From Thermoplasmata archaeon (GTDB lineage: Archaea; Thermoplasmatota; Thermoplasmata; RBG-16-68-12; JAGMCJ01), in NCBI GenBank assembly GCA_046761005.1, contig JBHIFI010000001.1, positions 11,908 to 75,907 of the forward strand: DNA of 64,000 nucleotides. Reading direction: 5' to 3'. The notes under the pieces are model-generated. The model was not told the DNA's origin. It did not search any database and worked only from the letters and a program-made list of their open reading frames with translations. The first letter of the stretch is position 1. The number at the start of each line of letters is the position of its first letter. Both the position numbers and the translations under genes were made by a program. Below, in pieces: positions 1 through 64,000 of this stretch.

Positions 1-121
1 CGTCTTGTCGGATCCGATCACTACCGGTGAGGCCTACTGGGTTCTCGTCGATATCCCTTCGGCGTGGGATATTGATAACAGACTTCCATAGGGTTTAAGT
101 CGGACCCGCCCATTCAGACTT

Positions 122-880
122 GTGAAGCGGATAGTGCTAATCGACCCTAGAGGGAAGAAGAGAATCATCCCGCTCACTGGCGATATTACAAAAGTAGACC
201 GCGTAGGCGTTCTCGACACATCCAAGATTGACGAAAGCACTCTCGGAAAGGAGATCAAGATTGGTGACACCAGATTTCTTGTCCTAGAGCCAAGCCTCCT
301 TGATAAAGTGCAATCAATCAGCAGGAAGGCCCAAATAATCCTGCCTAAGGATGCAGCGCTCATCATAGTCAATTGCGACATCAAACCTGGGAGCATTGTA
401 GTGGAAGGCGGTACAGGTTCTGGCGCACTCACGATTGTCCTGGCGAATTTCGTCCGCCCTAATGGAAAGGTGATATCCTATGAATCAAGAGGGGATTTCC
501 AGAGGATTGCGGGGAAGAACATTGAGAACGCAGGGATGCTCAATCTCTGCTCATTAGTAGAAGGCGACATCACTGAAGGTATCGCTGAAAGAGATGTCGA
601 TGCGATTGTACTAGATATCCCGAACCCGTGGGAAGCAATTGAATTAGCTCATCACGCGCTAAGGCCTGGCGGTTACATCGCGTCTTACGTTCCAACTATG
701 AATCAGGTGGAAAGAACGGTTCGCGAACTTGAGAGATTTCCCTTCATAGAGGTTAGAACCCTCGAGACCTTGGAGAGAGAGATAGAAGTGGGCGATATGG
801 GAACTAGGCCCAGCTTCAAGATGCTCGGCCATACGGGCTACTTAACATTCGCGAGAAAGGTAGCTACAGCTTTTCCGTAG
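122..880 (+). CDS. trmI: tRNA (adenine57/58-N1)-methyltransferase TrmI (Gcd14 family), GTG start
   Basis: Rossmann SAM motif VVEGGTGSGALT; conserved DIPNPWEA segment; size and architecture typical of archaeal TrmI. Confidence 0.8.
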   Translation: MKRIVLIDPRGKKRIIPLTGDITKVDRVGVLDTSKIDESTLGKEIKIGDTRFLVLEPSLLDKVQSISRKAQIILPKDAALIIVNCDIKPGSIVVEGGTGSGALTIVLANFVRPNGKVISYESRGDFQRIAGKNIENAGMLNLCSLVEGDITEGIAERDVDAIVLDIPNPWEAIELAHHALRPGGYIASYVPTMNQVERTVRELERFPFIEVRTLETLEREIEVGDMGTRPSFKMLGHTGYLTFARKVATAFP

Positions 881-918
881 TTTAGGGACAGGATGGAAAG
901 CGATTTTATCCTTGCAAA

Positions 919-1272
919 ATGATACCGATGGAGATGATAGACTCTTACGAGTTCGGCAGGATAGTTATTGATGGAAGGGAGTTCAGGAGTGATGTGATAA
1001 TAGACGCAAATGGCGTTGATGCTAACTGGTGGAGGAAGGAGGGACATGCACTCTGTGTTGAGGACCTCCAAACAATCCTAAAGAGGCATCCCAAAACCCT
1101 GATAGTCGGAACAGGATATTCCGGCCTCGTAAAGGTGAGGCCAGAGGTTATCAAAAAGCTCGAATCATCGGGAATCCAGCTGATAGTCGAGAGGACGACG
1201 GAGGCTTGCAGGGAATACAATGAAAGAGCAGAATCGGAAGGCGTCGTTGCAGCTCTTCATCTGACTTGCTAG
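919..1272 (+). CDS. Mth938-like domain protein (DUF498)
   Basis: C-terminal TEACREYNERAESEGVVAALHLTC matches the Mth938-family signature; 117 aa. Confidence 0.6.
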   Translation: MIPMEMIDSYEFGRIVIDGREFRSDVIIDANGVDANWWRKEGHALCVEDLQTILKRHPKTLIVGTGYSGLVKVRPEVIKKLESSGIQLIVERTTEACREYNERAESEGVVAALHLTC

Positions 1273-1436
1273 TCGCATCCCAAATGGTGGAGGCCCTGGT
1301 GGCAAGAGCTTCCTGAAGGCAAACTTGTAGTCGAAGAAAGCTGAAAAAGTCCGGGAATGACGCGAACCATGATATCCCGAAGCCGCGTCACTATGTCTGT
1401 CAGAAGAGGATGCTTGGGCCCGCTAAGTCCTTTCGG

Positions 1437-1466
1437 GCATTTTTTCTTTTTTTCTCTAGTTCATGT
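1437..1466 (+). terminator. oligo-T tract (ttttttctttttttctc) downstream of the Mth938-like gene; archaeal-type terminator candidate
   Basis: two consecutive T runs directly after a + strand gene and before the next + gene. Confidence 0.35.
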
Positions 1467-1491
1467 CAGGTTCATGTGGTAGTAAGTTTGA

Positions 1492-2250
1492 TTGCCCGCC
1501 GCTCGTTCTTCTTCGCGGAGGGATGTCGTGCTCTCTGTACTAGCTCAGGAGGAAGATTGTAGGAAGAACATCCGCCCTGAATTGACCGCCGAAATAACGA
1601 CCCTATGGGATTATCCATTCCAGAGCTACGGAGAGAGGAAGAAAGGGGACAATAGATTCCCAGGTGTTACTCCTGCCTTCGTCATTCGTAACCTCATCAC
1701 GAGATACACAGAACCTGGAGATCTGGTCGTGGATTGCATGGCCGGAAGTGGAACAACAATTGATGTAGCCAGAGAGGAGAACCGAAGAGTCATAGGTTAC
1801 GACATAGCCGCCATAAGGAGCGACATCATACAAAATGATGCGAGAAACCTTCCCCTGGAGGATGAGTGCGTGGACCTCCATTTCGTAGATTCACCGTACA
1901 GCGACAACATCCACTATTCGAATCATCCCGATTGCATAGGAAAAATCCCGTGCGAGAATGACCGATTCTTTGAGGAGCTGGGAAAGATTGTCAAGGAGAT
2001 TCACAGAACCCTGAAACTCGGTGGAATTCTCGGATGGCTCATTGCCGACCAGTTTAGGCGGAGGAGATTCACCCCCGTTGGCTTCAAGCTTTTTGATGTT
2101 CTCTCCCGTTATCTTCAACCTGTCGACATCATTGCTGTGAGAATACATAATCAACGCTCAAACAATGAACTCTGGCAGAGAAGGGCAATCAAGTACAATT
2201 TCTTCCTCAGAGGGTTCAAGTATCTTTTCATTATGCGGAAGGTGAAGTGA
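1492..2250 (+). CDS. Rossmann-fold amino-methyltransferase (N6-adenine/N4-cytosine DNA MTase-like or m2G RNA MTase-like); TTG start, true start may be an internal GTG
   Basis: DLVVDCMAGSGTTIDVAREENRRVIGYDI resembles the GSGTT...IGIE block of N6_N4 MTases; followed about 45 aa later by DSPY, a (D/N/S)PP(Y/F) catalytic motif. Confidence 0.6.
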   Translation: MPAARSSSRRDVVLSVLAQEEDCRKNIRPELTAEITTLWDYPFQSYGERKKGDNRFPGVTPAFVIRNLITRYTEPGDLVVDCMAGSGTTIDVAREENRRVIGYDIAAIRSDIIQNDARNLPLEDECVDLHFVDSPYSDNIHYSNHPDCIGKIPCENDRFFEELGKIVKEIHRTLKLGGILGWLIADQFRRRRFTPVGFKLFDVLSRYLQPVDIIAVRIHNQRSNNELWQRRAIKYNFFLRGFKYLFIMRKVK

Positions 2251-2609
2251 TGGATGCACTCAGCCGTGGCGGTTCCAAGGCAAGAGAACTGTACCTGATG
2301 CTCAGGGAGAGGATAGAGGCCATCGAAAAGAGTAATGGGGACAATTTCGAGGAGAGGGTCATGAAATATTGGATTTCCGTGCGAAGCTCCAGGAAGAGAA
2401 AGGTCTTTGCTGAGATGAGGCTGCATAAGAAGGACATAGACATATTCATCCTCCCACCGTTCGAGCAGTTGAAAGATCCAGATGGCCTTGCTCATCCCGT
2501 CCCACTCAACCAAGGCTGGGGATGGTTTAGGAGTAGATTTTGGCTGAGGGAAGAATCCCAATTGGACTCCGCTTGGAAGCTCATTCAACAGTCATATCAT
2601 CTCGCGTGA
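2247..2609 (+). CDS. hypothetical protein, translationally coupled (ATGA) to the upstream methyltransferase
   Basis: 120-aa ORF overlapping the MTase stop by 4 nt; no recognisable motif. Confidence 0.4.
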   Translation: MMDALSRGGSKARELYLMLRERIEAIEKSNGDNFEERVMKYWISVRSSRKRKVFAEMRLHKKDIDIFILPPFEQLKDPDGLAHPVPLNQGWGWFRSRFWLREESQLDSAWKLIQQSYHLA

Positions 2610-2658
2610 GGGAGGAAACAATAAGTAGGCAGCCGCGCTATCCCGCCAGAGTGATTCC

Positions 2659-2901
2659 ATGATGAAGGCGTTCGTCGAGATACATCTGAAGAAAGGCGTT
2701 GCGGATCCCGAAGGAGCGAACACCCTCAAGGCGCTGAAGCTTCTAGGTTTCGAAAACGCAGTAGATGTGAAGTCCGCGAAGCTGTTCGAGATTGATCTTG
2801 AAGGGGAAGACAAGGACGAGGCAAGGAAGATCCTCGAGGAGATGTGTAATCGTCTCCTGGCGAATCCCGTCATCCACGATTATATGATAAGATTCGAGTA
2901 G
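2659..2901 (+). CDS. purS: phosphoribosylformylglycinamidine synthase subunit PurS
   Basis: 80 aa; MKAFVEIHLKKGVADPEG...NPVIHDY typical of PurS; directly upstream of purL and purQ. Confidence 0.85.
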   Translation: MMKAFVEIHLKKGVADPEGANTLKALKLLGFENAVDVKSAKLFEIDLEGEDKDEARKILEEMCNRLLANPVIHDYMIRFE

Positions 2902-2981
2902 CTCGCAACCCGCTAACATTAGACCTATGGAATGCTTAAGTAAGTGCCTTGCATTAACGGAATCACCAGGAGGATGGGGAG

Positions 2982-5306
2982 TTGGAGGAGTTTTCCTCTG
3001 AGGTCCGATTCATCAATCTGTTGGACGCTTCTGACGATGACCTGATTAGGTTGAGCGAAGAGGGCGGGCTTGCTCTCGACCTGAGCGAGATGAAGCGAAT
3101 TCAGGAATACTGTAGCAAGAAGAAAAGAGACCCCACGGACGTGGAACTCCAATCGATTGGACAGGCATGGTCGGAGCACTGCTGCTACAAATCGTCCAAG
3201 GTGTTTCTCAAGGAATACCTGATTTCGATTGATACGCCTTCTGTTCTCATTAGAGGCGATGCAGGTGTCGTAAATTTCGATGAGGACCACGCATACGCCT
3301 TGAGAATTGAGAGCCACAATCATCCAAGCGCGATTGAACCTTATGGCGGAGCAGCCACTGGAATAGGAGGAATAATACGTGATGTCCTCTGCATGGGCGC
3401 CCAGCCTATCGCTCTCATTGATCCCTTGCACTTCGGTCCCTTGGATTTCCCCCATGATGAGCTTCCAAAGGGGGTTAAGCATCCAAGATACCTGTTCGAA
3501 GGAGTCGTCGCAGGCATTAGAGACTACGGCAATAGGATAGGGATACCAACAGTCGCAGGGAGCGTGTACTTCCATGAGGGATATCTCGGGAATTGCATCA
3601 TCAACGTGGGCTGCGTTGGAATTGCAAAGAAGAGCAGCATTCTAAGGAATGCGGTGAAGACGAGCTCCGATGTTCTCATTCTCGTCGGTGGGCGCACCGG
3701 AAGGGACGGCATTCATGGAGTCACATATGCCTCCGTCGAATTAACTGAAGATATGGAAGAGGAGTGGATGGGCGGGGCGGTTCAATTGGGCGATCCTATA
3801 ACAAAAGAGCCGCTGATTCATGCATGCCTCGAAGCTGTGGAAAAGGGACTTCTGAACGGAATGAAGGACCTTGGCGGGGGAGGACTCTCATGCGTCGTTG
3901 GGGAGATGGCTCTCGCGGGTGGCTTTGGAGCCGAGGTGCACTTGGAAAAGGTTCCATTGAAGGAGGAAGGGCTCAAACCCTGGGAAATATGGGTTAGCGA
4001 GTCCCAGGAGAGAATGATGCTGGCGGTTCCTCCTGAGAAGGTAGAGGATGTCCTCCACATATTCAATTTGTATGATGTCCTGGCAACACCAATCGGCCAC
4101 GTAATCGAGGAAAGAGTGATTAGGGTGTTGTACAAGGGGAAGAAAGTCTTGGAGTTGGACTTGGACTTCTACACAGCGGGTCCGGAGTACTGCAGGGAGT
4201 ATTTTTTTGATGCCCGATTCTTGGAGAAGCCAGAGATGTTTCCCAAGGAACCGGAGGATTACAACAAGAGCCTTCTTACACTTCTCTCTTCACCCAATAT
4301 TGCCTCAAAGACGTGGGTGATTCATCAGTATGACCATGAGGTCAGGGGAGCGACCGTCGTTAAGCCATTGCAGGGAAAAATCGGCCATGCTTGTCATGGA
4401 GACGCGGTCGTGATCAAGCCTCTGGAGCACTCATTTCGTGGTATGGCCATAGCGACGGCTACTAACCCTACCTTTTCTGAGATCGATCCATACAGAGGAG
4501 GCATGTCGGTAGTGGATGAAGTTTGCAGGAATCTCGCTGCTGTGGGAAGCTCTCCCCACTCACTCACAAACTGTCTCAGTTTTGGAAATCCGGAGAAACC
4601 AGACAGGCTTGGATTCTTCAGAGAGACGGTCCGAGGAATAGGTCACGTGGCTTCCCATCTTGGGCTTCCCATCCCCTCAGGAAATGTGAGTTTCTACAAC
4701 GAGACGGAACAGGGTCCTGTCCCGCCCACGCCAGTCGTTCTAGGCGTAGGAAAGGCTCCTGATGTGAGAAAATGCGTCACATCGGAACTCAAGGAGCAGG
4801 ACAATCCCATTTATCTAGTGGGCCAAACGAGGAATGAGATGGGAGGATCGGAATACTTCCGGGTTTTTGGAGGCTATTCGAGCACCGTTCCGAGTGTAAA
4901 TGTCGAATCACTAGAAAGGAGCCTTCACGCTGTCTTCAGATCGATAAACGAGGAGATGGTGGCCTCCTGCCACGACGTCTCTCACGGTGGCATCGCTGTG
5001 GCGATATCAGAAATGGCTTTGGGTGGGGACATAGGGGCTTTCATTGACCTATCCAAGATAGGTGATATGCTGACGAGCGTGAAGATGTTCTCCGAAAGCA
5101 ATACACGGTGGCTCGTTGAGGTTTGGCGGGAAAAGGAAGATGGCTTCATTGGGATCATGTCAGGTGTCCCAGTTCGCAAATTGGGAATGGTCAAAGGAAG
5201 CAGTGTCATCATTGCGGATTACAATATCAAAGTGGGAATTTTCCTCGAGGATTTGAGAGATGCTTGGAATAGAACCATATATGACTTCATGGGGGGGACG
5301 CCTTGA
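2982..5306 (+). CDS. purL: phosphoribosylformylglycinamidine synthase II PurL
   Basis: 774 aa; PurM-like duplicated AIRS domains; motifs such as IESHNHPSAIEPYGGAATG and the VGVGK-type C-terminal half; 4-nt overlap with purQ. Confidence 0.9.
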   Translation: MEEFSSEVRFINLLDASDDDLIRLSEEGGLALDLSEMKRIQEYCSKKKRDPTDVELQSIGQAWSEHCCYKSSKVFLKEYLISIDTPSVLIRGDAGVVNFDEDHAYALRIESHNHPSAIEPYGGAATGIGGIIRDVLCMGAQPIALIDPLHFGPLDFPHDELPKGVKHPRYLFEGVVAGIRDYGNRIGIPTVAGSVYFHEGYLGNCIINVGCVGIAKKSSILRNAVKTSSDVLILVGGRTGRDGIHGVTYASVELTEDMEEEWMGGAVQLGDPITKEPLIHACLEAVEKGLLNGMKDLGGGGLSCVVGEMALAGGFGAEVHLEKVPLKEEGLKPWEIWVSESQERMMLAVPPEKVEDVLHIFNLYDVLATPIGHVIEERVIRVLYKGKKVLELDLDFYTAGPEYCREYFFDARFLEKPEMFPKEPEDYNKSLLTLLSSPNIASKTWVIHQYDHEVRGATVVKPLQGKIGHACHGDAVVIKPLEHSFRGMAIATATNPTFSEIDPYRGGMSVVDEVCRNLAAVGSSPHSLTNCLSFGNPEKPDRLGFFRETVRGIGHVASHLGLPIPSGNVSFYNETEQGPVPPTPVVLGVGKAPDVRKCVTSELKEQDNPIYLVGQTRNEMGGSEYFRVFGGYSSTVPSVNVESLERSLHAVFRSINEEMVASCHDVSHGGIAVAISEMALGGDIGAFIDLSKIGDMLTSVKMFSESNTRWLVEVWREKEDGFIGIMSGVPVRKLGMVKGSSVIIADYNIKVGIFLEDLRDAWNRTIYDFMGGTP

Positions 5307-6133
5307 ATGTCGAGGAGGTGAAGGTGTGCATACTCAGAATCGAGGGGACAAACTGTGAAGAAGAGACATACCGAGCTTTTCAAAGATCTGGTGCTTCTCC
5401 AGAAGTAGTCCATCTCAAACAACTGCTGGGGCAGGATACACGCGCAGATGAGGCGAGAAAGTTGAGTGACTATCATATATTGGTCATTCCGGGTGGTTTT
5501 TCATCTGGGGATTATGTAAGGGCGGGTGCCATTCTGGCGGCGCGAATGAAAAGCGGGATGGAAGATGAACTAGCGGAATTCATAGAGGAGGGAAAGCCCG
5601 TCATGGGAATCTGCAACGGCTTTCAGATTCTGGTGGAACTTGGTGTGCTTCCGGGAGTTGAATCGACCATCAGTAGGTATCCGACGGCTTCTCTCGGTTG
5701 GAATGATTCTGGCAGGTTTGAATGCCGCCCAACTCTGTTGAGGAATTGGAACTCAGGAAAGTGCATATTCACGAGAAAGCTCGAGAGAGGTCAAATCATT
5801 CAGGCTCCATCAGCACACGCAGAGGGGAAGTTCATGCTGCCAAAGGACAGGGAAAAGGAGATGCTAGACTTGCTAGAAGATAATGATCAGATAGTTTTCA
5901 GATATGTCGATGCTGACGGTCAGATTGCTGGGTATCCGTGGAATCCCAACGGATCTTTATACAACATCGCGGGTATATGTAATTCAGAGGGCAATGTCTT
6001 CGGAATGATGCCCCATCCAGAGAGAACATACTTCGGGTTTCAACAAGCGGATTGGACGAGAAAGAAGCCAACCAATGGTGATGGCAGGGTGATATTCGAG
6101 TCGGTTCTCGACTATGTGACCAAGAGTTTCTAA
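5303..6133 (+). CDS. purQ: phosphoribosylformylglycinamidine synthase I PurQ (glutamine amidotransferase)
   Basis: class-I GATase; catalytic GICNGFQ cysteine and HPE triad region; coupled to purL. Confidence 0.85.
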   Translation: MNVEEVKVCILRIEGTNCEEETYRAFQRSGASPEVVHLKQLLGQDTRADEARKLSDYHILVIPGGFSSGDYVRAGAILAARMKSGMEDELAEFIEEGKPVMGICNGFQILVELGVLPGVESTISRYPTASLGWNDSGRFECRPTLLRNWNSGKCIFTRKLERGQIIQAPSAHAEGKFMLPKDREKEMLDLLEDNDQIVFRYVDADGQIAGYPWNPNGSLYNIAGICNSEGNVFGMMPHPERTYFGFQQADWTRKKPTNGDGRVIFESVLDYVTKSF

Positions 6134-6212
6134 AATAGATTGTGACAGCATATGTGTATGTTGCTAAACAGTCATTATCATCGTACAACTAGAGTTCAAT
6201 TCCCAGCCATCG

Positions 6213-6902
6213 TTAGATTTTGGAGGCCAAATCAATGTTAATAGCCACCAAGTCGCCATCCTTCAACTCGAAAACCTCTCTGAGTTTGAGCCTGGATATG
6301 ACCTCTACGATTTCACGATGGTGAGACCTCAGAGGAATGACAACGGCACATTTCTTGTCTCGAATAGTGGCGAGGAAGCATTTCACATCGCCAAAGGTTC
6401 TTCCACCCGATTGAAAGCCCTCGACAAGGATGCCGTCCATCGATTTCAGCAGTGCGAGCTTCTCAGCCTCCCTCCCTTTCACCCTCAAGTTGAGAGTTCC
6501 CTCAAAAGGGGTGGAGCCCAGGATTCTCTCGAACTGTCTTCTGTACTCATTCTGTTGGAGATAGTATCTTCCCTCCCCACTTCCTGTGGTCACCTCACCG
6601 GTGACTGTGAATCTGTCATAGGCCTCGAATATCTTCCTAAAGTCCATGTGTTCTTTCCTTAGAACGGCTAATCCTTGCTCTGTAATTCGAACTCTCTGCC
6701 TACGAAACCCTATCTCTCTCGTGATTAGTCCGAGTTCAAGGAGTCCCAATATTCGATTGGAGGCGGTTTGTTGACTCACCCCCATCAAATCTCCTAGCTC
6801 AGAAGAAGTGATGTCTATGTGCCCCTTCAGTGCACCCGCCAGGGCAAGATATTTCAGAGCATCTATCTGACCGTGTTTCACGGCACTCAATCGCATATTC
6901 AA
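6213..6902 (-). CDS. rbkR: RbkR-type bifunctional regulator: N-terminal wHTH plus C-terminal CTP-dependent riboflavin kinase (archaeal RibK)
   Basis: N-terminal MarR-like wHTH (SSELGDLMGVSQQTASNRILGLLELGLI); C-terminal MJ0056-type riboflavin kinase domain (TPFEGTLNLRV...GDVKCF...VIPLRSHH). Confidence 0.75.
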   Translation of the reverse strand: MNMRLSAVKHGQIDALKYLALAGALKGHIDITSSELGDLMGVSQQTASNRILGLLELGLITREIGFRRQRVRITEQGLAVLRKEHMDFRKIFEAYDRFTVTGEVTTGSGEGRYYLQQNEYRRQFERILGSTPFEGTLNLRVKGREAEKLALLKSMDGILVEGFQSGGRTFGDVKCFLATIRDKKCAVVIPLRSHHREIVEVISRLKLREVFELKDGDLVAINIDLASKI

Positions 6903-6915
6903 AACAAATAGATTG

Positions 6916-7314
6916 CTACAGAGTCCCTTCTAGGACTAGGTGGGAATGGGACCTCAGCCGTACGTATGGCAACCCTTCCTTCCGGAGAGAAGAGATTACC
7001 TTCTTGTCATTCGACACAACAATGGCCTTCTTATTCCTCGCGAGATCGAGGAGGACATCATCCGCGTTCCCTTTCGATTCGATTTTTTCATATTTCTTGG
7101 CTAATCTCAATGCCCTTCTCGCAAGATTGTTCGTGGAGGCCAGGGCATTCAATTCAATGAGTACGGGTGTAGGTACAAGGACTTCGAAGGAACCGAGAAG
7201 CCTTTCAAGCTCAAGGTCAAGATTGATCCCGAATTGAAATGGCATCATCAGGGCGTTCGCATCAAGAATCACTCTTCTCATGCTGACACACCATAACCGA
7301 AGTGGTATTTTCAC
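6916..7314 (-). CDS. PIN-domain protein (putative ribonuclease)
   Basis: VILDANALM...SNDKKV pattern of acidic PIN residues; 132 aa. Confidence 0.55.
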   Translation of the reverse strand: MKIPLRLWCVSMRRVILDANALMMPFQFGINLDLELERLLGSFEVLVPTPVLIELNALASTNNLARRALRLAKKYEKIESKGNADDVLLDLARNKKAIVVSNDKKVISSLRKEGLPYVRLRSHSHLVLEGTL

Positions 7315-7803
7315 TTATTCGTACGCACACTATTTCGAACTATATGATTATGAATTGGCTCGAGTGGAAGAAATTGACCATACAGAGGTTTGAGGCTCGA
7401 AGAAAGAATCATGCAAATGGGTTTCTGTGCGACTCTGTACAAATCTCTAAGCAATCTGTTAGAAAACGTGGCTGAAAGAGGCGAATCATTCACCACCTGA
7501 CGAGATTTGAAAAACGATATATAGTGCTTATGTACATTGTTGAAACAAGCATCCCTCCACAACAAGGCCGTTCAGATATATTCTGGGCGGCCCTTTTTTT
7601 CTGAGCATTCCGATAGAATTTGCCCACAAAGGACCTATGCAAGTGCAATATTCCATTAGGTTGACGACAGAGTGGAAACGCGATGAGAGGTACAGCACAG
7701 AGGTCATGACGAAGGAAGCAGGTATCGGGACGGGTTACATGACGATGGATGCAGCAAGGAGAAGGCAGGAAGGCGTCCCAGGTCCCTCTGCGACCCGTCC
7801 CAA

Positions 7804-8007
7804 ATGTGGACAGATGGTTCAAGGGGGATGAAATTCTGTGGCAACCGTGGCGCGAGGATGGAACTAGGAACGGATTGTCCAAACTGTGAGAAGTTCGTCC
7901 CCGAAGGCTCGAAGTTCTGTCCTGAACGCGGAAGCCCGCTTAAGGAAATGCCAAAGAGTTCAGAAAATGGGCAATCACTCTCACGATCAATCCGCCACGC
8001 TAGCTAA
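7804..8007 (+). CDS. possible small zinc-ribbon protein; may be a fragment (see findings)
   Basis: KFCGNRGARMELGTDCPNCEKFVPEGSKFCPERG resembles zinc-ribbon/DZR repeats; an adjacent overlapping frame also carries a CxxCG-like fragment. Confidence 0.25.
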   Translation: MWTDGSRGMKFCGNRGARMELGTDCPNCEKFVPEGSKFCPERGSPLKEMPKSSENGQSLSRSIRHAS

Positions 8008-8209
8008 AAGTAGAGAATTTTTGGCGGGATCTGGGGAATGCCCTGCAATACCTGAGAGAAGGAAGCCGAGAAGTTGGCTGACTTCGTAGCACTCACAAAC
8101 GAAGCGGACAAACCTCGCATGTCGCGGAGGATACAATACAACATGATGACAAATAGCATGTCAATAGTCTTTCTTCCCTTCTTCAGGGACTCTCGGGAAA
8201 ATCTCATCA

Positions 8210-8917
8210 TCAATCTCTGAGTCTCAGATAGTCCTCTATGATTCTTGCATGGTCGAAAGCCATATGGGAAGCCTGCTCGGGTTCTATCAATTCTATGCTC
8301 TCTGCATCACTTCCCGACTTGAGCTTCCCGCCCGTTTTCTCAAGAAGGAAAACTATGGAAACAACCTGACCTCTTGGGTCTCTGTCGGGGTCAGAGTACA
8401 CTCCAAGGATCCGCTTCACTTTGGTCTTGATACCCGTTTCCTCCTCGAATTCTCTGACTACTGCTTCTTCAACCCTTTCTCCGTATTCCACGAAACCCCC
8501 TGGAAGTGCCAGTCTCCCCCTAAAAGGCGGATACTTGCGTCTCACAGCGAGAAGCTTTCCTCTGTAGATTAGGATGCCATCAACGGCGATTCGCGGATGT
8601 CTCGGCCCGCCCTCGAGAAAGGTTTGAACTGAACTGTTTCCCTTTTCATAAGCGTTCAAAATCTTCTTCCCTATTTCTGAAAGACGAGTGCGGCCCCCTC
8701 GCTTCCCGCCTCTCTTAGAATAAACAACTTCTCCTCCAGCCGCGTGACTTATCTTCTTGAGAACACCCCATGCGTGCCTATAGGACATTCTCATCCTTCT
8801 CGCGGCTTCCGATATTGAACCTGTCTCATCGACGTACTTCAGCAGTCTGGCTCTGCCCTCACCAATGAGAAAAATACCGTCTTTCTCGAGCCAGGTCTTT
8901 GCCCTCATTTTAAGCAT
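8210..8917 (-). CDS. fusion protein: ModE-like N-terminal HTH domain plus NUDIX hydrolase
   Basis: N-terminus WLEKDGIFLIGEGRARLLKYVDETGSISEAARRMRMSYRHAWGVL matches the ModE/LysR-type HTH (HTH_1); C-terminus carries the Nudix box GGFVEYGERVEEAVVREFEEETG. Confidence 0.7.
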   Translation of the reverse strand: MLKMRAKTWLEKDGIFLIGEGRARLLKYVDETGSISEAARRMRMSYRHAWGVLKKISHAAGGEVVYSKRGGKRGGRTRLSEIGKKILNAYEKGNSSVQTFLEGGPRHPRIAVDGILIYRGKLLAVRRKYPPFRGRLALPGGFVEYGERVEEAVVREFEEETGIKTKVKRILGVYSDPDRDPRGQVVSIVFLLEKTGGKLKSGSDAESIELIEPEQASHMAFDHARIIEDYLRLRD

Positions 8918-8989
8918 TCAAACTGTAATGCGATTGTGGAATAAAGACTTTGGACCACAGTTGGCTCCGTTTTCTTGCTCGCACTATTC

Positions 8990-10618
8990 TCATGGAATGT
9001 TAATTGAATGTCTTTCTGCGAACTCTTTCGCCTTCTGGTATCCAGCATCAGCGTGTCTTATGATTCCCAGGCCAGGGTCAGTTGTCAGAACACGCTCGAT
9101 TCTTCTCTCTGCACTCTCTGTTCCGTCGGCGACTACGGTCATCCCTGCATGGGTCGAGTACCCGATGCCCACGCCACCGCCATTATGAATCGCTATAAGG
9201 TCTGCACCAGCTGCTGTGTTCAAGAGCGCGTTTAGAAGGGGCCAATCAGCGACGGCGTCGCTTCCATCCTTCATACCCTCGGTTTCTCTGTTGGGAGAGG
9301 CGACAGAGCCACAGTCAAGATGATCGCGGGTAATGACTATCGGCCCTGAGAGATCGCCCTCCCTCACCATTTCGTTAATGTGTTTTCCGAACTTCGCTCT
9401 CTCACCATAACCCAACCAGCAGACCCTCGCAGGTAGCCCTTCCCACGGAAGATACTTCTCCGCCAGCTCGATCCAGTTTGTGAGTTGTCTGTTCTCTGGA
9501 AAGAGCTCAGTGACGACATTGTCTGTTTTCAGAATGTCTTCCGGGTCTCCGGATATAGCCACCCATCTGAAAGGGCCTCTTCCCTCACAGAACATGGGTC
9601 TGATGTACAGAGACACGAAGCCTTCAAAATCGAAAGCGTTCTTCACGCCCGCTTGAAAGGCCTGACCTCTGATGTTATTCCCGTAGTCGAAAACCACCGA
9701 GCCAGCCTTTTGCAGGGATAGCATTGACCTCACATGGTCTGCCATGGAGGAGTACGACCTTTCAAGATATGATTTAGGGTCGCTTGCTCTCAAATCCGCG
9801 GCCTCGTGAACAGTCAAGCCTCTTGGGATGTAACCATTCAGTGCGTCATGCGCTGCCGTTTGGTCTGTGACGGCGTCGAATGAGATGCCCATATCAACGA
9901 GCTCTGGATGAGTCTCTGAACAATTGGCGAAGACACCAACAGACCTTGGTTCACCTTCTTCCTTGGCGTTTCTCACGATTTCCAATCCTTCATCGAGATC
10001 TTTGACCATCTCATCGCAAAAGCCAGCACTCAATCTTTTCTTGATGCGAGACTCATCCACTTCGACAGCTAGGCAGGCACCGCCATTCATCTTGATTGCC
10101 AGTGGTTGCGCACCTCCCATTCCTCCAAGGCCGCCTGTGAGCACGGACCTCCCCTTGAGTGAGCCGCCGAAATTTGCCCGTGCGCAAGCGGCAAAGGTCT
10201 CATAGGTGCCCTGAATGATACCCTGAGTGCCGATGTATGCCCACCCGCCTGCCGTCATCTGACCATACATCATAAGTCCTAGGTCCTCTAACTCGTAGAA
10301 CTTCTCCCAATTCGACCATCTAGGAACGAGATTGGAGTTTGCAATGAGAACCCGTGGAGAGTTCTCTGTGGTCTTGAAAACCCCTACTGGCTTGCCAGAT
10401 TGAACGAGAAGTGTCTCATCGCTTTCCAATTCTTTGAGCGCCTCGACTATTCTGTGATAACAGTCCCAATTTCTCGCAGCCTTGCCCACACCTCCGTAAA
10501 TTATCAACTCCTCAGGTTTCTCCGCGTTTTCGAGATTGTTTTGAAGCATTCTGAGAATGGCTTCCTGTCGCCAACCTTTGCATTCCAGTCTCTCCCCTCG
10601 ATTGGCCTTTACTCTCAT
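8990..10618 (-). CDS. hutU: urocanate hydratase (urocanase)
   Basis: 542 aa; [16 protein letters not shown] site; [16 protein letters not shown] and [14 protein letters not shown] blocks conserved in HutU. Confidence 0.9.
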
Positions 10619-10658
10619 CTTATCACGCTGTTAGTAATCGAGAAACAAGAATAAGTCT

Positions 10659-11282
10659 TTATTGGAAGGACAACTTCGAATCGACGATAGCCAGTGTCGA
10701 TTGGAGCAAGGCATGTCCTTTGTCGAGAGCTGAGCGGGCCTCGTCTTCCATCTTTTTCTTGAAGTCCTCATCCTTGACCGAAGCCAGATTAACTCTCACG
10801 TTAAGGTAGCCTCCATAAAGGCCAGCGTGAGCCATAAGGGCGGCAACGCCCACATCCGTACAGGCGCTCTTTGAACCTATCTCAGCTAGGTCACTAGCAA
10901 TCCTAAGGACTTCCAGAGATATCCTCACGATGTCGATGGGAGGTTTTGCGGCTTCGATGAGTGCCTCCTGCACCGCCTTCTTTCTTCTTTCCTTTTCTTC
11001 GCTCGTTCCTTTAGGTAGAGAAAGAGAATCCAAGACCGCCTGGTAAGCCTGCGCATCCTTTTCGATGAGGTGAATCAACCTCCTTCTTAGTTTAGTGGAT
11101 CTGTCAAGAGCGCTTCGCATTGCCTCCTTGACATTTTCATTCTTTTCTTTTCCTATAGAAATACCTGAGACCATCTCCGCAAGAGCGCATCCAAGGGAAG
11201 AGGCTAAGGCGGATACACTTCCCCCTCCTGGCGTTGGCGAGTCAGATGCCACCCTCTCAATGAACCCATTCAAAGAAGACAC
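10659..11282 (-). CDS. ftcD: formimidoyltetrahydrofolate cyclodeaminase (FTCD cyclodeaminase domain protein)
   Basis: TPGGGSVSALASSLGCALAEMV is the characteristic cyclodeaminase N-terminal motif. Confidence 0.8.
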   Translation of the reverse strand: MSSLNGFIERVASDSPTPGGGSVSALASSLGCALAEMVSGISIGKEKNENVKEAMRSALDRSTKLRRRLIHLIEKDAQAYQAVLDSLSLPKGTSEEKERRKKAVQEALIEAAKPPIDIVRISLEVLRIASDLAEIGSKSACTDVGVAALMAHAGLYGGYLNVRVNLASVKDEDFKKKMEDEARSALDKGHALLQSTLAIVDSKLSFQ

Positions 11283-11288
11283 GGCCTA

Positions 11289-12209
11289 TCACCACAGCCT
11301 GTTTTCTATGATCTGTTTCTTATCGAAGTCTTCAAGCTTCAAGTGGAAAATGGCAGCATCGATGAGTGCCTCCTGGGGGATGAGTCCCACGACCTCGCTC
11401 GAAACAACCTCAACGCCGAGCTTTTCGCACTCCTCTCTTATAGCTTCCATCACCTTGTGTATTGGAGTGACTCGAAAATTTTGGAGATTCATTGAGACCT
11501 GAGCCATGTCCTTTTCCTCGATATAAAAGCCGAGAGCTCTCACGAATTTCAACCCTCCGTTGCTTTCTCTTATGGACATCGCTATCCTCTGAGCTATCTC
11601 CTTTTTGCTTGTGTTCAGGTACACATTGTACGCTATCAGGAATTCCCTCGCGCCAACGACAGTCGCTCCGGCGGTTGGATGCAACTCGGAGGGACCGTAA
11701 TCGGGTCTTCTTTCCGAATCCGTACGGATCGCCTCCTTAAGCCCCTCGTATTCCCCACGCCTGATGAAAGCGAGACTCCTCCTTTCCGGAGATGCAGCCG
11801 CATACTCATATAGGTATGTGGGAATCTTCAGCTCCTCTGCAATTCTACATGCAAGCTCTCTCGCGAGGTCAACGCAATCATCCATAGTAACTTTAGAGAC
11901 AGGGACAAATGGAACCACATCGGTCGCGCCAATCCTTGGATGCTCGCCCTTGTGAGCGTTCATATCTATGAGCTCTGCTGCCTTCTTGACAGCATCGAAT
12001 GCGGCATCCCTGCACCCCTCAGGGCTTCCCACAAAGGTTATCACAGACCTGTTGTGACTCGCATCCATCTCCACATCGAGGATTTTGACTCTCTCGTCTT
12101 TTCCTATTTCGTAGGCAATAGCATCAACAACATCCTCCTTTCTACCCTCGCTGAAATTGGGGACACATTCCACGATTCTATCCAAAGGCAATCTCGGAGA
12201 AAAGGCCAC
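11289..12209 (-). CDS. ftcD: glutamate formimidoyltransferase (FTCD formiminotransferase domain protein)
   Basis: IVECVPNFSEGR signature plus two formiminotransferase subdomains; adjacent to the cyclodeaminase and hutU. Confidence 0.85.
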   Translation of the reverse strand: MAFSPRLPLDRIVECVPNFSEGRKEDVVDAIAYEIGKDERVKILDVEMDASHNRSVITFVGSPEGCRDAAFDAVKKAAELIDMNAHKGEHPRIGATDVVPFVPVSKVTMDDCVDLARELACRIAEELKIPTYLYEYAAASPERRSLAFIRRGEYEGLKEAIRTDSERRPDYGPSELHPTAGATVVGAREFLIAYNVYLNTSKKEIAQRIAMSIRESNGGLKFVRALGFYIEEKDMAQVSMNLQNFRVTPIHKVMEAIREECEKLGVEVVSSEVVGLIPQEALIDAAIFHLKLEDFDKKQIIENRLW

Positions 12210-12226
12210 AGACCTTATTTAAGGGT

Positions 12227-12715
12227 TTAGCGCAAAAGCCACTCTATCTCGCGCAGGAAATACTCGAACTCATGCTCGCTCTTTGCCCTGTTGTTCGCCA
12301 AGTGGACAAGTTTCCTGAGGCCCTTGGATATGTGCTTCATCTTTTTCATCTTGAGATTCAGTGACCGGACCTTCTTTCTGTGCTTGGGGAACTTCTTGTA
12401 CGAGATAAGTGGCAAAGCCTCCTTTCCAGAAGAACCTCTCTGTTTCTCTCTAACGACCTTGTGAACATTCGCAGCGGCCTGGAGGTACTCCTTCGAGTCC
12501 TTGAGTTCTTTTCCTTGCTCAATGGCCTTTCTTCCCGCAAAAAGCATTCTGCGGAGGGCGATGTTGATATCCTCATCTACAAAAATCCCCTTATTCTCGA
12601 TATCACTTCTAACGTTTCTTATATGGCCTCGGAGTTTTGAAACGCTGCTTTCCACCATCACAAAGCCTTCGCCATATAATTGTGGTTCGGGATATTTAAG
12701 GGATACGATTTCCAT
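12227..12715 (-). CDS. hypothetical protein with a Lys/Arg-rich C-terminal half
   Basis: 162-aa ORF packed tightly against the formiminotransferase gene; no recognisable motif. Confidence 0.35.
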   Translation of the reverse strand: MEIVSLKYPEPQLYGEGFVMVESSVSKLRGHIRNVRSDIENKGIFVDEDINIALRRMLFAGRKAIEQGKELKDSKEYLQAAANVHKVVREKQRGSSGKEALPLISYKKFPKHRKKVRSLNLKMKKMKHISKGLRKLVHLANNRAKSEHEFEYFLREIEWLLR

Positions 12716-13282
12716 GAAGTTATCAAAAATGATAATGGCATTGATAGATTCTTAAGGAATCCGAAAGTGGCTCCTGTCGGGAAGTCCATGAATCAACTGA
12801 AGGGAGAGAGCATTCTACTAGTCAAGGTGAAACCTGGTGAGGTGCAAAGAGCAGTCAGGGACCTTATGAGGAATGAGGAGATTACAGAAGTCGATACAGT
12901 TCTAGGTTCTTACGACATCGTTGCAAGCGGGGCTTTTGAGGACCATCGAAGCCTGAGGAATTTCGTTGAGCGGGTGGAATCGAAACCCTTTTGTCAAGGT
13001 TGTTATGCGAGACCTTCCTTCGAATTCTGGAAAAGGAAAAAGGAAGAGGATTCCCAAGGAGCAGTCTGGAGTCTCATTAGATCGAGCAATCCTTCGAGGA
13101 CTCTGAAGGAACTGAAGAAATTGACAAACATTCGAAAGCTGATAAGGACAACGGGGGACTACAACATCGTTGCAAATTTCTCGATCCGGAGTCAGGACGA
13201 ATGGAACAGGACAGTTTTTGAGAGGATTCATACCATCACGGGCGTTCAAAGCACGATAACTCTTCCAAGTCTTTTTGATTAG
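12680..13282 (+). CDS. tandem Lrp/AsnC-type RAM (ligand-binding) domain protein lacking an HTH; true start probably an internal Met near 12785
   Basis: two repeats resembling the AsnC C-terminal RAM domain (VDTVLGSYDIVASGAFEDHRSLRNFV and TTGDYNIVANFSIRSQDEWNRTV). Confidence 0.5.
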   Translation: MWFGIFKGYDFHEVIKNDNGIDRFLRNPKVAPVGKSMNQLKGESILLVKVKPGEVQRAVRDLMRNEEITEVDTVLGSYDIVASGAFEDHRSLRNFVERVESKPFCQGCYARPSFEFWKRKKEEDSQGAVWSLIRSSNPSRTLKELKKLTNIRKLIRTTGDYNIVANFSIRSQDEWNRTVFERIHTITGVQSTITLPSLFD

Positions 13283-13448
13283 TGCTATACACCATTGCCC
13301 TTCTCCGTTCTAGAGATTCTGAATGATATGGTGTCCGAAAGATCCTTCATGAAAATTCTTTAATATGTTCCCCCTCTTATCATCGAGAAACTGCTTGCCA
13401 GTACTCGAGAGATTACTGGTTCGTATTTGCATCTGAGGAGGAAGAGCT

Positions 13449-15386
13449 ATGGGTGAGGTGGTTTGGAAGCCTACGAGCGATTACATAGAAGGTTCCAACA
13501 TCAAGAGGTTTATGGACAAGCATGGGATAGAGAACTATGATGAATTGATTGCTCGTAGTTCCTCTGATATCTCGTGGTTCTGGAATGCCGTGATGAAGGA
13601 TCTCAACATCGAGTGGTTTGAACCTTACACCAAGGTGGTCGATCAGAGCGAGGGCATCGAGTGGGCTAAGTGGTTCATCAATGGTAAGATAAACATCGTT
13701 CACAACTGTCTGGATAGGCACGCGAAGTCTGCCAAGAAGAACAGAGTCGCCTGTATTTGGGAGGGGGAGGACGGAGAAGTTCGGGAGATGACCTACGGGG
13801 AAATGTACTCCCACGTCAACAAGCTGGCGAATGCGCTAAAGAAGATGGGAATTGGGAGGGGTGATACTGTTGGAATCTATATGCCCTTCGTTCCTGAAAT
13901 TCTTGTCGTCCTCTACGCTGCGTTGAAGATAGGAGCAATATGCATTCCCATCTTTTCCGGGTTTGGATCTTCTGCTCTTGCTTCGAGACTGCAGAACGCA
14001 GAGTCAAAGGTACTTTTCACCGCCGATGGGTCGTATAGACGAGGGAAGCATGTTCACATAAAGAGGGAGGCGGATGAGGCCGTTGAGCAGGTTCCAACTC
14101 TGGAGAGAGTCGTCGTTCTGAAGAGGCTGGGAATCGATGTGAACTGGAATGAGGGCTTTGACATCTGGTGGGATGAGCTGATGAGAGATCGGTCAGATGA
14201 ATGTGGGACCGAGAGATTGAGCGCCGAGGACTACTCTTTCATCATCTATACATCCGGAACAACAGGGAGGCCAAAGGGTTCCGTTCACACACATGCGGGA
14301 TGCCTCGCTCAAATGTGCAAGGAGATTGCTTATTATTTCGATTTGAAGGACGATGACCTCTTCTTCTGGCTCACAGACATTGGTTGGATGATGGGCCCTT
14401 GGATGATAGTGGGCGTCATGAACTTCGGCGGGACGATTTTCATGTTCGAGGGTGCACCAAACTATCCTGAGGCCGATCGGTTGTGGGATATGATAGAGCG
14501 CCACAGAATCACAACGTTCGGGATTTCTCCCACCGCCATCAGGATGTTCATGAGATATGGCGACGAGTGGGTGGAAAAGCACGATCTCAGCAGTCTCAGA
14601 ATTCTGGGGTCAACGGGAGAACCTTGGGATCCTGATTCTTGGACTTGGCTCTTTGAGAAGATCGGAAAGAAAAGACTCCCAATAATCAATATCTCGGGCG
14701 GGACAGAAATCGTGGGCTGCTTCCTCTCTCCCTTGCCCATTACCGAACTGAAGCCTTGCACTCTCCGCGGTCCGGGGCTCGGCATGGGAACCGATGTATT
14801 CGATGATGAGGGAAGCCCCGTGAGGGGAAAAATGGGGCATCTTGTGGCGAAGAACCCAGCCCCGTCAATGACCAAGGGATTCTGGAAGGATCCAGAGAGG
14901 TATATCCAAACATATTGGTCCAAGTGGGATGATATTTGGTACCACGGAGACTGGGCAAGCATAGATGACGATGGATTTTGGTATCTTCATGGCCGTTCAG
15001 ATGATGTCATAAAGGTCGCTGGAAGAAGAGTGGGTCCCTCTGAGATCGAATCCACTCTCATAGAACATGAGGCTGTCTCTGAAGCTGCAGCGATTGGAGC
15101 GCCTCATGAAATCAAAGGAGAAAAGGTCGTCACCTTTGTTGTCCTTCAACCAGGATTCCAACCGCGTGATGAACTGAGAGAGGACCTTCGGAACCATGTT
15201 GCAGGAATTCTCGGAAAGGTCCTTCGACCCGATGAGCTGTACTTCGTGAAGGACCTGCCCAAGACAAGGTCAGCAAAGATAGTTAGGCGGATAATAAGGG
15301 CGAAGTTCCTGGGCGAAGAGGACCTCGGTGATTTGTCTTCGATAGAGAATCCAGATGCCATCGATGAGATCGCAAAGCCTGTCTAG
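13449..15386 (+). CDS. acs: acetyl-CoA synthetase (AMP-forming); propionate activation also possible
   Basis: 645 aa; WFINGKINIVHNCLDRH, YTSGTTGRPKG AMP-binding motif, C-terminal catalytic Lys region. Confidence 0.9.
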   Translation: MGEVVWKPTSDYIEGSNIKRFMDKHGIENYDELIARSSSDISWFWNAVMKDLNIEWFEPYTKVVDQSEGIEWAKWFINGKINIVHNCLDRHAKSAKKNRVACIWEGEDGEVREMTYGEMYSHVNKLANALKKMGIGRGDTVGIYMPFVPEILVVLYAALKIGAICIPIFSGFGSSALASRLQNAESKVLFTADGSYRRGKHVHIKREADEAVEQVPTLERVVVLKRLGIDVNWNEGFDIWWDELMRDRSDECGTERLSAEDYSFIIYTSGTTGRPKGSVHTHAGCLAQMCKEIAYYFDLKDDDLFFWLTDIGWMMGPWMIVGVMNFGGTIFMFEGAPNYPEADRLWDMIERHRITTFGISPTAIRMFMRYGDEWVEKHDLSSLRILGSTGEPWDPDSWTWLFEKIGKKRLPIINISGGTEIVGCFLSPLPITELKPCTLRGPGLGMGTDVFDDEGSPVRGKMGHLVAKNPAPSMTKGFWKDPERYIQTYWSKWDDIWYHGDWASIDDDGFWYLHGRSDDVIKVAGRRVGPSEIESTLIEHEAVSEAAAIGAPHEIKGEKVVTFVVLQPGFQPRDELREDLRNHVAGILGKVLRPDELYFVKDLPKTRSAKIVRRIIRAKFLGEEDLGDLSSIENPDAIDEIAKPV

Positions 15387-15904
15387 GTTTGTTCTATCAC
15401 AATCATAACGTCGCTGACATCGACGAGGTCTCCAGGCTTGACTCTTATCTCCCTTACAATACCGTCCAATGGCGATGAGATCTCATTCTGCATCTTCATG
15501 GCCTCAAGGATTAGGAGGGGACTCCCCGCCCGCAAAGTCGCGCCTTCCTTCGTTGAGATTGAGATGATTCTCCCAGGCATAGGCGGGTGGATTTCTCCTC
15601 TCTTTTCTTCCGATACGCTTGAAGGCCTTTCGCGGGATTCTTCGTATTCCTCAGGTGATATGCTTATTTCCGTAGCAAAGTCGATGTTTCGTACTGACAC
15701 CTTCCTGGGTTCTTCGTTTACCTTGAGAACGTTGCCCTTCCTGACAATCGAAAATCTCTTTCGACCAATTTGAACCTGGAAACCACTTTTTGTGGTTCTT
15801 ACTCTGGGAGTATAGCTCTCCCCATCCAGGAATACAGTTAGCTTGGGTAGCTTCCGAACGACTACATCAAACATCTCACCGTCAAGTTCCAAACTGAATT
15901 TCAT
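15383..15904 (-). CDS. biotin carboxyl carrier protein (BCCP) subunit of acyl-CoA carboxylase
   Basis: C-terminal biotinyl domain with EAMKMQNEI (biotinyl-Lys in AMKM). Confidence 0.85.
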   Translation of the reverse strand: MKFSLELDGEMFDVVVRKLPKLTVFLDGESYTPRVRTTKSGFQVQIGRKRFSIVRKGNVLKVNEEPRKVSVRNIDFATEISISPEEYEESRERPSSVSEEKRGEIHPPMPGRIISISTKEGATLRAGSPLLILEAMKMQNEISSPLDGIVREIRVKPGDLVDVSDVMIVIEQT

Positions 15905-17450
15905 CGGCGCTTAACCTCTTCCTAAGTTGTTCCAGTCTTCCGGCTCTTGCCCATGGTGAGAGTTTCTCGTAGCCTGTGATTTTCAACTCCCTCTTGGTGA
16001 AGTATTTCAGCTCTCCAGGTTGCTCGGACAAGAATGCTGCTACGGCAGCAGCGGCCAGCTTCTCCTCTCTACTCCTCTCCTCTCCCTCGCTTCTCAGATA
16101 GTCGATTATTCCGGTTTCCTCAACGAGTCCAGTATGGGTATCTCCCTTTCTGAATCTTTCATCCTTTAGGAGCTCGAGATGGAAGGGTATGTTAGTCTCA
16201 ATGCCCACTATTCTCACTTCGGTCAAAGCACGTCGCATTCTTCTCATGGCCGCATCTCTTGTGGCTGCCCAGACGACGATCTTTGCAAAGAGAGGATCAT
16301 AGTAGGTCGGTATGTCGGAACCAGCTTCCACACCGGAATCCACCCTAACTCCTATGGAACCTGGTACGCTATAGGATTCAACCGTTCCCGGGGAGGGCAT
16401 GAAATTCTCGTAAGGGTTTTCTGCGTTAATCCTGCACTCAATCGACCAGCCTCTGAAATCGATGTCACTTTGCCTGTACGTAAGGGGCTCACCCGCCGCT
16501 ATGCGTATCTGCTGCTGAACGAGATCGATGCCAGTCACGAACTCAGTGACTGGGTGCTCCACCTGCAGGCGTGCATTGATTTCGTTGAAGCAGAACTTTC
16601 CTCTATGATAGAGGAATTCGATCGTTCCAGCGTTCAGATACTTCGCTACTTGTGCCGCACGCACGGCCCGCTCACCTATCTTTCTTCGTGTCTTCTCGTC
16701 AACTACAGGAGACGGTGATTCCTCAATCAATTTCTGGAAACGTCTTTGGACAGAGCATTCTCTCTCTCCGAGGTGTATCACTCTTCCATCTGAATCAGCC
16801 AAGATCTGGAATTCGATGTGTCTGGCCGGCTTCAAATACTTCTCAATGAAGATCTCATCACTTCCGAAGGAGGACAGCGATGAAGATCTTGCCATCTTCA
16901 AGGACGATGGGAGGTCCTGTGAATTCTCCACGACAGCCATGCTTATACCGCCGCCGCCTGCTGAGGCCTTCAGTATGACGGGGAAGCCGATTTCTTCCGC
17001 GACTCTAATCGCCTCATCATCGTCCCTTACAGAGTCATCCGTGCCTAGAGTCACTGGAATACCCGCCTTTTTCATTATTCTTCTCGACTCGACCTTGTCC
17101 CCAGATCTTGCGAGTGCCTTCGACGTGGGACCTATGAAGACAATTCCCTCCCGCTCGCATCTCTCTGCGAACTCGGGGTTCTCTGCGAGGAATCCATATC
17201 CAGGATGTATGGCCTCTGCGCCGACTTTTTGGGCGACATCGACTATTTTGTTCTGATCCAGATAGCTCTCCGACGCAGGTGGGGGACCTATGTAGAAGGA
17301 AAGATCGGCAAATCTCGTGTGGAGGGCGTTCTCATCAGCATCGGAGTAGATTGCAACGCTTTCTATCCCCATTTCCCTGCAAGTTCTCATTACCCTGATG
17401 GCGATTTCTCCCCTATTTGCGATGAGAATCCTTTTGAACATAATCATCAC
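15882..17450 (-). CDS. accC: biotin carboxylase subunit of acetyl/propionyl-CoA carboxylase
   Basis: [17 protein letters not shown] start; ATP-grasp and biotin-carboxylase C-terminal domains; 522 aa. Confidence 0.9.
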
Positions 17451-19150
17451 AATGGAATGTTGCCGTGCTTTTTGGCGGGCCTAGTTTCTCTCTTGTTGAG
17501 GAGAGTTTCAAGTGCGGTTATCAGTCTGGGTCTCGTAATCTCAGGCTCTATGAGTTCATCGATATAGCCCATCTGAGCCGCGATGTAGGGATTGGAGAAT
17601 TTCTTCTTGTAGTCTTTCACGAGTTCATTTCGCGCTTTCTCCACTCTCAAATCGCTGAGGATTTTGACGGCCTCCTCATCGCTCTCTATGGTCTTGATTA
17701 TGTCAGCTTTCCTCTTGGCTCCCCTCAACTCAATCCTCATTTTCTTGGCGATCTTTTTCAGTTCTGCGATGGTCTGGTTCCTGAGATATCGATCGATGTT
17801 CTTCGCCTGTTCTATCTCTTTCCTGAATATTATGTTCACGGCGCCCCTAGGACCCATGACCGCCAGTTCGGCAGAGGGCCAGGCATAATTGACATCCCCG
17901 CGAATGTGCTTAGAACACATGACGTCATATGCCCCGCCATAGGCCTTTCTCGTGATGACCGTCATCTTTGGAACGGTCGCCTCGCAGTATGCATAGAGCA
18001 ACTTAGACCCGCTTCTTATGACCCCACCGTACTCTTGACTTGTTCCAGGTAGAAAACCTGGCACATCAACGAACGTCAGTAAGGGGATGTTGAAACAATC
18101 ACAGAATCTTACGAACCTTGCGCCTTTTGTCGATGAATCGATATCTAACGTTCCCGCCAGAACCTTAGGTTGATTTCCGATTATTCCGACTGGATAGCCG
18201 TTCAATCGCCCGAATCCCGTCACGATATTGCCCGCCCAATACTTGTGTACTTCAAGGAAGTCGCCGTTGTCAACAATACGAATGATTATGTCTCTCATAT
18301 CGTATGGTTTATCTGGCTCATCCGGAACGATTTTCGATAGCTCCCTATCCGTTCTGTTCGGGTCGTCTTCCGTTTCCGTTCTAGGGGGATCCTCGAGGTT
18401 GTTCGAAGGGATGAAACTCAGGAGCTTTCTGACAAGATGAAAACAATGTTCTTCGTTTTCGGCTGCAAAATGAGCCACACCGCTCTTTGCATTGTGGGTC
18501 ATGGCCCCACCAAGCTCCTCGAACGTCACCTCCTCTCCTGTCACCTCCTTGATTACCTCAGGCCCGGTAATGAACATGTGACTGCTTCCCTTCACCATCA
18601 ATATGAAGTCCGTCATCGCAGGTGAGTATACTGCACCTCCCGCGCACGGCCCCATTATCGCGGAGATCTGGGGAATCACGCCCGATGCGAGGACATTCCT
18701 GAAGAAGATTTCAGCGTAGCCTCCCAGGGAAATGACACCCTCCTGTATTCTCGCTCCTGCTCCGTCATTTAGGCCTATGAGAGGTGCACCATTCTTCATG
18801 GCCATATCCATTATCTTCGTGACCTTCTGTGCAAACATCTCTCCCAAAGAACCGCCAAACACTGTGAAGTCCTGGGAGAAGATGTAAACAAGCCTTCCGT
18901 CTATCTTCCCGTAGCCAGTTACGACTCCATCCCCATATATCTTCTTCTTGTCCATCCCAAAATCTGTGGTTCTGTGAGTTACGAACATATCCGTCTCTAC
19001 AAAGGTTCCAGGATCGAGAAGACGGTCTATTCTCTCTCTCGCGGTAAGTTTTCCCTTCTTGTGTTGCTTCGCGATTCTCTCCTTTCCTCCAGCTAGAATC
19101 GCCTGCTTCCTTCTTCTCTGAAGTTCCCTTAGCCTGCCGACTGATGTCAT
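17447..19150 (-). CDS. pccB: acyl-CoA carboxylase carboxyltransferase subunit (PccB/AccD family)
   Basis: 567 aa; duplicated crotonase-like CT domains; [17 protein letters not shown] motif; 4-nt overlap with the biotin carboxylase. Confidence 0.9.
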
Positions 19151-19215
19151 AAACTCACTCTACCAGCCTTTAGGAATGAGCCAAATCTCTTTAATCCTTT
19201 CGTAAGGGAGCAGCT

Positions 19216-19947
19216 TCAAACCTCATCCAAGTAGCGGATTTTACCGGAAACAATCCTCTGCTCATTCCCTTTCGAATTGGTTATCACTAGAAACCCCTCA
19301 GAGTCGAGGCGAATTGCCCTGCCCGTTCTCGTTCCGTCTATCTCGATTATTCTGCCGATAGTGTCTGAAAATCGCGTCCATTCTTCCAGGATTTGCGGAT
19401 AGTTCTCACCAAGACTCGAAGATTTTTCGACTATCCTTTGGGCGATTGTCTCGATAAGCGATTCGTTATCGATTTCTCGTTTCAGGAAATCCATGGCGGT
19501 GATCGCCCCCTCTTTGAGCCACTCAGGGAAGGCATCAATGGAGAAGTTCGTGTTCACACCAACTCCAACAATGGCGTAGAAAGCGTCCTTAGTTTGCAGT
19601 CCCTCGCCCAGAACTCCCGCCAGTTTTCTCCGCTCGAGAAGGATATCATTCGGCCACCGAAGCATTGTATTCAGCTCGAGAAGATCTCTGAGAACGTTGC
19701 AAACACAAAGCCCTGCGAGAAGGACGATTTTGTGGGACTCCTTCGGCTGGATTGGCGGTTTCAGGATTAGTGAGAACCATGCTCCTCCTTCTGGGGATAT
19801 CCATGCCGAGCCAGATCTTCCTCTGCCCCTCCTCTGGGTTTTCGCGACGATAACCGTTCCTTCGTTCACGCCTCTCAGCGCAAGGTCCGAGGCAATTTCC
19901 ATCGTGGAATCTACGACATCGTGAAATCTGAGGGAGACCTTACTCAT
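19216..19947 (-). CDS. birA: biotin--[acetyl-CoA-carboxylase] ligase BirA (probable start at MSKVSL; track ORF extends to 20040)
   Basis: GRGRRGRSW-like GRGRSGSAW biotin-binding loop; KWPNDI motif (RWPNDILLERRKLAGVL); placing the start at 19947 removes a 100-nt overlap with the epimerase gene. Confidence 0.8.
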   Translation of the reverse strand: MSKVSLRFHDVVDSTMEIASDLALRGVNEGTVIVAKTQRRGRGRSGSAWISPEGGAWFSLILKPPIQPKESHKIVLLAGLCVCNVLRDLLELNTMLRWPNDILLERRKLAGVLGEGLQTKDAFYAIVGVGVNTNFSIDAFPEWLKEGAITAMDFLKREIDNESLIETIAQRIVEKSSSLGENYPQILEEWTRFSDTIGRIIEIDGTRTGRAIRLDSEGFLVITNSKGNEQRIVSGKIRYLDEV

Positions 19948-20362
19948 TCTTCTCACTTTCCGAGGAGGATTCGATGAGTTCAAAGAGCACCCTGTGAGTC
20001 GATTCTGGATGAACGAACGCAACCATGCGTCCCATTGCACCTACTCTAGGCTCCTCGTCCACCAGTCTGATGTTATTCTCTTTGAGAGTGACCATCTCTC
20101 TCTTGATATCCTCCACAGAGATGGCAATGTGATGTATACCCTCTCCTTTCCTCTGAATGAATTTCGACACCACACTATCTTCCGAGAGAGGAGTGAGAAG
20201 CTCTATCCTGACTCCCCCAATCTCGAAGAAGACCACCTCGACCTCCTCGGATTCCACCTTTTCCCTTGCCATCATTTTGGATCCAAGTACACTTTCGAAC
20301 CGCTCGATCGCCTTGTCGATGTCTTCAACCGCAATCGCGATATGATCGATACTCCTCGACAT
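19940..20362 (-). CDS. mce: methylmalonyl-CoA epimerase (glyoxalase/VOC family)
   Basis: two VOC modules (IDHIAIAVEDIDKAIERF... and GIHHIAISVEDI); sits between the mutase and the carboxylase genes. Confidence 0.8.
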   Translation of the reverse strand: MSRSIDHIAIAVEDIDKAIERFESVLGSKMMAREKVESEEVEVVFFEIGGVRIELLTPLSEDSVVSKFIQRKGEGIHHIAISVEDIKREMVTLKENNIRLVDEEPRVGAMGRMVAFVHPESTHRVLFELIESSSESEKNE

Positions 20363-20371
20363 GCATGCCTC

Positions 20372-22051
20372 CTAGGTGAAGTCTGTCACCTCATACTCCC
20401 CAAAGAAACCTCTGAGAACGTCCGATATCTCGCCGAGTGTGGCATAGTTTCTTACACATCTTAGGATCGGGCTCATGAGGTTTTCACCTTTTTCAGTAAC
20501 CTTTTCGAGGAACACGAGGGACTCTCGAACCCTTCCCTCGTTTCTTTCCCTCTTCAGTCTTCTAATCGATTCCATCTGGTCTTTCTCGATTTCGGGATCT
20601 ACTCTCATCCCTTCAATGGATTTTTCATCTGCCCTGTGGATATTGACTCCGATTATGAACCTCCTATCCTCCTCGACTTCCTTTTGGAATCTGTAGGCGC
20701 TTTCTGCTATCTCTCGCTGAGGATATCCTTTGTCTATCGCTTGTATTGCACCTCCCATCGAGTCTATTTCCTCTATGTACTTTCGGACGCGCTCCTCGAT
20801 TTCCGACGTGAGCCACTCAATGCAATAGGAACCTGCAAGAGGGTCCGCGGTGCTTGCAGCACCGCTCTCGTGCGCTATGATTTGCTGGGTTCTCAGAGCC
20901 AGCTTGACCGCCTTCTCCGAGGGAAGAGCCAGCGCCTCATCCATGGAGTTCGTATGGAGAGATTGAGTTCCTCCCAGGACTGCTGCGAGAGCCTGAAGGG
21001 TGACCCTGATTACATTGTTCTCAGGTTCTTGAGCGGAAAGGGAGACTCCCGAAGTCTGTGTGTGGAACCTGAGAACCATGGACCTTTTCTCCTTTGCCTC
21101 GAACCTCTCCTTCATTATGCGGGCCCATAGTCTTCTTGCTGCTCTAAACTTGGCGACCTCCTCCAGGAAATCGCTCTGGGCACAGAAGAAGAAGGACAAC
21201 CTACTTGCGAAGTCGTCCACCTTCAATCCCCTTTCCAGGACGTTTTCGATATATGCGATTGCGTTAGCGAATGTGAACGCTAGCTCTTGATCCGCAGTCG
21301 CTCCTGCCTCTCGCATGTGATATCCGCTTATGCTTACGGGATTCCAAGAAGGCATTCCTTTTGAGCAGAATTCGATGAGGTCCACTGTGAGCTTCATACT
21401 CTCCTTAGGCGGAAAGATGTAGGTCCCTCTGGCTATATACTCTTTGAGCACATCGTTCTGAACGGTTCCTCTAAGGCCTCTTGCATCCAATCCCTGTTCT
21501 TGAGCGACAGCGATGTACATAGCAAGTAGAATCGGGGCAGTGGAATTGATGGTCATGCTTGTGCTTATCTCGTCCAACAGTATGCCATCAAAGAGGACTT
21601 CCATGTCCTTTAGCGAGCTTATGGCCACACCGACTTTTCCGACCTCACCTCTGGCCATCGGGTGGTCGCTGTCGTAGCCCATCTGTGTCGGTAGATCGAA
21701 AGCTACGCTCAAACCAGTCTGACCTTGGCTAATAAGAAATTTGTACCTCTCGTTCGACTCTCTTGCGCTTCCGAACCCCGCGTATTGTCTCATGGTCCAT
21801 AGGCGTCCCCTGTACATTGTTGGGTGGATTCCTCTTGTGAAGGGAAACTCACCTGGGAAACCTACGTCAGCAAGATAATCGAGATTTCGTATGTCGGCCG
21901 GTGTGTAGACCCTTTTGGCGGGTATGGAAGAAAGAGTTTGGAATTCCTTGCTTCTTTCTGGCAATGCATCTAGGCTCTTCCTTAAGGTAGTGGTTTCCCA
22001 ATCGCTTATCTTCTTTCCAAGGGTGTCATGTCTGACTTCCTTCTTCCGCAT
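20372..22051 (-). CDS. mcmA: methylmalonyl-CoA mutase, catalytic (N-terminal) subunit
   Basis: 559 aa; TIM-barrel CoA-mutase substrate domain; motifs such as [10 protein letters not shown] and [19 protein letters not shown]. Confidence 0.9.
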
Positions 22052-22349
22052 AAGAGGACTTCCTTGCTTTCGGATTAGAGTGAATGACCATAAGCGGTGG
22101 CAAAATAAAGCTATTTGCTAACTCCTCCCCAGTTCTAGTTTCACTATCTTTCGATTGGATGCAGTGTCGACTCTGCGAAGCATTCGTCTCCATCTGTAGA
22201 GGTTTGAAATCATTATTCATTTGGGCAGTTTTTGTACCCCTATAACCGAAGGTGTTTGCCTCTCGGGTACTGGGCCGAGTGTTTTGGTTGGAGGTATAAC
22301 CAAACGATGGCGCCAATCTCATAAACTAGAATCGATATCAGCCGATTGG

Positions 22350-22970
22350 ATGTTTGAGGTCATTGCCCTCCTTGGGTTTACCGTCTTTCTCTCTCTTACT
22401 GGCGTAATGATGCCTGGTCCAGTTTTTGCCGCCACCGTGGCCAAGGGCTACAAGGACGGAAAAGCGGGAATTCCAATAGCGCTGGGTCATGGATCTATTG
22501 AATTCCCCGTGATGGTCGCCGTCTATTACGTGGCGTCTTGGCTTCAAGACCCCAAGTCACTGGCAATCATAGGAGTAATCGGCGGTCTCCTCCTAATCTT
22601 GATGGGATGCCAAATTATAAGATTCAGGAAAAGCGAGGAGGAGAAGTACATGCCCTATCCATCCTTCCTTGTGGGAGTGATAACCACACTGTCGAACCCC
22701 TTCTTCTTCCTCTGGTGGGCGACGGTGGGATTCACCCTCCTTATGCTGGCAGCAGTCTACGGGATTCTGGTCGTTATCCTCTTTGGGATCGTTCATTGGT
22801 CGTGCGATCTATTGTGGGACACCTTTGTTTCCTTCTTGGTTAACAAAAGCAGAAGGCTCTGGACCCCAAGAACCAAGGATGTCATATTCGTACTGTGCGG
22901 TTCTATACTTATCGGATTCGGGTTCTACTTTATCTGGACGACAATCGTGGGTAATGGGTTTTTCTCCTAG
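22350..22970 (+). CDS. LysE/RhtB-type amino-acid exporter (membrane protein); track ORF starts at 22221, probable start at MFEVIALL
   Basis: about 6 predicted TM helices; GPVFAA near the first TM is typical of LysE-type translocators. Confidence 0.55.
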   Translation: MFEVIALLGFTVFLSLTGVMMPGPVFAATVAKGYKDGKAGIPIALGHGSIEFPVMVAVYYVASWLQDPKSLAIIGVIGGLLLILMGCQIIRFRKSEEEKYMPYPSFLVGVITTLSNPFFFLWWATVGFTLLMLAAVYGILVVILFGIVHWSCDLLWDTFVSFLVNKSRRLWTPRTKDVIFVLCGSILIGFGFYFIWTTIVGNGFFS

Positions 22971-23084
22971 AGGTTCCCATTTCTTGGCAATAGGTATCAC
23001 CGAAAATTCCTGACCCTGCCAAAGTATGTGCGACTCAGCCATGCAGAACCAAATACAAGCGATTGGAGGAGAATCTTGGACCCC

Positions 23085-24785
23085 TCAATACTTCCTTTCC
23101 TCAGGCTGATATTTGATTATCACAACGGGCTTGTAATCCAACCTAATTCTCCCGTTCTCCTTTGACGCCATCGTATGCTTCAGCCATTTCACATCATCTC
23201 GCTTTGGATAGTCTTCTCTGAAATGTGCGCCTCTACTTTCGTGCCTGGCGAGAGCCCCCACCGCAATGACCTCAGAGAACTCCAGGATGTTTTTCGTTTG
23301 GAGTGTGTCTATGAGCTCGGTATTGAATATCCTTCCCTTGTCCCTTGTTCCTATGCTCCTGAACCTCTCCTGCAGCTCTTTGATTCGCTCAATACACTCC
23401 TTCAATCTCTCTTCGTTTCTATATATTCCACAGAGTCGTGTCATGTTGTCCTGGAGCTCGGCTAGTAGCCTCGGAGCGGATTCCCTCCCATCTGCAGCCA
23501 GTATGGACCTGACATCCTCCTTGATTCCGTCAAGATGATCGTCTGGGAAATCCTCGAATTCAGAACCTTTCGCGAATTCCCTCGCAGAAATCCCCGCCCT
23601 TTTCCCGAAACCAACTGCATCCAGCAATGAATTGGTTCCCAATCTGTTCGCTCCATGAACGGAGACGCATGCGCACTCTCCCGCGGCGAAGAGTCCCTCG
23701 ACCGGAGTGTTTTTCGCATCCCTAATGACGTTCCCGTCTGTTGTGGTGGGCAATCCCCCCATCGAATAGTGGGCGGTCGGCTGAATCGGGATGGGCTCTT
23801 CTATCGCATCAACACCCACGAAATCAAGGGCAAGAGAATGAATCTGGGGAAGCTTCTCCATTATTTTCTCCCTACCAAGATGTCGAAGATCTAGCAGCAC
23901 ATAATCCTTCCCGCCAATTCCCCTGCCCTCATCGATCTCCGTTTGAATGGCTCTGGAAATGACATCCCTAGGAGCGAGTTCCATCTTTTCGGGAGCATAT
24001 TTCCTCATGAATCTCTCGCCTTTGTCATTGAGCAGATAGCCGCCTTCGCCTCTGGCGCCCTCAGTAACCAAGATTCCCTGTGGATACAAACCGGTGGGAT
24101 GGAACTGGACGAACTCCATATCCTCGAGGGGAAGTCCAGCACGAAGGAAGATGCCGAGACCGTCACCTGTGTTTGCTGCTGCGTTTGACGTTATCTTGAA
24201 AGCGCGACCATATCCACCAGTGCAGAAGATAACGGCTTTGGAGTGAATTCCCTCAATCCTTCCGCTTTTCATATCGATTGCCGTCACACCCGCAGACTTT
24301 CCATCAACGAGAGCCAAAGAGAGGACATACCACTCATCGTAGTAGGTTATCCCCTGTCGGAGGCTTTGCTCATATAGTGTGTGCAGTAGTGTGTGTCCAG
24401 TCCAGTCTGCGGCATAACAGGCCCGTGGCTTGCTATGACCACCAAAAGGCCTCTGAGCAATCTTTCCCTCCTTGGTCCGGCTGAAGGCCACTCCCATGTG
24501 CTCCAATTCGTAGATGTTCGAAGGAGCCTCACTTACGAGGATCTCCATAGCATCCTGATCGCCGAGGTAGTCGCTGCCTTTCACGGTATCGAACATATGC
24601 TCTTCTATTGAATCTGGTGTTTCATTTGCAAGAGCCGCAGCGATTCCTCCCTGGGCGGCGCCCGTATGCGACCTCAGCGGGTGAATCTTTGATATGATTG
24701 CTGTGTCCACCTCCTTGCTCGCCTCAATCGCTGCTATGAGACCGGCTAGACCACCTCCGACAATCACGACATCATGTTTCAGCAT
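23085..24785 (-). CDS. sdhA: succinate dehydrogenase/fumarate reductase flavoprotein subunit
   Basis: [19 protein letters not shown] dinucleotide fold; covalent-FAD His region ([10 protein letters not shown]); 566 aa. Confidence 0.9.
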
Positions 24786-24792
24786 CCGTACA

Positions 24793-25140
24793 TCACCTTA
24801 GCATAAATGGGAGGAAGGCATAGACTGTGAAGACGAAAAGTAATATAGCGACGATGAGCAGAATGTAGGAAACAGCTGTCCTCTTCTTCAGACTTGATAT
24901 GTAGTCATATACCACATTTCTTACTCCGTTGAATGCATGGAAGAGAACGAATCCTAGTAGGAGATTGTCTATTATCATAAAGAGAAGTCCCTGCAATCGA
25001 ATCTTCACCTCTGATATCTCTATTGCGGCATGAGGATCGACGTAGTGAAGGACAACGAGGTGAATCAGAAGCAGAATCACGAGAGCAAAGCCAGTGACCC
25101 TTTGGAGAATCCAGAGCCACATGCTTCTTCGTGATTCCAT
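24793..25140 (-). CDS. sdhD: succinate dehydrogenase membrane anchor subunit (SdhD-like); track ORF extends to 25206
   Basis: 3 TM helices; position between sdhC and sdhA. Confidence 0.6.
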
Positions 25141-25157
25141 TGGCAACTGAAGACTCA

Positions 25158-25553
25158 CTACCCCCCTCCTATCGTAGGCCAGACTATCACTAGACCCAGA
25201 ATCCAAATAACGACTGCGACAACCATGAATGCCCAGAAAATCGCTTTCTGATGTTTGAGCCCGATTCCCAGATCGAACAGTGTGAGCCTTATGCCGTTCA
25301 GGCCGTGAACGAGAACGCCGAGAACGACAACAAGTTCTGCCAGAGCAAATAGGGGACTTCTGAATGTATCCAAAAGGTCCTCATACGTCTGACCGTTCAA
25401 ACTGGCCTGAGTAACCACGAAGATGTGCATGACCAAATATATGACTAGGAGGAGGCCTGTTATCCTATGAACGACGTGAGCGAATGTGCCTGTCTCCTTC
25501 GATGCTCGTGCCGTTTTTCTCACATAGTAGGCAAATCCCCTCTGCTTGAGCAT
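25158..25553 (-). CDS. sdhC: succinate dehydrogenase cytochrome b subunit (SdhC-like); track ORF extends to 25607
   Basis: 3 TM helices with conserved His; immediately downstream of sdhB. Confidence 0.65.
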   Translation of the reverse strand: MLKQRGFAYYVRKTARASKETGTFAHVVHRITGLLLVIYLVMHIFVVTQASLNGQTYEDLLDTFRSPLFALAELVVVLGVLVHGLNGIRLTLFDLGIGLKHQKAIFWAFMVVAVVIWILGLVIVWPTIGGG

Positions 25554-25554
25554 T

Positions 25555-26289
25555 TCATCTCCTCCTAGCGACCGCTCTTTTGATGACCTCCCTTCTGAGG
25601 TTTTCAATTGCCTCCGTTGTGTCTATTTCCTTCGGGCAAGCCTCCATGCATCGAAACATTGTGTGGCATCTCCAAACCCCATACTCGTTGTTCACCATGC
25701 TCAGCCTCTCATCCTTTGCCTCGTCCCTGCTGTCAGCAACGAATCTCCAGGCCTTGGTGAGGGCGGCTGGACCCAGATATCGATCATCGGTCCAAACAAC
25801 GGGACAAGATGTTGTGCAAGCAGCACACATTATGCAGGTCGCTGGTTTGTCGTACTTCTTTCTGTCCTCGATGCTCTGAATCCTCTCCTTTGCGGGAGGA
25901 GGTGATTCCGCAATTAAGTAAGGTCTCATTGACCTATACTGACTAAAGAAAGGCTCCCAATCAACCACAAGGTCCTTTATGACTGGATATCCTGGCAGTG
26001 GTTCGACTACGATCCTCTTGCCCTTCAACGATTTGATCTGAGTCTTGCAGGCGAGTTTGTTCTTCCCATTAATCGTAACTGCACACGAACCGCAAATCGC
26101 ACTCCTGCATGAATGCCTGAAGCTCAGACTCGGGTCCATCTCCACCTTTATCACTTTGAGAGCATCAAGAACAGTCATCCCGCCTCTCTCTTCAATATTG
26201 AAGTCAACATAACGCGGGTTCTTGTCTTCCATGGGATTGAAACGGAATATTCTGAGGATGACCATCGAATCGTCCTCTCCTCCCACCAA
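25555..26289 (-). CDS. sdhB: succinate dehydrogenase iron-sulfur subunit
   Basis: 2Fe-2S motif (CRSAICGSCAVTINGK) and 4Fe-4S/3Fe-4S cysteine clusters (CIMCAACTTSCP ... CHTMFRCMEACP). Confidence 0.9.
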   Translation of the reverse strand: MVGGEDDSMVILRIFRFNPMEDKNPRYVDFNIEERGGMTVLDALKVIKVEMDPSLSFRHSCRSAICGSCAVTINGKNKLACKTQIKSLKGKRIVVEPLPGYPVIKDLVVDWEPFFSQYRSMRPYLIAESPPPAKERIQSIEDRKKYDKPATCIMCAACTTSCPVVWTDDRYLGPAALTKAWRFVADSRDEAKDERLSMVNNEYGVWRCHTMFRCMEACPKEIDTTEAIENLRREVIKRAVARRR

Positions 26290-26483
26290 GAAGGAATGGC
26301 GGAAACCTCGCTTATTAAATGCGCAACCGTATTAAATAGTTGTGAAGGCGAATATCTGGCTCTCGATGGCGGGCTTCCTTGTTAGAAGACTCGATAGATC
26401 AGAGCAATTCCTATCTCACTGCATTCTCTCGCGGTTGAGAATCTAAGTCAATCGATTAAGGTGTGCGCTGTCTAGCGGACGAA

Positions 26484-26936
26484 TCATTCGATGGGCTCAA
26501 AGTGCTCAATGTCCAAAATGGATCCCACTCTCTGATCTCTTAGGACAACTTTGACTCGCATGCCATTTCTGACCGCGGCTTTTTTCGCATTGATGTAATG
26601 AACCAGCCCCCCCTGAGTTCCATTGATCCTTATGAATCCTATCACGTAGGGCTTATCGAGTCTCTTTTCATCGATATCCACATGGACAATGGTGTGAGCA
26701 ATGACTTTACCTTCCAGTGGCACTTCTTTCCATTCGTCCAGCTCAGAGAAGCATTTCTCACAGTACATCCGCGGTGGCAGATACGTGACCCCACATTCCG
26801 AACAGTGAGTACCCATCATCTTCCCGTTGTCTCTGAGTTCTCTAAAGAAACGCTCTCCCGAAATTCCGGCGGTATAGACGTACTGCGCTTCCATATCACC
26901 ATGCCAATGAGAGAACTCGTCCTCGTGTAGATTCAT
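26484..26936 (-). CDS. DUF35-family zinc-ribbon/OB-fold protein (thiolase-associated scaffold)
   Basis: CSECG...C..C zinc ribbon followed by an OB-fold region; adjacent to the thiolases. Confidence 0.7.
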   Translation of the reverse strand: MNLHEDEFSHWHGDMEAQYVYTAGISGERFFRELRDNGKMMGTHCSECGVTYLPPRMYCEKCFSELDEWKEVPLEGKVIAHTIVHVDIDEKRLDKPYVIGFIRINGTQGGLVHYINAKKAAVRNGMRVKVVLRDQRVGSILDIEHFEPIE

Positions 26937-27454
26937 TCTTCCCCCTCCTTGAGTGGTCTGAAGTATATTATGTCGGTTATCGATCCGACTCTCTCTTCTT
27001 CAGATTTCCACACCGCCTTGACCGGCATACCGATGTGTATCTCTTCCTTGGTCACCTCATCGAAGTAGTGCATAATACCCATCTTCTCTGATGCACCATC
27101 AATGGAGACGACGCCCACGAAGATGGGGTCCTTGATTCTCCTCGCATCCTTGTCCAAATAGGAAATCGAGAATGTCTCGATCTTCCCAGAATCCTTTACG
27201 TAGACCCACTCAGTTGTAGGCTTGAAGCAATCCTCGCAGAACATCCTGGGAGGAAAGAGAATTCGATTGCACGAGTCACACTTCCTCGCGATGAGCTTTC
27301 CCTTCTTCATCTCTTCAAGGAATCTTGAGATGGCTTCCCCACATGACCAGGCATATCTGGCTCTCGGCTTCCATCTGTTCGTTATAACTTCTCCCTCTTT
27401 CAGCTGTTTGGAAGAGAGCTCTATACCAGGCCATTTCTCGACTTTCTCGCTCAC
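26933..27454 (-). CDS. DUF35-family zinc-ribbon/OB-fold protein (second paralog)
   Basis: CDSCNRILFPPRMFCEDC zinc ribbon plus OB-fold; 4-nt overlap with the downstream DUF35 gene. Confidence 0.7.
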   Translation of the reverse strand: MSEKVEKWPGIELSSKQLKEGEVITNRWKPRARYAWSCGEAISRFLEEMKKGKLIARKCDSCNRILFPPRMFCEDCFKPTTEWVYVKDSGKIETFSISYLDKDARRIKDPIFVGVVSIDGASEKMGIMHYFDEVTKEEIHIGMPVKAVWKSEEERVGSITDIIYFRPLKEGEE

Positions 27455-27455
27455 A

Positions 27456-28616
27456 CTATCCCCTCCTCATAATGAGTACGCTACCGTACTGCATTAGATC
27501 GCCCCAAGCTTGGCAAATACCAGTCTGGGGGTCATTAGGCACCTGCCTCCTACCTGCCTTGCCTGATAGCTGCCAGTAAATCTCGCATGCCTTTACTCCC
27601 ATGGCTGCGGCTATCGGATTACCCACACCTAGGAGACCGCCAGAGGGACAGACAGGAAGGTCACCGTCCCTTTGGGTGATTCCCTCTCTTGTGAGAACGG
27701 GAGCCTCTCCCTTATCGCATAGGAGCAGCCCCTCCATGTGATGGAGCTCTTTGTAGTCGAACGGGTCGTAGGGTTCTGCGACGTCTATCTGCTTTCTGGG
27801 ATTCTCTATCTTCGCCATTTTGTATGCCATCTTGGCGGCCCCCGCCACATATTCCGGGAAGTAAAGGTCCCGATCTGTCCACATCGTGCTATCGATACAC
27901 CATCCCGCCCCCGCAAGCCAGACGAGATTGTCAGTAAGCTTCCTAGCGACATCCTCCGAGGCAAGAACAAGAGCGGAAGCGCCATCGCTCGGCGGGCTGA
28001 TATCCAACCTCTGAACGGGCCAAGCCAGGACTTCGGAGTTGAGAACATCCTCAACGGTCAAGTCAGCCGCCAGCTGAGCGCAAGGATGGTCCAGAGCGTT
28101 CCTTTTGTTTTTTACGGAAACGCGGGCGATATCCTCCTTCTTTATGTTGTGCACGTGCATGTATCTGTTCATCTCCATAGCGAATATCCAGACCAGATTA
28201 GGTCTCAGTGGTCTATCGAGAATCGGGTCCCAAATGTGGGCGAAAGCCGACTGGGGATGGGGGAAACAGCTTGACATCTTTTCCTCCGCGACAACCAGAC
28301 ATATGTCAGCGAGGCCAGATGCAACATGCCACCAGCCCGCGATCGGTGTAAAGACCGCGGTTCCCCCGCCCACGAAAACCCTGAGATAGGGCTTTCCCGC
28401 CCCGCCCGCTCCATCCAGCAGATTCTCGCCCTTCATATGAATTCCATCGAACGCATCTGGTGCTGAGCCCAGGACAACAGCGTCCACATCCTTGAGCTCA
28501 ATACCCGCTTCGTCCAAGGCCATTCTTGAAGCCTCGAAGCTCATCTCTTTTCCAGTCTCCTGGAGCCTTCTTCGGAAAATCGTCATTCCGCCACCGAGAA
28601 CTGCAACTCTCCTCAT
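27456..28616 (-). CDS. thiolase (SCP-x / archaeal acetyl-CoA acetyltransferase type)
   Basis: 386 aa; VAVLGGGMT N-terminus; C-terminal CPSGGLLGVGNPIAAAMG thiolase motif. Confidence 0.8.
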   Translation of the reverse strand: MRRVAVLGGGMTIFRRRLQETGKEMSFEASRMALDEAGIELKDVDAVVLGSAPDAFDGIHMKGENLLDGAGGAGKPYLRVFVGGGTAVFTPIAGWWHVASGLADICLVVAEEKMSSCFPHPQSAFAHIWDPILDRPLRPNLVWIFAMEMNRYMHVHNIKKEDIARVSVKNKRNALDHPCAQLAADLTVEDVLNSEVLAWPVQRLDISPPSDGASALVLASEDVARKLTDNLVWLAGAGWCIDSTMWTDRDLYFPEYVAGAAKMAYKMAKIENPRKQIDVAEPYDPFDYKELHHMEGLLLCDKGEAPVLTREGITQRDGDLPVCPSGGLLGVGNPIAAAMGVKACEIYWQLSGKAGRRQVPNDPQTGICQAWGDLMQYGSVLIMRRG

Positions 28617-28620
28617 CGCA

Positions 28621-29772
28621 TCACCTCTCGAATATCACAACCGCCCCAGAGGCGGTGGGTACACCCCTCCAGGACTGAGCAAGACCTCTTTCAGCCTCCT
28701 TCAATTGTCTCTCTCCCACATTCCCCCTCAGCTGAAGCACCACTTCTAGGGCTCGGTGCAATCCCGAAGCTTCCAGTAGATTTCCGCATCCCAGAGAGCC
28801 TCCTGAGATGTTGATAGGAAGATCTCCGTCATGATGGAATCGACCATTTTCTAGATCTTTTCCCCCCTGACCCTTTTCGGCAAGACCGAGCGCTTCGATG
28901 TGCATGAGCTCCTTATACGAGAACTTGTCGTCAACCTCAGCGAAATCTATCTCGTTATGTGGCTTGACGATCCCTGCCATCTCGTAGGCCATCTTGGAGG
29001 AATCCTCCGCATATGAAGCACGTCCCCATTCTCTCCCTTCCAACCAGGGTGTTTCGGAATTCCATCCAAAGCCGCTTATCCAAACCGGCTCGTCGGTGAT
29101 ACACTTGGCCTTTTCTGCGCTCGCAAGAACAAGGACCACCGAACCATCAGCGAGCCTGCTTATGTCGAGTTTCTTGGCGGGGCTGAACATCGGCTCCGAG
29201 CCCATTACCTCGTCAATGCCCACATCCCTTCCATATGGTGCCAAGGGGTTCCTCAGGGCATTTGCCATGTTCTTTTGGACGACACTGGCGCACTGCTCCT
29301 CTGTATTACCTGACTCCTCCAAAAACTTGTTCATCTCCATTCCCGCAACATAGTAAGGATGCCCGGCAAGTGGCTTGTTGTAGACCGGGTCGAAGGCATG
29401 AAGGACGACATCGTTGTACGTGGTGAGATCGGAGATCTTGCTATGGGCCTCAACCGCAACAACGTCTACCATGCCTGACATTATTTGCATGCACGCTACT
29501 GCGAGCCCGTGAAGACCATCCCCGCAAACAGTACATGTCGGTTTCAAAACCGCTCCTAACTGATCGGGCACGAATTCGTCAAAGATGCTAAAGCCCTCCC
29601 AGTAGTCCTCAGCACATGTGACGAAGCTGTCTATGTCCTTTCTGGGGTTCAGTCCCGCGTCCTCATAGGCTTTGGAAGCTGCCTGATACATCAATTCCTT
29701 CCAGGAGTATTTCTCCGTCTCCGGTTCGTATTTTGTTGAACCAGAACCAACAACAGCAATCCTCTCTTCCAT
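28621..29772 (-). CDS. thiolase-like protein (second SCP-x-type paralog; thiolase or retro-aldolase-like)
   Basis: 383 aa; IAVVGSGSTKY N-terminus; C-terminal NISGGSLGCGNLLEASG motif. Confidence 0.75.
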   Translation of the reverse strand: MEERIAVVGSGSTKYEPETEKYSWKELMYQAASKAYEDAGLNPRKDIDSFVTCAEDYWEGFSIFDEFVPDQLGAVLKPTCTVCGDGLHGLAVACMQIMSGMVDVVAVEAHSKISDLTTYNDVVLHAFDPVYNKPLAGHPYYVAGMEMNKFLEESGNTEEQCASVVQKNMANALRNPLAPYGRDVGIDEVMGSEPMFSPAKKLDISRLADGSVVLVLASAEKAKCITDEPVWISGFGWNSETPWLEGREWGRASYAEDSSKMAYEMAGIVKPHNEIDFAEVDDKFSYKELMHIEALGLAEKGQGGKDLENGRFHHDGDLPINISGGSLGCGNLLEASGLHRALEVVLQLRGNVGERQLKEAERGLAQSWRGVPTASGAVVIFER

Positions 29773-29892
29773 CAGGACACAATCCTAGGGTAACCCGATC
29801 CCCCACCTGTCAATTCTTCACCCGTATTAAAACTTGCCAAATACAGAGCAAAATCTTATTCCCTCACCTCACCTTACCACTGAAGACGGTTC

Positions 29893-30915
29893 ATGGTAAG
29901 GACATACAAAGAGTCAGGTGTGGACATCGATGCCGAGAAAGAATCCATTCGCTCTCTAGTGACCCAGCTCACGTTCAGAAGGAAGGGACTCGGAGCATCC
30001 TTCGACATACCGGGGTTCTTCACCGGCCTCATCAATTTCGGAGAATACTTCTTGTCCCTCTGCACGGACAGCGTGGGAACGAAGCTTCTCGTTGCCTCAT
30101 CCCTTGGCAAGTGGGATACTGTGGGCATAGACTGCATTGCAATGAGTGTAAACGACATGATTTGCATCGGAGCGGAGCCTTTGGCGTTCGTTGACTATTT
30201 TGCGGTGGAAAGATACGACAAGGAGATATCCAGACAGATTGGAATTGGTCTAAACGAGGGAGCGAAGAGGGCAAACATCTCCATCGTCGGAGGGGAGTTC
30301 GCCACCCTTCCTGAGATCGTCAAGGGATTTGATCTTGGCGGTACATGTCTGGGTTTTGTGAAGAAGGATCAAATGATCTCAGGGTCGGAAATAGAAGAAG
30401 GTGACTCGATAGTTGGACTAGCTAGCTCTGGAATCCATTCAAACGGGTTAACACTCGCAAGGAGACTTCTCTCTGAGGCTGAAGTAAGCCTGCAGGAGAA
30501 GCCTTCGGGTTTGAGTAGAACAGTGGGAGAGGAGCTCCTCGAGCCCACACAGATATACGTACGCGAGGTCTTGGACATCATCAAGAAATTCCGGATTAAG
30601 GGAATGGCAAACATAACGGGGGGTGCCCTTAGGAATCTGATTCGTCTGAAGAAGAGTGTTCAATTTGTGATTACCGATCCAATGGAACCCCAGCCCATTT
30701 TCAACTTCCTTCAAGAACTGGGAGGTATAGAAGAGAAGGAAATGTATCAGACATTTAACATGGGGCTTGGATTTGCTTTGGTTTGCGGGAGAGAGGAAGC
30801 CGATTCTGTCATGGAAACAATAGGAGATAGGATACCATCCAAAACCATTGGGATTGTCGATGAGGGAACGGGTGCATTCGTCCCAGACCTGGACCTGAGA
30901 TACAACAAATACTAG
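29893..30915 (+). CDS. purM: phosphoribosylformylglycinamidine cyclo-ligase (AIR synthetase) PurM
   Basis: 340 aa; YKESGVDIDA start region; PurM N- and C-domains. Confidence 0.9.
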   Translation: MVRTYKESGVDIDAEKESIRSLVTQLTFRRKGLGASFDIPGFFTGLINFGEYFLSLCTDSVGTKLLVASSLGKWDTVGIDCIAMSVNDMICIGAEPLAFVDYFAVERYDKEISRQIGIGLNEGAKRANISIVGGEFATLPEIVKGFDLGGTCLGFVKKDQMISGSEIEEGDSIVGLASSGIHSNGLTLARRLLSEAEVSLQEKPSGLSRTVGEELLEPTQIYVREVLDIIKKFRIKGMANITGGALRNLIRLKKSVQFVITDPMEPQPIFNFLQELGGIEEKEMYQTFNMGLGFALVCGREEADSVMETIGDRIPSKTIGIVDEGTGAFVPDLDLRYNKY

Positions 30916-31022
30916 GTGATAGAACGACCGCCAAGAGAGTCGAACTGCTTTCAGACGGTTATTTCCAAATCGATCTTGGTCTACTTGTCTACGGGAAGAC
31001 CTCCTACTATGGTAAGAAGTAT

Positions 31023-31622
31023 ATGGCTGCTCTGAAACCCCTCTTGATAGAATCCGAGGACCTACGAATACTGGTCGATACGGGTATCGGTGAGCTACCG
31101 GAGAAAGTTGCCAAGTATTACGAGACGGACAGAAGGACAACTCTTGAGAAGAGCTTGAGAAAACGTGATCTTTTCACCGAGGATATAACCACTGTGGTCA
31201 ATACTCACCTGCATATGGATCACTGCGGCAACAACAGTCTTTTCAAAGGAGCTAGGTTCATCGTTCAAGAAATGGAATTTACCTATGCCAAGAACCCTCA
31301 CAGATTCCAGAAAGGGGCGTATGTCAAAGATTTCTTCGAAAAATCAAGATTCACCAGGGTTAGCGGTACCCATCAACTCACAGGTGACGTGACACTAATT
31401 TCCACACCAGGTCATACTCCTGGTCATCAGTCAGTTTTGGTTGAAGGCGAGAAGAGATATGTCTATTGCGGAGATATCGCACCTTTGAGAGAGAATTACG
31501 AAAGGCGAAACATAGTGGGTGTCCTCTTCAATTCTGTTGATGCACTTGCTTCAATAGACAAACTCAGGAGTATGGGAGGTTATCCCATATTCAGTCACGA
31601 CAGAGAGCAGATGACTCTCTAG
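31023..31622 (+). CDS. metallo-beta-lactamase-fold hydrolase (lactonase-like)
   Basis: NTHLHMDHCG (HxHxDH) metal motif plus downstream His and Asp ligands. Confidence 0.7.
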   Translation: MAALKPLLIESEDLRILVDTGIGELPEKVAKYYETDRRTTLEKSLRKRDLFTEDITTVVNTHLHMDHCGNNSLFKGARFIVQEMEFTYAKNPHRFQKGAYVKDFFEKSRFTRVSGTHQLTGDVTLISTPGHTPGHQSVLVEGEKRYVYCGDIAPLRENYERRNIVGVLFNSVDALASIDKLRSMGGYPIFSHDREQMTL

Positions 31623-31625
31623 TTC

Positions 31626-31640
31626 AAATCTTTTTTATAT
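31626..31640 (+). promoter_or_regulatory. archaeal TATA-box candidate (ttttttatatttcc) upstream of the aminopeptidase gene
   Basis: A/T-rich TTTATATT element 60-90 nt upstream of the first possible start codon of the next + gene. Confidence 0.35.
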
Positions 31641-31723
31641 TTCCTTCGCGATAGCTTTGATAGCGGATTGGAGGGTGAAGTGTATCCAGGCGGTTAAACC
31701 CGGATATCGCTTTCCCCACTCAG

Positions 31724-32848
31724 GTGGTTCCCTTGAAGGAAGAAGGAAACTTCTCAGGTGTAGCGACAAGAATCGTAGGAAACTCTCTGAGAGTGAAGGA
31801 AGACGACATGGTTTGGATAGATACCTGGCATCACACGATTGATTTGGCAAGTGAGATGGCTCTGGAATGCAGGAAGCTCGGAGCGGTTCCTCTGATCACT
31901 CTTGACACCGACGACCTATACGAAAGGACACTCTCTGATGTCCCTCATGAGTTTCTGAGAAAGACACCGAGGCATCACATGAAGGCCCTGGATGAGGTCA
32001 CTGTGAGCATTGCGCTCGCGGGTCCAGAGAATCCTGAGATGTTCAAGAGTGTTGACACTACGAAGATGGCTGCAATAAGAGAAGCCTACAGGCCCGTTGA
32101 GAAGAAGATTATTGACAGGAGCATTAGGGGAGCCTTCGTTACTTTGGGTCTGATTACCCCAGAGAGGGCTTCAGTGTACGGCTTTTCTATCAGGGAATGG
32201 AAACGCGCGGTCAATGAGGCCATCGACGTGGACTACGACAGAATGGCTGAACTGGGGAGAAGGATCGCCAATGTTCTCGCTGGAGCAAGAGAGGTCAGAA
32301 TCAGTTCGGAAAGCGGAACGGATCTCCGCTTTCAGATGGCCGGGCGGAGAGTTCACATTGAGGATGGAATTGTAGACGAAGAAGACGTCACTAGCGGAAG
32401 ACCTTTCACCAACCTTCCCACGGGCTATGTGAGCGTCGCACCCCTTGAGAATAGTGCTGAGGGAAGGGTTCTCTTTGATGCGCCACAGGCTGCACTGGGA
32501 AAGATGATCAAGGACTTGGAGTGGACTTTCGTCGATGGAAGGCTGAAAACCTTCGGGGCAAAGGAGAATATAGAAGCTTTTAGGAGCCTCATGGAGCCCG
32601 GAAAAGGTGAAAAGGACAGGATAGCGCGCTTCAGCATAGGAATAAATCCAAACGCTAGGGTAATCGGTTACTTTGATGATCAGTCCGTCCTGGGATCCGC
32701 CTCCGTAGGAATAGGAGACAATCTCTTCCTGGGCGGAGAGAATGATAGCACTTTCGACTTCGCTGGAACGATACTTCACCCAACTGTGGAAGTGGATGGA
32801 AGGATCATACTGAACAGAGGAAGATTCAGCCTCCAGAATGCGGATTAG
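31724..32848 (+). CDS. M29-family aminopeptidase (AmpS/PepS-like); GTG start, alternative start at MVWIDTWHH (about 31808)
   Basis: 374 aa; thermophilic-metalloprotease M29 architecture with conserved His/Glu/Asp-rich blocks (WHHTIDLASE..., GYVSVAPLE..., IGINPNA). Confidence 0.65.
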   Translation: MVPLKEEGNFSGVATRIVGNSLRVKEDDMVWIDTWHHTIDLASEMALECRKLGAVPLITLDTDDLYERTLSDVPHEFLRKTPRHHMKALDEVTVSIALAGPENPEMFKSVDTTKMAAIREAYRPVEKKIIDRSIRGAFVTLGLITPERASVYGFSIREWKRAVNEAIDVDYDRMAELGRRIANVLAGAREVRISSESGTDLRFQMAGRRVHIEDGIVDEEDVTSGRPFTNLPTGYVSVAPLENSAEGRVLFDAPQAALGKMIKDLEWTFVDGRLKTFGAKENIEAFRSLMEPGKGEKDRIARFSIGINPNARVIGYFDDQSVLGSASVGIGDNLFLGGENDSTFDFAGTILHPTVEVDGRIILNRGRFSLQNAD

Positions 32849-33075
32849 CTAACCTTCTTCTTGGGTCGGCTGCAGACAGCGTACTCATCACCGTCGAAAA
32901 AGACCTCGAGTTCGGGATTCTCTCTCTGAATCTCCTGAATCCTGTCCAAGACATCCTTCAGAGTGATAGAGGGGTCATTCTTATCGATTTTCAGATGAAT
33001 CTTCTTGTCCATTACTATCCCATCCACCCTTTTGCTGAAGGCAGGGAACCCCGGATGACTTCTGGATTTTGCCAT
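32845..33075 (-). CDS. small conserved hypothetical protein
   Basis: 76-aa ORF overlapping the aminopeptidase stop by 4 nt; no recognisable motif. Confidence 0.35.
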   Translation of the reverse strand: MAKSRSHPGFPAFSKRVDGIVMDKKIHLKIDKNDPSITLKDVLDRIQEIQRENPELEVFFDGDEYAVCSRPKKKVS

Positions 33076-33279
33076 GATATTCTTTGTATTTATATTTTTA
33101 GTGTTTCCCCAGGGAAATGTCTCGATGTAGAATCGTTGGTCTAAATGACCAAAAAGAGTCCTTTCTGGAATTGTGAGTCAAGAAAGCCAGCATCACTTTG
33201 AAGTTTCCAAGAGAAGGGACAAAAGGACACCACCAACCATTTATTCTACATCACCGGGAAATGTGTGTGAAAGTTATTT

Positions 33280-33295
33280 ATACTGTCGGCTCAAT
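33280..33295 (+). promoter_or_regulatory. BRE/TATA-like element (gaaagttatttatact) about 65 nt upstream of the TTG start of the large coiled-coil gene
   Basis: match to the archaeal BRE (purine-rich) plus TTTATA consensus at an appropriate distance. Confidence 0.4.
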
Positions 33296-33360
33296 ATACA
33301 ACCTGTCGACTATGGATGGCGTGCCAGTAGCCACCATAACGCCTCTAGAGGTGCGATATA

Positions 33361-35943
33361 TTGGTAAGCGAAGAGAAGAAGAAGGTTAGTGGAAAAAAGC
33401 ATTCTGCAGATCCAGGTACCTGCGCTGTCTGCGGTGGCCCCTTGAATCCCAAGGGTCAGTGCACCATATGTGGAACCGAATCAAAGGGTGTTCCCGCAGA
33501 ACAAAGAAATCCTGCACCTGCAGATGCCAAGGCCAATCTAGATTCTCCGACCGCCAATGTGAGCGCATCCAAAGGTCCGTCCAGAGAGGAAGCTGTCAAG
33601 CTGTTTTCTAGCATAAAGGGAGTTGGTGAGTCAAAAGCCGAAATCCTCTATGATAGTGGCTATGCCTCTCTGGAGGATCTAAAATCTGCCAAACTGGAGG
33701 ACCTTTCTTCCATAAGTGGTATTGGAGGGAAGTTGGCAGAAACGATATTGAAGAACATCGCAGAACATTCTGGCACAGCAAAGGAAAAAACCGATTCAGA
33801 GGCGCTGTCCAAGTGGCTTTCTGGGGACTCAGATGATGCACTCGGTGTCTGGCTTGGCGGGAGTGTTCCTCAGCAAAAGAAATCGTTGCCGACCGAGGTT
33901 GGTGAGAATTCTGACGACCCAGCTATGCTAGCTCTGCGCAAGTGGCTCACTGGAGAGGAGGACGCTCTTGAGCAGTGGCTCGGTGAGTCGGCGGAGGCTC
34001 CGGTTAGGGAGATTGCTGAGACGAGAGAGCTTCTGGAGAAGCAGCAGATACTCGATGAGAGGGAGACCGAGATTAAGCGCAAGGAGGACCAAGTAGAGGA
34101 CATGAGTATCGAGCTCAAGGAGCTAAAGAAAGCCATAGAAAAGGAGCTTGAGGCGGTCCGAACAGGCAAGTTCGACCCCATGAGATTGATCGAGGAAACC
34201 GCAGAACTCAACAAGAATCTTCAGACCGAGGTCCGCAGGAGAAAGCAACTGGAGGGAGACATTAGTCACCTGAAGAAAGGAACATCGGCGGTTGTCAAAT
34301 ATATGAAGAAGCAGATGGTTCGAAGCGGTAGCCCTGCTCTCAAGAGAAGGCTTTCCGAGGAGAGATCGGTAAGACAGAGGCTTGAAATCGAGCTCAAGAA
34401 GTCTAGAGAGATTGTAGAGAATCTAAAGGATCAGCTTGAAGAGAAGTTGAAAGAGATTCCTGAGGACAAGAGAGCTCTCAAGGAAAAGGAGCTGGTACTA
34501 GTCGAAAAGGAAGCAGAGATAAAGGCAAGGGAGGAGCAGCTTGAAGCGTATGAGCAGGCGATCAAGGGTGGAGAACTCGCTCCCGCCGGAGAAGTCTCCG
34601 AGCACGAACTGGAGTCCAGGCTCCAGGCCGAGCTAAGGGAGAAGGAGAGAGAGTTCCTTGAGAAGGAGGATGATCTGAAGAGGAGAATAATCAAGCTTGA
34701 AGAGGAGATACAGAAACACAGAATCGAGGAAAAGCTGAGAAAGGAAAGCCAAGAACTGCGAAAACTCTCGGCACCCCAGATTGATGAAGTTCTGGTAAGA
34801 AAGGAGAAGGAGCTTCAGGCAAAGGAAAAGTCCATCCTCCTTCGAGGGGAAGAGATTGAAAGACTTAAGGACGAACTCAGAGAAAAGGAAGACGAACTTC
34901 AGAAACTGAGAGAACCCCTATCATATAAGGAAGAAGAGCTCCTCAGAAGAGAGGAAGACCTTCTATACCGCGAAAAGAGACTGGCCGCGGAGAGAAGGAA
35001 GGTTGAGGAAGCAAAGGCTTCTGCTCTTAGCATCGACGAGCATGAGATGAGGCAACGTCTCGAATCCCTCAAAGCGGAGATTGCAAGGAAGGAGGATGAA
35101 GTCAGGGCCAAGGAGAAGTATCTCAAGGCCAAGATGGAGGAACTCCGGCTACGCGAACAGGGCCTAATAGAGGAAGAGATAGATGCCCGGGAAGAGGAGA
35201 GGATGCTAGAGCTAAAGGTAGAGAAGGTGAGGACAGGCACTCCGAGACTCGATGATCTGCTTCTTGGTGGTGTACCGTTTGGTTCCAATATTCTCATCTA
35301 TGGACCTCCCTTTGTAGGGAAAGAGGTCGTCGTGAATGCGTTCATGGCGGAGGGTCTGAAAAAAGGCATTCCGATTGTATGGGTGATAACAGAAAAGATG
35401 CCCTCCGACATAAGGGAAGAGATGGGCTTTGTCATTTCGGGTTATGAAGAGTACGAGAAGCTGGGTCTTGTGAAATACGTGGATTCTTACTCCCGAAGTA
35501 TGGGTGAGGTAGAGGAGGACCCATATACGGTCTATTTGGATGACCCGACTGACTACAAGGCTATCTTGAACGCTGTTGACAAGGTTGCAAAGGAGTTTCT
35601 CAAGAATCACAAGTACTATAGATTGACTTTCAGATCCGTATCTACTCTCATCGCATACCTGGATCCGACTTCCATATTCAAATTCCTTCAGGCTTTCGCG
35701 GGCAGAAGGAAGAGGCACAGGGCTGTCGCACTTTACATGATAGAGAAGGGGATGCACACGGACCAGGAAATCCAGATGATAGGCAGTATGATGGAGGGTA
35801 TGTTCGACTTCAAGGTCGACCAGCTCAAGTCCTTCCTGAGCGTCAAGGGAGTCGGTGATGTTCAGTCAAGGGCATGGATAAAATACACCTACAGCAAGCA
35901 TGGAGTGAGCATCGGGTCCTTCTCGTTGGACCACATCAAGTAG
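33361..35943 (+). CDS. 860-aa multidomain protein: zinc ribbon, 2x helix-hairpin-helix, about 600-aa charged coiled coil, C-terminal KaiC/RecA-like domain with degenerate Walker A; TTG start
   Basis: CAVCGG...CTICG zinc ribbon; HhH motifs IKGVGESKAEIL and ISGIGGKLAETIL; long E/K/R-rich heptad region (about aa 200-620); C-terminus LDDLLLGGVPFGSNILIYGPPFVGKE aligns to the KaiC/RadA N-terminal block but with GPPFVGKE in place of GxxGxGKT. Confidence 0.75.
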   Translation: MVSEEKKKVSGKKHSADPGTCAVCGGPLNPKGQCTICGTESKGVPAEQRNPAPADAKANLDSPTANVSASKGPSREEAVKLFSSIKGVGESKAEILYDSGYASLEDLKSAKLEDLSSISGIGGKLAETILKNIAEHSGTAKEKTDSEALSKWLSGDSDDALGVWLGGSVPQQKKSLPTEVGENSDDPAMLALRKWLTGEEDALEQWLGESAEAPVREIAETRELLEKQQILDERETEIKRKEDQVEDMSIELKELKKAIEKELEAVRTGKFDPMRLIEETAELNKNLQTEVRRRKQLEGDISHLKKGTSAVVKYMKKQMVRSGSPALKRRLSEERSVRQRLEIELKKSREIVENLKDQLEEKLKEIPEDKRALKEKELVLVEKEAEIKAREEQLEAYEQAIKGGELAPAGEVSEHELESRLQAELREKEREFLEKEDDLKRRIIKLEEEIQKHRIEEKLRKESQELRKLSAPQIDEVLVRKEKELQAKEKSILLRGEEIERLKDELREKEDELQKLREPLSYKEEELLRREEDLLYREKRLAAERRKVEEAKASALSIDEHEMRQRLESLKAEIARKEDEVRAKEKYLKAKMEELRLREQGLIEEEIDAREEERMLELKVEKVRTGTPRLDDLLLGGVPFGSNILIYGPPFVGKEVVVNAFMAEGLKKGIPIVWVITEKMPSDIREEMGFVISGYEEYEKLGLVKYVDSYSRSMGEVEEDPYTVYLDDPTDYKAILNAVDKVAKEFLKNHKYYRLTFRSVSTLIAYLDPTSIFKFLQAFAGRRKRHRAVALYMIEKGMHTDQEIQMIGSMMEGMFDFKVDQLKSFLSVKGVGDVQSRAWIKYTYSKHGVSIGSFSLDHIK

Positions 35944-35945
35944 AG

Positions 35946-36365
35946 TCAGGCAACCTCCACGCCCGTACTCTCTCTTGGTTTTCCACCGAACCTTATTGGA
36001 GGAAGCGGAACCGGAGGAGGCAACTTTATGTCCCTTGCAATAACCACTGCTTCAGGAATGCAATTGCTCATTATCGCCTGATGGACCTGCGTAGCGACCT
36101 TGTCAGGCATCTTTCTCTGGGTTCTCCACTGTGTAGCAATCTCCTTGGCATCGCCCTCGTAGATTAGACTTCCCTCAATGGAGATCACCCCCAGTCCCTG
36201 ATAGTTTGCCGTGAATCTGAAATCGATGGCCGCTTCTTTCTTGTTCTTCTCTGTGATCAGGGTTACTGAGCTGTTATGGTCTATCCTAACGTTCGTTGGC
36301 TTCTCTCCCATCTTGTAGAATCGCTTTCCCTCAACGGCCAACAATTCAAAATACTTTATTGGCAT
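35946..36365 (-). CDS. hypothetical protein, convergent with and abutting the coiled-coil gene
   Basis: 139 aa; Pro-rich C-terminal segment (PPPVPLPP); no recognisable motif. Confidence 0.4.
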   Translation of the reverse strand: MPIKYFELLAVEGKRFYKMGEKPTNVRIDHNSSVTLITEKNKKEAAIDFRFTANYQGLGVISIEGSLIYEGDAKEIATQWRTQRKMPDKVATQVHQAIMSNCIPEAVVIARDIKLPPPVPLPPIRFGGKPRESTGVEVA

Positions 36366-36511
36366 TCAGCTCTTTCTTTAATATGGGTTATCAATAGATA
36401 GAGCTTTCGGTCAGGTGCTCTCCTCCTAAAAGCTTATTTTACTTCCAAGGCTTTCCTTTTCGAGGTGCTGACATCTACATAGGAGTAGATGACACGGACT
36501 CCCTTGCGGGG

Positions 36512-37852
36512 ATGTGTACGACCTATCTCGTCTCCGAAATCGTTGGAGAATTCAATGATTTGGATCTCATAGGTTGTCCCAGGTTAGTCAGACTTAATCC
36601 AAACATTCCCTGGAAGACGAGGGGAAATGGTGCCATTTGTGTGAGACTAGGTCGCGGAGGGGGAAAGAGATCCCTGATCGGCGAGATTTCTGGGACCTCC
36701 GTTTTCGCCTTTGAGAGAGAACTGCCTAGCTTCTTTCCAGAGGATGCTGCGGACAGATTGTCCAGAATCCTTGAATCCAATGCTCATTTTCATGAAGAAA
36801 AGACTAATCCAGGCTTTGCCATCCTGCGAAGAAAGCCCAGCCCCTCGTTATACTGGAAGGCTGTAAGGGGCATAGTCTCCCTTTCCGAGGTTGAGAAGGA
36901 GGTTTCCTGTCTTGGTGTGGTGCGAAAGTACAAGAACGGAAGAGGCTTGATTGGCGCATGCGCTGCGATTTCCTGGGTGCCCAGGGACAGGACGTATGAA
37001 ATCATCACGTACAGGAAACCCTCAAGGTGGGGTTCTCCAAGAAGGATTTCGGTTGAGTCTGTAAAGAGGATGGATAGGGAAACAAACCACACATTCAACA
37101 ACTGTGATTATCTCAATGAGAGAGTGGCGCTAGCGCCAAACTCTCCTTGTCCTGTTCTTTATGGGATTAGGGGAGACGACCCTGACGAGTTGCTGGACGG
37201 GATGAGAATGATAGATTCCGAGGCGATCGACCGGTGGAATCTCTTTCTCACCAATCAGGGAACAGATGACCACCTGGTTGGCAAATCCATCTCCGACGTT
37301 GGAGATTACGAATCGGTCATCCTGAGAGGAAGAGTTTCCCGCGAACCCAACAATCTTGCGGGAGGTCATGTTGTTTTCGAAATTGAGGACATGAAGGGCA
37401 AGATTGAGTGTACCGCATACGAACCCACAAAGCAGTTTAGAAGTGTGGTCAGAAGTCTCCGCGTCGGAGACGAGCTGCGCGTCTTTGGCAGCGTGAGAGA
37501 TACGCCCAAGACAATAAATCTGGAAAAGATAGAAATATTGAGGCTGGAGAAGAAGTCGCGGAAAATGAGTAACCCGATATGCCCTGAGTGCGGAAAATCG
37601 ATGAAGTCTGCTGGGAAAGGCTCTGGTTACAGGTGCAGGGAGTGTCACACAAAAGCCGCGGAAAATGAGGCCAGAGTCGTGGAAGTTGAGCGGGAAATAG
37701 AACTGGGGTTTTATGAACCACCTGTTTGCGCCAGAAGACACCTGAGCAAACCACTCTCAAGAATGAAGGTGAAGGTGAACGACCTGACTTGGATTTCTAC
37801 GTTGAAGAAACCTCTCTTATGCAGCTCTCAACTATGTCAAGGCCGGCATTGA
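36512..37852 (+). CDS. tiaS: tRNA(Ile2) 2-agmatinylcytidine synthetase TiaS; functional start probably upstream near 36479 (see findings)
   Basis: GMCTTYL kinase-domain block; OB-fold; C-terminal CPECG...CRECH zinc ribbon; the upstream in-frame codons encode IGVDDTDS. Confidence 0.8.
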   Translation: MCTTYLVSEIVGEFNDLDLIGCPRLVRLNPNIPWKTRGNGAICVRLGRGGGKRSLIGEISGTSVFAFERELPSFFPEDAADRLSRILESNAHFHEEKTNPGFAILRRKPSPSLYWKAVRGIVSLSEVEKEVSCLGVVRKYKNGRGLIGACAAISWVPRDRTYEIITYRKPSRWGSPRRISVESVKRMDRETNHTFNNCDYLNERVALAPNSPCPVLYGIRGDDPDELLDGMRMIDSEAIDRWNLFLTNQGTDDHLVGKSISDVGDYESVILRGRVSREPNNLAGGHVVFEIEDMKGKIECTAYEPTKQFRSVVRSLRVGDELRVFGSVRDTPKTINLEKIEILRLEKKSRKMSNPICPECGKSMKSAGKGSGYRCRECHTKAAENEARVVEVEREIELGFYEPPVCARRHLSKPLSRMKVKVNDLTWISTLKKPLLCSSQLCQGRH

Positions 37853-39137
37853 GTTCCTCTTCGCTTATGTTGAGAGCTGGGATGTAGCGTATCGCGGACA
37901 CACCAGAAGGCAAGAGGATAAGACCCTTTTTGTATCCAAGCTTGACTATCTTATCCCTCTCCTCAACAGCGAACTGTTTGGTATTTCTGTCTTTGACAAA
38001 TTCCGTTGCCCACATGAGACCCATGCCTCTGTTGTCTCCCATGATTGGATACTTCTCAGCCATTTCGCGAAGCCTTTCTTCAACTATCTTACCGAGGCGA
38101 CATGCGTTCTCCAACATCCCTTCCTTCTTAATCAGGTCAATCGTTGTAAGAGCTGAGGCACAGGCAACCAGGTTTCCACCAAACGTGTTGGAATGAGCCC
38201 CTTTCCTACCGAAGTCGAGCCTAGCATCGAAAATGACAGCACCCATAGGAATACCTGACGCAATCGCTTTTGCGGAATAAAGGACATCTGGGACTGTATT
38301 TGAGTGTTCCACGGCAAACATCCTTCCGGTTCTCCCAAATCCCGCCTGAACTTCATCGTCCACGACAATTATCTCGTGTCTTCTAGCTATGCTAGAGATC
38401 TCGTCAATCCAACCATTTGGAGGGACTATGTATCCTCCCTCACCCTGCACGGGCTCAAAGAAAATAGCTGCAACCTCCTCTGCTGGCACATGAGTTGCGA
38501 AATATAGCTCTTCGAGGATCTTGGCGCAGTAGAGATCACAATCAGGATACTTCAGCTTATACGCACACCTGTAGCAATATGCATAGGGTATGTGGACTAC
38601 TCCTGGCATCATTGGAGAAAACCTCGCTCTGTGGACGGGCTTACTCGCAGTGATGGAGAGAGCTCCCATTGATCTTCCATGAAACGCATTGAAAAATCCC
38701 ACAATTAGGGGCTTTCGGGTATGCCATTTGACCATCTTTATGGATGCCTCCGTTCCCTCTGTTCCGCTGTTTACGAAGAAAACCTTCTTCGGGAAGTCTC
38801 CTGGAGTAATCTGCGCCAGTCTCTCAGCTAGTTTGACTTGGATCTCATAGTAGAAATCGGTACCCGCGAAATGAATCAACTCTGAAGACTGCTCCCTAAT
38901 CGCCTCCACAATCCTTGGATGGCAGTGTCCAACATTTAAAACACTGATTCCACATGCAAAGTCAATAAAGAGATTGCCATCAACGTCTTCGACCACCGAA
39001 CCTCTCGCTCTTTTTGCCACTACGGGAGATGTTTTCGTTGTTGTTGCGATAATTTGGGAATCTCTTTCTACTATCTCCTTGGCTTTCGGACCAGGAGGGA
39101 TTGTTTTGATATTCGGAGCCTTCGTCACGTGAAACAC
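37797..39137 (-). CDS. class-III (omega-) aminotransferase, 4-aminobutyrate/acetylornithine aminotransferase family
   Basis: 446 aa; PLP-fold motifs including DEVQAGFGRTGRMFA and the SKAIASGIPMGA Schiff-base Lys region. Confidence 0.85.
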   Translation of the reverse strand: MFHVTKAPNIKTIPPGPKAKEIVERDSQIIATTTKTSPVVAKRARGSVVEDVDGNLFIDFACGISVLNVGHCHPRIVEAIREQSSELIHFAGTDFYYEIQVKLAERLAQITPGDFPKKVFFVNSGTEGTEASIKMVKWHTRKPLIVGFFNAFHGRSMGALSITASKPVHRARFSPMMPGVVHIPYAYCYRCAYKLKYPDCDLYCAKILEELYFATHVPAEEVAAIFFEPVQGEGGYIVPPNGWIDEISSIARRHEIIVVDDEVQAGFGRTGRMFAVEHSNTVPDVLYSAKAIASGIPMGAVIFDARLDFGRKGAHSNTFGGNLVACASALTTIDLIKKEGMLENACRLGKIVEERLREMAEKYPIMGDNRGMGLMWATEFVKDRNTKQFAVEERDKIVKLGYKKGLILLPSGVSAIRYIPALNISEEELNAGLDIVESCIREVSST

Positions 39138-39225
39138 CTCTACTTGGAGGAGTCAGGATGGTTCAATTGAGGAGGTTTGCTCTGCCTGTCCTGTGACGAA
39201 AAGAATCGAGATAACGAAGCGTTAC

Positions 39226-39366
39226 CTAGCCACCTATCCTGAAGACTTTTGTCCCACAGTCGGGGCATATTCCTCTAGTAGCAGGTTTTCCATTCTTCAT
39301 TGTGAACTTCTCCGGATTCTTCATCTCGACTTTGGCTCTGCACTTCACACAGTAGGCTTGAACCAC
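39226..39366 (-). CDS. possible small zinc-ribbon protein (about 46 aa from a GTG start); below the ORF-track length cutoff
   Basis: translation ...AYCVKCRAKVEMKNPEKFTMKNGKPATRGICPDCGTKVFRIGG carries a CxxC...CxxC ribbon; lies directly upstream of the aminotransferase on the same strand; coordinates approximate. Confidence 0.3.
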   Translation of the reverse strand: MVQAYCVKCRAKVEMKNPEKFTMKNGKPATRGICPDCGTKVFRIGG

Positions 39367-39639
39367 TCTATCACCTAGCCATGAATAGAACCGAGGCTTA
39401 TTAATATATTGTAGCCAAAAAGATTAAGAGCGAGATTTCATATCAAAAAACTCTGTTGAGTGTTCCAATGAAATACACTAGACTGGCAATGCCTAGAATT
39501 ATGGGTGAAAGTGCACTTCAAATATCGATGGAGGCCCCTCTACCAATGGAAGCGAGGGAGGGCTTGGATCCCTTTATGCTGGCCAGCCTGGAATTTGAGG
39601 AAGGTTTCCTCTCAATAATGGTAACTGGGAGCTGACCAA

Positions 39640-40845
39640 ATGTCAACTATCACGAATCTTGGAATCAGGAAAATCTTGGACAGTCGCGGAAACCTCACAG
39701 TTGAAGTGGATGTGAAAACTGAAAAGGGCTTTGGGCGGGCGTCAGCACCCTCCGGCGCGAGCATAGGCAAGTTCGAAGTTGTCAACTTCTCCTCGGTGGG
39801 GATCGACGCTGATGTAAGAAACTTTTTTTCAAAGGTGGCTCCCACCCTAAAGGGAATGGATGCAAAGAAGCAAGAAGAGGTAGATAAGCGGCTTCATGAA
39901 CTCGACGGAACTGAGAATTTTTCGAAAATCGGTGGAAGTGTTGCCGTAGCCACGTCGATTGCTGTGGCCAGGGCCGCAGCGAATTCTGAAGGACTGACCC
40001 TTTATAGATATCTCGCTGGCTCAGAGAATATATCCATTCCGATTCCTCTTGGAAATGTTCTGGGCGGGGGGGCACATGCAATCGGTGGAACTGATATCCA
40101 GGAATTCCTGTCGCTTGCATCCGGCTCTTCTGCACTTGAGGCCATCGTTGCCAATGCGAAGCTCCACAAACTCGTAAAGGAGAAGCTAGTCGAGCACTTA
40201 CCCGGAGATGCCATAGGAAAGGGAGATGAGGGTGCGTGGGTGGCAAACGTGGGAAATGAGAAGGCAATGGATATTCTGATTGAGTCGTGCAAACAGATTA
40301 CGCGGGAAACTGGAGTTCGCTGTTCTCCTTCCGTCGACATAGCGGCATCCACCTTGTTCTCAGATGGAAGATATCACTATCGTGAGGGGACACTATCTAG
40401 TGAAGAACAGATTGAGTTCGTAGCTGACCTAGTCGACGAATATGGGCTCGCTTATGTAGAAGATCCCCTCCATGAAGAGGATTTTGAAGGTTTTGCGAGA
40501 CTGACGGAACTATGCGGAAAGAAATGCCTGATTGTGGGAGACGACCTATTCGTCACCAACGAAAAGAGGTTAAGGAAGGGAATCCATCTGGGCGCTGCCA
40601 ACGCCATCATAATAAAGCCCAATCAAATCGGAACACTCACTGATGCGATAGATACGCTTTCCTTGGCCAGAGAAGCCAGATACAAGGCAATCGTTTCTCA
40701 TAGAAGCGGGGAGACGATCGACGACGCAATCGCACACCTCGCCGTCGCCTTTCGATGTTTTGCCATCAAAACAGGTTCGGTTGGAGGGGAAAGGATAGCA
40801 AAACTTAATGAGCTGATTCGTATTGAAGAGGAGCTGAAATCCTAG
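39640..40845 (+). CDS. eno: enolase (phosphopyruvate hydratase)
   Basis: 401 aa; enolase N- and C-domains; SHRSGETID signature region. Confidence 0.9.
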
Positions 40846-40855
40846 GAGCATTCGC

Positions 40856-41473
40856 ATGGAAGCAAGGGAAAGCCCAGAACAAACACTTCTGATCTCAGAG
40901 GACCAGTATCTGACCTCAGGAGTCCATATAGGCACTCAGCAGAAAAGCGCTGATATGAGGCCTTTTATCTTTAAGGTCAGAACGGATGGTCTCTACGTCC
41001 TAGACATAAAGAAGACCGATGGAAGAATCAGAGGGGCAGGGAAATTCCTCTCGAGGTACGAGCCCGAGAAGATATTGGTGGTTGCAGCTAGACAATATGG
41101 TCAAAAGCCCGCTAAAGTTTTTGCGAGCACTATAGGTGCGAAAGTCTTCGCAGGACGTTTCGTTCCTGGAACCCTTACCAATCCCGATCTGCCTATGTTC
41201 ACTGAGCCGGACATTCTCATGGTTACAGACCCTGCTGCGGACCAGCAGGCGCTCAAGGAGGCTCTCAACGTAGGCATCCCAATAATCGGGCTCTGTGATG
41301 CCAACAACGAAACGAAGTATGTTGATTTCGTCATACCCACCAATAACAAAGGAAGGCGGGCACTGGCAACAATCTATTGGCTGCTAACCAGACAAGTTCT
41401 GAAAGAGAGAGGAACTATCAAAGAGGATTCCGGGTTCGAACTCACGATTGAGGATTTCGAAGCTACTTTGTAG
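40856..41473 (+). CDS. rps2: 30S ribosomal protein S2 (uS2)
   Basis: SGVHIGTQ...DGLYVLDI...[13 protein letters not shown]...[11 protein letters not shown] blocks typical of archaeal S2; conserved eno-rps2 linkage. Confidence 0.85.
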
Positions 41474-41481
41474 GTGATATA

Positions 41482-42297
41482 TTGAGATATCCCGCTGTTG
41501 CTGGTCAATTCTATTCCAGTACTGAGGAAGCGCTGATTGAAGAGATATACTCCTGCTATATGAGTCCTATAGGTCCTGGAAAGCCTCCCAGGCTGAAGGA
41601 AGGAAAGAGGAGGATTCGTGGGCTCGTCGTCCCGCATGCAGGGTATGTCTTCTCAGGGCCAGTTGCTGCCCATGCCTATTACGCCCTGGCAGAAGACGGA
41701 TTTCCCAAGACTTTCGTAATCATCGGTCCTAATCACAGCGGAATGGGCAGTCCTGTCGCTCTGACAACGCAGGACTTCTCGACACCTTTGGGAGAGGTCA
41801 AGGTCAATAGGGAGTTGGCGGGAGACCTAGTGAAAGGAGGAGTCGCCGATGATATTATCGCACATAGGTATGAACACTCAGTGGAGGTCCAATTGCCATT
41901 TCTTCAGCACATATCCAAGAACTTTGATTTTCTTCCCATTAGCATGATGGACCAGGAGTATCGGTCCGCCAAGAATCTAGGAGAACTTCTGAGTGATGTG
42001 ATTAGCGGAAGAGATGCGGTGGTAATCGCCTCCACAGACTTCTCTCACTATGTACCTCAAAATCTTGCCAAGACGAAAGACAACGAAGTGATTCAGAAAA
42101 TCCTTGGTCTTGACCCTCAGGGAATGAATAAGGCAAGGACTAGACACAACGTTTCCATGTGTGGATATGGTCCAGTTATGGTGATGCTGATGGCCACTAA
42201 AGGAAAAGAGGCTGAACTATTGAAATATGCCACTTCCGGTGATGTCCGGCCGATGCAAGAAGTCGTCGGCTATGGTGCGGTTGTCATTAGGGCCTAG
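41482..42297 (+). CDS. MEMO1-family protein (AmmeMemoRadiSam system protein B-like)
   Basis: YPAVAGQFY N-terminus, VVPHAGYVFSG, and IIGPNH metal-site motifs. Confidence 0.75.
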   Translation: MRYPAVAGQFYSSTEEALIEEIYSCYMSPIGPGKPPRLKEGKRRIRGLVVPHAGYVFSGPVAAHAYYALAEDGFPKTFVIIGPNHSGMGSPVALTTQDFSTPLGEVKVNRELAGDLVKGGVADDIIAHRYEHSVEVQLPFLQHISKNFDFLPISMMDQEYRSAKNLGELLSDVISGRDAVVIASTDFSHYVPQNLAKTKDNEVIQKILGLDPQGMNKARTRHNVSMCGYGPVMVMLMATKGKEAELLKYATSGDVRPMQEVVGYGAVVIRA

Positions 42298-42602
42298 ACT
42301 GTGCAATCCTCTATCCACTCGAGGTATTTCTTGCTGCCTAAAGACATTTCGTAGGAGACAGCACATGCGACCTCATAGGTGCTCTCCTTTTGAATCTCCT
42401 CTATGAGGGAGGACACCAGTTTAGACCTCGTCTTGAAAATCATTGCCCGCTCTTCGTCCTCTTCTATTCTGCCTTTCCACCAATATATGGACTTGATTGG
42501 AAAAATATTGACACATGCCGCCAGCTTTTTAGCTATGATGGTCCTTCCAATTCTCTTGCCTTCCGCCTCGTTTTGCGCTGTAGAGTATACCATAGAGTAC
42601 AT
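42294..42602 (-). CDS. cutA: divalent-cation tolerance protein CutA
   Basis: 102 aa; LAACVN...YWWKGRIEEDEE...IFKT pattern of CutA1. Confidence 0.75.
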   Translation of the reverse strand: MYSMVYSTAQNEAEGKRIGRTIIAKKLAACVNIFPIKSIYWWKGRIEEDEERAMIFKTRSKLVSSLIEEIQKESTYEVACAVSYEMSLGSKKYLEWIEDCTV

Positions 42603-42662
42603 GGTGGTTCAAATGAAATTCAATTATAAAACTTGATAGTCAGACAGTAAAGTTCTTTATGG

Positions 42663-43061
42663 GTGTTGAATGAGATTCTCCAGAGAAACTTGACAGTCAT
42701 CAGCATTTCGGAGCTGACCGAAGCCCTTAGAAAGACGCTTGGAAAAAAGGGAATGCCCGATAATGAGATATGCAAGCTGGCAGATTATCTGATGTCCTTT
42801 TTTGGATTCAATGATGAGGTGATTGACAACCTCCTCAGCCCTGAGGACAGGGATGTCTTCTACATGCTCGAAGAGGAAGGTCTGCTGACAACAAGAAGAG
42901 AGGAGATCAATCTCAAGAGGGGGAAATTGTGGCGAATACACTACTGGATAATCAAGAAGGACCACATAAAGAGGCTAGCCGCGAAGAAGGAGAAGCAAGA
43001 AGAAGAGGATTACGGAAGCATTTACGACACAATTTCCGAAGAGGTCTGGAGCAGGAACTGA
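42663..43061 (+). CDS. hypothetical protein
   Basis: 132-aa ORF with an acidic/Lys-rich tail; no recognisable motif. Confidence 0.35.
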   Translation: MLNEILQRNLTVISISELTEALRKTLGKKGMPDNEICKLADYLMSFFGFNDEVIDNLLSPEDRDVFYMLEEEGLLTTRREEINLKRGKLWRIHYWIIKKDHIKRLAAKKEKQEEEDYGSIYDTISEEVWSRN

Positions 43062-43120
43062 GAGGCCTCTTCAAGACGAAGCAAAAAAGGTTATTATACT
43101 GACTCCATAATCATCGTCCA

Positions 43121-44488
43121 ATGAATGGAACGCTCATATTTCTTTTCATACTCGTTGCATATGGCTTCATTGTCTACCTATTCCACAGAATAAAGCTGTT
43201 TGAAGGCCCCCATCTTTCTCTCTATTTTATCTTCCTAATGTGGAAAACATCCAAGGGGCGGAAGGCCCTGGAGAAGATTGCTAGCCTCAAGAGATTCTGG
43301 AGAGTGTATGGGGATTTCGCCATAGCGATTTGCATCGTCGGGATGTTCGCAATCACTGGTGTCCTTCTCTGGGCTGCCACTTTGGTTCCGTCGATACCCA
43401 AGGGAAGAGTGCCCCCTGTCGAGACAGTGATAGGGATTCCGGGTGTAAATCCATTCATTCCAATAGGCTACGGAATAGTTGCTCTGGTGGTTGCAGTAGT
43501 CATTCATGAATTCTCGCACGGCATACTTACCTACGTTGCTAAGCTCGAGGTATTGAGTCTTGGTATTCTCTTTTTCATAGTTCCTATAGGGGCCTTCGTT
43601 GAACCCGATGAGGAAGGTCTCAAGAAGGTCGACAGAAGAAGCAGATCAAGGCTTTTTGCGGCGGGACCCGCGGCCAACGTCCTCTTTGCTCTGTTATTTT
43701 CGTTTATATTCACATCGTCAATGATGACAAGCATCTCTCCGGTCCACGAAGGTGTCGGAATATATGGTGTTGTGAAGGGATCTCCCGCTGAGGGCAATCT
43801 TACTCCAGGCATGATAATCTTCTCCTTCAATGGGAGCGTCGTTGAGGATCACGAATCCTTCTCCGACGCTGTGTCGAATTCGAGAGCTGGTCAGAATGTC
43901 ACCATCCAGGTTTTCGATGGAGGTAGAATTTCCTCCGTCTATATTACCCTTGCCGATCGTTTCAATTTCACTGAGGTCCCGGAGGATAGTGGCGAGGGCT
44001 ATGTGGGTGTTCAGACTGTCTTCATCTTCACTATCATGGGCACTTCCAGATTCTTGGAAGTGAAGAATGGCCCGGATTTTTACGATCCATTTGCGGATTT
44101 TCGTGATCCGGGCTACTTCGCGGGCTCACTCTTTGCTTATATCGGCCTCCCACTCCTTCGACTTTCTCCATTCCCTGAGTGGTTCACTCAGTTCTATCAA
44201 GTCGAGGGATTCTGGTCCTTCCTTCCCACCGATACCTTTTGGATTCTTGCCAATGTCATCTACTGGGTGTTTTGGCTGAATCTGATGCTTGGCTTGACTA
44301 ATGTCCTCCCGGCCGTTCCCCTAGACGGTGGCTATATCTTTCGGGACGGTTTGGAATCCGTCATGGAGAAGACAAATCCAGACATGGCGCCAGAAAAGAA
44401 AGAGGTCTATGCCAGAAACATATCCTACGCCCTGGCTCTGCTTATACTAGCGCTCATCCTTTGGCAACTCATCGGCCCAAGAATCTAG
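43121..44488 (+). CDS. site-2 protease (M50 family) with PDZ domain
   Basis: HEFSHG zinc motif (HExxH) in a TM helix; PDZ-like segment (VVKGSPAEGNLTPGMIIFSFNG); NVLPAVPLDGG LDG motif; multiple TM helices. Confidence 0.85.
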   Translation: MNGTLIFLFILVAYGFIVYLFHRIKLFEGPHLSLYFIFLMWKTSKGRKALEKIASLKRFWRVYGDFAIAICIVGMFAITGVLLWAATLVPSIPKGRVPPVETVIGIPGVNPFIPIGYGIVALVVAVVIHEFSHGILTYVAKLEVLSLGILFFIVPIGAFVEPDEEGLKKVDRRSRSRLFAAGPAANVLFALLFSFIFTSSMMTSISPVHEGVGIYGVVKGSPAEGNLTPGMIIFSFNGSVVEDHESFSDAVSNSRAGQNVTIQVFDGGRISSVYITLADRFNFTEVPEDSGEGYVGVQTVFIFTIMGTSRFLEVKNGPDFYDPFADFRDPGYFAGSLFAYIGLPLLRLSPFPEWFTQFYQVEGFWSFLPTDTFWILANVIYWVFWLNLMLGLTNVLPAVPLDGGYIFRDGLESVMEKTNPDMAPEKKEVYARNISYALALLILALILWQLIGPRI

Positions 44489-45213
44489 TTGGTCACTATC
44501 TCGAATCCACCATCAACAAAAATGAGCGGGAAATATCCTCTCTTATGTCCTGTCTTTCTCATCTTGACCACGCTCAAGAAGAGGTTGACTATCCTGTCTT
44601 CCCTTCTCAGATCGAGATGAACTATACCATCAGAGAGGAAGTCCTCCCCGTGATCTGCGAATCTATCGGAATCCTGCTTCATTTCAGTGATGAGGAAGGT
44701 GGTGATATCCAGGTCCCTAAGCCACTCGAAGAATCTGAAGAGCTCGTCCCTCGGCTCCTCGAATTTGGCCATCACCTGCAGGACAGGCAAGGAATCTACA
44801 GCAAGAAGGTCGATATCCATGCTCTTTCTCAGATTGTTGACATACATTTTGAAAACCTCTATCCATGATTGTTTTGAAAGCTGCTTCAACTTCTTTCTTA
44901 TCATGGCGAGGTCGAGTAACGACATGTTTTTCTCAAGACCCTTTATGTCCATGCCCATGCCAGCCATATTGTCCAGCATGCTCTCTCTCCCCTGTTCAAG
45001 GGTCACATATGCACCTCCCCGCTCATCCCTCGCGTTGTGGTACAATATGTTGAAGGCTACGGAGGATTTCATCGTTCCAGGCTTTCCAGCAATTAGGACT
45101 ACATGACCTCTTGGGACGCCTCCTTGCAGCTGCTCATCCAGCCCCCTTATGTAGGTCCTCAGTCTGTCTACAGTCATTTGATCCCTTCTGACCACATCCA
45201 CTCTGACGTGCAC
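44485..45213 (-). CDS. KaiC/RadA-like RecA-superfamily ATPase (single domain)
   Basis: LDEQLQGGVPRGHVVLIAGKPGTMKSSVA (KaiC N-terminal block with Walker A GKPGTMKS); Walker B-like LLAVDSL. Confidence 0.75.
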   Translation of the reverse strand: MHVRVDVVRRDQMTVDRLRTYIRGLDEQLQGGVPRGHVVLIAGKPGTMKSSVAFNILYHNARDERGGAYVTLEQGRESMLDNMAGMGMDIKGLEKNMSLLDLAMIRKKLKQLSKQSWIEVFKMYVNNLRKSMDIDLLAVDSLPVLQVMAKFEEPRDELFRFFEWLRDLDITTFLITEMKQDSDRFADHGEDFLSDGIVHLDLRREDRIVNLFLSVVKMRKTGHKRGYFPLIFVDGGFEIVTN

Positions 45214-45285
45214 TATTAAATGTTATTCCTTCATTATCACAACTGAGATTACTGAGAAGACTGGCTTTCGGTCGATGTGAGGAAT

Positions 45286-46125
45286 CTATCCTTTTTCCAA
45301 GGCCCCTATTGCGTATATGCCCTCGACCCTCTCATTTCTGTTAATCTCACCATAGAGCATTCGCATGGTTTTGAAATCTTCCTCGAATCCCAGCGATGTT
45401 ACGAGCTCCATTGCCTGCTCGTTTGCATGAGGCACGAATATCTTCGCTTTGTCTGCTGAAACGTTATGAAGAATTCCCCTGAGAAGTTCCTCTGCGGCCT
45501 CCATGCTTCCCCATTCGACTATGAGAGGCCCTATCTCACAAGACTTCTCGGTACAGCAGGCGGCTGCGTAGCCAAAGGGATCGCTCTTTGTTACCAGCAG
45601 GAGTTGCGGAAAGTCCCTCATTATTCTTCTGATGATTCTGGACCTGTCTCCGCCAAGATGTGATGCGTCGAGTTGCAGAATCCTCTCAAGATCTGTCTCT
45701 CGGGCAAGGCGGCAACACGGGGAACGAAAGGCCCTCGTTTCAACTGACATGGAGGATATGGGAAATTCCTGCTCGAAGCCAAGTCTTTCGTAGAATCTGA
45801 TGGAATCCATATAGGAGGTTAGGTGCACAGTTTTCGCACCCCTGCTTCTGAGATACTCGAGCGAGGCCTGAACCAGCTGCGTCCCAACCGCTTTTCCTCT
45901 GAACTTCTCGTCAACGATCACATTGCCGATCCATCCAACGGATCCGTAGGATGTCGTGGTTGCCAATCCAATCGGTCGCCTTCTGATCTCAGCGACAAAG
46001 CACCCCTCAGGTTCGTAGCTCAGGAGTCTTTCGAAATCCTCCTTGACGTAACCCCAATCCTCATCATCGGTAAGCGATACAGCAAAAGAGAAATCTCCCT
46101 GGGTCATTCTCCTTATGCTGATCAT
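45286..46125 (-). CDS. GNAT-family N-acetyltransferase (tandem GNAT-like domains)
   Basis: IGNVIVDEKFRGKAVGTQLVQ acetyl-CoA binding motif (R/Q-x-x-G-x-G/A); second GNAT-like half at the C-terminus. Confidence 0.7.
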   Translation of the reverse strand: MISIRRMTQGDFSFAVSLTDDEDWGYVKEDFERLLSYEPEGCFVAEIRRRPIGLATTTSYGSVGWIGNVIVDEKFRGKAVGTQLVQASLEYLRSRGAKTVHLTSYMDSIRFYERLGFEQEFPISSMSVETRAFRSPCCRLARETDLERILQLDASHLGGDRSRIIRRIMRDFPQLLLVTKSDPFGYAAACCTEKSCEIGPLIVEWGSMEAAEELLRGILHNVSADKAKIFVPHANEQAMELVTSLGFEEDFKTMRMLYGEINRNERVEGIYAIGALEKG

Positions 46126-46274
46126 TCCTTCATCTCGTAGCCCTCATCGCACTCATGACTCCCGTGCGTGACATACTTCCCCTCGCCGCGCATATGTTTG
46201 ATCATGCAGGGGCCGAACTCGTCGTCCTCTGCACCATACCATTTGTTGCAATCGTAGCAGTGCAATACGCTCAT
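46122..46274 (-). CDS. 50-aa Cys/His-rich micro-protein (MSVLHCYDCNKWYGAEDDEFGPCMIKHMRGEGKYVTHGSHECDEGYEMKE); putative zinc-binding
   Basis: fills the whole 150-nt gap between aIF5B and the GNAT gene; start overlaps the aIF5B stop (TGATG) and stop overlaps the GNAT start (ATGA); 4 Cys plus several His. Confidence 0.5.
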   Translation of the reverse strand: MSVLHCYDCNKWYGAEDDEFGPCMIKHMRGEGKYVTHGSHECDEGYEMKE

Positions 46275-48061
46275 CACATCCCCCAGAATGGGTCTTGCTC
46301 CCTCTTTATGCTCTTGACCCTTTCAAGAATCTCCTTTTCGTCGGGATTGAGTTCGACAGAATCCAGCTCCTTCGCTGCGGACTCGGGAATGTCAACATAG
46401 AGAACGTCTCCTGGGCTCATTTGTCTGCCAACGGTAACTCCATGTACGGCTATTGCGACTTCGCTCCCAGCAGTCGCCTCTTTGAGGCTCTCATCCCCGC
46501 TCCTCACGCTCTTAATGTTGCCTATTACTCGACCATCCTCCCTCAGCAGACCCACTCCAGGCCGTATCCTCCCAGCAAGAACCCGAACTCCCACGATTGC
46601 AGGCTTGCTAGTGCGGAAAACATACTCCGGTAGGAGGAGGATTTTTCCCGGATGCGTGATGGCTCTCAATCTGAGTTTTTCGAGAATCCCCTTTCTCTCC
46701 TCTACCCAAGCTTGATAGTCTTCCAGAATCCTGTAGATTATGTTTCCCTCCAACAGCTTCACATCTTCCTTGAAGAGCTCGTCCTTCGCGTCTGGAAGGA
46801 CACCAACGTTGAATGCGAAAATGACTCTTCTGAGCGGATCACTTGTCGTCGCTGCAGATACCACATCCCTCTTAGAGACATCCCCTACTTCTGCGGTCTT
46901 GACGGGGATATTGACCTCCTTCAATTCGAAGGAAATGGCCTCTAGTGAACCTATGGCGTCAGCCTTGACCAGTATTCCAGTATCGTCTATCTCGACCTCA
47001 ATCTCCGTTTCTTGAATGACCTCCTTCTTTGCTCCTTCTATGTCATCACCCGCAACTCGTAGGGGAGAACCAGCTATTGCGGACTCGAGTCCGCTTCCCG
47101 AGATTTTGATTCCAGCGGCTGCAACCACCTCGTTCACCGAGTCGAACCGTTCTCTCGGGTCCCTGATTTCATCTAGCGGCTTTGGTTTAAGGAGAGCCTT
47201 AGCCCTCGTGATGAGCGGTTCCTCTGTGCCTCCAAGAACAATCGTATCTCCCTTTCGAATCACACCATCATAGATAATTGCGTCAATAGTGGGACCTAGA
47301 CCCCTTTCCTCCTTGACCTCAAGGATGGTTCCCTTGGCTGGACCGCTAACTGTTTTGAGTCTAGGCGTCAGAAATCTCTGTGCGAGGCCCACCAGCATGA
47401 GGAGAACTTCTTGAACGCCCACAGCATATTTTCCACTGGCCGGAACAACCGATACCGTCTTTCGAAAATCCTCGATTTTGTCATACCTCTCGGAATCGAA
47501 ACCTTCTTGGTATAGCTGGCCAACTACGTCGTACAGCTTTTCGTCAAGGAGTTCCACGTAGGATTCAGTTTGATGTGAAATCATCTCTTGGAAGGACGTG
47601 CTAGTCTTTTTCCTCCATCCATCGACTAAGTCTATCTTGCTGGCCACGACCAAGAAGGGCGTTTTGTATCTCTTCAGTATGGAAAGGGACTCAACGGTCT
47701 GTGGCTTTATCCCCTCATTGATGTCGATTACAAGGATGGCGAGATCAGCGAGTGCACCGCCCCTTGCCCTCAATGTTACGAAAGAGTGATGTCCTGGGGT
47801 GTCGATGAAAAGGAGACCAGGCACTTTCAGTTTCTTTCCTTTCATAAGGTCCCCGCAGACCACCACTATGGTCTCCAATGGAACCTCAGTGGCTCCTATG
47901 TGCTGGGTAATAGCACCAGGTTCCCTAGCGGCTACGTTCGAACCTCTAATCGAATCGAGCAGAGCGGTCTTTCCATGGTCGACATGACCCAGAACACTGA
48001 CTATGGGCTGCCTTATCATTCGTATCTCAAATGGAGAGAAGATATATCTAATATTCGTCAA
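46274..48061 (-). CDS. infB: translation initiation factor aIF5B (IF-2 homolog)
   Basis: 595 aa; GTPase G1 VLGHVDHGKTAL, G3 DTPGH, G4 ASKID; aIF5B domain order. Confidence 0.9.
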   Translation of the reverse strand: MTNIRYIFSPFEIRMIRQPIVSVLGHVDHGKTALLDSIRGSNVAAREPGAITQHIGATEVPLETIVVVCGDLMKGKKLKVPGLLFIDTPGHHSFVTLRARGGALADLAILVIDINEGIKPQTVESLSILKRYKTPFLVVASKIDLVDGWRKKTSTSFQEMISHQTESYVELLDEKLYDVVGQLYQEGFDSERYDKIEDFRKTVSVVPASGKYAVGVQEVLLMLVGLAQRFLTPRLKTVSGPAKGTILEVKEERGLGPTIDAIIYDGVIRKGDTIVLGGTEEPLITRAKALLKPKPLDEIRDPRERFDSVNEVVAAAGIKISGSGLESAIAGSPLRVAGDDIEGAKKEVIQETEIEVEIDDTGILVKADAIGSLEAISFELKEVNIPVKTAEVGDVSKRDVVSAATTSDPLRRVIFAFNVGVLPDAKDELFKEDVKLLEGNIIYRILEDYQAWVEERKGILEKLRLRAITHPGKILLLPEYVFRTSKPAIVGVRVLAGRIRPGVGLLREDGRVIGNIKSVRSGDESLKEATAGSEVAIAVHGVTVGRQMSPGDVLYVDIPESAAKELDSVELNPDEKEILERVKSIKREQDPFWGM

Positions 48062-48141
48062 GCAGTGTTAGACGGAGTTTCGAAGCAGAAGATCCATTAG
48101 TTTTCAAAAACCGCGAAAAAGACACTTTCCACCAGATACCA

Positions 48142-48606
48142 TCATCTCGTCCAGGGCTCATCTATTCTCTCGAAGTCTTGTATCTCATCGTCCCCAAAAA
48201 AGATTGGAATCTCCCTTCTTGCGCTGTCAGGAGAATCGGAGGCGTGTATTATGTTCATCTGCTTGGACAAGCCGAAGTCCCCCCTAATGGTTCCAGGCGC
48301 TGCCTCTTTTGGGTCGGTGGCTCCAACCATCCCTCGCACCACCGAGACGGCCATAGGCCCTTCAATGACCATTGCAACGACCGGGCCAGAGGCGATGAAA
48401 TCCACGAGGTCCTCGAAGAAATCCTTTCCTATGTGCTCCTTGTAGTATTCCTCCACAGTCTCTCTGTCGAGCCTCAACATTCTCATGGCCACTATCTTTA
48501 GTCCGCGCGATTCAAATCGGGAAAAAACGCTTCCCATAAGCCCCCTTTGAACACCGTCAGGCTTGACAAGAACGAATGTCCTCTCATTTGTCATCGTTCG
48601 CACCAC
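48142..48606 (-). CDS. ndk: nucleoside diphosphate kinase
   Basis: [24 protein letters not shown] active-site His region; 154 aa. Confidence 0.9.
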
Positions 48607-48817
48607 TAGATACCTTTTTCTTTTCGGCTTTCACCGTTTTCCGAGGAAAGTGTCTTGTCCAGCGCGTTCGTCTCGGAATCCTCTTGAGTTTGAGGGAATT
48701 CTTCTGGCACTTGCTCGAGCAAAAGAAGAAGACAGTTCCGTCTCTCTTGACGAACATTTTGCCCGTTCCGGGTTCTATCCTCTCTCCGCAAAAGGAGCAA
48801 GTTCTAGCTTGAACCAC
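48584..48817 (-). CDS. rpl24e: 50S ribosomal protein L24e
   Basis: [36 protein letters not shown]-type zinc motif of L24e. Confidence 0.85.
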
Positions 48818-48827
48818 TGAAACACCT

Positions 48828-49037
48828 TCACTTGATGGAGAGTTTTCTGGCCTCTCTCGATGTCTCTCGCAGCATCAGAATGTCGCCCATCCTCACAGCG
48901 CCCTTCACATTTCTAGTGATAATCCTTCCTTTGTCACGGCCCTCAAGGACCCTCACCTTGACCTGGATGGCTTCGCCTGTCATGCCCGTCCGGCCGACGA
49001 CTTCGACGACCTCTGCAGGAATGCTGTCATCTACCAT
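48828..49037 (-). CDS. rps28e: 30S ribosomal protein S28e
   Basis: [40 protein letters not shown] near-identical to the S28e consensus. Confidence 0.9.
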
Positions 49038-49041
49038 CTGC

Positions 49042-49413
49042 CTACTCCTTGAGATCCTTCAGCTTCTTAATTAGATCCTCCATCATGGGCTTTCCTTTTC
49101 CCGCATCGATGACAGCTGCAGAAGCTGTAGCCTTTCCCAATCCGGATGCCACCCCAAGTTCCTGCTTGCTAGGTACGTACGCGTAAGGAATGCTTTTTTC
49201 CTCGCAGAGAAGGGGCATGTGGGCTAGTATCTCTTCGGGCTGAACGTCCTCGGCCATAACAACAAATGAAGCCTCCCCCCGCTCAACGAGCTTCGTAACC
49301 TCATTGGTGCCCTTCCTAACCTTCCCGCTGTCCCTAGAAAGCTCGACAACCTGGTAGGCAATGTCGACTAGGTCCTTGGGCATCTCGAATCTCACGTATA
49401 TGGGCTTCGCCAT
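49042..49413 (-). CDS. rpl7ae: 50S ribosomal protein L7Ae (probable start at MAKPIYVRF; track ORF extends to 49449)
   Basis: L7Ae/L30e fold with KGTNEV...E and LAEDV-type (VMAEDV) motifs. Confidence 0.85.
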
Positions 49414-49506
49414 GCTTTGACCTCCTTCAGTTCTTTCGAACTTCATCATTCATCGGCTCTGAAAAGAGCGAACCTGATAGACTCAGGTTCGTATAAAAAG
49501 ATTGCG

Positions 49507-50321
49507 TCATGTGGATTTCCCCTGGAACTCCGGGATTTTGCTCAATACGTCAAAGCGTGTATCCCTCACTGTAGGTCTGTGTTGCCTCGCCTTTTCCAGC
49601 TCCTTGAGGTCAATCTCGCATTGCACAACGTCCTCCTCGTAGTCCTTCGCCTTGACCTTCACGTCCCCTCTAGGTCCGACGACGGTGCTCCCTCCGAAGA
49701 AGACCATGTTCCTCTCCGTTCCAACGAGGTTGGAGTAAATCACGAACAAAGCATTCTCGATCGCCCTGGCAGGGATTACCTTCTCGAAGAAGACCTTGCT
49801 CGTCGAGGGTGAAGCGGAGCAGGCGATTATGATGTCGGCACCACTCAAGGCATAGTATTTCGATAGCTCCGGAAAGAAGATGTCGAAGCAGATGAGAAGC
49901 CCTAGGCATCCTATCTCAGTATCGAATACCTCCAGCTTGGACCCTCTTCCGAAGAAGAGACTCTCTTCGAATGGCCCAAAATCCGCTAGATGCAGCTTTC
50001 TGTACGAATACACTCCTCCTTCAGGAGTGACGAGAACAGAGGAATTGTAGATTCCCCTTGTCTTTCCATCTGTCTCTGGCATTCCGAAGACGATGTGAAT
50101 CCCGCTCTCTTTTGCGATACTCTTGATCTTGGAAACCGATGGACCAGACAATTCCTCGGCAAGTCTAGTGAAGTCATCCCTGCACATATAGCCCGTCAGA
50201 TATAGCTCACCAAAGACAGCGAGGTCGCATTCATTCTCCGAAACCACTCTCTCTAACTTCTCCAGATTTCGCTCCTTTTTGCCCAACTCAGGTTGAACCT
50301 GGCCAATCACTATCTTCATTT
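49507..50321 (-). CDS. carbon-nitrogen hydrolase (nitrilase superfamily); start at MKIVIGQV, track ORF extends to 50511
   Basis: E-K-C triad context: FGELYLTGY (Glu), RKLHL (Lys), LGLLICFD (Cys). Confidence 0.75.
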
Positions 50322-50624
50322 CTCCTCCTCCTTTCTTGCGAGTACTAGAGCCTTCTTCTTTTGGTCCTCCACACCCCAGCTCGAAAGTGAGAATGCGAGT
50401 ATCGCAAATACAATAAAAAGGAGGAGTTTCAGTATGAAATCCTGTGTGTCCAAGAGTATGATTGAGGCTGCACCAGCTACTAGAATAATGGTGGCAGCGA
50501 CATATTGCCATGAAGGTCCAACTCTAACGCTTCTGGTCTTAGCCTTGCAATTGGGGCACAGATTCCTCTCAATCCTGCTCTTCATGAAGACCTCATCACA
50601 AGATGAGCAATACACCAGTTTCAC
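50316..50624 (-). CDS. small membrane protein with N-terminal zinc ribbon, ATGA-coupled to the nitrilase gene
   Basis: CSSCDEV...CPNCKAK ribbon followed by two hydrophobic helices; stop overlaps the MKIVIG start of the downstream gene. Confidence 0.5.
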   Translation of the reverse strand: MKLVYCSSCDEVFMKSRIERNLCPNCKAKTRSVRVGPSWQYVAATIILVAGAASIILLDTQDFILKLLLFIVFAILAFSLSSWGVEDQKKKALVLARKEEEK

Positions 50625-50651
50625 AATCGCAGAGAAGTTCTCTCTGGTAAA

Positions 50652-50666
50652 AAGGTTTATCTAATT
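50652..50666 (+). promoter_or_regulatory. BRE/TATA promoter element (aaaggtttatctaat) about 25-33 nt upstream of tRNA-Glu
   Basis: purine-rich BRE followed by TTTATCTA at the canonical distance from the tRNA 5' end. Confidence 0.5.
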
Positions 50667-50687
50667 ATCACCCATAATTCAGCTCGC

Positions 50688-50791
50688 GCTCCCGTAGTGT
50701 AGTCCGGCCAATCATCTCGGCCTCTCGCGGTTTTCGTTTTGGCGGGAATCGGGGATAGCCGAAGACAGGGGTTCGAATCCCCTCGGGAGCA
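50688..50791 (+). tRNA. tRNA-Glu(CUC) with a 29-nt canonical intron between positions 37 and 38
   Basis: acceptor stem GCTCCCG/CGGGAGC; D-arm TAGTGTAGTCCGGCCAATCAT (archaeal tRNA-Glu type); anticodon stem TCGGC/GCCGA; loop C-T-CTC-G|intron|A; T-arm AGGGG-TTCGAAT-CCCCT; discriminator A; no encoded CCA. Confidence 0.8.
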
Positions 50792-50942
50792 TACTCGTGT
50801 CGCGATTAGGAATCTAGCTGGAAAATGGTCTCCGCGAAACAGTTTTCTTCCTTGATGAAGAGATTCAGAATAGGAAGGAGACAGGATCTGTAATGGCACA
50901 GTTGGCAATCTTCCTATTGGCTTAGCGAAGAGTCTACCCAGG

Positions 50943-51500
50943 ATGCAGTTTTGGAATATATTGAAATATTGTCGAGACCAATATATTACTCAAGGGGGGT
51001 GGCTTGTGCTGGAGGTCGCTACTCGTCTAGATGGAAACATCAGACTTCAAGAAGGCTCCAAGGAATATCTTGTAATCCCAACCGGTACGCAGTATTCTGA
51101 GCTGGCAAGAGTGCTCAAGAAGCTCATTGCTCTCAGTTATGACATCGTCGGTGATTCAGGAGAAATCCTGAGCATTGTGCGACACAGCGTATTTGCGAAC
51201 CGTGTCCATATTCTCAAGCAAGGAGAAGAAACAGTTCTGGAACTGCCCTATTTGAAGGATAGGTCTTTCTATTACAGGGGAAAGAAGTACGAACTAAGGA
51301 TAAGAAAAATGAGAGGTGAAATCTGTATCGAACGAGACGGGCAACCTGTAGCCTGGGGAAAATATTCCCTCTCGAGAGTTCGATTTATGAGATATGAGAG
51401 GGAGATAGAGGACATCATAAAAGAGATCGCCGTCGGTATAGGAATAAACCTTGCGGGTGTTCAGATATTTGTCCTTGGGTTTCTAGCGGGAGCTGCATAG
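50943..51500 (+). CDS. hypothetical protein with a C-terminal hydrophobic helix
   Basis: 185-aa ORF; no recognisable motif. Confidence 0.4.
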   Translation: MQFWNILKYCRDQYITQGGWLVLEVATRLDGNIRLQEGSKEYLVIPTGTQYSELARVLKKLIALSYDIVGDSGEILSIVRHSVFANRVHILKQGEETVLELPYLKDRSFYYRGKKYELRIRKMRGEICIERDGQPVAWGKYSLSRVRFMRYEREIEDIIKEIAVGIGINLAGVQIFVLGFLAGAA

Positions 51501-51694
51501 TCCTTTGACTTTGATCCATAAGAAACAAGACACTATTCAGTGCTTGGGGAGCGCACTGCCTTGAACAATCACAAAGTTTGGATTGCCACCCTGAACGATT
51601 TTGGGAACGTTCCCGTCGAGGGATTAGGACCGTGTTCAAGGCGCCCTGCAAAAGTCTCAGTAGTATGAATCCGAGGGATCTCTGATCTGGCGGC

Positions 51695-52720
51695 TTATTT
51701 CTGGGGTTTAATGATAACCTTGAGCGAGTCACCAGCCTTCCGAACGAGTTCAAAACCTTTGGCGGTATCTTCAAGGCCGAACCTGTGGGTTATCATCTCT
51801 TGAACGCGAATCTTTCGGGAGGAGATTAGATCGATAGCGTCCCTGATGTCCTCGGGACTGGCTGCGTAGGATGTTGTTATCGTGATGTTCTTGAACCAAA
51901 GCTCGTTGAATGGCATCGAAATCACCGTTTCAGGATCGGTCGGTGCGAAGAAGAGAATGGAACCGCCCAGCTCAACGCAGGACAATGCCCGCTCTATTGC
52001 CTTTTTCGCTCCTGTGGACACAATCACGACATCCGCCAAAAGCCCCTCAAATAGCTCTCTCAACAGATTCGGGACATCCTCATTTGCATGAAATGCGGCA
52101 TCCGCCCCAAACTTGTGGGCCATTGAAAGACGGTATTCGCTTATGTCGGTGCAAGCAACGCTCCGAACTCCCCGAACCTTCGCCAGCTGTAGATGGAGGA
52201 GTCCCGTAAGTCCGCTTCCAATTATGAGAACGTTGCTATCCTTCACCCCGTCGATTTTATTCTGACCTCTGATGACGCATCCCAGAGGTTCTATGAAGGC
52301 ACCCTCCTCGTATGAGATCTCATCAGGGAGCGGAAAGACTCCATGCTTCACATTGCTGGATGGAACCCTGATGTACTCAGAGAACCCGCCAGGGTCGAAG
52401 TTTGTCGTCCTGAGTGTTTCGCACACCGTATGGTGCCCTCTCCGACAGAATCGACATTCCATGCACGGAACATGATGGGAGACGAAGACGCGCTGTCCCG
52501 TCTCATATCCGCTTACTTCGCTACCTACTTGAGCTATATCTCCTGCAATCTCATGCCCAAGGACGCGGGGAGCCTTCTCAATTCGATACCATTCCATGAC
52601 ATCGCTGCCACATATCCCGCTCGCCATGACCTTGACGAGAAGCTCATCCTCTCCGATTGTGGGCTTTGGAATCTCCTCGAGCCTGATGTCCTGATTGCTG
52701 TAGTACATAGCGACTCGCAT
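51695..52720 (-). CDS. zinc-dependent medium-chain alcohol/threonine dehydrogenase family protein
   Basis: GICGSDVMEW...GHEIAGDI catalytic Zn site; structural Zn Cys cluster (CMECRFCRRGHHTVC); GSGLTGL NAD motif. Confidence 0.8.
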   Translation of the reverse strand: MRVAMYYSNQDIRLEEIPKPTIGEDELLVKVMASGICGSDVMEWYRIEKAPRVLGHEIAGDIAQVGSEVSGYETGQRVFVSHHVPCMECRFCRRGHHTVCETLRTTNFDPGGFSEYIRVPSSNVKHGVFPLPDEISYEEGAFIEPLGCVIRGQNKIDGVKDSNVLIIGSGLTGLLHLQLAKVRGVRSVACTDISEYRLSMAHKFGADAAFHANEDVPNLLRELFEGLLADVVIVSTGAKKAIERALSCVELGGSILFFAPTDPETVISMPFNELWFKNITITTSYAASPEDIRDAIDLISSRKIRVQEMITHRFGLEDTAKGFELVRKAGDSLKVIIKPQK

Positions 52721-52773
52721 GGCTTCCTCTCCCTCAATGAATGCTCCTGGTCTGTCGAAGAGAATGTGAGAAG

Positions 52774-53571
52774 CTAGGCTTCACCGCTCTTTGCGCTATT
52801 GAAGATGTCCATCGCTTCCTTGGGTGTAGCGTTATCGTGGACAATCGCCCGCACAGCCTTTATCATGGGGACGGAGTTCTCATTCTGCCATATGTTCCGA
52901 CCCATATCGACTCCTACCGCGCCCGTCTGAATGGCATTGTGCGTCATCTCGAAGGCATCCATCTCCGTCTCTAATTTCGGACCGCCAGCGATTACAATCG
53001 GAACTGGGCAGCCCTCGACAACCTTATGGAAATCCTCGCAATAGTATGTCTTCACCATGTGAGCTCCGAGTTCTGCCGCTATCCTGGAGGCCAATCCAAG
53101 ATATCGCGCGTCTCTCTTTTTCAGTTCTCTGCCCACTGCAGTGACCGCCAACACAGGTATGCCGTACTCCTCGCCCTGATTGACGAGCTCGGACAGGCTG
53201 AGCAGTGTTTGCCGCTCATGGGGTGTTCCCACGAATATGGAAAGAGCCACAGCAGCTGCGTTCAGGCGAATTGCCTCATGCATAGAAGTGGTAATCCCTT
53301 CGTTTGCAAGGTTTTCCCCGACTATGCTCGTTCCCCCCGACACTCGGAGGACAATTGGATTGTCGATTGTGGCTGCGACGGAAGAACGAAGCACGCCCCT
53401 GGTGAGCATTATGGAGTCTGCGTATGGAATGAGCGGATCCAGTGTCTTCTTCGGTTGTTCCAACTTCGTCATTGGGCCCAAGAAATAGCCATGGTCGATC
53501 GCCAGCATAACGGTGTGCCCAGTTTTCGGCTTAAGTATTCGTGACAAACGATTTTTCATTCCCCAGTCCAT
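52774..53571 (-). CDS. DhnA-type class I aldolase (fructose-bisphosphate aldolase FbaB / ADH synthase AroA' family)
   Basis: 265 aa; TIM-barrel; HMVKTYY Schiff-base Lys region typical of the DhnA family. Confidence 0.7.
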   Translation of the reverse strand: MDWGMKNRLSRILKPKTGHTVMLAIDHGYFLGPMTKLEQPKKTLDPLIPYADSIMLTRGVLRSSVAATIDNPIVLRVSGGTSIVGENLANEGITTSMHEAIRLNAAAVALSIFVGTPHERQTLLSLSELVNQGEEYGIPVLAVTAVGRELKKRDARYLGLASRIAAELGAHMVKTYYCEDFHKVVEGCPVPIVIAGGPKLETEMDAFEMTHNAIQTGAVGVDMGRNIWQNENSVPMIKAVRAIVHDNATPKEAMDIFNSAKSGEA

Positions 53572-53697
53572 TTTTCATCCCCTCCCAGTTAAGAATGGGA
53601 TATCAAGCTGTTTCTCGATAAGGAATGGCGATATTTATCCTTTTGTCACCCCTACAGTTCTGGCAGAACGCCCGCCAAATACTATACCTCGCCTCCG

Positions 53698-54399
53698 CTA
53701 TTCCAGAATTCCCGCCACGAGACCTTCGGGAATATGCTTGACCGCTTTTCTCAGCTGATCCGTGTCTAGCTTCCTCGCGTTTTTCCTGAGAAAAGACGCT
53801 ACCGCCTTTGGTTCGCTTTTCCCCAGTTCTCGTAGGACCCAGCCGAGGGACTTCCTCACAAAATATTCATCGTCTTCGAGGAGACTATGAACCATGTCTA
53901 TGACCAACCTCGGATCGGAGCGTCCTTCTCTGTTGGCTGGTATGGTCGATGTCACCGCTCCCCGCCTTCTCCAGAAATTGGGCGATTGAACCCAGCTTGA
54001 CACCCGAGATGTTATATCGTCATCTCTAAACATGAACTCTGAGAGGACGAAGACTGAGATGTCGTCGCAGTTTGCCCAGTTGTCAACATCATCATACCAT
54101 TTGCTTATTAAATCGAACGAACTCCTGTCAAGCCTCCCCCTGAACTTCTTCAATATAGATGCCGCCAGGCTTCTTGCCTCAAGAATGTCTGCATGCCAGA
54201 GCTCGTCAACGACTTGATGTATGTCCTCAAGCTCAGAGTCCCTGTGGGATGCTGCGTATTTCGAGGCCAATGAGTGAATCGTCGGTTTTCTTACGCCGAA
54301 ACTCTCGAGGCGAGTGCCAATATATCTTTCCGCAACCCAGGATGGCTGCTCAACTCTGTTCTTCTTGAGTTCCTCTATGAGACATTGAGTCTCCTTCAC
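53698..54399 (-). CDS. DNA alkylation repair protein (AlkC/AlkD-like HEAT-repeat glycosylase family)
   Basis: 233 aa, all-alpha; DNWANCDDISVFVL and WVLRELGK blocks resemble the DNA_alkylation (PF08713) consensus. Confidence 0.55.
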   Translation of the reverse strand: MKETQCLIEELKKNRVEQPSWVAERYIGTRLESFGVRKPTIHSLASKYAASHRDSELEDIHQVVDELWHADILEARSLAASILKKFRGRLDRSSFDLISKWYDDVDNWANCDDISVFVLSEFMFRDDDITSRVSSWVQSPNFWRRRGAVTSTIPANREGRSDPRLVIDMVHSLLEDDEYFVRKSLGWVLRELGKSEPKAVASFLRKNARKLDTDQLRKAVKHIPEGLVAGILE

Positions 54400-54448
54400 G
54401 GGAATGGGATGAGCGCTCGCATATTAAACTGCTTTTTCCCGGCATGTA

Positions 54449-54688
54449 TCACTTGAGCGCCTGGACTTTCGTCTTTGATAGCCTCTCTTGTGTCTCGGAT
54501 AGTGACCTTAATCTCGGAATATCTTCCCTCTCTACATACGACTCAGCGTATCCACAATTCTCGCAAACGATGAGTGCCAGAGGCCATTTCTGCTCCACAG
54601 TCGATCCACCTGGCCTGTAAGGAGCAAATAGAGACACCTGAAGGCTCGTCTTAGTGCCACTCCCACACTTGACGCAAGATTCCGCCAT
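54449..54688 (-). CDS. zinc-ribbon domain protein
   Basis: CVKCGS...CENCGY four-Cys ribbon; 79 aa. Confidence 0.45.
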   Translation of the reverse strand: MAESCVKCGSGTKTSLQVSLFAPYRPGGSTVEQKWPLALIVCENCGYAESYVEREDIPRLRSLSETQERLSKTKVQALK

Positions 54689-54767
54689 GAGATCCTCGTT
54701 CGAATAGATCCCTCGGGCTTACAAAAGGTTTCCTCTCGTTCGTCGGCAATCCCAAGACAAGCTATTC

Positions 54768-55499
54768 CTAGGGTGGAGGCGGAGGATCCTCCTGAGGCTG
54801 AACTTCTGGCGGTCCGGTTTGACTTGGCGGGTGGATGGTTTGATACGCAGGAGCTTGCTCGGCTGGAGGCGCATGAACGGGCTCGATTTCCAAATCCTTT
54901 GGCTTGACTCTAACTTTGATGGTCTCGGGCTTGGGCTTTATCAGATTCCAACCTGCCTTCGTGACATAGCCTCCAACCACGACCATAGCGAAAAATAGCC
55001 CAACAACGAGAACCGCCAAAGCAAGCGGTAGGAGTATCCTTATGAAATCAATATTCGATTCGAACCCACCAAACTCAGGTTGACTCCTCCCGCTCAGTGC
55101 GGTGTTATTATCAACCTCCACAAGGCCAAAGGCTGAGCTACTCTTTCCATTCTCATCTTCCACAGTCAGGTAAACGGTGTAGGCTCGTTCATCAGGGTAT
55201 ACTTTCGTCGGGTTCTGGAGATTGGATTGATTCCCATCCCCAAAGTCCCAATCCCAGAGCACGATATCCGCATCACCTCTCCTTGATGCATCCTCAAAAA
55301 TGACTTCGTAGTTGTCAGTTGTCCAACTAAAGGAAGCGCTCGGTCCCTCCACGACCTCTTCTTCGGGCAATTGATCCTCAAAGAATTTGCCTGGCGAGGA
55401 GGCCAGCCCGAAGGCAAACAAAAGGACGACGATCAATATGATGATACCGAACACCAGTACTACGGTTCCCAGCACAAGTTCGTATCTCTCTCTATCCAT
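54768..55499 (-). CDS. membrane protein with PKD domain and Pro-rich C-terminus
   Basis: N-terminal TM helix, PKD-like segment (WDWDFGDG...YTVYLTVEDENG), second TM helix, PPPPP tail. Confidence 0.55.
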   Translation of the reverse strand: MDRERYELVLGTVVLVFGIIILIVVLLFAFGLASSPGKFFEDQLPEEEVVEGPSASFSWTTDNYEVIFEDASRRGDADIVLWDWDFGDGNQSNLQNPTKVYPDERAYTVYLTVEDENGKSSSAFGLVEVDNNTALSGRSQPEFGGFESNIDFIRILLPLALAVLVVGLFFAMVVVGGYVTKAGWNLIKPKPETIKVRVKPKDLEIEPVHAPPAEQAPAYQTIHPPSQTGPPEVQPQEDPPPPP

Positions 55500-55599
55500 G
55501 GAAATCGAGGAAACGAGAAATCGAGACGTATATAATGGTGAGGTGGTGATTCTCGCAATTGCGAGTTCTATTTGCCATAGCAGGCATCTCAGATTCTTA

Positions 55600-56220
55600 C
55601 TATTGGCCAGTGCTCTCTCTTTTCAAAGCGGGTTTCCGAATCATTCGGGATGAGAAACCGTCATCGTCAACCAGGTCATCAATCTTCGGTTCTGAGCAAT
55701 CACACACGACCTCACCCACTTCAAGGACTCTGGCTGCCTCGGCCAAACAGTTATTGAACATCCTTAACCATTCCGAATCAGTGTCATCCTTGAACCACTC
55801 ATCGGAATTCAGTTCAAGTGTGATGTAATGGTAACCATCTTCGTCAATGCCCACGAAGATGGAGGAATCAGCTCCATCTCCTGGAACTTCCAGCTCTTCT
55901 AAGAGAAAACCGCTCGTTTTCCTCACCTTGCTCTTGCAAAGTACAGTCATTGGCTGGTCGGCGTACCCGTATTCCTTGACAATCGCAGGGATTATTCCAA
56001 TGCTCTCTAGAGTGATTTTCACATCTCCCGTCTTTCGGTACATTTCGAGTTTGAGAGGTGTGAAGAAAGGAGAGAACATGTTGCAGAATTCAGCGGCAAG
56101 AATCTCCATCTCTCTCGTGGCGGGGATATCGTTGAAGCCCCACCTGACCAGGCTCTTTTCGTGCCAAGTCAAGATTTCCCCTCCGACTCTTTCTGGGAAG
56201 TCAATAGGGGTATAGCCCAA
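55600..56220 (-). CDS. hypothetical protein
   Basis: 206-aa ORF, acidic; 30-nt spacing to the upstream radical-SAM gene. Confidence 0.4.
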   Translation of the reverse strand: MGYTPIDFPERVGGEILTWHEKSLVRWGFNDIPATREMEILAAEFCNMFSPFFTPLKLEMYRKTGDVKITLESIGIIPAIVKEYGYADQPMTVLCKSKVRKTSGFLLEELEVPGDGADSSIFVGIDEDGYHYITLELNSDEWFKDDTDSEWLRMFNNCLAEAARVLEVGEVVCDCSEPKIDDLVDDDGFSSRMIRKPALKRESTGQ

Positions 56221-56250
56221 GGGATACCTAAAGTTGTTGGAGGCTTCTTC

Positions 56251-57150
56251 CTATCGATTCCAACTGTCCAAACTTGCCTGTTTGCTCCATCCTTCATCGA
56301 AGACAGGCCTCGGGATTCTCTCATCAATGTCATATCTCTTGCACAGATCAGAAGCTCTCTTCATTATCTCGTTTGTATAGTCCCGCCTCGGCTCATAGGA
56401 ATTTCCAGCATATAGGTCTTCATACCTGTCAACCAGCTCGGGAAAGTTCTCTCTCAGGAAATCCATGAGCCAATCTCTCTGCCAGCTCTCCATTGTCATG
56501 GAAGCACATAGGACGAATTTGGCACCGTTCTCCTTTGCGGTTGCTATGGTCTCTTCCATCATCTCGATGCTGTCAGTGATGTATGGAACAATCGGCATGT
56601 AAGAGAGACCAACGAGAAATCCTCGCTTCGCGAGTTCCCTTATCGCCCTCATCCTGCTACGCGGTGAAGGAGCTCTGAACTCAAGAAGCCGAGATAGACC
56701 CTCATCCACTGTTGAGAAGGAGAAAGAGATACAGCACCACGTTTGCTTTCTAATATCTTCCAGAATGTCGAGGTCTTTCATCAGGTATGGCGACCTCTCT
56801 ACTATGTGCACTGGAAAACGGAGATCGCGAACGACCTTCAGCATCTTTCTGGAGAGGCCGAACTTCTTCTCCGCGGGCTGGTAGTCACCCGTCACAATGA
56901 CATTCCTCTCCACCCGCGGGAGTTCCTTACGCAGCAGTCGGTGCGCGTTTATCTTGACCTTTATCCTCTCTGCGAAATCAGTGGGGTCTGGATACTGCAT
57001 GTACTTCTCCGCCCTTGAATAGCAGAAGTGACAGCCATGGAAGCATCCAACATACGGATGGGCTGCATACTTGTTCCAATACCAGCCCTCATCGACTTTC
57101 TTATGAACGATAAGAATCCTCTTCGCCCTGTATACCTCATATTCCACCAT
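56251..57150 (-). CDS. radical SAM protein, SPL/SplB-like (COG1533 'DNA repair photolyase') family, paralog A
   Basis: HPYVGCFHGCHFCYS (CxxxCxxC cluster in the SPL-family context PY-GC-HGC-YCY). Confidence 0.7.
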   Translation of the reverse strand: MVEYEVYRAKRILIVHKKVDEGWYWNKYAAHPYVGCFHGCHFCYSRAEKYMQYPDPTDFAERIKVKINAHRLLRKELPRVERNVIVTGDYQPAEKKFGLSRKMLKVVRDLRFPVHIVERSPYLMKDLDILEDIRKQTWCCISFSFSTVDEGLSRLLEFRAPSPRSRMRAIRELAKRGFLVGLSYMPIVPYITDSIEMMEETIATAKENGAKFVLCASMTMESWQRDWLMDFLRENFPELVDRYEDLYAGNSYEPRRDYTNEIMKRASDLCKRYDIDERIPRPVFDEGWSKQASLDSWNR

Positions 57151-58034
57151 TACTTCTTTCTCCTACGACGCGAACGCTTTTTCTTTCCGAAGAGTTCTTT
57201 TCTTCTGGCTTCAAGGAGGTCATCGTTCTTGCCCGTGTATCCGGCAGAGGTGAGAACCTTGACCTTTGACCTCTTCGCGGACTCGAAAACGTCGGGAATT
57301 CTTTCCACCCAGTTCTTCTCTCTGAGCAAATGGTGATCTATTATGAGCGTGCGCAAGTCCGAATCCTCGATGAGGCGTACAGTATTCTTTCGAGAGAGTT
57401 CCATATTCTTCTTCCCGTAGGTTCCCATCATATAGCTCAGGGGACCGTCCATCATGACCGTCTGAGGATTTTGCTCCATTATGAAGTCGATTTGATTACG
57501 AGCGCACCCGCCAACAATATCCGATGTGTGGACGAAGGCGTAGTTGCCCTCACGGACACAGACCTCAAGGACATAGCCCATTCTCTCTTTTGCACCGTGC
57601 ACCACTGGCTTGGAGAAAATGATCTTCGTTCTTCCGAATTGGAATTCCTCACCATCCGCGATTGTGATGTCCTTGGCATATTTCTGAATCAGCTTGGCGA
57701 ACCTTCTACCCCTCCTTTTCTGATTGGTATTTGTCTTTTTCTCGTAGTCCTTCAGAAGTGCGATTTTCCCTCGAAAGACGCTCGGCGCATCGGGATTGTG
57801 ATGATCATAGTGGTAGTGACTGACAGTGATCACTTTTGCCTTTCTTGCTTTATCCCTGATTCCCCTCCACATCTCCGCCCTTCTCTTCTTCTCCAATGTA
57901 TGAGGAGGTAGACCGAATCTCTTGGGAGCGAGTCGTACATTGGGGTCTACGAGGATCCTGCAGTCTCTTGTTTCGAGATAGGTCGCCATACTCCTCGCAC
58001 CCATGCTGTCAGCTGCCAAAGGCATGATTCTCAT
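57150..58034 (-). CDS. metallo-beta-lactamase-fold protein with polybasic C-terminal tail (UPF0282-like)
   Basis: ILVDPNV then VSHYHYDHH (HxHxDH); C-terminus KKKRSRRRRKK. Confidence 0.6.
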   Translation of the reverse strand: MRIMPLAADSMGARSMATYLETRDCRILVDPNVRLAPKRFGLPPHTLEKKRRAEMWRGIRDKARKAKVITVSHYHYDHHNPDAPSVFRGKIALLKDYEKKTNTNQKRRGRRFAKLIQKYAKDITIADGEEFQFGRTKIIFSKPVVHGAKERMGYVLEVCVREGNYAFVHTSDIVGGCARNQIDFIMEQNPQTVMMDGPLSYMMGTYGKKNMELSRKNTVRLIEDSDLRTLIIDHHLLREKNWVERIPDVFESAKRSKVKVLTSAGYTGKNDDLLEARRKELFGKKKRSRRRRKK

Positions 58035-58792
58035 GGTCGCACGGCCCTCAACCAGACCTGTTCTCCTCTTCTCCTGAAGCCCATCTCCTCAGTGAGTCTT
58101 ATGGAAGGCTCGTTATCTGTGAATATGTGGCAGATTGGCGTTTTGCCCTTCTCGAAGACAGCATTTATCATTGTCGTAGCAATAGACATAGCGAATCCTC
58201 TCTGTCTGAATCCTTCTTTCACATAGAGAAACCCAAGCATGACGACTTCATCTGTCTCGAGATGGGTGGCATCCCATGCGACAAGCTCACCATCAACCCT
58301 TATGCCATAGGAGAGGCCCTTTTCTATCCTTCTGCGAATGTAGTGAGTGGAATCCTCGCCTGGGTTCCAATATCGATTGATTGTATCAGCATCCTCCGGT
58401 CTCAACGCGGAGACCTCATGTCGGACCTCCCCTCTAAGGTCCTTTCTCGCAAGAGTGTAGAGCCAGGAAGGGTTGTCCCAGATCACCCTGAAACCCTCTC
58501 GAATCAGGTCAGCGATGTTTCTGTCGACAGCGTGAAATCTGTATTCCTTCCCGCCTTCAAGATGATCGAGGAGCATGCGGATGGCTTCTTCCTTCTTCCC
58601 GACCATGGATATGAGTGTCGGTTGATGGTAGCTCATTGTCATGAGCGCTCGCGGGTCTTCCATTGCGTCGACGAGAATCTCCTGCTCTCCAGTGGAGGTG
58701 TGGAACACTCGATATATAGGAAGCGCATTCCAGAGCGGATCGGTGTAGAGAAGGCCTCTTGCCTTTATTTTTAACCTCAACCTCTCCGCCAT
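58031..58792 (-). CDS. GNAT acetyltransferase domain protein with an N-terminal uncharacterised domain
   Basis: C-terminal VMLGFLYVKEGFRQRGFAMSIATTMIN resembles the GNAT motif A. Confidence 0.5.
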   Translation of the reverse strand: MAERLRLKIKARGLLYTDPLWNALPIYRVFHTSTGEQEILVDAMEDPRALMTMSYHQPTLISMVGKKEEAIRMLLDHLEGGKEYRFHAVDRNIADLIREGFRVIWDNPSWLYTLARKDLRGEVRHEVSALRPEDADTINRYWNPGEDSTHYIRRRIEKGLSYGIRVDGELVAWDATHLETDEVVMLGFLYVKEGFRQRGFAMSIATTMINAVFEKGKTPICHIFTDNEPSIRLTEEMGFRRRGEQVWLRAVRP

Positions 58793-58805
58793 TCTTCTTC
58801 ACCGA

Positions 58806-59345
58806 TTATTTGAGCCTGAGTTCCACGTAATAGTGACTTAGCAAGCCAGGGAAATAGCTCGCACGGATATGGCCTCGCCTGGCCTCGTCCGGTGCATCGG
58901 AACCCCATGAGGCTATGTAATGTTCACTATAATTTCCATCCCAAACGGGGTCTACTAGATCCCAAATGAGAACCACTTCATTTCCATCCAGTCCAAATAC
59001 GAGAATATTGTCCTCGAGGCAAAGACATCTCACCTCGTAGAGATGTTTCGTCAGTATGTCACCAGGACCGGAAATCTGATTGAGCACAAGCGCCCCAGAA
59101 CTTTCCGTGACCGTCAAAGTTGCGTTGTATTCGGCGGCGTATTCGAACCCTCCCTTTGGGTCGCCCGCGTCATTGATATAGAAGGAACCCTGGAAGGTAT
59201 GGGAGATAGAGCACTCACAAGCTTCCCCACTTGGTGGCTCGAAGAACAACCACACCCAAGCACCAGGGATGAGTATGATGACCGTGATGGCAACGATAAG
59301 ATGGGTCACCCTGATTTTCACGCGCCTCGAAAGGCGCTCAGGCAA
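58806..59345 (-). CDS. membrane-anchored hypothetical protein (N-terminal TM helix, extracytoplasmic Cys-containing domain)
   Basis: hydrophobic segment LIVAITVIILIPGAWVWLFF then a soluble domain; overlaps the upstream gene by about 28 nt. Confidence 0.4.
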   Translation of the reverse strand: MPERLSRRVKIRVTHLIVAITVIILIPGAWVWLFFEPPSGEACECSISHTFQGSFYINDAGDPKGGFEYAAEYNATLTVTESSGALVLNQISGPGDILTKHLYEVRCLCLEDNILVFGLDGNEVVLIWDLVDPVWDGNYSEHYIASWGSDAPDEARRGHIRASYFPGLLSHYYVELRLK

Positions 59346-60118
59346 TTAATCCCTTTCGTTCTGCAAGCTCGAAATATCTGGTTCGCGATTTTCTCGAAGT
59401 AACCACGGTCATTCTTCAGTATGGACCACCAAGTCTCTTTCATGCCGTGTTCTGTTAGAACAGGTTCGAGCTTTTTCCATGTATCTCTCTTTAGATTCAA
59501 TTTGTCGACCAAGACCTCGGAGGCGTTTGCATCCTTGATGCTGCTCAGGAGCCCTTCCAGATTCTCTTCCGTCACCAGTGGCAGGATTGGACCGATGAAG
59601 GCCCAGGTCCTGATTCCCCGTGAAGAAAGCTCCCTCATTGCTGCAAGTCTTTCATGAGGGGACGAAGCTCCTGGTTCGAATACTCTTCTCCATTTCTCAT
59701 TCAGAGTCGTGAGTGTAAATCCGACGTTGATTTCCTCGAACTTGCAGAGCAACTCAATATCTCGAAGGATTAGAGAAGATTTCGTCTGAATGCTCACGGG
59801 GAAGTCGTTCTTCAGTAAAAGCTCGAGAGACATCCTGGTAATCCTGTACCTCCTCTCAATGGGCTGATAACCGTCCGTCACTGTTCCTATCCCCACGACC
59901 CCCTTCTCTTTTTTCTTGAGCTCTCTCGCGAGGAGGACAGGAAGATTTCTCTTAGCATCGACGAAATCGCCCCAAGGCCTCGTCTCTCGCAAGACAGCAC
60001 TCGCATAACAGTACTTGCATCCGTGAGAACATCCTCTATATGGGTTGAGAGCATATCTATATCCCGGGAGACGCGAGTATGACAATGCGGATTTGCAGCT
60101 AACCTCCCTAATCTTCAT
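59318..60118 (-). CDS. radical SAM protein, SPL/SplB-like family, paralog B
   Basis: NPYRGCSHGCKYCYA cluster, the same family signature as 56251..57150. Confidence 0.7.
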   Translation of the reverse strand: MKIREVSCKSALSYSRLPGYRYALNPYRGCSHGCKYCYASAVLRETRPWGDFVDAKRNLPVLLARELKKKEKGVVGIGTVTDGYQPIERRYRITRMSLELLLKNDFPVSIQTKSSLILRDIELLCKFEEINVGFTLTTLNEKWRRVFEPGASSPHERLAAMRELSSRGIRTWAFIGPILPLVTEENLEGLLSSIKDANASEVLVDKLNLKRDTWKKLEPVLTEHGMKETWWSILKNDRGYFEKIANQIFRACRTKGINCLSAFRGA

Positions 60119-60566
60119 GTTCGACCCCGCTCATCTCCTTCTCGACTTTTCGAATCATCTTCAGGGTCCCTTTCGTAACATCGTAATTATCCAATTCCTC
60201 GAAGCCGATCCATCTGGTTTCCGTCACGTCCGAGGACGGCCTCGCCTCTCCTCGGGAATAATCACACAGCCAATATATGATGACGTAGTGGAACCTAATT
60301 TCAGAGCTGGAATCCACCCCTATGTAATCGTAGTATCCCACCAATCTCAGGGGTGTCACCTTTAGATTAGACTCCTCAAATGCCTCCCGAACGACAGCAT
60401 CTTCGACAGTCTCTCCTAGCTCAACCGCACCTCCGGGTACGCTCCATTTCCCCTTCCCAGGCTCGACGCCTCGCTTGACTATGAGAATTTTTCCTCCCTT
60501 TCTTATGATTGCGCCAACGGACAGGATGGGCCTGAGGGGATACTCCCTCGAGCTAGTTCGTGACAA
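60108..60566 (-). CDS. NUDIX hydrolase
   Basis: Nudix box GGAVELGETVEDAVVREAFEESNL. Confidence 0.8.
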   Translation of the reverse strand: MSRTSSREYPLRPILSVGAIIRKGGKILIVKRGVEPGKGKWSVPGGAVELGETVEDAVVREAFEESNLKVTPLRLVGYYDYIGVDSSSEIRFHYVIIYWLCDYSRGEARPSSDVTETRWIGFEELDNYDVTKGTLKMIRKVEKEMSGVEHED

Positions 60567-61830
60567 AATCCTCTAGCCTCCTTTGATAGAGCATTTCCTT
60601 CAGGAGATGACTGTTCCTTATCCATCTCTTGATGGGAATGGCCATTCTCTTTGAGATGTAAAGAAGAGCCCTCTTGAGGGAATCGAAGCTTTCGTAGGGA
60701 TGGCGCAAGGCGTTCCTCACATTCTCCCTAACGTTCCATACACCAACCGGGAGGATATATCCGGGATGGGTTTCCCTCAGTATGAGGGTCCCTGCTTGTC
60801 TTCTTTCCCGAATCAATGCTTCGCTCACCGCCAAGCGAGCAGCGTAGTAACAGCCGCCTATATCTGCATACGTCGTTCGACCCTTATATCCCTCCCAATC
60901 GTTGAGAAGCAATATCCTGCTCCCCTTCCTCGGATTCCAAACCGTCTCGGGATACCACGCCTCAATAAGCTCATATCTCCAACTTGTTGGCATCATCAGA
61001 ATGGCCCATCTATTGTCGAGCCTCGACGACCAATAGACCCGATAGTCATCAATCGTTGAGAAGGTCTTTACAACTTCCCTCAGCTCCTTACCCGTGATAT
61101 CATCCACAGCTGTGATGCTCCATCTTGTTGGGACCATTCTCCTATTCTTCTTCAATCCAAAGGCACCAACGCTGAAAGCCCTCTGGACCTTTGTAATGGG
61201 AATTCCCTGCTGGTATAGCTCAATCACTGCGTCTCTGGCCAAAAGGTCCCAGTCACTGTATGCCCTGTCAATCCTCCTATCTATCTTAAGGTTGTCGACA
61301 TCGAACATTCTCAGCGGGGCGGACGGACCCATGGGCTGGCTTGACTCATCGAGGACCAATCTCGATGACGGTTTCTTGGAGAATTGCGCCTCCACATCTG
61401 CCGAGTACGTGGCCATTGCCAATTCCCGCGTAAGATCGACAATCTTTCCTGGGTTCTCAAGGTCGTGGACAGATGTCCTGTGCATTCCTCTAACGAGCTG
61501 AAATCGGAAGTTAATGATATCATCTATGCTCTTGTCAAGCCATCTCTCTGGAAGGTCCAGGATTTCTGTATTCCCATGAACGGGAGGAACCATCGGGCCA
61601 ACATACACCTTTGGATACCCAAGTCTCCCCACGAAGACACTCGGTGGTGAGGATCCATCCAAATCCAATCTGTCAATGAGAGGAACTACTTTGGATCGGA
61701 AATAGTATTTCACCAGAATGGGGCACCGACTCTTGCCACATAGATTTCTGGAACCTTTGCACAAGAGGCAATGGGAACTCCTTCTGACGCTTTTGGAATC
61801 TTGAAAAATGAGTTCGGAATCAGGAAGCAT
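60553..61830 (-). CDS. nreA: NreA-family archaeal DNA repair protein
   Basis: 425 aa; N-terminal Cys cluster CLLCKGSRNLCGKSRCP; overall Nre N/C-domain architecture. Confidence 0.55.
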   Translation of the reverse strand: MLPDSELIFQDSKSVRRSSHCLLCKGSRNLCGKSRCPILVKYYFRSKVVPLIDRLDLDGSSPPSVFVGRLGYPKVYVGPMVPPVHGNTEILDLPERWLDKSIDDIINFRFQLVRGMHRTSVHDLENPGKIVDLTRELAMATYSADVEAQFSKKPSSRLVLDESSQPMGPSAPLRMFDVDNLKIDRRIDRAYSDWDLLARDAVIELYQQGIPITKVQRAFSVGAFGLKKNRRMVPTRWSITAVDDITGKELREVVKTFSTIDDYRVYWSSRLDNRWAILMMPTSWRYELIEAWYPETVWNPRKGSRILLLNDWEGYKGRTTYADIGGCYYAARLAVSEALIRERRQAGTLILRETHPGYILPVGVWNVRENVRNALRHPYESFDSLKRALLYISKRMAIPIKRWIRNSHLLKEMLYQRRLEDFVTN

Positions 61831-62183
61831 CTCTATCTTCCCATATCCTTCTTGACTTCATAAACATTGGTTGAGGGGGTCTGTGAAACTAATAATGGTT
61901 TGCGACTCGCTATCCCCTCTTCGTGTCGCTCTCCTGAGAGAACGGAGTTCTGTATCGCTGAAAAAAGGAAGCCCGCCAAGATTTCTCAGCGCATCCCACT
62001 AATCCGCTGTTATCCGACGAGCAGTTTGGACAACTTTCCATCTAATAGCTTATCTTCGTTCTGCAGAAATGAAAACTTCCACTTCTCATCCCTGCAAGCT
62101 CGATATATCTCGGAGTTCCCACAATAGAGACCGCAAGGAACAGAGAGCTCGAATCCCGTTTCCTTCGAGAACACCGCCAATAC

Positions 62184-62747
62184 TTATTTCGCGACAAATA
62201 GATGATACTTCTGCTCTGGGTCGGACAGCTCTTGCTCGATCCGCTTCACTATGAGCTTCTCGGGCCGATGAATGTTGGGAACCCTTTCCACAATATCATC
62301 GAAATTCTTGAAGAGTCCCTTCTTTCTCTCCTCCACAACAGCCCACATAGTCTTCTTGCCAAGCCCTGGAAGAAGCTCGAGCATGTGAAATCGCGTTGTT
62401 ATCGCTTGAGCGTGATTGTAAAACTGAATGAACTTGTCTTCCTTATCCTTAACTATCCTCTCGATCATGAAGGGAAGCTCATTCTGCGCGGCATTTGTGA
62501 GCTCATCGTAGCTGACCCTCCTCTTGACGTGAAGAATGGCATCCCTCTTTTCGACTTCTTTTCCGATGTAGACCCTATCCCCGACAGTGAGGACTGCATT
62601 TTCCTTAGGAATCAGCTCAAAGAGCTTGAACTCGTCCTCGCCCAGGGCGTACGCCACAGGCTCCCTCTTGTACCTGACACCCTCATGCCTCCCCTGTGGA
62701 AGATAATCAAGAATGTGCGCGTAGTCCTCCAAGCTCTTCCCTCTCAA
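62184..62747 (-). CDS. COG1491/DUF655-type predicted nucleic-acid-binding protein (HhH-containing) conserved next to rpoF
   Basis: 187 aa; HhH-like LELLPGLGKKTMWAVV; conserved position downstream of rpoF and rpl21e. Confidence 0.5.
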   Translation of the reverse strand: MRGKSLEDYAHILDYLPQGRHEGVRYKREPVAYALGEDEFKLFELIPKENAVLTVGDRVYIGKEVEKRDAILHVKRRVSYDELTNAAQNELPFMIERIVKDKEDKFIQFYNHAQAITTRFHMLELLPGLGKKTMWAVVEERKKGLFKNFDDIVERVPNIHRPEKLIVKRIEQELSDPEQKYHLFVAK

Positions 62748-63061
62748 AGATACTTCTCAACGGTCTTGATTACCTTCTCAATCTCCTCCTTGCTGAGGGT
62801 GAACCTCTCCTTAGCAAAGATTGCCCTGACATCATCTGGACGAGTCGGAAGAAGATCTGCTATCTTGCATGCATGAAATTCGCTGATATGCTCCATCTTG
62901 ACAAGCTCCTTCACGATTTTCCTAACGTTCATGGGACCGAGCCTTGCAAAAGTCTCCGAGTGCTGTAGAGCCAGCGTCTGCTCGGACGTGAGCTCTCTTT
63001 CCTTACCCTCTTTTTCGAGTAGTTTCTTCACTTCCCCAAGGGACAAAAGTTTCTCATCCAT
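62744..63061 (-). CDS. rpoF: DNA-directed RNA polymerase subunit Rpo4/F
   Basis: 105 aa; Rpb4-like helical protein; conserved linkage with L21e and Pus10. Confidence 0.7.
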   Translation of the reverse strand: MDEKLLSLGEVKKLLEKEGKERELTSEQTLALQHSETFARLGPMNVRKIVKELVKMEHISEFHACKIADLLPTRPDDVRAIFAKERFTLSKEEIEKVIKTVEKYL

Positions 63062-63073
63062 CTACAACCGCCC

Positions 63074-63376
63074 CTATTTGGCCTTGCGCAAGTGCTCAGG
63101 GCGGACAATGACCTGTTTGAGCCTCTTTCCGGTCCTGACTTCCAGCAGATACGCTCTTCCTCTTCTCTCCAAAATCCTTCCAGTGAGCCCATGGAAGCGG
63201 GGATGAGGCTGACCCTTGTGAATGCTTGGGTCTATCATGATGTTTGCCATATCCCCCTCTTCATAATTCACGAACCGCCTCGTTATGGGAGATAGTCCCC
63301 TCTCTCTAGCTCGCTTCCGGAGCTTCTTCCTGGTCCTTCTCCTTGGGCCTTTCGAGGTCCTTCCCATTTCACTCAC
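63074..63376 (-). CDS. rpl21e: 50S ribosomal protein L21e
   Basis: GRTSKGPRRRTRKKL...FHGLTGRI...VIVRPEHL pattern of L21e; 100 aa. Confidence 0.85.
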   Translation of the reverse strand: MSEMGRTSKGPRRRTRKKLRKRARERGLSPITRRFVNYEEGDMANIMIDPSIHKGQPHPRFHGLTGRILERRGRAYLLEVRTGKRLKQVIVRPEHLRKAK

Positions 63377-64000
63377 TTTCGTGTATTTGTATCACGTCGA
63401 GCCCATCCACCACAGCGGCTACTCCGAGCCTTTCGCTGAGACTGGGTTTCGTGCGACCCTCGTCTCCAGTTATGAATTCCTTCACGTAGGTTCCCGCCTC
63501 GGCGGTTAGGATTATCTCTGCATTCTTGGGACCAAGCGACTTTGCATCCATATCCAGTATTTTCTTTCGCCTGACGAGGTCTGCCCTTCTGCGAAGCACT
63601 CTGTGGGGTGTTCTCTGAGCGATTTCCATTCCCTTGAATGACCTAACTACTTCATTAAGGTTTTCTTTCTCCACTATGTCCCCGAAGCTAACCTTGAGGC
63701 TGTATGTCTTCGTGGGCCTAGCCTCTTTCATTTGGACCATTTCCCTCCGATCGGAAGACCTGAGACAATCTACATTGACTATTCCGGACTTGTTTATCTC
63801 CTCTTCAATCGCCCTTAGATCGATCGATCTCCGCCTGGGTTCCTTCACCTCTATAACGAAGGGGCGGCCGTCCCCAAGCATCAAGGCGTCCACATCCTCT
63901 CGCCCCATTCCGTGAAAGGAGGCACTCAGTCCTTCAGTCTGCTCTATGAAGGGACCGGCCACGATCTCCTCCACACTCGTTGGGTACATCTTTCCAGTGT
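63369..64000 (-). CDS. pus10: tRNA pseudouridine(54/55) synthase Pus10, C-terminal catalytic part (gene continues beyond the window end)
   Basis: HGMGREDVDALMLGDGRPFVIE catalytic-Asp block of Pus10; ORF open to the window edge. Confidence 0.7.
   Translation of the reverse strand, partial: TGKMYPTSVEEIVAGPFIEQTEGLSASFHGMGREDVDALMLGDGRPFVIEVKEPRRRSIDLRAIEEEINKSGIVNVDCLRSSDRREMVQMKEARPTKTYSLKVSFGDIVEKENLNEVVRSFKGMEIAQRTPHRVLRRRADLVRRKKILDMDAKSLGPKNAEIILTAEAGTYVKEFITGDEGRTKPSLSERLGVAAVVDGLDVIQIHESE

Follow-up and report, generated by a model that had tools for sequence, protein, structure and literature searches.

Archaea have few P-loop families as abundant, or as poorly understood, as the KaiC-like proteins. 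Several of these are single-domain ATPases (PH0284, which typifies TIGR03877 'thermo_KaiC_1', PH0186 and SSO2452), and these stand alone and carry a canonical GxxGxGK[ST] loop, a pair of catalytic glutamates (EE) and a Walker B Asp. ArlH (FlaH), the partner of the coiled-coil scaffold ArlX (FlaX) in the archaellum motor, also has canonical Walker A and Walker B motifs and binds ATP. Inactivated KaiC-like domains ('iKaiC') form a recognised class in archaeal signalling proteins, and the fusions mentioned in PMC5847659 (which cites Makarova et al. 2017) join them to REC, HalOD1 and MEDS-type signalling domains and come for the most part from haloarchaea and methanogens. Three further groups invite comparison. 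SMC, Rad50 and RecN are DNA-binding proteins in which long helical arms are joined to P-loop-type heads, the heads being of the ABC type and split between the N- and C-termini, and the arms, which have a hinge or zinc hook, running antiparallel over 2 x 250-500 aa; in archaeal RadA an N-terminal (HhH)2 domain is followed immediately by an active recombinase core of the RecA superfamily; and the Elp4/5/6 ring of Elongator is eukaryotic and heterohexameric, and has neither stalk nor anchor.

The protein considered here, of 860 residues, is encoded in a window of 64,000 nucleotides (the whole stretch of DNA that was analysed) from an uncultured Thermoplasmata archaeon, and it consists of an N-terminal region of 220 residues, a helical stalk of 400 and a C-terminal head of 240 (Table 1). 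The individual domains are all of known kinds. With iKaiC domains and with Pfam DUF7504 and DUF7090 the head shares the KaiC fold, the disrupted catalytic motifs and the use of a non-catalytic module fused to other domains; unlike these, it is found behind a zinc ribbon, HhH, Trp-Leu (WL) motifs and a stalk, or in relatives behind a transmembrane (TM) domain and a stalk, and no description of either architecture was found in the literature searched, PMC5847659 included.

Table 1. Features of the 860-residue protein, its gene and the genes near it (positions are those of the window; residues are those of the protein)
Feature	Positions	Strand	Residues	Remarks
Conserved divergent upstream neighbour, 76 aa	32845..33075	-		core ~55 aa; 42 loci, 4 clusters
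GAGGTG, Shine-Dalgarno-like site	33348..33353	+		7 nt before TTG start; read from sequence
ORF of 860 aa	33361..35943	+	1-860	TTG start; zinc ribbon, (HhH)2, twin WL motifs, helical stalk, inactivated KaiC head
Zinc ribbon	33415..33480	+	19-40	C21-x2-C24-x9-C34-x2-C37; read from sequence
(HhH)2 domain	33583..33771	+	75-137	G-h-G hairpins both intact here (GVG, GIG)
WL motif 1	33796..33858	+	146-166	ALSKWLSGDSDDALGVWLGG; W152, W164 at least 90% conserved
WL motif 2	33925..33987	+	189-209	ALRKWLTGEEDALEQWLGE; W195, L196, W206 invariant (64 sequences)
Segmented alpha-helical stalk	34021..35220	+	221-620	~400 aa; AF2 secondary structure
Distal stalk	34912..35220	+	518-620	begins at near-invariant EPLxYKE motif; 112 aa to head
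Inactivated KaiC/RecA-fold head (iKaiC)	35221..35940	+	621-860
Degenerate Walker A	35302..35325	+	648-655	GPPFVGKE; aligned with GGPGTGKT of PH0284
Walker B position	35617..35646	+	753-762	YRLTFRSVST; Arg758 for Asp; aligned with RVVVDSVTTL of PH0284
Conserved convergent neighbour, 139 aa	35946..36365	-		SecB-like predicted fold; candidate partner or chaperone
Canonical KaiC-like ATPase, 242 aa	44485..45213			8.5 kb from the 860-aa gene; PF06745 E 2e-42

The gene and its family

Orthologues of the protein (42-85% identity) belong to a widespread family whose members occur in the genomes of 246 GTDB species and, at E <= 1e-30, fall into 252 clusters at 50% identity, so the ORF is not a product of chance. 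It is real, and its start falls at the same position as the starts of its homologues; one sequence retrieved (P0001) is 100% identical to it. Among the matches listed (80 of the 246) all come from metagenome-assembled genomes of uncultured Thermoplasmatota, one of which is labelled Omnitrophota. The gene lies on the chromosome among metabolic and translation genes, and the family evolves slowly, at about the rate of enolase or purM when the same loci are compared, a setting that gives the gene a housekeeping character. A role in defence was considered and rejected, since a PADLOC search returned no significant match (the sole hit was mad8, E 0.0099, 13.4 bits).

Only generic names are attached to the family in the databases ('ATPase domain-containing protein', 'KaiC/GvpD/RAD55 family', 'recombinase RecA' and, for one relative at NCBI, 'DUF7504 family protein'). 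A literature search found no paper on the family, nor on DUF7504, DUF7090, DUF7125 or an architecture combining KaiC, a coiled coil and HhH. The first-pass annotation, made from the sequence alone, had not recognised a characterised family here, and this judgement holds: by profile score and architecture the protein gives no SMC-like signal and is neither an ArlH nor a RadA, and the family is uncharacterised and conserved in uncultured Thermoplasmata archaea.

Head, stalk and N-terminal region

Profile and fold searches identify the C-terminal 240 residues as a complete KaiC/RecA fold (Pfam PF06745, E 1e-13; PH0284, 2dr3, E 1.7e-13 by sequence), in agreement with the KaiC-like domain that the first-pass annotation had placed there. 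Pfam DUF7504 matches residues 641-810 at 42.6 bits against a gathering threshold of 27, over profile positions 1-172 of 179, and by these profile matches the head is an iKaiC / DUF7504 domain. None of its NCBIfam scores comes anywhere near the equivalog cut-offs for KaiC, ArlH or RadA, with 64.8 bits against 307 for TIGR03877 and 30.7 against 194 for the ArlH/FlaH model PRK06067; the RadA models match the HhH region only, at 25.3 and 23.7 bits where 259 and 361 are needed. In the fold comparison the head is closer to KaiC than to RadA, and PH0284, SSO2452, KaiC and FlaH are all structurally closer to it than is Elp4.

The active site has been altered at several positions. The Walker A loop had been read as degenerate; that reading stands for its last residue, the remainder of the loop still fitting GxxxxGK, so that only the final Ser/Thr has been replaced. 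Residue 655 is Glu in 63 of 64 aligned members and Asp in one, and across 151 sequences the eighth Walker A residue is Glu in 143, Asp in seven and Arg in one, and is never Ser or Thr. At the Walker B position Arg758 is found in 64/64 aligned full-length members, none of which has Asp; in a pattern search Arg occupies it in 125 of 140 sequences and Asp was matched in none, the pattern having missed one 241-aa relative (P0191) that reads LVFDSVSTL. The replacement of the Walker B Asp by Arg758, the stronger of the two lesions, had been passed over in the first-pass annotation. The catalytic EE of PH0284 aligns to E678-K679, and all members have [DE]K there; G648, G653, K654, K679 and R758 are invariant in the 64 full-length members. 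Where PH0284-type proteins present GxxGxGK[ST], EE and Asp in a free-standing domain, this head has GK-E, [DE]K and Arg and follows an anchor and a stalk that together take up 620 residues.

Judged from these residues the head is almost certainly catalytically dead, and the earlier prediction of weak or absent ATPase activity is strengthened by Glu or Asp in 150 of the 151 Walker A sequences and by Arg758. The Mg ion of P-loop NTPases lies between the hydroxyl of Walker A and the carboxylate of Walker B, and Glu655 and Arg758 could therefore pair directly and fill the site. That the GxxxxGK-E loop and [DE]678 are strictly invariant suggests a pocket that still binds something, perhaps a nucleotide, and 'dead' is therefore meant of hydrolysis and not necessarily of ligand binding.

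The region between the N-terminal domains and the head had been described as a coiled coil of roughly 600 residues, which our delimitation reduces to about 400 (residues ~221-620). AF2 splits it into eight helices of 10-83 residues (221-267, 273-321, 325-364, 368-402, 414-468, 471-553, 558-609 and 611-620), the breaks coinciding with conserved Pro/Gly sites. Its composition is 42-65% E/K/R/D/Q, with a heptad-like hydrophobic periodicity. The spacing from EPLxYKE to the head is 112 aa (113 in two) in all of the ~65 members in which both motifs were found, and conservation in the distal stalk (0.78-0.80) matches that in the head (0.79). The last ~100 residues of the stalk and the head form one highly conserved, indel-free module.

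The N-terminal zinc ribbon and two HhH motifs recognised at first pass are both borne out. The four Cys of the ribbon are at least 90% conserved (alignment A1), a CxxC..CxxC match is present in every locus with the 5' end of the gene on the contig, one relative (P0060) matches Pfam Zn_ribbon_3, and AF2 models short strands here at a pLDDT of ~70. Pfam HHH_5 matches residues 81-131 with E 4e-12, HHH_2 and HHH match as well, RadA and L32e show similarity here through their own HhH regions, and AF2 gives the domain a pLDDT of ~80. The N-terminus is accordingly of a kind predicted to bind DNA. About half of the aligned full-length members (~37/64) have the HhH domain and ~40% are missing it, and in many of the other orthologues the GhG hairpins are degenerate. 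The first WL motif, which matches no Pfam family, is kept in members without HhH.

What lies upstream of the conserved module varies among lineages. Soluble members have the zinc ribbon and the twin Trp-Leu motifs, about half of them with HhH, and in a sister clade the whole N-terminus is replaced by a polytopic membrane domain: in P0075-77 and another 26 representatives, the TM-anchored relatives, 4-7 hydrophobic helices are followed by a stalk of 410-495 aa and the same GK-E head, and the neighbourhoods examined for such relatives (L081, L082) have no gene in common with the locus of the 860-aa gene. In a single fusion the head is C-terminal to HD-CE and nSTAND1 domains, and weak matches to MEDS, an inactive KaiC-like sensor, occur in relatives. 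A search with the head only also returned 'short' stand-alone relatives, which we do not take as a separate architecture since at least one of them (P0173) is fragmentary: frameshifts in a long-read contig (L083) have cut up the full-length gene to which it belongs.

Scaffold, adaptor or enzyme

With its catalytic residues lost, the protein is most likely a scaffold and not an enzyme. The specific form that we propose, and to which we give somewhat less than even credence, is a non-enzymatic arrangement of anchor, stalk and head built on an inactivated KaiC domain. The head would be unable to hydrolyse ATP, its Mg site perhaps occupied by the Glu655-Arg758 pair, and would serve as a platform for binding and oligomerisation; it may form rings, as other single-domain KaiC proteins do, or dock onto active KaiC-type ATPases. 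The stalk of ~400 residues would dimerise or bundle and so set a fixed spacing. Localisation of the assembly would fall to the N-terminus: in the 860-aa protein a basic tail, the zinc ribbon and (HhH)2 would attach it to nucleic acid, and the twin Trp-Leu motifs might recruit a further partner, whereas in the sister clade it would be attached to the membrane. The first-pass annotation had proposed a DNA-tethered scaffold or pseudo-ATPase; the scaffold is still the best reading, and DNA tethering is not a constant of the family because HhH is missing in ~40% of members, its hairpins are often degenerate and the sister clade is membrane-anchored. The scaffold might serve in nucleoid organisation, as a hub of KaiC signalling or in some other process; a role in chromosome segregation or repair is pure conjecture.

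A plausible dedicated chaperone or partner for such a scaffold may be encoded next to it. The 139-aa gene adjoins the 860-aa gene in 56/80 loci and in seven of nine sequence clusters, including the most divergent, the adjacency having been lost in two. Its product has no sequence match in profile searches of Pfam, NCBIfam or the PDB; its AF2 model (pLDDT 82.8, pTM 0.72) is matched by Foldseek to the SecB-like chaperone Rv1957 (5mtw, E 2.7e-4, TM 0.58-0.61) and to E. coli SecB (TM 0.53-0.56). We draw the link between the two proteins from their conserved convergent adjacency and not from co-transcription, and that the SecB-fold protein is a dedicated chaperone or partner is plausible on this basis. 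In the 76-aa neighbour on the other side the motif DVFFDGDEYAVCSRP is invariant, and profile searches of the same three libraries gave no match to it.

The alternative that fares best, which we nevertheless think unlikely, is that the protein is a pseudo-subunit or adaptor of the archaeal KaiC signalling network, its dead head co-assembling with active ATPases of the KaiC-like kind (the 242-aa protein, for example) and coupling them to DNA or to the membrane. This would be a special case of the scaffold explanation, with which it overlaps. The gene of a canonical KaiC-like ATPase 8.5 kb away, the weak MEDS matches, the one relative in which a STAND NTPase carries the head at its sensor end and the iKaiC domains known in signalling architectures (PMC5847659) are all consistent with such a role. 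Against it, the 242-aa gene is at the equivalent position only in the closest relatives (at least 58% identity), an S2P protease gene being followed directly by a GNAT gene, without the KaiC gene between them, in four loci (L021, L026, L028 and L040); none of the sequence clusters has a KaiC-like gene among its conserved neighbours; and hhalign of the family with the 242-aa protein aligns 41 columns, around Walker A only. Gene order is therefore no evidence of partnership, and the suggestion of the first-pass annotation that the 242-aa protein could be the active partner was rejected, since synteny lends it no support. The conserved neighbours also include no genes of the archaellum or of type IV pili, and none of the neighbourhoods examined contains an arl gene.

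It is improbable that the head is an active, unorthodox ATPase or autokinase in which Glu655 takes over Mg coordination or catalysis and which works as a motor or clock-like switch on the stalk. The pocket is strongly constrained, with invariant P-loop glycines and Lys654 and an acidic residue kept at the first catalytic-Glu position ([DE]678), as such an enzyme would require; set against this are the positively charged Arg in place of the Walker B Asp in every full-length member, Lys679 in place of the second catalytic Glu, the lack of Ser or Thr in Walker A in any of the 151 sequences retrieved and the equivalog scores given above. We know of no P-loop NTPase with the Ser/Thr to Glu and Asp to Arg pair that is active.

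We give just as little weight to an SMC/Rad50-like machine for chromosome organisation or repair, in which the arms would fold back and the DNA-binding N-terminus and RecA-like head would clamp DNA. The first-pass annotation had compared the stalk to SMC or Rad50 arms, and the N-terminal zinc ribbon and (HhH)2, the variable Gly/Pro loop near the middle of the helical region (residues 403-413) and the position of a homologue of the gene ~1 kb from orc1/cdc6 in one clade could be taken in its favour. The comparison finds no support on closer inspection, as the stalk is 400 aa long and broken into at least eight helices, and one KaiC fold makes up the whole head: profile searches and the AF2 model reveal no ABC-type split head, signature motif or zinc hook, and residues 221-620 contain no Cys and no hinge domain by sequence. 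Covariation along the stalk (APC-corrected mutual information for residues 215-625 in 105 non-redundant sequences, Neff ~65, summed along antidiagonals) gave nothing at i+j~816, where a hairpin that turned at the loop should show itself, though at this Neff we give the result little weight; two weak peaks, at ~1124 and ~587 (z~5), do not exceed the helix signal at i+14 (z~8), which is local. One relative (P0073) is missing ~60 residues of the first half of the stalk without a compensating deletion in the second, which leaves the halves unequal. HhH is dispensable in ~40% of members, TM-anchored relatives exist, and the match of SMC_prok_B to the coil (E 0.075 only) is due to coiled-coil composition. 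The likeness to RadA is also limited, in that 480 residues separate (HhH)2 from the RecA-type domain in the 860-aa protein.

Least probable of all is an Elp456-like RNA-binding ring that aids tRNA wobble-base modification, since Elp3 is adjacent in one sequence cluster only, and therefore by one event, TiaS in three related clusters only, the PAXNEB (Elp4) match covers residues 624-688 alone, four KaiC-type structures are closer to the head than Elp4, and Elongator has nothing that corresponds to the 400-aa stalk or to the membrane-anchored relatives.

Meaning for the Thermoplasmatota

In the course of its evolution this family has fixed a pair of active-site changes, Ser/Thr to Glu and Asp to Arg, and has joined the resulting dead domain to a fixed-length stalk whose anchor, to DNA or to the membrane, can be exchanged. 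Its domains are all of known kinds, so the surprise of the finding is limited; the 860-aa protein and the adjacent SecB-fold protein offer a concrete pair for testing. A bolder extension, which we consider unlikely as a whole, is that the GK-E/Arg head and the length-invariant distal stalk mark an undescribed organising class in archaea, with DNA- and membrane-anchored forms, ring-forming heads on stalks of ~60 nm, a nucleoid- or envelope-associated scaffold and a dedicated SecB-fold chaperone. If true, this would be a new cytoskeleton-like or tethering system in the Thermoplasmatota, something beyond a signalling accessory. Should the scaffold reading by itself be right, the family would provide a clear natural case of a P-loop ATPase turned into a structural module, and its study could reveal an organising system in a large group of uncultured archaea.

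Architecture and the altered KaiC-like head

The 860-aa protein was modelled with AF2 from a 64-sequence alignment (mean pLDDT 74, pTM 0.40), and its parts are listed with the neighbouring genes in the table below. The zinc ribbon and HhH motifs proposed for its N-terminus in the first-pass annotation are borne out by a conserved four-Cys pattern, seen in the sequence as C21-x2-C24-x9-C34-x2-C37, and by the Pfam match to HHH_5; the C-terminal domain likewise aligns with KaiC in profile searches and reaches the Pfam threshold for DUF7504. The top NCBIfam match, thermo_KaiC_1, scores 64.8 bits, far under its 307-bit cut-off. A motif repeated in both of the short helical pairs, A-L-x-K-W-L-x-G-E-x3-5-L-x-x-W-L-G, matches no Pfam family, has invariant or nearly invariant Trp residues and is also kept in members that lack HhH. 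The breaks in the stalk fall at conserved Pro/Gly sites such as 'FDP', 'KKGSxAVIKYVK' and 'EPLxYKEEE'.

Features of the 860-aa protein and its surroundings (nucleotide positions in the window; aa, residues of the protein)
Feature	Position	Strand	Remarks
55-76-aa gene	32845..33075	-	divergent, upstream; in 42/80 related loci
GAGGTG site	7 nt 5' of TTG start	+	read from sequence
860-aa ORF	33361..35943	+	TTG start; homologues share same start position
139-aa gene	35946..36365	-	convergent, directly downstream; in 56/80 related loci
DUF6015 protein	42663..43061	+	
242-aa KaiC-like ATPase	44485..45213	-	canonical, single-domain; PF06745 E 2e-42
Basic tail	aa 1-18		disordered; AF2
Zinc ribbon	aa 19-40		AF2
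Linker	aa 41-72		disordered; AF2
(HhH)2	aa 75-137		AF2
HHH_5 match	aa 81-131		Pfam, E 4e-12
Two short helical pairs	aa 139-164, 187-206		AF2
Stalk, eight helices	aa 221-267, 273-321, 325-364, 368-402, 414-468, 471-553, 558-609, 611-620		AF2
Head, alpha/beta domain	aa 621-860		AF2
KaiC PF06745 match	aa 623-796		Pfam, E 1e-13
DUF7504 match	aa 641-810		Pfam, E 1e-10
AGRRKR loop	aa 780-785 (nt ~35698-35715)	+	

In HMMER alignments with the single-domain archaeal KaiC-like ATPase PH0284 (2dr3), the sequences GPPFVGKE (the P-loop as first reported), VITEKMP and YRLTFRSVSTL align with GGPGTGKT, VALEEHP and KRVVVDSVTTL, respectively. Among 64 aligned full-length members, G648, G653, K654, K679 and R758 are invariant, residue 655 is Glu in 63 and Asp in one, and residue 678 is Asp or Glu in 63. 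In the 197 family sequences then retrieved, the eighth residue of Walker A is E (143), D (7) or R (1) and never S or T, and of 140 residues read at the Walker B position 125 are R, the others being L, M, V, K, E or Q; the search pattern matched no Asp there but missed a 241-aa relative (P0191) that reads LVFDSVSTL. Walker A has thus lost its metal-binding hydroxyl and Walker B its carboxylate, one catalytic Glu is missing as well, and all three replacements are fixed, so that the earlier term 'degenerate P-loop', correct in that the P-loop is altered, understates the change. Since the Walker A Ser/Thr and Walker B Asp of P-loop NTPases lie on either side of the Mg ion, Glu655 presumably pairs with Arg758. 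An active ATPase of an unorthodox kind is one rival reading of the protein. The head also contains an invariant basic loop, AGRRKR, that is predicted to be flexible (pLDDT < 50).

Family extent and exchange of the N-terminal anchor

A full-length search recovered 77 relatives, mostly of 730-980 aa with the order of parts unchanged and one identical to the window protein; the named ones belong to MAGs of uncultured Thermoplasmata, Thermoplasmatota or 'Methanomassiliicoccales'. Scanning one genome per GTDB species placed relatives in 246 genomes, and the best 80 of these were all uncultured MAGs of the same types, one labelled 'Omnitrophota bacterium'. This gene, elsewhere archaeal, has a 53%-identical copy on a chromosome labelled 'Candidatus Omnitrophota bacterium' (CP070807.1, locus L055), where the next gene encodes a T2SSE ATPase that includes a PilZ domain; the record may be taxonomically mislabelled or come from a chimeric bin. 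Among 1.84 billion cluster representatives a profile search matched 252 at E <= 1e-30 (701 at E <= 1e-10), with the KaiC-like domain C-terminal in almost all (P0380 is an exception). In shared loci the protein is conserved to about the degree of enolase and PurM (in L006, 60-61% versus 62% and 61%), an unusual level for a protein with coiled coil over half its length. On one long-read contig (L083, 6454-8798) the gene is spread over three reading frames, which makes the 265-aa database protein P0173 a fragment; in this copy Walker A reads GK-D and the Walker B residue is Glu (FESVST). Short 'stand-alone' matches among database proteins call for caution.

In essentially all members the head starts 112 residues from EPLxYKE (aa 518), and the majority-residue frequency is 0.78-0.80 in this distal stalk versus 0.79 in the head. 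The regions before it vary more. A CxxC...CxxC match occurs in every locus that has the 5' gene end on the contig, HhH occurs in ~37 of 64 members, and canonical G-h-G hairpins are rarer still. In a sister group with 31-32% identity (P0075-P0077 and 26 further representatives; 850-970 aa) the N-terminus is wholly replaced by 4-7 hydrophobic, transmembrane helices, followed by a coiled-coil stalk of 410-495 aa and a GK-E head as in the 860-aa protein, with Met or Leu at the Walker B position; the neighbourhoods of its genes (L081, 10001-12886; L082, 2590-5427) are unrelated to the locus described here. The 1257-aa protein P0379 has an HD-CE domain and an nSTAND1 NTPase, then a dead KaiC head (GPPFCGKQ). 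The sensor domain of STAND proteins is usually C-terminal, and the head thus occupies its place. Across these sequences the family combines an interchangeable anchor with a stalk of similar length and a constant head.

Genomic neighbours and possible partners

The window is ordinary chromosome (purL/purM, urocanase, acyl-CoA metabolism, TiaS, enolase, ribosomal protein S2, aIF5B, NreA), and the one PADLOC match to defence genes, mad8 (E 0.0099, 13.4 bits), is not significant. We compared 80 related loci, grouped into nine clusters by stalk and head identity, and two small genes keep their place beside the 860-aa gene most often. The 139-aa and 860-aa genes have their stop codons 2 nt apart, and seven of the nine clusters keep them adjacent, the most divergent cluster (43% identity) among them. 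The 139-aa product has 605 homologues, of which the 120 listed carry no Pfam domain and no name beyond 'hypothetical protein', and no sequence match in Pfam, NCBIfam or PDB. Its AF2 model (pLDDT 82.8, pTM 0.72; four strands, two helices) resembles SecB-type chaperones (Rv1957, 5mtw, E 2.7e-4, TM ~0.6; E. coli SecB, TM ~0.55), with an invariant PPPxPxP tail after this fold, and the protein is therefore a candidate chaperone or partner. The upstream protein has a conserved core of ~55 aa with the invariant motif DVFFDGDEYAVCSRP and matched nothing in any library searched.

A pseudo-subunit in a KaiC network is another rival reading. The 242-aa KaiC (Walker A GKPGTMKS, Walker B LLAVDS), proposed earlier as a possible active partner, is unsupported in that role: it keeps its position only in relatives at least 58% identical and is missing from that position in L021, L026, L028 and L040. 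Its gene stop overlaps the end of the S2P protease gene.

An Elp456-like tRNA factor, a further rival, touches on Elp3 and TiaS, which both modify tRNA position 34. TiaS follows in 33 of the 80 loci, restricted to three related clusters, and Elp3 is the divergent upstream neighbour in ten loci of a single cluster (L033, L035, L041-L044, L047, L049, L058 and L061; for example L044, 8060-9628 - and 13266-14441 +). Six of the ten also have a PIN plus zinc-ribbon gene, DUF6015 and orc1/cdc6 downstream, orc1/cdc6 at ~1 kb. This arrangement, confined to one cluster, counts as a single evolutionary event and is only a weak lead. DUF6015 turns up close to the gene in 21 loci, arranged in two distinct ways, and adjoins orc1/cdc6 in the Elp3 clade.

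A proposed non-catalytic scaffold

An SMC-like machine, also a rival reading, finds no support, and the coil likened to SMC/Rad50 arms at ~600 residues is a charged helical region from aa ~221 to ~620, about 400 residues; apart from this length the earlier observation was essentially right. Each type of domain here is a known one, and the inactivated KaiC-like domains called 'iKaiC' form a described class among the domains of archaeal signalling proteins (PMC5847659). We found no literature description of the conserved architecture, its Glu/Arg active-site replacement, the fixed-length stalk, the membrane-anchored sister group or the SecB-fold neighbour.

The best-supported reading is a non-catalytic scaffold of anchor, stalk and head. 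In it the fold, the missing catalytic residues, the modular pattern of conservation and the swapping of anchors are demonstrated; oligomeric state, DNA binding, the identity of partners and the process served are inferences. The DNA-tethered scaffold or pseudo-ATPase first proposed is reasonable as a pseudo-ATPase scaffold, but DNA tethering is not a family invariant. The head would provide KaiC-type oligomerisation and a binding surface, with ATP turnover lost; the conserved distal stalk would belong to the head module and the remaining stalk would set distance, and the N-terminus would localise the assembly, which in the window's lineage would mean to nucleic acid, presumably DNA, and in the sister lineage to the membrane.

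Follow-up and report, generated by a model that had tools for sequence, protein, structure and literature searches.

Two gene cassettes joined in a seven-gene candidate repair operon of a Thermoplasmata archaeon, with an Nre-family protein, two radical-SAM proteins and a metallo-beta-lactamase-fold protein

A run of 13 co-directional genes in a Thermoplasmata archaeon, among them genes for an Nre-family protein, two radical-SAM (rSAM) proteins and an AlkD-like protein, raises the question of how much of this run is a functional unit and whether such a unit acts on damaged DNA. The window, by which we mean the whole stretch of 64,000 nucleotides that was analysed (GCA_046761005.1 JBHIFI010000001.1:11908-75907), carries the run at positions 51695-61830, and the original prediction took all of it, about 10 kb, to be one candidate module for DNA damage or nucleic-acid modification. 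Read from the sequence, 13 of 13 open reading frames (ORFs) lie on the minus strand with the coordinates and overlaps first described, and the domain assignments are also correct: Nre_N and Nre_C, NUDIX, two Radical_SAM domains, FR47/GNAT, a PRK04286-type metallo-beta-lactamase (MBL) fold, PKD, DNA_alkylation and Zn-ADH. We report here that the locus is a real, partly known and lineage-expanded candidate repair operon, comprising the first seven genes and the following features.

61857..61864, minus strand: TATA-like box TTTATGAA, 34-27 nt 5' of the nre ATG; putative operon promoter, read from the sequence
60553..61830, minus strand: Nre-family protein, NreA-like, 425 aa; Pfam Nre_N and Nre_C
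60108..60566, minus strand: NUDIX hydrolase, 152 aa; Pfam NUDIX; conserved middle gene of a trio
59318..60118, minus strand: rSAM1, COG1533-type radical SAM, 266 aa; Pfam Radical_SAM; the Nre-linked 'SplB-like' enzyme
58806..59345, minus strand: TM179, 179 aa, N-terminal membrane anchor; lineage-specific insertion between both cassettes
58031..58792, minus strand: GNAT (FR47-like) acetyltransferase, 253 aa; Pfam FR47 53.9 bits; 4-nt overlap with the MBL start
57150..58034, minus strand: UPF0282/PRK04286-type MBL-fold protein, 294 aa; HYHYDH at 57801-57818
56251..57150, minus strand: rSAM2, COG1533-type radical SAM, 299 aa; CX3CX2C as CFHGCHFC at 57022-57045

Consecutive genes overlap by 14 nt (Nre/NUDIX), 11 nt (NUDIX/rSAM1), 28 nt (rSAM1/TM179), 4 nt (GNAT/MBL) and 1 nt (MBL/rSAM2), with a 13-nt gap between TM179 and GNAT; TTG starts underlie two of the overlaps, and identical overlaps are found again in two close relatives (L001 and L002). 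Beyond rSAM2 the gaps are, in order downstream, 30, 100, 79, 49, 126 and 53 nt. On this layout seven genes, from nre to rSAM2 (56251-61830, minus strand), make up the real unit, an operon as tightly joined as had been proposed for these genes. The shared orientation of all 13 genes is not evidence of a unit, because the co-directional run extends upstream of nre on the same strand (DUF655, Rpo4, L21e and Pus10) and GC skew is negative across about 44-64 kb of the window. A 353-nt gap separates DUF655 from nre; past DUF655 a hairpin and T-run (61991-61974) are consistent with termination of the unit upstream, and the operon probably has its own promoter within this gap.

Downstream of rSAM2 lie a 206-aa ORF, a PKD protein, a zinc-ribbon protein (weak match), an AlkD-like protein (DNA_alkylation, PF08713, 155 bits), a DeoC-family aldolase and Zn-ADH. 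The unit does not extend to all 13 genes, because the six have homologs beside the core in no relatives but L001 and L002, whose MBL proteins are 73-78% identical; none of the six stands beside the core in the further relatives L078 and L081, and alkD is preceded by a separate TATA-like box of its own, again by inspection. The 10-kb module is accordingly given up, and the six downstream genes, AlkD included, are probably just neighbours.

The operon begins with a cassette of wide distribution. Its Nre protein scores 333 bits against Nre_N (cutoff 25) and 141 bits against Nre_C (cutoff 27), with an N-terminal CX2CX6CX4C motif at 61723-61770. The NUDIX protein (75.7 bits, cutoff 21.1) has an intact Nudix box of the form GX5EX7REUXEEXGU at 60363-60431, and rSAM1 (Radical_SAM, 61 bits, cutoff 29.5) carries CX3CX2C as CSHGCKYC at 60008-60031; the three cluster cysteines of the radical-SAM motif are invariant among 21 homologs, and rSAM1 homologs more than 50% identical occur in Thermoplasmatota, Hydrothermarchaeota and Asgard. 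Linkage was counted in 59 rSAM1-anchored metagenome loci having sufficient upstream DNA, in 44 of which Nre lies upstream of rSAM1, as Nre-NUDIX-rSAM1 (26) or Nre-rSAM1 (18), while NUDIX-rSAM1 stands at a contig end in 4 more. By gene order, Nre-NUDIX-rSAM1 is a widely conserved archaeal trio, found also in Heimdallarchaeota (L085, L088) and other Thermoplasmatota (L086, L087), and NUDIX as a frequent third gene (26 of the 59 loci) is absent from the accessible text of the literature found on the Nre/SplB-like pair.

What precedes this cassette bears on its function. The order Pus10-L21e-Rpo4-DUF655 and then Nre is kept in many Thermoplasmatota loci, a translation/transcription block directly preceding the operon, and would suit an operon that modifies tRNA or rRNA or aids ribosome or transcription biogenesis, its rSAMs being RNA-modifying, its MBL RNase Z/J-like and its NUDIX an RNA 5'-end hydrolase. 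The trio in Heimdallarchaeota, however, has an upstream context unlike that in Thermoplasmatota, and we return below to further evidence on this alternative, which we regard as quite improbable.

The second cassette consists of GNAT, MBL and rSAM2 and, as judged by its distribution, is specific to Thermoplasmatota. The GNAT-MBL pair is found again at six loci (L008, L032, L054, L078, L081 and L169). The MBL protein has a full-length identity of 45-80% to at least 589 archaeal relatives and narrowly misses the cutoff of its family model NF003287 (281 bits, cutoff 286); its metal ligands (H73, H75, D77, H78, H146, D172, H234 and H235) are invariant, and its polybasic tail, KKKRSRRRRKK at 57153-57185, is lineage-specific. 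rSAM2 scores 45 bits against Radical_SAM (cutoff 29.5) and is 31% identical to rSAM1. Between both cassettes, TM179 has no match in Pfam or NCBIfam; its homologs are confined to L001 and L002 and are missing from L078 and L081.

Only one small clade of Thermoplasmatota (L001, L002, L078 and L081) has the two cassettes joined, with GNAT-MBL-rSAM2 lying behind rSAM1; in the other rSAM1-anchored loci GNAT, MBL or rSAM2 is found downstream in 0 of 30, and the expectation that COG1533, MBL, GNAT and NreA would generally co-occur is not borne out. The seven genes are, from these comparisons, two cassettes fused in one small clade rather than a generally co-occurring set. Such a count would also be expected of an accident of juxtaposition, in which Nre-NUDIX-rSAM1, GNAT-MBL and rSAM2 are two or three independent units, co-transcribed and sharing no pathway; an rSAM2 ortholog that stands alone (L082), the variable presence of NUDIX and TM179 within the array, and an MBL neighbourhood that has no universal partner and changes in almost every lineage all point the same way. 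We nevertheless consider an accident unlikely, in that L078 and L081 retain the five-gene order Nre-rSAM1-GNAT-MBL-rSAM2 (51-65% protein identity) although both flanks differ, start codons overlap stop codons, GNAT-MBL is separately linked to the other Nre paralog elsewhere in Thermoplasmatota (L014, L032, L073, L169 and L171), and rSAM2 has a PIP tail in common with Nre.

The PIP box of Nre, QRRLEDFV, occupies residues 416-423 of 425 (within 60556-60585), and the C-terminus is kept as Q[RK]x[LI]xD[FY] among rSAM-linked homologs; that of rSAM2, QASLDSW, lies within 56254-56280, and the C-terminus has the form Qxx[LI]xx[WFY] in 18 of 18 rSAM2 orthologs. As a background, 20 of 726 control ORFs have a C-terminal PIP motif, namely 7 Nre, 4 PolB, 3 PolD-DP2, 3 rSAM2 and 3 others. 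The PIP motif is a short one. Two of the seven operon proteins, Nre and rSAM2, are predicted to have tails for docking on the DNA sliding clamp. NreA, as is known for the Hfx. volcanii and A. fulgidus proteins only, binds PCNA and is required for mitomycin C repair (PMC4929162, PMC7776575), and both the PIP boxes and this published, PCNA-dependent phenotype (PMC4929162) argue against a role in RNA.

The gene neighbours and relatives of rSAM2 and MBL give a similar, though less uniform, picture. The next-closest homologs of rSAM2 have a C-terminal HHH_8/HHH (HhH) domain where the orthologs have the PIP box, and its relatives adjoin FEN1 and ATP-dependent DNA ligase in Theionarchaea; in one Anaerolineae genome the neighbour is an AlkD-like gene, followed after 1.5 kb by one that is AlkZ-like. 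Immediate neighbours of MBL in other phyla include NucS, PolB/Ogg, DNA ligase, EndoV, a UDG fusion and a second Nre paralog, an enrichment for repair genes that is a rough estimate, kinship being ignored; at 17 Bathyarchaeia loci MBL is translationally coupled to NucS, most of the pairs being no more than 30 nt apart and one about 1.4 kb. Elsewhere, then, Nre, both rSAMs and MBL are linked to genes of DNA replication or repair, as the original prediction had required of its reading. The DNA-binding HhH fusions and these neighbours stand against an operon devoted to RNA, whereas the presence of RNase Z, RNase J and CPSF73 among the closest folds to MBL, that of MiaB among the fold matches of rSAM1, and the translation and tRNA genes often found beside MBL (eIF2-beta, aIF5B, MetRS, TtuA and ThiI) speak for it.

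A further possibility is suggested by the MBL neighbours in several lineages, which belong to nucleotide metabolism (inorganic pyrophosphatase, CMP kinase, CTP synthase, OMP decarboxylase, and HD and DHH phosphoesterases), and by the best NCBIfam matches of NUDIX, which are MutT-like and under cutoff (MutT TIGR00586, 50 bits, cutoff 97.9). MBL and NUDIX would on this account be housekeeping enzymes that sanitise damaged dNTPs or radical-SAM by-products, supporting the rSAMs and taking no part on DNA. We think this very improbable: the coupling of MBL to NucS and its direct adjacency elsewhere to DNA ligase, PolB, EndoV, UDG and Nre count against it, and the polybasic tail would fit the binding of a polyanion.

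The radical-SAM proteins were initially described as SPL-like. Spore photoproduct lyase (SPL) is a precedent for the direct reversal of a DNA lesion by a radical-SAM enzyme, and the SPL of Bacillus and Clostridium shares with both operon proteins the radical-SAM superfamily, the CX3CX2C motif and the same COG (COG1533). As SPL orthologs, however, rSAM1 and rSAM2 were rejected by model score, sequence match and fold ranking: rSAM1 scores 15 bits against TIGR04070 (cutoff 400) and rSAM2 has no match; a phmmer search against PDB sequences aligned rSAM1 to a solved SPL at E = 0.04 over 34 residues and rSAM2 to none; and the fold comparison of rSAM1 with SplB that had been suggested finds SPL missing from the top 50 Foldseek matches, which are generic radical-SAM enzymes, RNA- and peptide-modifying ones included. 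By these comparisons the description is valid at the superfamily (COG1533) level only. No spore photoproduct is known from archaea (PMC4929162).

The role that we favour for the seven-gene, two-cassette operon, with moderate confidence, is clamp-tethered processing of damaged DNA. PCNA would recruit Nre and rSAM2 to sites of replication or repair. Both COG1533 rSAMs would apply 5'-deoxyadenosyl radical chemistry to a DNA lesion, either cleaving or directly reversing an adduct that is bulky or cross-linked and is not the spore photoproduct. MBL, with a binuclear metal site, would act on the DNA intermediate, or on its ends, as a phosphodiesterase or nuclease; NUDIX might conceivably clear a damaged nucleotide or a by-product linked to a nucleoside diphosphate, and GNAT might perhaps act in regulation or modification. 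A bolder form of this proposal, which we put forward tentatively as a doubtful possibility, credits archaea with a radical-based pathway of DNA repair that is anchored to the clamp and lacks a characterised counterpart. Nre and PIP-tailed rSAM2 would dock on PCNA and, joined by the other rSAM and by the UPF0282 MBL phosphodiesterase found across archaea, would use 5'-deoxyadenosyl radical chemistry on bulky or cross-link lesions (mitomycin, AlkD or AlkZ substrate type), which they would either reverse or excise. Were this true, MBL would be a hitherto unrecognised general archaeal repair nuclease whose partner is NucS, PolB, ligase, EndoV or Nre according to lineage.

Besides SPL, three known systems come close to parts of the operon. 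The MBL-fold nucleic-acid phosphodiesterases (RNase Z/ElaC, beta-CASP RNase J/CPSF73, the ComEC nuclease domain and SNM1/Apollo) are 11-17% identical in sequence to the operon MBL, which lacks a beta-CASP or exosite domain and has no PDB match at the sequence level. The COG1533 'splB' genes of several bacterial phyla are LexA-regulated (PMC4951493), a tie to the damage response that also argues against an RNA substrate, and their families are the best NCBIfam matches of both rSAMs, PA0069 (together with mob_pairB) for rSAM1 and Rv2578c for rSAM2; the scores, 163 bits (cutoff 360) for PA0069 and 167 bits (cutoff 430) for Rv2578c, with mob_pairB likewise under cutoff, mark related clades below the equivalog level, and the archaeal ties are the operon and the PIP or HhH tails rather than an SOS box. 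The third is an archaeal gene pair, Nre beside an SplB-like rSAM, that is already published (reviewed in PMC4929162, citing Giroux & MacNeill 2016), so that the claim of an undescribed system is right in part only. The pair shares with the operon a COG1533 radical-SAM gene that overlaps the end of an Nre gene or comes shortly after it, an Nre with an N-terminal Cys4 and a C-terminal PIP box, and a repair tie through the NreA mitomycin C phenotype. In the review the paralog linked to SplB is NreB, whose PIP motif is less clear, whereas the PIP box of the operon Nre is canonical and the protein matches the haloarchaeal NreA model (NreA_Halo, NF041387; 262 bits, under the cutoff of 700) slightly better than does the other paralog group (235-237 bits). 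Beyond the published pair, which has NUDIX as a frequent companion, the operon encodes GNAT, MBL and another rSAM with a PIP tail.

All 13 ORFs of the array were confirmed in position and in their minus-strand orientation, and the first seven are indeed tightly linked, by overlaps of 14, 11, 28, 4 and 1 nt and a single 13-nt gap, while the gaps downstream of the second radical-SAM gene measure 30, 100, 79, 49, 126 and 53 nt. The domain calls of the original prediction were borne out by Pfam and NCBIfam, as follows.

Features of the array, in order of transcription (Pfam/NCBIfam assignments; NCBIfam for MBL)
56251-61830, minus strand: seven-gene operon of Nre, NUDIX, rSAM1, TM179 (a 179-aa membrane-anchored ORF), GNAT, MBL and rSAM2
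Nre, minus strand: Nre_N and Nre_C domains
NUDIX, minus strand: NUDIX domain
rSAM1 and rSAM2, minus strand: two Radical_SAM proteins, best families PA0069, Rv2578c and mob_pairB
GNAT, minus strand: FR47/GNAT
MBL, minus strand: PRK04286-type, 281 bits against a cutoff of 286
PKD protein, minus strand: PKD domain
Zn-ribbon protein, minus strand: weak Zn-ribbon match
AlkD, minus strand: DNA_alkylation, AlkD-like
Aldolase, minus strand: DeoC-family
ADH, minus strand: Zn-ADH

The two radical-SAM proteins are 31% identical to one another, and the window, which belongs to a Thermoplasmata archaeon MAG, encodes an MBL protein that matches NCBI entry ACE5QW_00345 exactly. Co-directionality is in itself little evidence for a module, because the same-strand run goes on upstream through DUF655, Rpo4, L21e and Pus10 and the GC skew is negative over about 44-64 kb of the window. 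A scan for sigma-70 promoters and intrinsic terminators, which is ill-suited to archaea, returned counts equal to the shuffle expectation; TATA-like boxes were therefore picked by manual reading in its place, and the two putative boxes, TTTAATAT at 29-22 nt ahead of the alkD ATG and TTTATGAA at 34-27 nt ahead of the nre ATG, suggest that nre and alkD may belong to separate transcription units. An Rfam scan of the window found a single tRNA (50688-50791, plus strand, 104 nt, 49 bits, presumably with an intron) and no match in the gap upstream of nre; ARAGORN reported zero tRNAs across the window. The Pus10-L21e-Rpo4-DUF655 block followed by Nre is kept in many Thermoplasmatota loci. Between DUF655 and nre the window has just a 353-nt gap (61831-62183), and relatives carry there, on the opposite strand, a gene of about 270-290 aa (L081:3327-4136, L086:3286-4149, L087:3291-4124), the L086 and L087 copies of which match HTH_Crp_2 weakly.

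To establish which genes travel together, 80 MBL-anchored genome loci were retrieved and each was searched with all 14 window proteins. Synteny through AlkD, the aldolase and ADH is found only in the close relatives L001 and L002, whose MBL proteins are 73-78% identical to that of the window, and for the 206-aa ORF, PKD, Zn-ribbon, AlkD, aldolase and ADH genes it is only what would be expected under recent common descent. The Methanomassiliicoccales MAG locus L078 and the Logan contig L081 retain DUF655, Nre, rSAM1, GNAT, MBL and rSAM2 at 51-65% identity, and of the window's set they lack NUDIX, TM179 and everything past rSAM2; in L081 rSAM2 is followed by an unrelated V4R gene in the opposite orientation. 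The conserved core therefore comprises five genes, Nre, rSAM1, GNAT, MBL and rSAM2, and the 13-gene module originally proposed is ruled out, since the genes downstream of rSAM2 do not accompany this core.

The description of the radical-SAM proteins as similar to spore photoproduct lyase (SPL) holds at the COG level only. The SPL equivalog model, whose cutoff is 400 bits, scores rSAM1 at 15 bits and does not match rSAM2 at all; a phmmer search of the PDB aligned rSAM1 over 34 residues at E = 0.04 and returned no hit for rSAM2; and the confident AF2 model of rSAM1 (pLDDT 85.9) matches the generic radical-SAM folds of SuiB, LipA, NifB and MiaB, with SPL missing from its top 50 structural matches. 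Orthology with SPL is ruled out by these three lines of evidence.

Homologs of rSAM1 more than 50% identical to it occur over Thermoplasmatota, Hydrothermarchaeota and Asgard archaea, and in all four contexts sampled (Heimdallarchaeota L085 and L088, Thermoplasmatota L086 and L087) Nre, NUDIX and rSAM1 lie closely spaced on one strand. A metagenome scan yielded 80 rSAM1-anchored loci, 59 of which extend at least 700 nt upstream: the full Nre-NUDIX-rSAM1 trio is present in 26 of these, Nre stands immediately ahead of rSAM1 without NUDIX in 18, NUDIX-rSAM1 is cut off by the contig end in 4, and neither gene is found upstream in 11. Thirty loci extend 3 kb or more downstream of rSAM1, and in none of them was GNAT, MBL, rSAM2 or TM179 found there. 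It follows that the array consists of a widespread cassette A (Nre-NUDIX-rSAM1) and a cassette B (GNAT-MBL-rSAM2) joined in one small clade. That the array is made of independent units accidentally juxtaposed we regard as rather unlikely; the best-supported reading is that the operon unites a known but uncharacterised cassette with a lineage-specific second one. On one metagenome contig (L140:2493-3660) an rSAM1 homolog without upstream Nre is directly followed by a convergent UPF0282-type MBL gene.

The Nre proteins linked to rSAM genes carry an N-terminal CX2CX6CX4C motif and a canonical C-terminal PIP box, the PCNA-docking motif (QRRLEDFV in the window), and score 262-280 bits against the model for haloarchaeal NreA. 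Thermoplasmatota also have a second group of Nre proteins, which end in QRRITxY, share 38-41% identity with the Nre of the window and score 235-237 bits; scores against the NCBIfam NreA model do not tell which group is 'NreB', and an Nre profile gave no informative match in the PDB. According to a review (PMC4929162), sequence analysis of Nre proteins has given no clue to function, their purification has been tried without success, and the function of Nre and of archaeal SplB-like proteins is unknown. Haloferax NreA is required for mitomycin C repair in a manner that is PCNA-dependent and epistatic with UvrABC. Bacterial COG1533 'splB' genes are under LexA control in several phyla (PMC4951493), which connects the wider family to DNA damage through regulation alone. 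The claim that the array is not a described system thus fails for the link between Nre and rSAM, which is already published (PMC4929162, citing Giroux & MacNeill 2016) and so not new, and stands for the composite seven-gene operon, which appears to be new. NUDIX as a partner of the pair is not mentioned in the literature covered, outside which the original 2016 description lies, and its place as a conserved third member of the cassette also appears to be new.

All 18 rSAM2 orthologs (about 298 aa, 51-81% identical) bear Qxx[LI]xx[WFY] at the C-terminal end, within the last 7-9 residues in 17 of them, and the surrounding residues are variable. As a control, 726 ORFs from the MBL loci, each at least 120 aa long, were scanned for the motif in their last 12 residues, and 20 had it: seven Nre, four PolB, three PolD DP2, three rSAM2, one beta-CASP MBL, one unknown protein and one TauE membrane protein. 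Within this set, a C-terminal PIP motif is almost exclusively a mark of known clamp clients. The nearest homologs beyond the orthologs share about 50% identity and measure 360-395 aa; they were found in Methanofastidiosia, Theionarchaea, Anaerolineae and other groups, and have no PIP tail. In its place stands a C-terminal HHH_8/HHH (helix-hairpin-helix, HhH) domain. This alternation of PIP and HhH within the rSAM2 clade appears to be new. In Theionarchaea the HhH homologs are directly followed by FEN1 and an ATP-dependent DNA ligase (L083:8001-11682, L084:4677-8358), and on an Anaerolineae chromosome (L173:4201-8760) an AlkD-like gene directly precedes the homolog and an AlkZ-like gene lies 1.5 kb downstream, the single case that independently supports the proximity of AlkD in the window. 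Two archaeal contexts have NUDIX and POR genes upstream, and the KSB1 and L082 contexts show zero repair neighbours.

The MBL family is kept at about 45% identity in many archaeal phyla, with at least 589 relatives in the scan and all metal ligands invariant. Its profile found no sequence-level relative in the PDB, its AF2 model is confident (pLDDT 89.7), and the literature covered contains no functional study of UPF0282 or COG2248. The polybasic tail taken as a sign of nucleic-acid binding is present in the window's protein and confined to its lineage, which rules it out as a family trait; the conserved LLEARRKELY near the C-terminus, without a Q and off consensus, is ruled out as a PIP box.

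Unbiased clustering of neighbours found no universal MBL partner. In several lineages a DNA repair or replication gene adjoins MBL or stands a few genes away. The mismatch endonuclease NucS/EndoMS lies upstream on the same strand in 17 Bathyarchaeia loci, its end overlapping the MBL start or within about 30 nt of it in 16 and about 1.4 kb upstream in L043. Six loci of Aenigmatarchaeota or Nanoarchaeia have Ogg and/or PolB nearby, and Jordarchaeia and Freyarchaeota have Endonuclease V. An ATP-dependent DNA ligase is adjacent in Geothermarchaeales, and in Nanoarchaeia one occurs beside a beta-CASP MBL. L041 has a methyltransferase-UDG fusion, and in Archaeoglobaceae (L056:13457-17059, L072, L079) PolD DP2 is about 2.6 kb downstream. 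In Thermoplasmatota the neighbour is the second Nre paralog (L014, L032, L073 and L171), and the same FR47-type GNAT often stands directly upstream of MBL (L008, L032, L054 and L169). By a rough count, with part of the denominator classed by eye, repair or replication genes fill about 8 of about 90 immediately adjacent slots over about 45 neighbourhood types, where a genomic share of 2-3% for such genes would predict about 2-3; the enrichment, uncorrected for phylogeny, is suggestive. This recurring repair-gene neighbourhood of an orphan MBL appears to be new.

Some details of these loci may be recorded. The NucS-MBL pair lies about 10 kb into each of L021, L024, L037, L044-L048, L052, L053, L057, L059, L061, L064, L065, L068 and L076, and also L043, with an inorganic pyrophosphatase downstream in most; the repair-gene loci in other phyla are L003, L009, L013, L022, L062, L067; L023, L051; L066; and L041. 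In L014, L032, L073, L008, L054, L169:12500-13765 and L171:8078-9355 the second Nre paralog adjoins GNAT-MBL or lies a few kb away from it, and no rSAM gene is present; L169 has two FR47-type GNAT paralogs ahead of MBL and a further GNAT after Nre. A Nanoarchaeia MAG (L003:8986-9999) encodes, directly upstream of its UPF0282 MBL, a 337-aa beta-CASP/RMMBL-type MBL with the PIP-like end QKKILDFIEKD. The Archaeoglobaceae loci also contain, close by, an MtnA-like gene and another gene of the MBL fold that is unrelated to the first, and the PolD DP2 of L072, at 1672 aa, probably contains an intein.

Other MBL neighbours belong to nucleotide metabolism or are phosphoesterases (PPase, CMP kinase, CTP synthase, OMP decarboxylase, HD, DHH and PHP), and another is an AP_endonuc_2-type TIM barrel; nucleotide housekeeping as the role of MBL and NUDIX is, in our judgement, very improbable. 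Many further neighbours serve translation or tRNA (eIF2-beta, aIF5B, MetRS, DRG, TtuA and ThiI). An RNA-directed function, in favour of which the Pus10-L21e-Rpo4-DUF655 synteny and the RNase-like fold of MBL can be cited, seems quite improbable.

The best-supported interpretation of the seven-gene operon is clamp-tethered processing of DNA lesions. What is observed is the order and coupling of the genes, their patterns of conservation, the PIP motifs, the HhH fusions and the fold class of MBL. In this interpretation Nre and rSAM2 would be recruited through PCNA, radical chemistry and a phosphodiesterase activity would both act on DNA, and NUDIX and GNAT may take part in roles of their own. The mitomycin C phenotype of NreA and the AlkD and AlkZ neighbours of one rSAM2 homolog weakly hint at bulky or cross-linking alkylation as the lesion.

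The role of Nre and the archaeal SplB-like radical-SAM enzymes has been a question since 2016, and the locus makes it more testable without providing a mechanism. Together with its relatives it offers three handles: a three-gene cassette with NUDIX, an rSAM2 C-terminus that is either PIP or HhH, and a pan-archaeal orphan MBL recurrently found beside PCNA-client repair and replication genes. Since the Nre/rSAM link is published, the operon is not categorically new. To our knowledge, spore photoproduct lyase is the single known case of radical-SAM DNA repair, and confirmation of the proposed function would extend such repair beyond that enzyme.

Follow-up and report, generated by a model that had tools for sequence, protein, structure and literature searches.

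The nearest solved fold to the two radical-SAM proteins examined here, designated A and B, is that of spore photoproduct lyase (SPL, SplB; PDB 4FHC, TIGR04070), which like them is a radical-SAM enzyme with a CX3CX2C motif and a partial TIM barrel. Adjacency of Nre and SplB-like genes in Archaea has been published (PMC4929162, PMC7776575), and the Nre-associated SplB-like proteins (Giroux & MacNeill 2016, in PMC4929162) were described as products of NreB-adjacent genes, without mention of a NUDIX gene, a second paralog or a GNAT/MBL insertion. NreA itself acts in the PCNA-dependent repair of mitomycin C damage (PMC4929162, PMC7776575), and bacterial COG1533 genes are under LexA/SOS control (PMC8565304; for Rv2578c, PMC3381160). 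A different radical-SAM family, Fer4_12/HHH_3, combines the catalytic core with a C-terminal helix-hairpin-helix (HhH) domain and a neighbour from the DNA-glycosylase superfamily (PMC3765255, PMC8565304, bioRxiv 10.64898/2026.08.19.745780).

The window analysed here is a stretch of 64,000 nucleotides from a Thermoplasmata archaeon related to Methanomassiliicoccales. According to the open reading frame listing, positions 56251-60118 hold five genes, all on the minus strand and encoding A, an MBL-fold protein, a GNAT acetyltransferase, a small membrane protein and B. They belong to a longer string in the order NreA - NUDIX - B - (membrane protein) - GNAT - UPF0282 MBL - A - orf206 ... AlkD-like (Table 1), which we consider, on balance, to be a lineage-specific DNA-repair gene string that brings together two older, separate repair modules and does not represent a single pathway. 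Immediately upstream lies a transcription/translation cluster (Pus10, L21e, Rpo4, DUF655). The element TTTATGAA may be the TATA box of NreA, and a T6 run may end the DUF655 unit. The NUDIX gene overlaps both of its neighbours, NreA (by 14 nt) and B. The B and membrane genes share 28 nt, the GNAT and MBL genes share 4 nt, and the MBL stop and A start share 1 nt. The junction between A and orf206 lacks a T-run, and orf206 is probably co-transcribed with A. This open reading frame (dN/dS 0.07-0.10) gave no family match in Pfam and NCBIfam scans, and its position directly 3' of A recurs only in L010 and L011, the two closest relatives. The AlkD-like gene is situated 1.85 kb downstream of A and is not adjacent to it, with three genes between them; both closest relatives also have an AlkD-like gene downstream of A.

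Table 1 Features of the gene string and its flanks (positions in the window).
Feature	Position	Strand	Remarks
AlkD-like DNA-alkylation-repair protein, HEAT-like repeat family	53698..54399	-	PF08713 155 bits
orf206, 206 aa	55600..56220	-	no family; 30 nt 3' of A
Radical-SAM A, 299 aa	56251..57150	-	AlkD-linked subfamily; Cys triad C36/C40/C43 at 57022-57045
PIP-box-like tail of A, Q291-A-S-L-D-S-W-N298	56257..56280	-	C-terminal codons
MBL-fold protein, 294 aa	57150..58034	-	PRK04286/UPF0282; HYHYDHH at 57798-57818
GNAT acetyltransferase, 253 aa	58031..58792	-	C-terminal FR47-like domain; 140-aa N-terminal region without family
179-aa protein	58806..59345	-	one N-terminal transmembrane helix; between B and GNAT
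Radical-SAM B, 266 aa	59318..60118	-	Nre-linked archaeal SplB-like; Cys triad C30/C34/C37 at 60008-60031
MutT-like NUDIX hydrolase	60108..60566	-	PF00293 75.7 bits; centre of NreA-NUDIX-B triad
NreA-like Nre-family protein	60553..61830	-	Pfam Nre_N 333 bits, Nre_C 141 bits; heads the string
Candidate TATA box TTTATGAA	61857..61864	-	27-34 nt 5' of NreA start codon; read from sequence
T6 run, candidate terminator of upstream DUF655 unit	61961-61966		read from sequence

The CX3CX2C motif is intact in both A (within AAHPYVGCFHGCHFCYS) and B (within ALNPYRGCSHGCKYCYA), and both exceed the Pfam gathering cut-off for Radical_SAM (PF04055; 45.1 and 61.3 bits, respectively, cut-off 29.5), in agreement with a preliminary description of two radical-SAM genes flanking the MBL, GNAT and membrane genes. 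The same description regarded them as diverged paralogs. Pairwise alignment gave 31% identity over 208 aa (E = 2e-30) and profile-profile comparison E = 1e-48, values far beyond chance, and by these comparisons A and B are true, ancient paralogs; a neighbour-joining tree, computed without support values, recovered them as reciprocally monophyletic. A hallmark extending around the cysteines had also been proposed, of which the Cys triad proved invariant across alignments of 56 A-type and 55 B-type sequences, whereas the 'H-G' residues are only the majority state in the wider A family. Both genes are under purifying selection (dN/dS against two relatives: A 0.05-0.09, B 0.06-0.08, with dS near saturation), which shows that neither is a pseudogene. 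AlphaFold2 models of A and B reached pLDDT values of 92.2 and 93.5.

SPL is the best PDB match of both models (TMq 0.64-0.66 for A, 0.74 for B), the next radical-SAM structures following clearly behind, and all three proteins share the cluster-loop motif and an 'FEP-x-(A/T)-S/P...RL-x-A' motif. Neither, however, is orthologous to SPL: TIGR04070 scores 15 bits for B and does not match A (cut-off 400). Both share only about 14% identity with SPL and fall short of its length by 70-100 residues. Their archaeal hosts do not sporulate and would not be expected to contain spore photoproduct (PMC4929162). Homologs of both proteins carry the JGI label 'DNA repair photolyase' and fall in the COG1533 'SplB-like' group. 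Among NCBIfam models, A is matched best by Rv2578c (NF038135, 167 bits) and then PA0069 (NF033668, 150 bits), and B by PA0069 (163 bits) and then 'radical SAM mobile pair protein B' (TIGR04470, 153.5 bits). None of these scores comes near the curated cut-offs (430, 360 and 410), and A and B are archaeal subfamilies separate from all three.

B belongs to the first of the two modules. The arrangement NreA-(NUDIX)-B was found in the window, in its two closest relatives, in three further relatives (L001, L003, L055), in a Heimdall (L004) and a Hodarchaeota (L175) locus and in other Thermoplasmatota (L008, L173), amounting to six of seven independent contexts that span Thermoplasmatota to Asgard archaea. 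NUDIX holds the same middle position in the Heimdall, Hodarchaeota and other Thermoplasmatota loci, and in the Methanomassiliicoccales-type relatives L001 and L003 the NreA and B genes overlap directly. Since B is likewise co-operonic with an Nre gene, it is a member of the archaeal Nre-associated SplB-like group already noted. The NreA of the window has an N-terminal Cys4 motif and, like A with its PIP-like tail, ends in a PIP motif (QRRLEDFV, codons 60562-60585).

A comes from a subfamily present in Archaea and Bacteria in which a C-terminal HhH domain is usual: PF14716 (HHH_8) was detected in 101 of the 120 best homologs, and the profile of this tail matches the 8-kDa domain of DNA polymerase beta. 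At 26 of 60 evaluable loci, counted on metagenome contigs without correction for phylogenetic relatedness, the A-type gene is immediately preceded on the same strand by an AlkD-like gene, usually at a distance of less than 100 nt. The same order occurs in an Anaerolineae (L091) and a Syntrophoarchaeum (L092) locus. Downstream of the A-type gene, three loci encode Fen1 and DNA ligase (L006, L007, L096) and three an Fpg/Nei-like protein, named from its N-terminal sequence only; for the AlkD-family, Fen1, ATP-dependent DNA ligase and NreA neighbours, family or BLAST matches confirmed the identity. The A subfamily resembles Fer4_12/HHH_3 in its core, HhH tail and glycosylase-superfamily neighbour, but belongs to another radical-SAM family, and the partner of Fer4_12/HHH_3 is a UDG family/DUF4130 protein rather than an AlkD-like HEAT-repeat protein.

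In the lineage of the window, a conserved C-terminal tail of the form Q-x-x-L/I-D-x-W/F/Y, a candidate PCNA-binding PIP motif, replaces the HhH domain. The pattern Qxx[LI][DGN]x[WFY] stands at the extreme C-terminus of all 18 members of the short A clade. None of 101 HhH-type relatives, 120 B-type proteins or 120 MBL proteins has it, and among 167 segments of the window it is shared only by NreA, A and one hydrophobic ORF. In the neighbour-joining tree (again without support values), the PIP clade branches from within HhH-bearing sequences. As in the archaeal C-terminal PIP proteins Fen1, NucS, NreA and RNase HII, the tail is extreme C-terminal and disordered in the model, and its sequence, ...KQASLDSWNR, is close to the A. 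fulgidus Fen1 PIP peptide QSTLDSFF (PMC4929162). However, it offers a single aromatic residue (Q-x-x-L-D-S-W-x), whereas the canonical definition QXXhXXaa (PMC4929162) has two, and PCNA binding by A is putative. In the literature searched, a PIP motif was not found described for any radical-SAM enzyme.

The genes between A and B had been described as a trio whose MBL protein might hydrolyse the product of the radical reaction, with A and B as a possible heteromeric pair. Such a dedicated pathway, in which A and B form a heteromer or act sequentially on one substrate and the MBL hydrolase and GNAT process or modify the product, is a reading that we rate as improbable. In its favour, the genes all run in one direction and overlap or nearly abut at their junctions, and the order B-GNAT-MBL-A is kept at only 51-59% identity (L001, L003, L055); however, A accompanies MBL, GNAT and B in one clade only (A identity at least 57%), and outside it the parts separate completely. 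In Asgard and other Thermoplasmatota loci, B adjoins NreA and NUDIX without A, MBL or GNAT. Conversely, A-type genes lack B and MBL in 80 of 80 metagenome loci and occur without B in Chloroflexi, and in L090, which has the most divergent of the PIP-tailed A proteins, A is found by itself. An obligate heteromer is therefore unlikely, while the suggestion of distinct substrates fits the reciprocal monophyly of these ancient subfamilies and their different conserved contexts elsewhere.

Nor is the trio a conserved unit. The 179-aa protein, with an N-terminal hydrophobic helix (VTHLIVAITVIILIPGAWVWLFF), had no Pfam or NCBIfam match; homologs are confined to L010 (64%) and L011 (52%). The protein is missing from the 57-59%-identity relatives, with L001, L003 and L055 all lacking it. 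Its gene (dN/dS 0.17-0.2) represents an insertion, restricted to this lineage, between B and GNAT. GNAT matches PF08445 FR47-like (53.9 bits, cut-off 22.1) and PF00583 (36.5 bits). The MBL protein falls just under the cut-offs of Pfam MBL-fold (24 vs 27) and NF003287 (PRK04286 'hypothetical protein'; 281 vs 286 bits). Its HYHYDHH motif is intact as described, and H146, D172, D196 and H234/H235 are further family invariants. This pan-archaeal UPF0282 family, of housekeeping type, has more than 511 genome matches across archaeal phyla, yet it is flanked by radical-SAM genes at no more than 3 of 80 species-level loci, each from a close relative. A role as nuclease or hydrolase on nucleic acid is nevertheless plausible from its neighbours elsewhere, though not from any tie to a radical-SAM product: in 22 of the 80 loci, from at least four lineages and again counted without correction for relatedness, NucS, PolB, DNA ligase, NreA or a radical-SAM gene lies within 500 nt.

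Archaeal operons frequently mix functions, and NreA-NUDIX-B could be the sole functional unit, with GNAT-MBL an unrelated housekeeping pair and A a chance arrival downstream. The universal MBL and patchy A would suit this accident of synteny, as would L039, where GNAT directly precedes MBL and radical-SAM genes are absent. We consider it unlikely, because GNAT, MBL and A still show their start/stop overlaps in relatives of 51-59% identity, a pattern that favours co-translation, and because MBL lies independently beside NreA (L015, L052) and, in other phyla, NucS, PolB or ligase, so that its presence in a repair string does not look random.

A third reading, which we rate as quite improbable, is that at least A, GNAT and MBL act on RNA (tRNA/rRNA modification or repair) or a small molecule and that the COG1533 repair label is a historical artefact. 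GNAT plus MBL is a frequent combination in small-molecule or RNA processing. The string also directly follows Pus10-L21e-Rpo4-DUF655, and many radical-SAM enzymes with HhH or similar nucleic-acid modules modify RNA (bioRxiv 10.64898/2026.08.19.745780). Against it, the recurring partners (AlkD-family, Fen1, ATP-dependent DNA ligase, NreA and, by sequence only, Fpg/Nei-like) are DNA-specific, the fused tail of A relatives resembles the Pol beta domain and its replacement a PCNA motif, bacterial family members are SOS-regulated, and the nearest fold, SPL, works on DNA.

Functional evidence on the A and B subfamilies is guilt by association, and we propose the following scheme for two juxtaposed repair modules by analogy with SPL. 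The first would be the archaeal Nre/NUDIX/SplB-like triad including B; the second would be A, from a subfamily that usually works beside an AlkD-type glycosylase, bound to DNA via HhH. A and B would each bind a [4Fe-4S] cluster via CX3CX2C and cleave SAM reductively, and the resulting 5'-deoxyadenosyl radical would take a hydrogen from a damaged base or crosslink, so that the lesion is reversed or processed independently of oxygen. Their target lesions would differ: alkylation or bulky-adduct-type damage in the case of A, as its AlkD, Fpg, Fen1 and ligase neighbours suggest, and adducts or crosslinks handled with Nre in the case of B. MBL would most likely be a nucleic-acid hydrolase that serves archaeal DNA metabolism in general and was co-opted here, without being dedicated to the radical-SAM enzymes. 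With HhH exchanged for a PIP-like tail, the PCNA clamp would recruit A to DNA, and this tail provides a testable handle on the SplB-like radical-SAM family.

The ORF listing shows five consecutive minus-strand ORFs at 56251-60118, the interval of the preliminary description; the motifs quoted there were found in the respective proteins (HPYVGCFHGCHFCYS in the radical-SAM paralog A, NPYRGCSHGCKYCYA in its paralog B and HYHYDHH in the MBL-fold protein). Among the ORFs of the window, the co-directional run reaches beyond this interval on both sides, with overlaps of 14 nt between the NreA and NUDIX genes, 11 nt between NUDIX and B, 4 nt between GNAT and MBL, and 1 nt between MBL and A.

Genes of the co-directional run, with positions in the window
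Feature	Position	Strand	Basis or remark
Nre-family gene, upstream of NUDIX	60553-61830	-	ORF listing, Pfam
NUDIX gene, upstream of B	60108-60566	-	ORF listing, Pfam
Radical-SAM B, 266 aa	59318-60118	-	ORF listing, Pfam
Protein with one N-terminal transmembrane helix, 179 aa	58806-59345	-	ORF listing
GNAT, 253 aa	58031-58792	-	ORF listing, Pfam
MBL-fold protein, 294 aa	57150-58034	-	ORF listing, NCBIfam
Radical-SAM A, 299 aa	56251-57150	-	ORF listing, Pfam
206-aa ORF, 30 nt after A	55600-56220	-	ORF listing
PKD-domain membrane protein	54768-55499	-	Hydrophobic N- and C-terminal segments, proline-rich tail
Zn-ribbon protein, 79 aa	54449-54688	-	Between PKD-domain gene and AlkD-like gene
AlkD-like DNA_alkylation gene (PF08713)	53698-54399	-	Pfam

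With a dN/dS of 0.07-0.10, the 206-aa ORF evolves under purifying selection; it has relatives only in L010 and L011, the two loci closest to the window, and gave no family match in Pfam or NCBIfam. Two further minus-strand ORFs, judged by sequence alone, follow the AlkD-like gene: one DhnA-type aldolase-like (52774-53571) and one zinc alcohol-dehydrogenase-like (51695-52720). At the other end, a block encoding Pus10, ribosomal protein L21e, Rpo4/RpoF and DUF655 (62184-63989, minus strand) stands immediately 5' of nreA, an arrangement kept across Thermoplasmatota (window, L001, L003, L008, L173). Some relatives have a divergent HTH_Crp_2-like gene in the gap from DUF655 to nreA. The window lacks this gene, and its 353-nt spacer, read by eye for this archaeal host, shows a TATA-like box and a T6 run.

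Both paralogs exceed the gathering cut-off (29.5 bits) of the radical-SAM family PF04055, A with 45.1 and B with 61.3 bits, and their CX3CX2C triad (C36/C40/C43 in A, C30/C34/C37 in B) is invariant in alignments of 56 A-type and 55 B-type sequences. The pairwise alignment suggested in the preliminary description agrees with its view that the two are diverged (31% identity across 208 residues, E = 2e-30), and the alignment of the A-family with the B-family profile spans the entire core (E = 1e-48). Comparison with two relatives gives dN/dS values of 0.05-0.09 (A) and 0.06-0.08 (B), dS being close to saturation. A recent duplication or a pseudogene is ruled out by the 31% identity and dN/dS below 0.1; both genes are functional and their duplication is ancient. 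The A and B types are reciprocally monophyletic in a neighbour-joining tree calculated without support values.

The AlphaFold2 models are confident (pLDDT 92.2 for A, 93.5 for B), and in Foldseek searches of the PDB six spore photoproduct lyase (SPL) entries took ranks 1-6 with either model (TMq 0.64-0.66 and E = 6e-8, about 1e-7, for A; TMq 0.74 and E about 3e-11 for B), at 14% identity and ahead of generic radical-SAM enzymes. Single-sequence searches of the PDB gave no match for A and only marginal SPL matches for B. On the NCBIfam SPL equivalog TIGR04070 (cut-off 400 bits) A had no match and B reached 15 bits (E = 0.009), which leaves it outside the family. Both proteins are related to, but not members of, the Rv2578c family NF038135 (A 167.5, B 131.3 bits; cut-off 430), the PA0069 family NF033668 (150.4 and 162.8 bits; cut-off 360) and mobile pair protein B, TIGR04470 (84.6 and 153.5 bits; cut-off 410). 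Given an SPL-like fold with NCBIfam scores below the cut-offs, "SPL-like fold, COG1533 group" is the right assignment and "SPL" a wrong one. The HMMER alignment with SPL is limited to two short motifs, the cluster loop and FEP...RL; in SPL of G. thermodenitrificans the catalytic H-atom relay is formed by Cys140 and Tyr96/98. Assignment as a "radical SAM mobile pair" was rejected, the score being far below the cut-off and a partner protein A gene missing. In the literature searched, COG1533 and Rv2578c appear only in regulatory or annotation mentions.

An Nre-associated group of archaeal SplB-like proteins has been delimited by genes adjoining or overlapping nre (PMC4929162), and B falls within it. 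This adjacency is already known from published work (PMC4929162; PMC7776575). NreA and B overlap directly in the Methanomassiliicoccales-type relatives L001 and L003, and the order NreA-NUDIX-B is found in the window, L010 and L011, in another Thermoplasmatota lineage (L008, L173), in Heimdallarchaeota (L004) and in Hodarchaeota (L175). Altogether, Nre accompanies B in six of seven independent contexts, the sole exception being L177. The Nre protein of the window ends in QRRLEDFVTN, a PIP (PCNA-interacting) motif. The substrate of SplB-like proteins is listed explicitly as unknown (PMC4929162; PMC7776575). Haloferax NreA is required for the repair of mitomycin C damage in a PCNA-dependent manner, together with UvrABC (PMC4929162; PMC7776575).

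A lies outside the Nre-associated group, as none of its relatives in 80 metagenome loci holding A-type genes has an Nre neighbour. Most of its best homologs (101 of 120; 340-412 aa) carry a C-terminal helix-hairpin-helix (HhH) extension, Pfam HHH_8, whose family profile shows a weak match to the DNA polymerase beta 8-kDa domain. Proteins of this HhH type come from archaea (Theionarchaea, Methanofastidiosia, Syntrophoarchaeum) as well as bacteria (Anaerolineae, KSB1). By far the largest neighbour cluster of A-type genes is AlkD-like (28 of the 80 metagenome loci), and where enough upstream sequence was available, 26 of 60 loci have a PF08713 AlkD-like gene directly upstream on the same strand, usually with a gap of less than 100 nt. 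The pair overlaps in Syntrophoarchaeum and is also present in an Anaerolineae chromosome (L091), with an AlkZ-like gene nearby. In the window, the AlkD-like gene is on the same strand as A, about 1.85 kb downstream with three genes between, and it is likewise about 1.8 kb downstream and co-directional in L010 and L011. Fen1 and ATP-dependent DNA ligase genes stand beside the A-type gene in L006, L007 and L096. The literature searched held nothing relevant on AlkD together with radical SAM. B, Nre, MBL and GNAT genes were found beside an A-type gene in none of the 80 metagenome loci.

The AlkZ-like gene of L091 (8676-9760; PF06224, the family of interstrand-crosslink glycosylases) is found 1.5 kb downstream of the paired AlkD-like and radical-SAM genes, and a partial AlkZ-like match was seen at the end of L156. 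Fpg/Nei-like ORFs, labelled from the N-terminus MPELPEI... alone, occur 280-460 nt downstream of HhH-type homologs in L104 (1539-2402), L112 (9147-9953) and L119 (4944-5726).

A itself stops at residue 299, without the HHH_8/Pol beta 8-kDa-like domain, and the 17 orthologs nearest to it, 296-306 aa long and 51-100% identical, likewise have no HhH domain. All 18 members of this short clade carry the tail Q-x-x-(L/I)-(D/G/N)-x-(W/F/Y), with at most one residue after it apart from one sequence with a 10-residue extension, and the residues immediately preceding the motif are variable. The C-terminal peptide of A is …DEGWSKQASLDSWNR, with Q291, L294 and W297 among the motif residues. PIP motifs are defined as QXXhXXaa and are typically C-terminal, the Fen1 peptide of A. 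fulgidus being QSTLDSFF (PMC4929162). The tail of A, Q-A-S-L-D-S-W-N, closely resembles this peptide and matches the definition at Q, h and the first aromatic residue, whereas the second aromatic is absent. The pattern occurs in none of 101 HhH-type homologs, 120 B-type proteins or 120 MBL proteins, and of the window's 167 stop-to-stop segments with 100 aa or more, NreA, A and one hydrophobic ORF are the only ones to carry it. This third match to the loose PIP expression (50874-51500, plus strand; C-terminus …QIFVLGFLAGAA) falls in a hydrophobic, probably membrane, segment and is therefore most likely due to chance. In the AlphaFold2 model of A the final 13 residues are disordered, and in the neighbour-joining tree, again without support values, the PIP-tailed clade including A falls within the HhH-bearing sequences. 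This is most simply read as the replacement of a DNA-binding domain by a putative clamp-docking tail in the A clade. No PIP-bearing radical-SAM enzyme is reported in the literature searched.

The intact HxHxDH site claimed for the MBL protein stands, as the full metal-binding set (H73-Y-H75-Y-D77-H78, H146, D172, D196 and H234/H235) is invariant in 12 diverse homologs. The protein narrowly missed the cut-offs of NF003287 (PRK04286 'hypothetical protein'; 281 against 286 bits) and of Pfam Lactamase_B_2 (24 against 27). Its highly conserved family shows 42-49% identity across phyla and more than 511 matches in one-genome-per-species archaeal data; single-sequence and profile searches found no solved relative in the PDB, and the literature searched held nothing relevant on UPF0282. 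Across the best 80 MBL loci, radical-SAM genes flank MBL only in the window's own clade (L010, L011, L055). On the strength of this survey, the idea of MBL as a dedicated partner of the radical-SAM genes was rejected as unsupported, and so is the earlier suggestion that MBL acts on the product of the radical reaction. The GNAT protein has the domains PF08445 (53.9 bits; cut-off 22.1) and PF00583 (36.5 bits; cut-off 20.7), and its gene precedes MBL in one more Methanomassiliicoccales locus (L039), which has no radical-SAM genes. The membrane ORF is confined to L010 and L011, with no counterpart in L001, L003 or L055. From these distributions, the supposed MBL-GNAT-membrane trio is not a unit.

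In 22 of the best 80 loci, MBL lies at most 500 nt from a NucS, PolB, DNA ligase, NreA or radical-SAM gene. Within this distance, NucS is directly upstream in 12 loci (Bathyarchaeia), a family-B DNA polymerase is near in 2 (DPANN, with 2 more within 2 kb), an ATP-dependent DNA ligase in 3 (Methanomethylicia, 2; Nanoarchaeia, 1), and NreA is directly downstream in 2 (other Thermoplasmatota). On these independent grounds of DNA-metabolism neighbours, a nucleic-acid-directed role of MBL is plausible.

The Bathyarchaeia loci (L020, L031, L034, L035, L042, L046, L047, L049, L059, L061, L072, L077) have MBL, at about 8001-8880 in most of them, placed 2-27 nt after nucS, which encodes a mismatch endonuclease, and followed by an inorganic pyrophosphatase gene; Pfam confirmed NucS_N/NucS_C at L047:6881-7681. 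The DPANN polymerase loci are L014 (8923-11415), L044 (4780-7254), L012 and L048, and the ligase genes are at L067:1883-3550, L079:1782-3452 and L012:8924-10639. A PHP-domain gene divergently adjoins MBL in Archaeoglobi (L029, L084-L086). In L015 (9141-10349) and L052 (9165-10373), NreA lies about 300 nt downstream of MBL and a radical-SAM gene is missing, which makes the proximity of MBL and Nre older or more general than that of MBL and radical SAM.

All claims on this locus are based on comparative genomics, and we regard a DNA-repair reading of the string as the best explanation, with moderate confidence. Three rival readings are each held to be improbable: a single pathway or an A-B heteromer, RNA or a small molecule as the substrate, and synteny without function. 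In the most economical account, the region would be a lineage-specific concatenation of repair functions, an Nre/NUDIX/SplB-like module (B) and an AlkD-linked radical-SAM member (A) being joined via the GNAT-MBL pair. The analysis shows gene anatomy, homology, fold, the conservation of motifs and the neighbourhood counts; substrate, chemistry and PCNA binding are inferred from these. By analogy with SPL, each radical-SAM enzyme would employ a 5'-deoxyadenosyl radical to initiate the oxygen-independent reversal or processing of DNA lesions. The lesion classes would differ between A and B. Recruitment would go through PCNA, in the case of A directly and in that of B possibly by way of Nre.

Radical-SAM proteins that are "SplB-like" without being SPL are widespread. 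In bacteria they are SOS-regulated, in archaea linked to Nre, and lists of putative repair enzymes have carried them for over a decade with no known substrate. Nre proteins are near-universal in archaea, and their biochemical role is equally open (PMC4929162). The locus and its relatives turn this into concrete, testable statements; should the predictions fail, it would be just an operon of conserved hypothetical genes. Archaeal SplB-like proteins would comprise at least two functionally separate subfamilies. The coupling of the A subfamily to AlkD-type alkylation-repair genes in bacteria and archaea narrows the lesion class to be tested, and the exchange of a DNA-binding HhH domain for a putative PCNA-type docking tail in one clade lends itself to a simple binding experiment. 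Proximity to NucS, PolB, DNA ligase and NreA makes UPF0282, a pan-archaeal and uncharacterised MBL family, a candidate DNA-metabolism nuclease. A second subfamily with strong coupling to AlkD-type genes, the HhH-to-PIP tail exchange and the DNA-metabolism neighbourhood of the UPF0282 MBL are all absent from the literature searched and apparently new. Read jointly, and only tentatively, A may be a PCNA-docked, oxygen-independent DNA-lesion processor of anaerobic archaea and, as such, the first radical-SAM enzyme known to be held at the replication clamp. It would descend from a radical-SAM/HhH family, widespread in bacteria and archaea, whose members act alongside AlkD-type glycosylases on alkylated or bulky adducts; the UPF0282 MBL protein may be an unrecognised replication/repair nuclease, and together with Nre, NUDIX and B they would form a radical-based branch of archaeal DNA repair.
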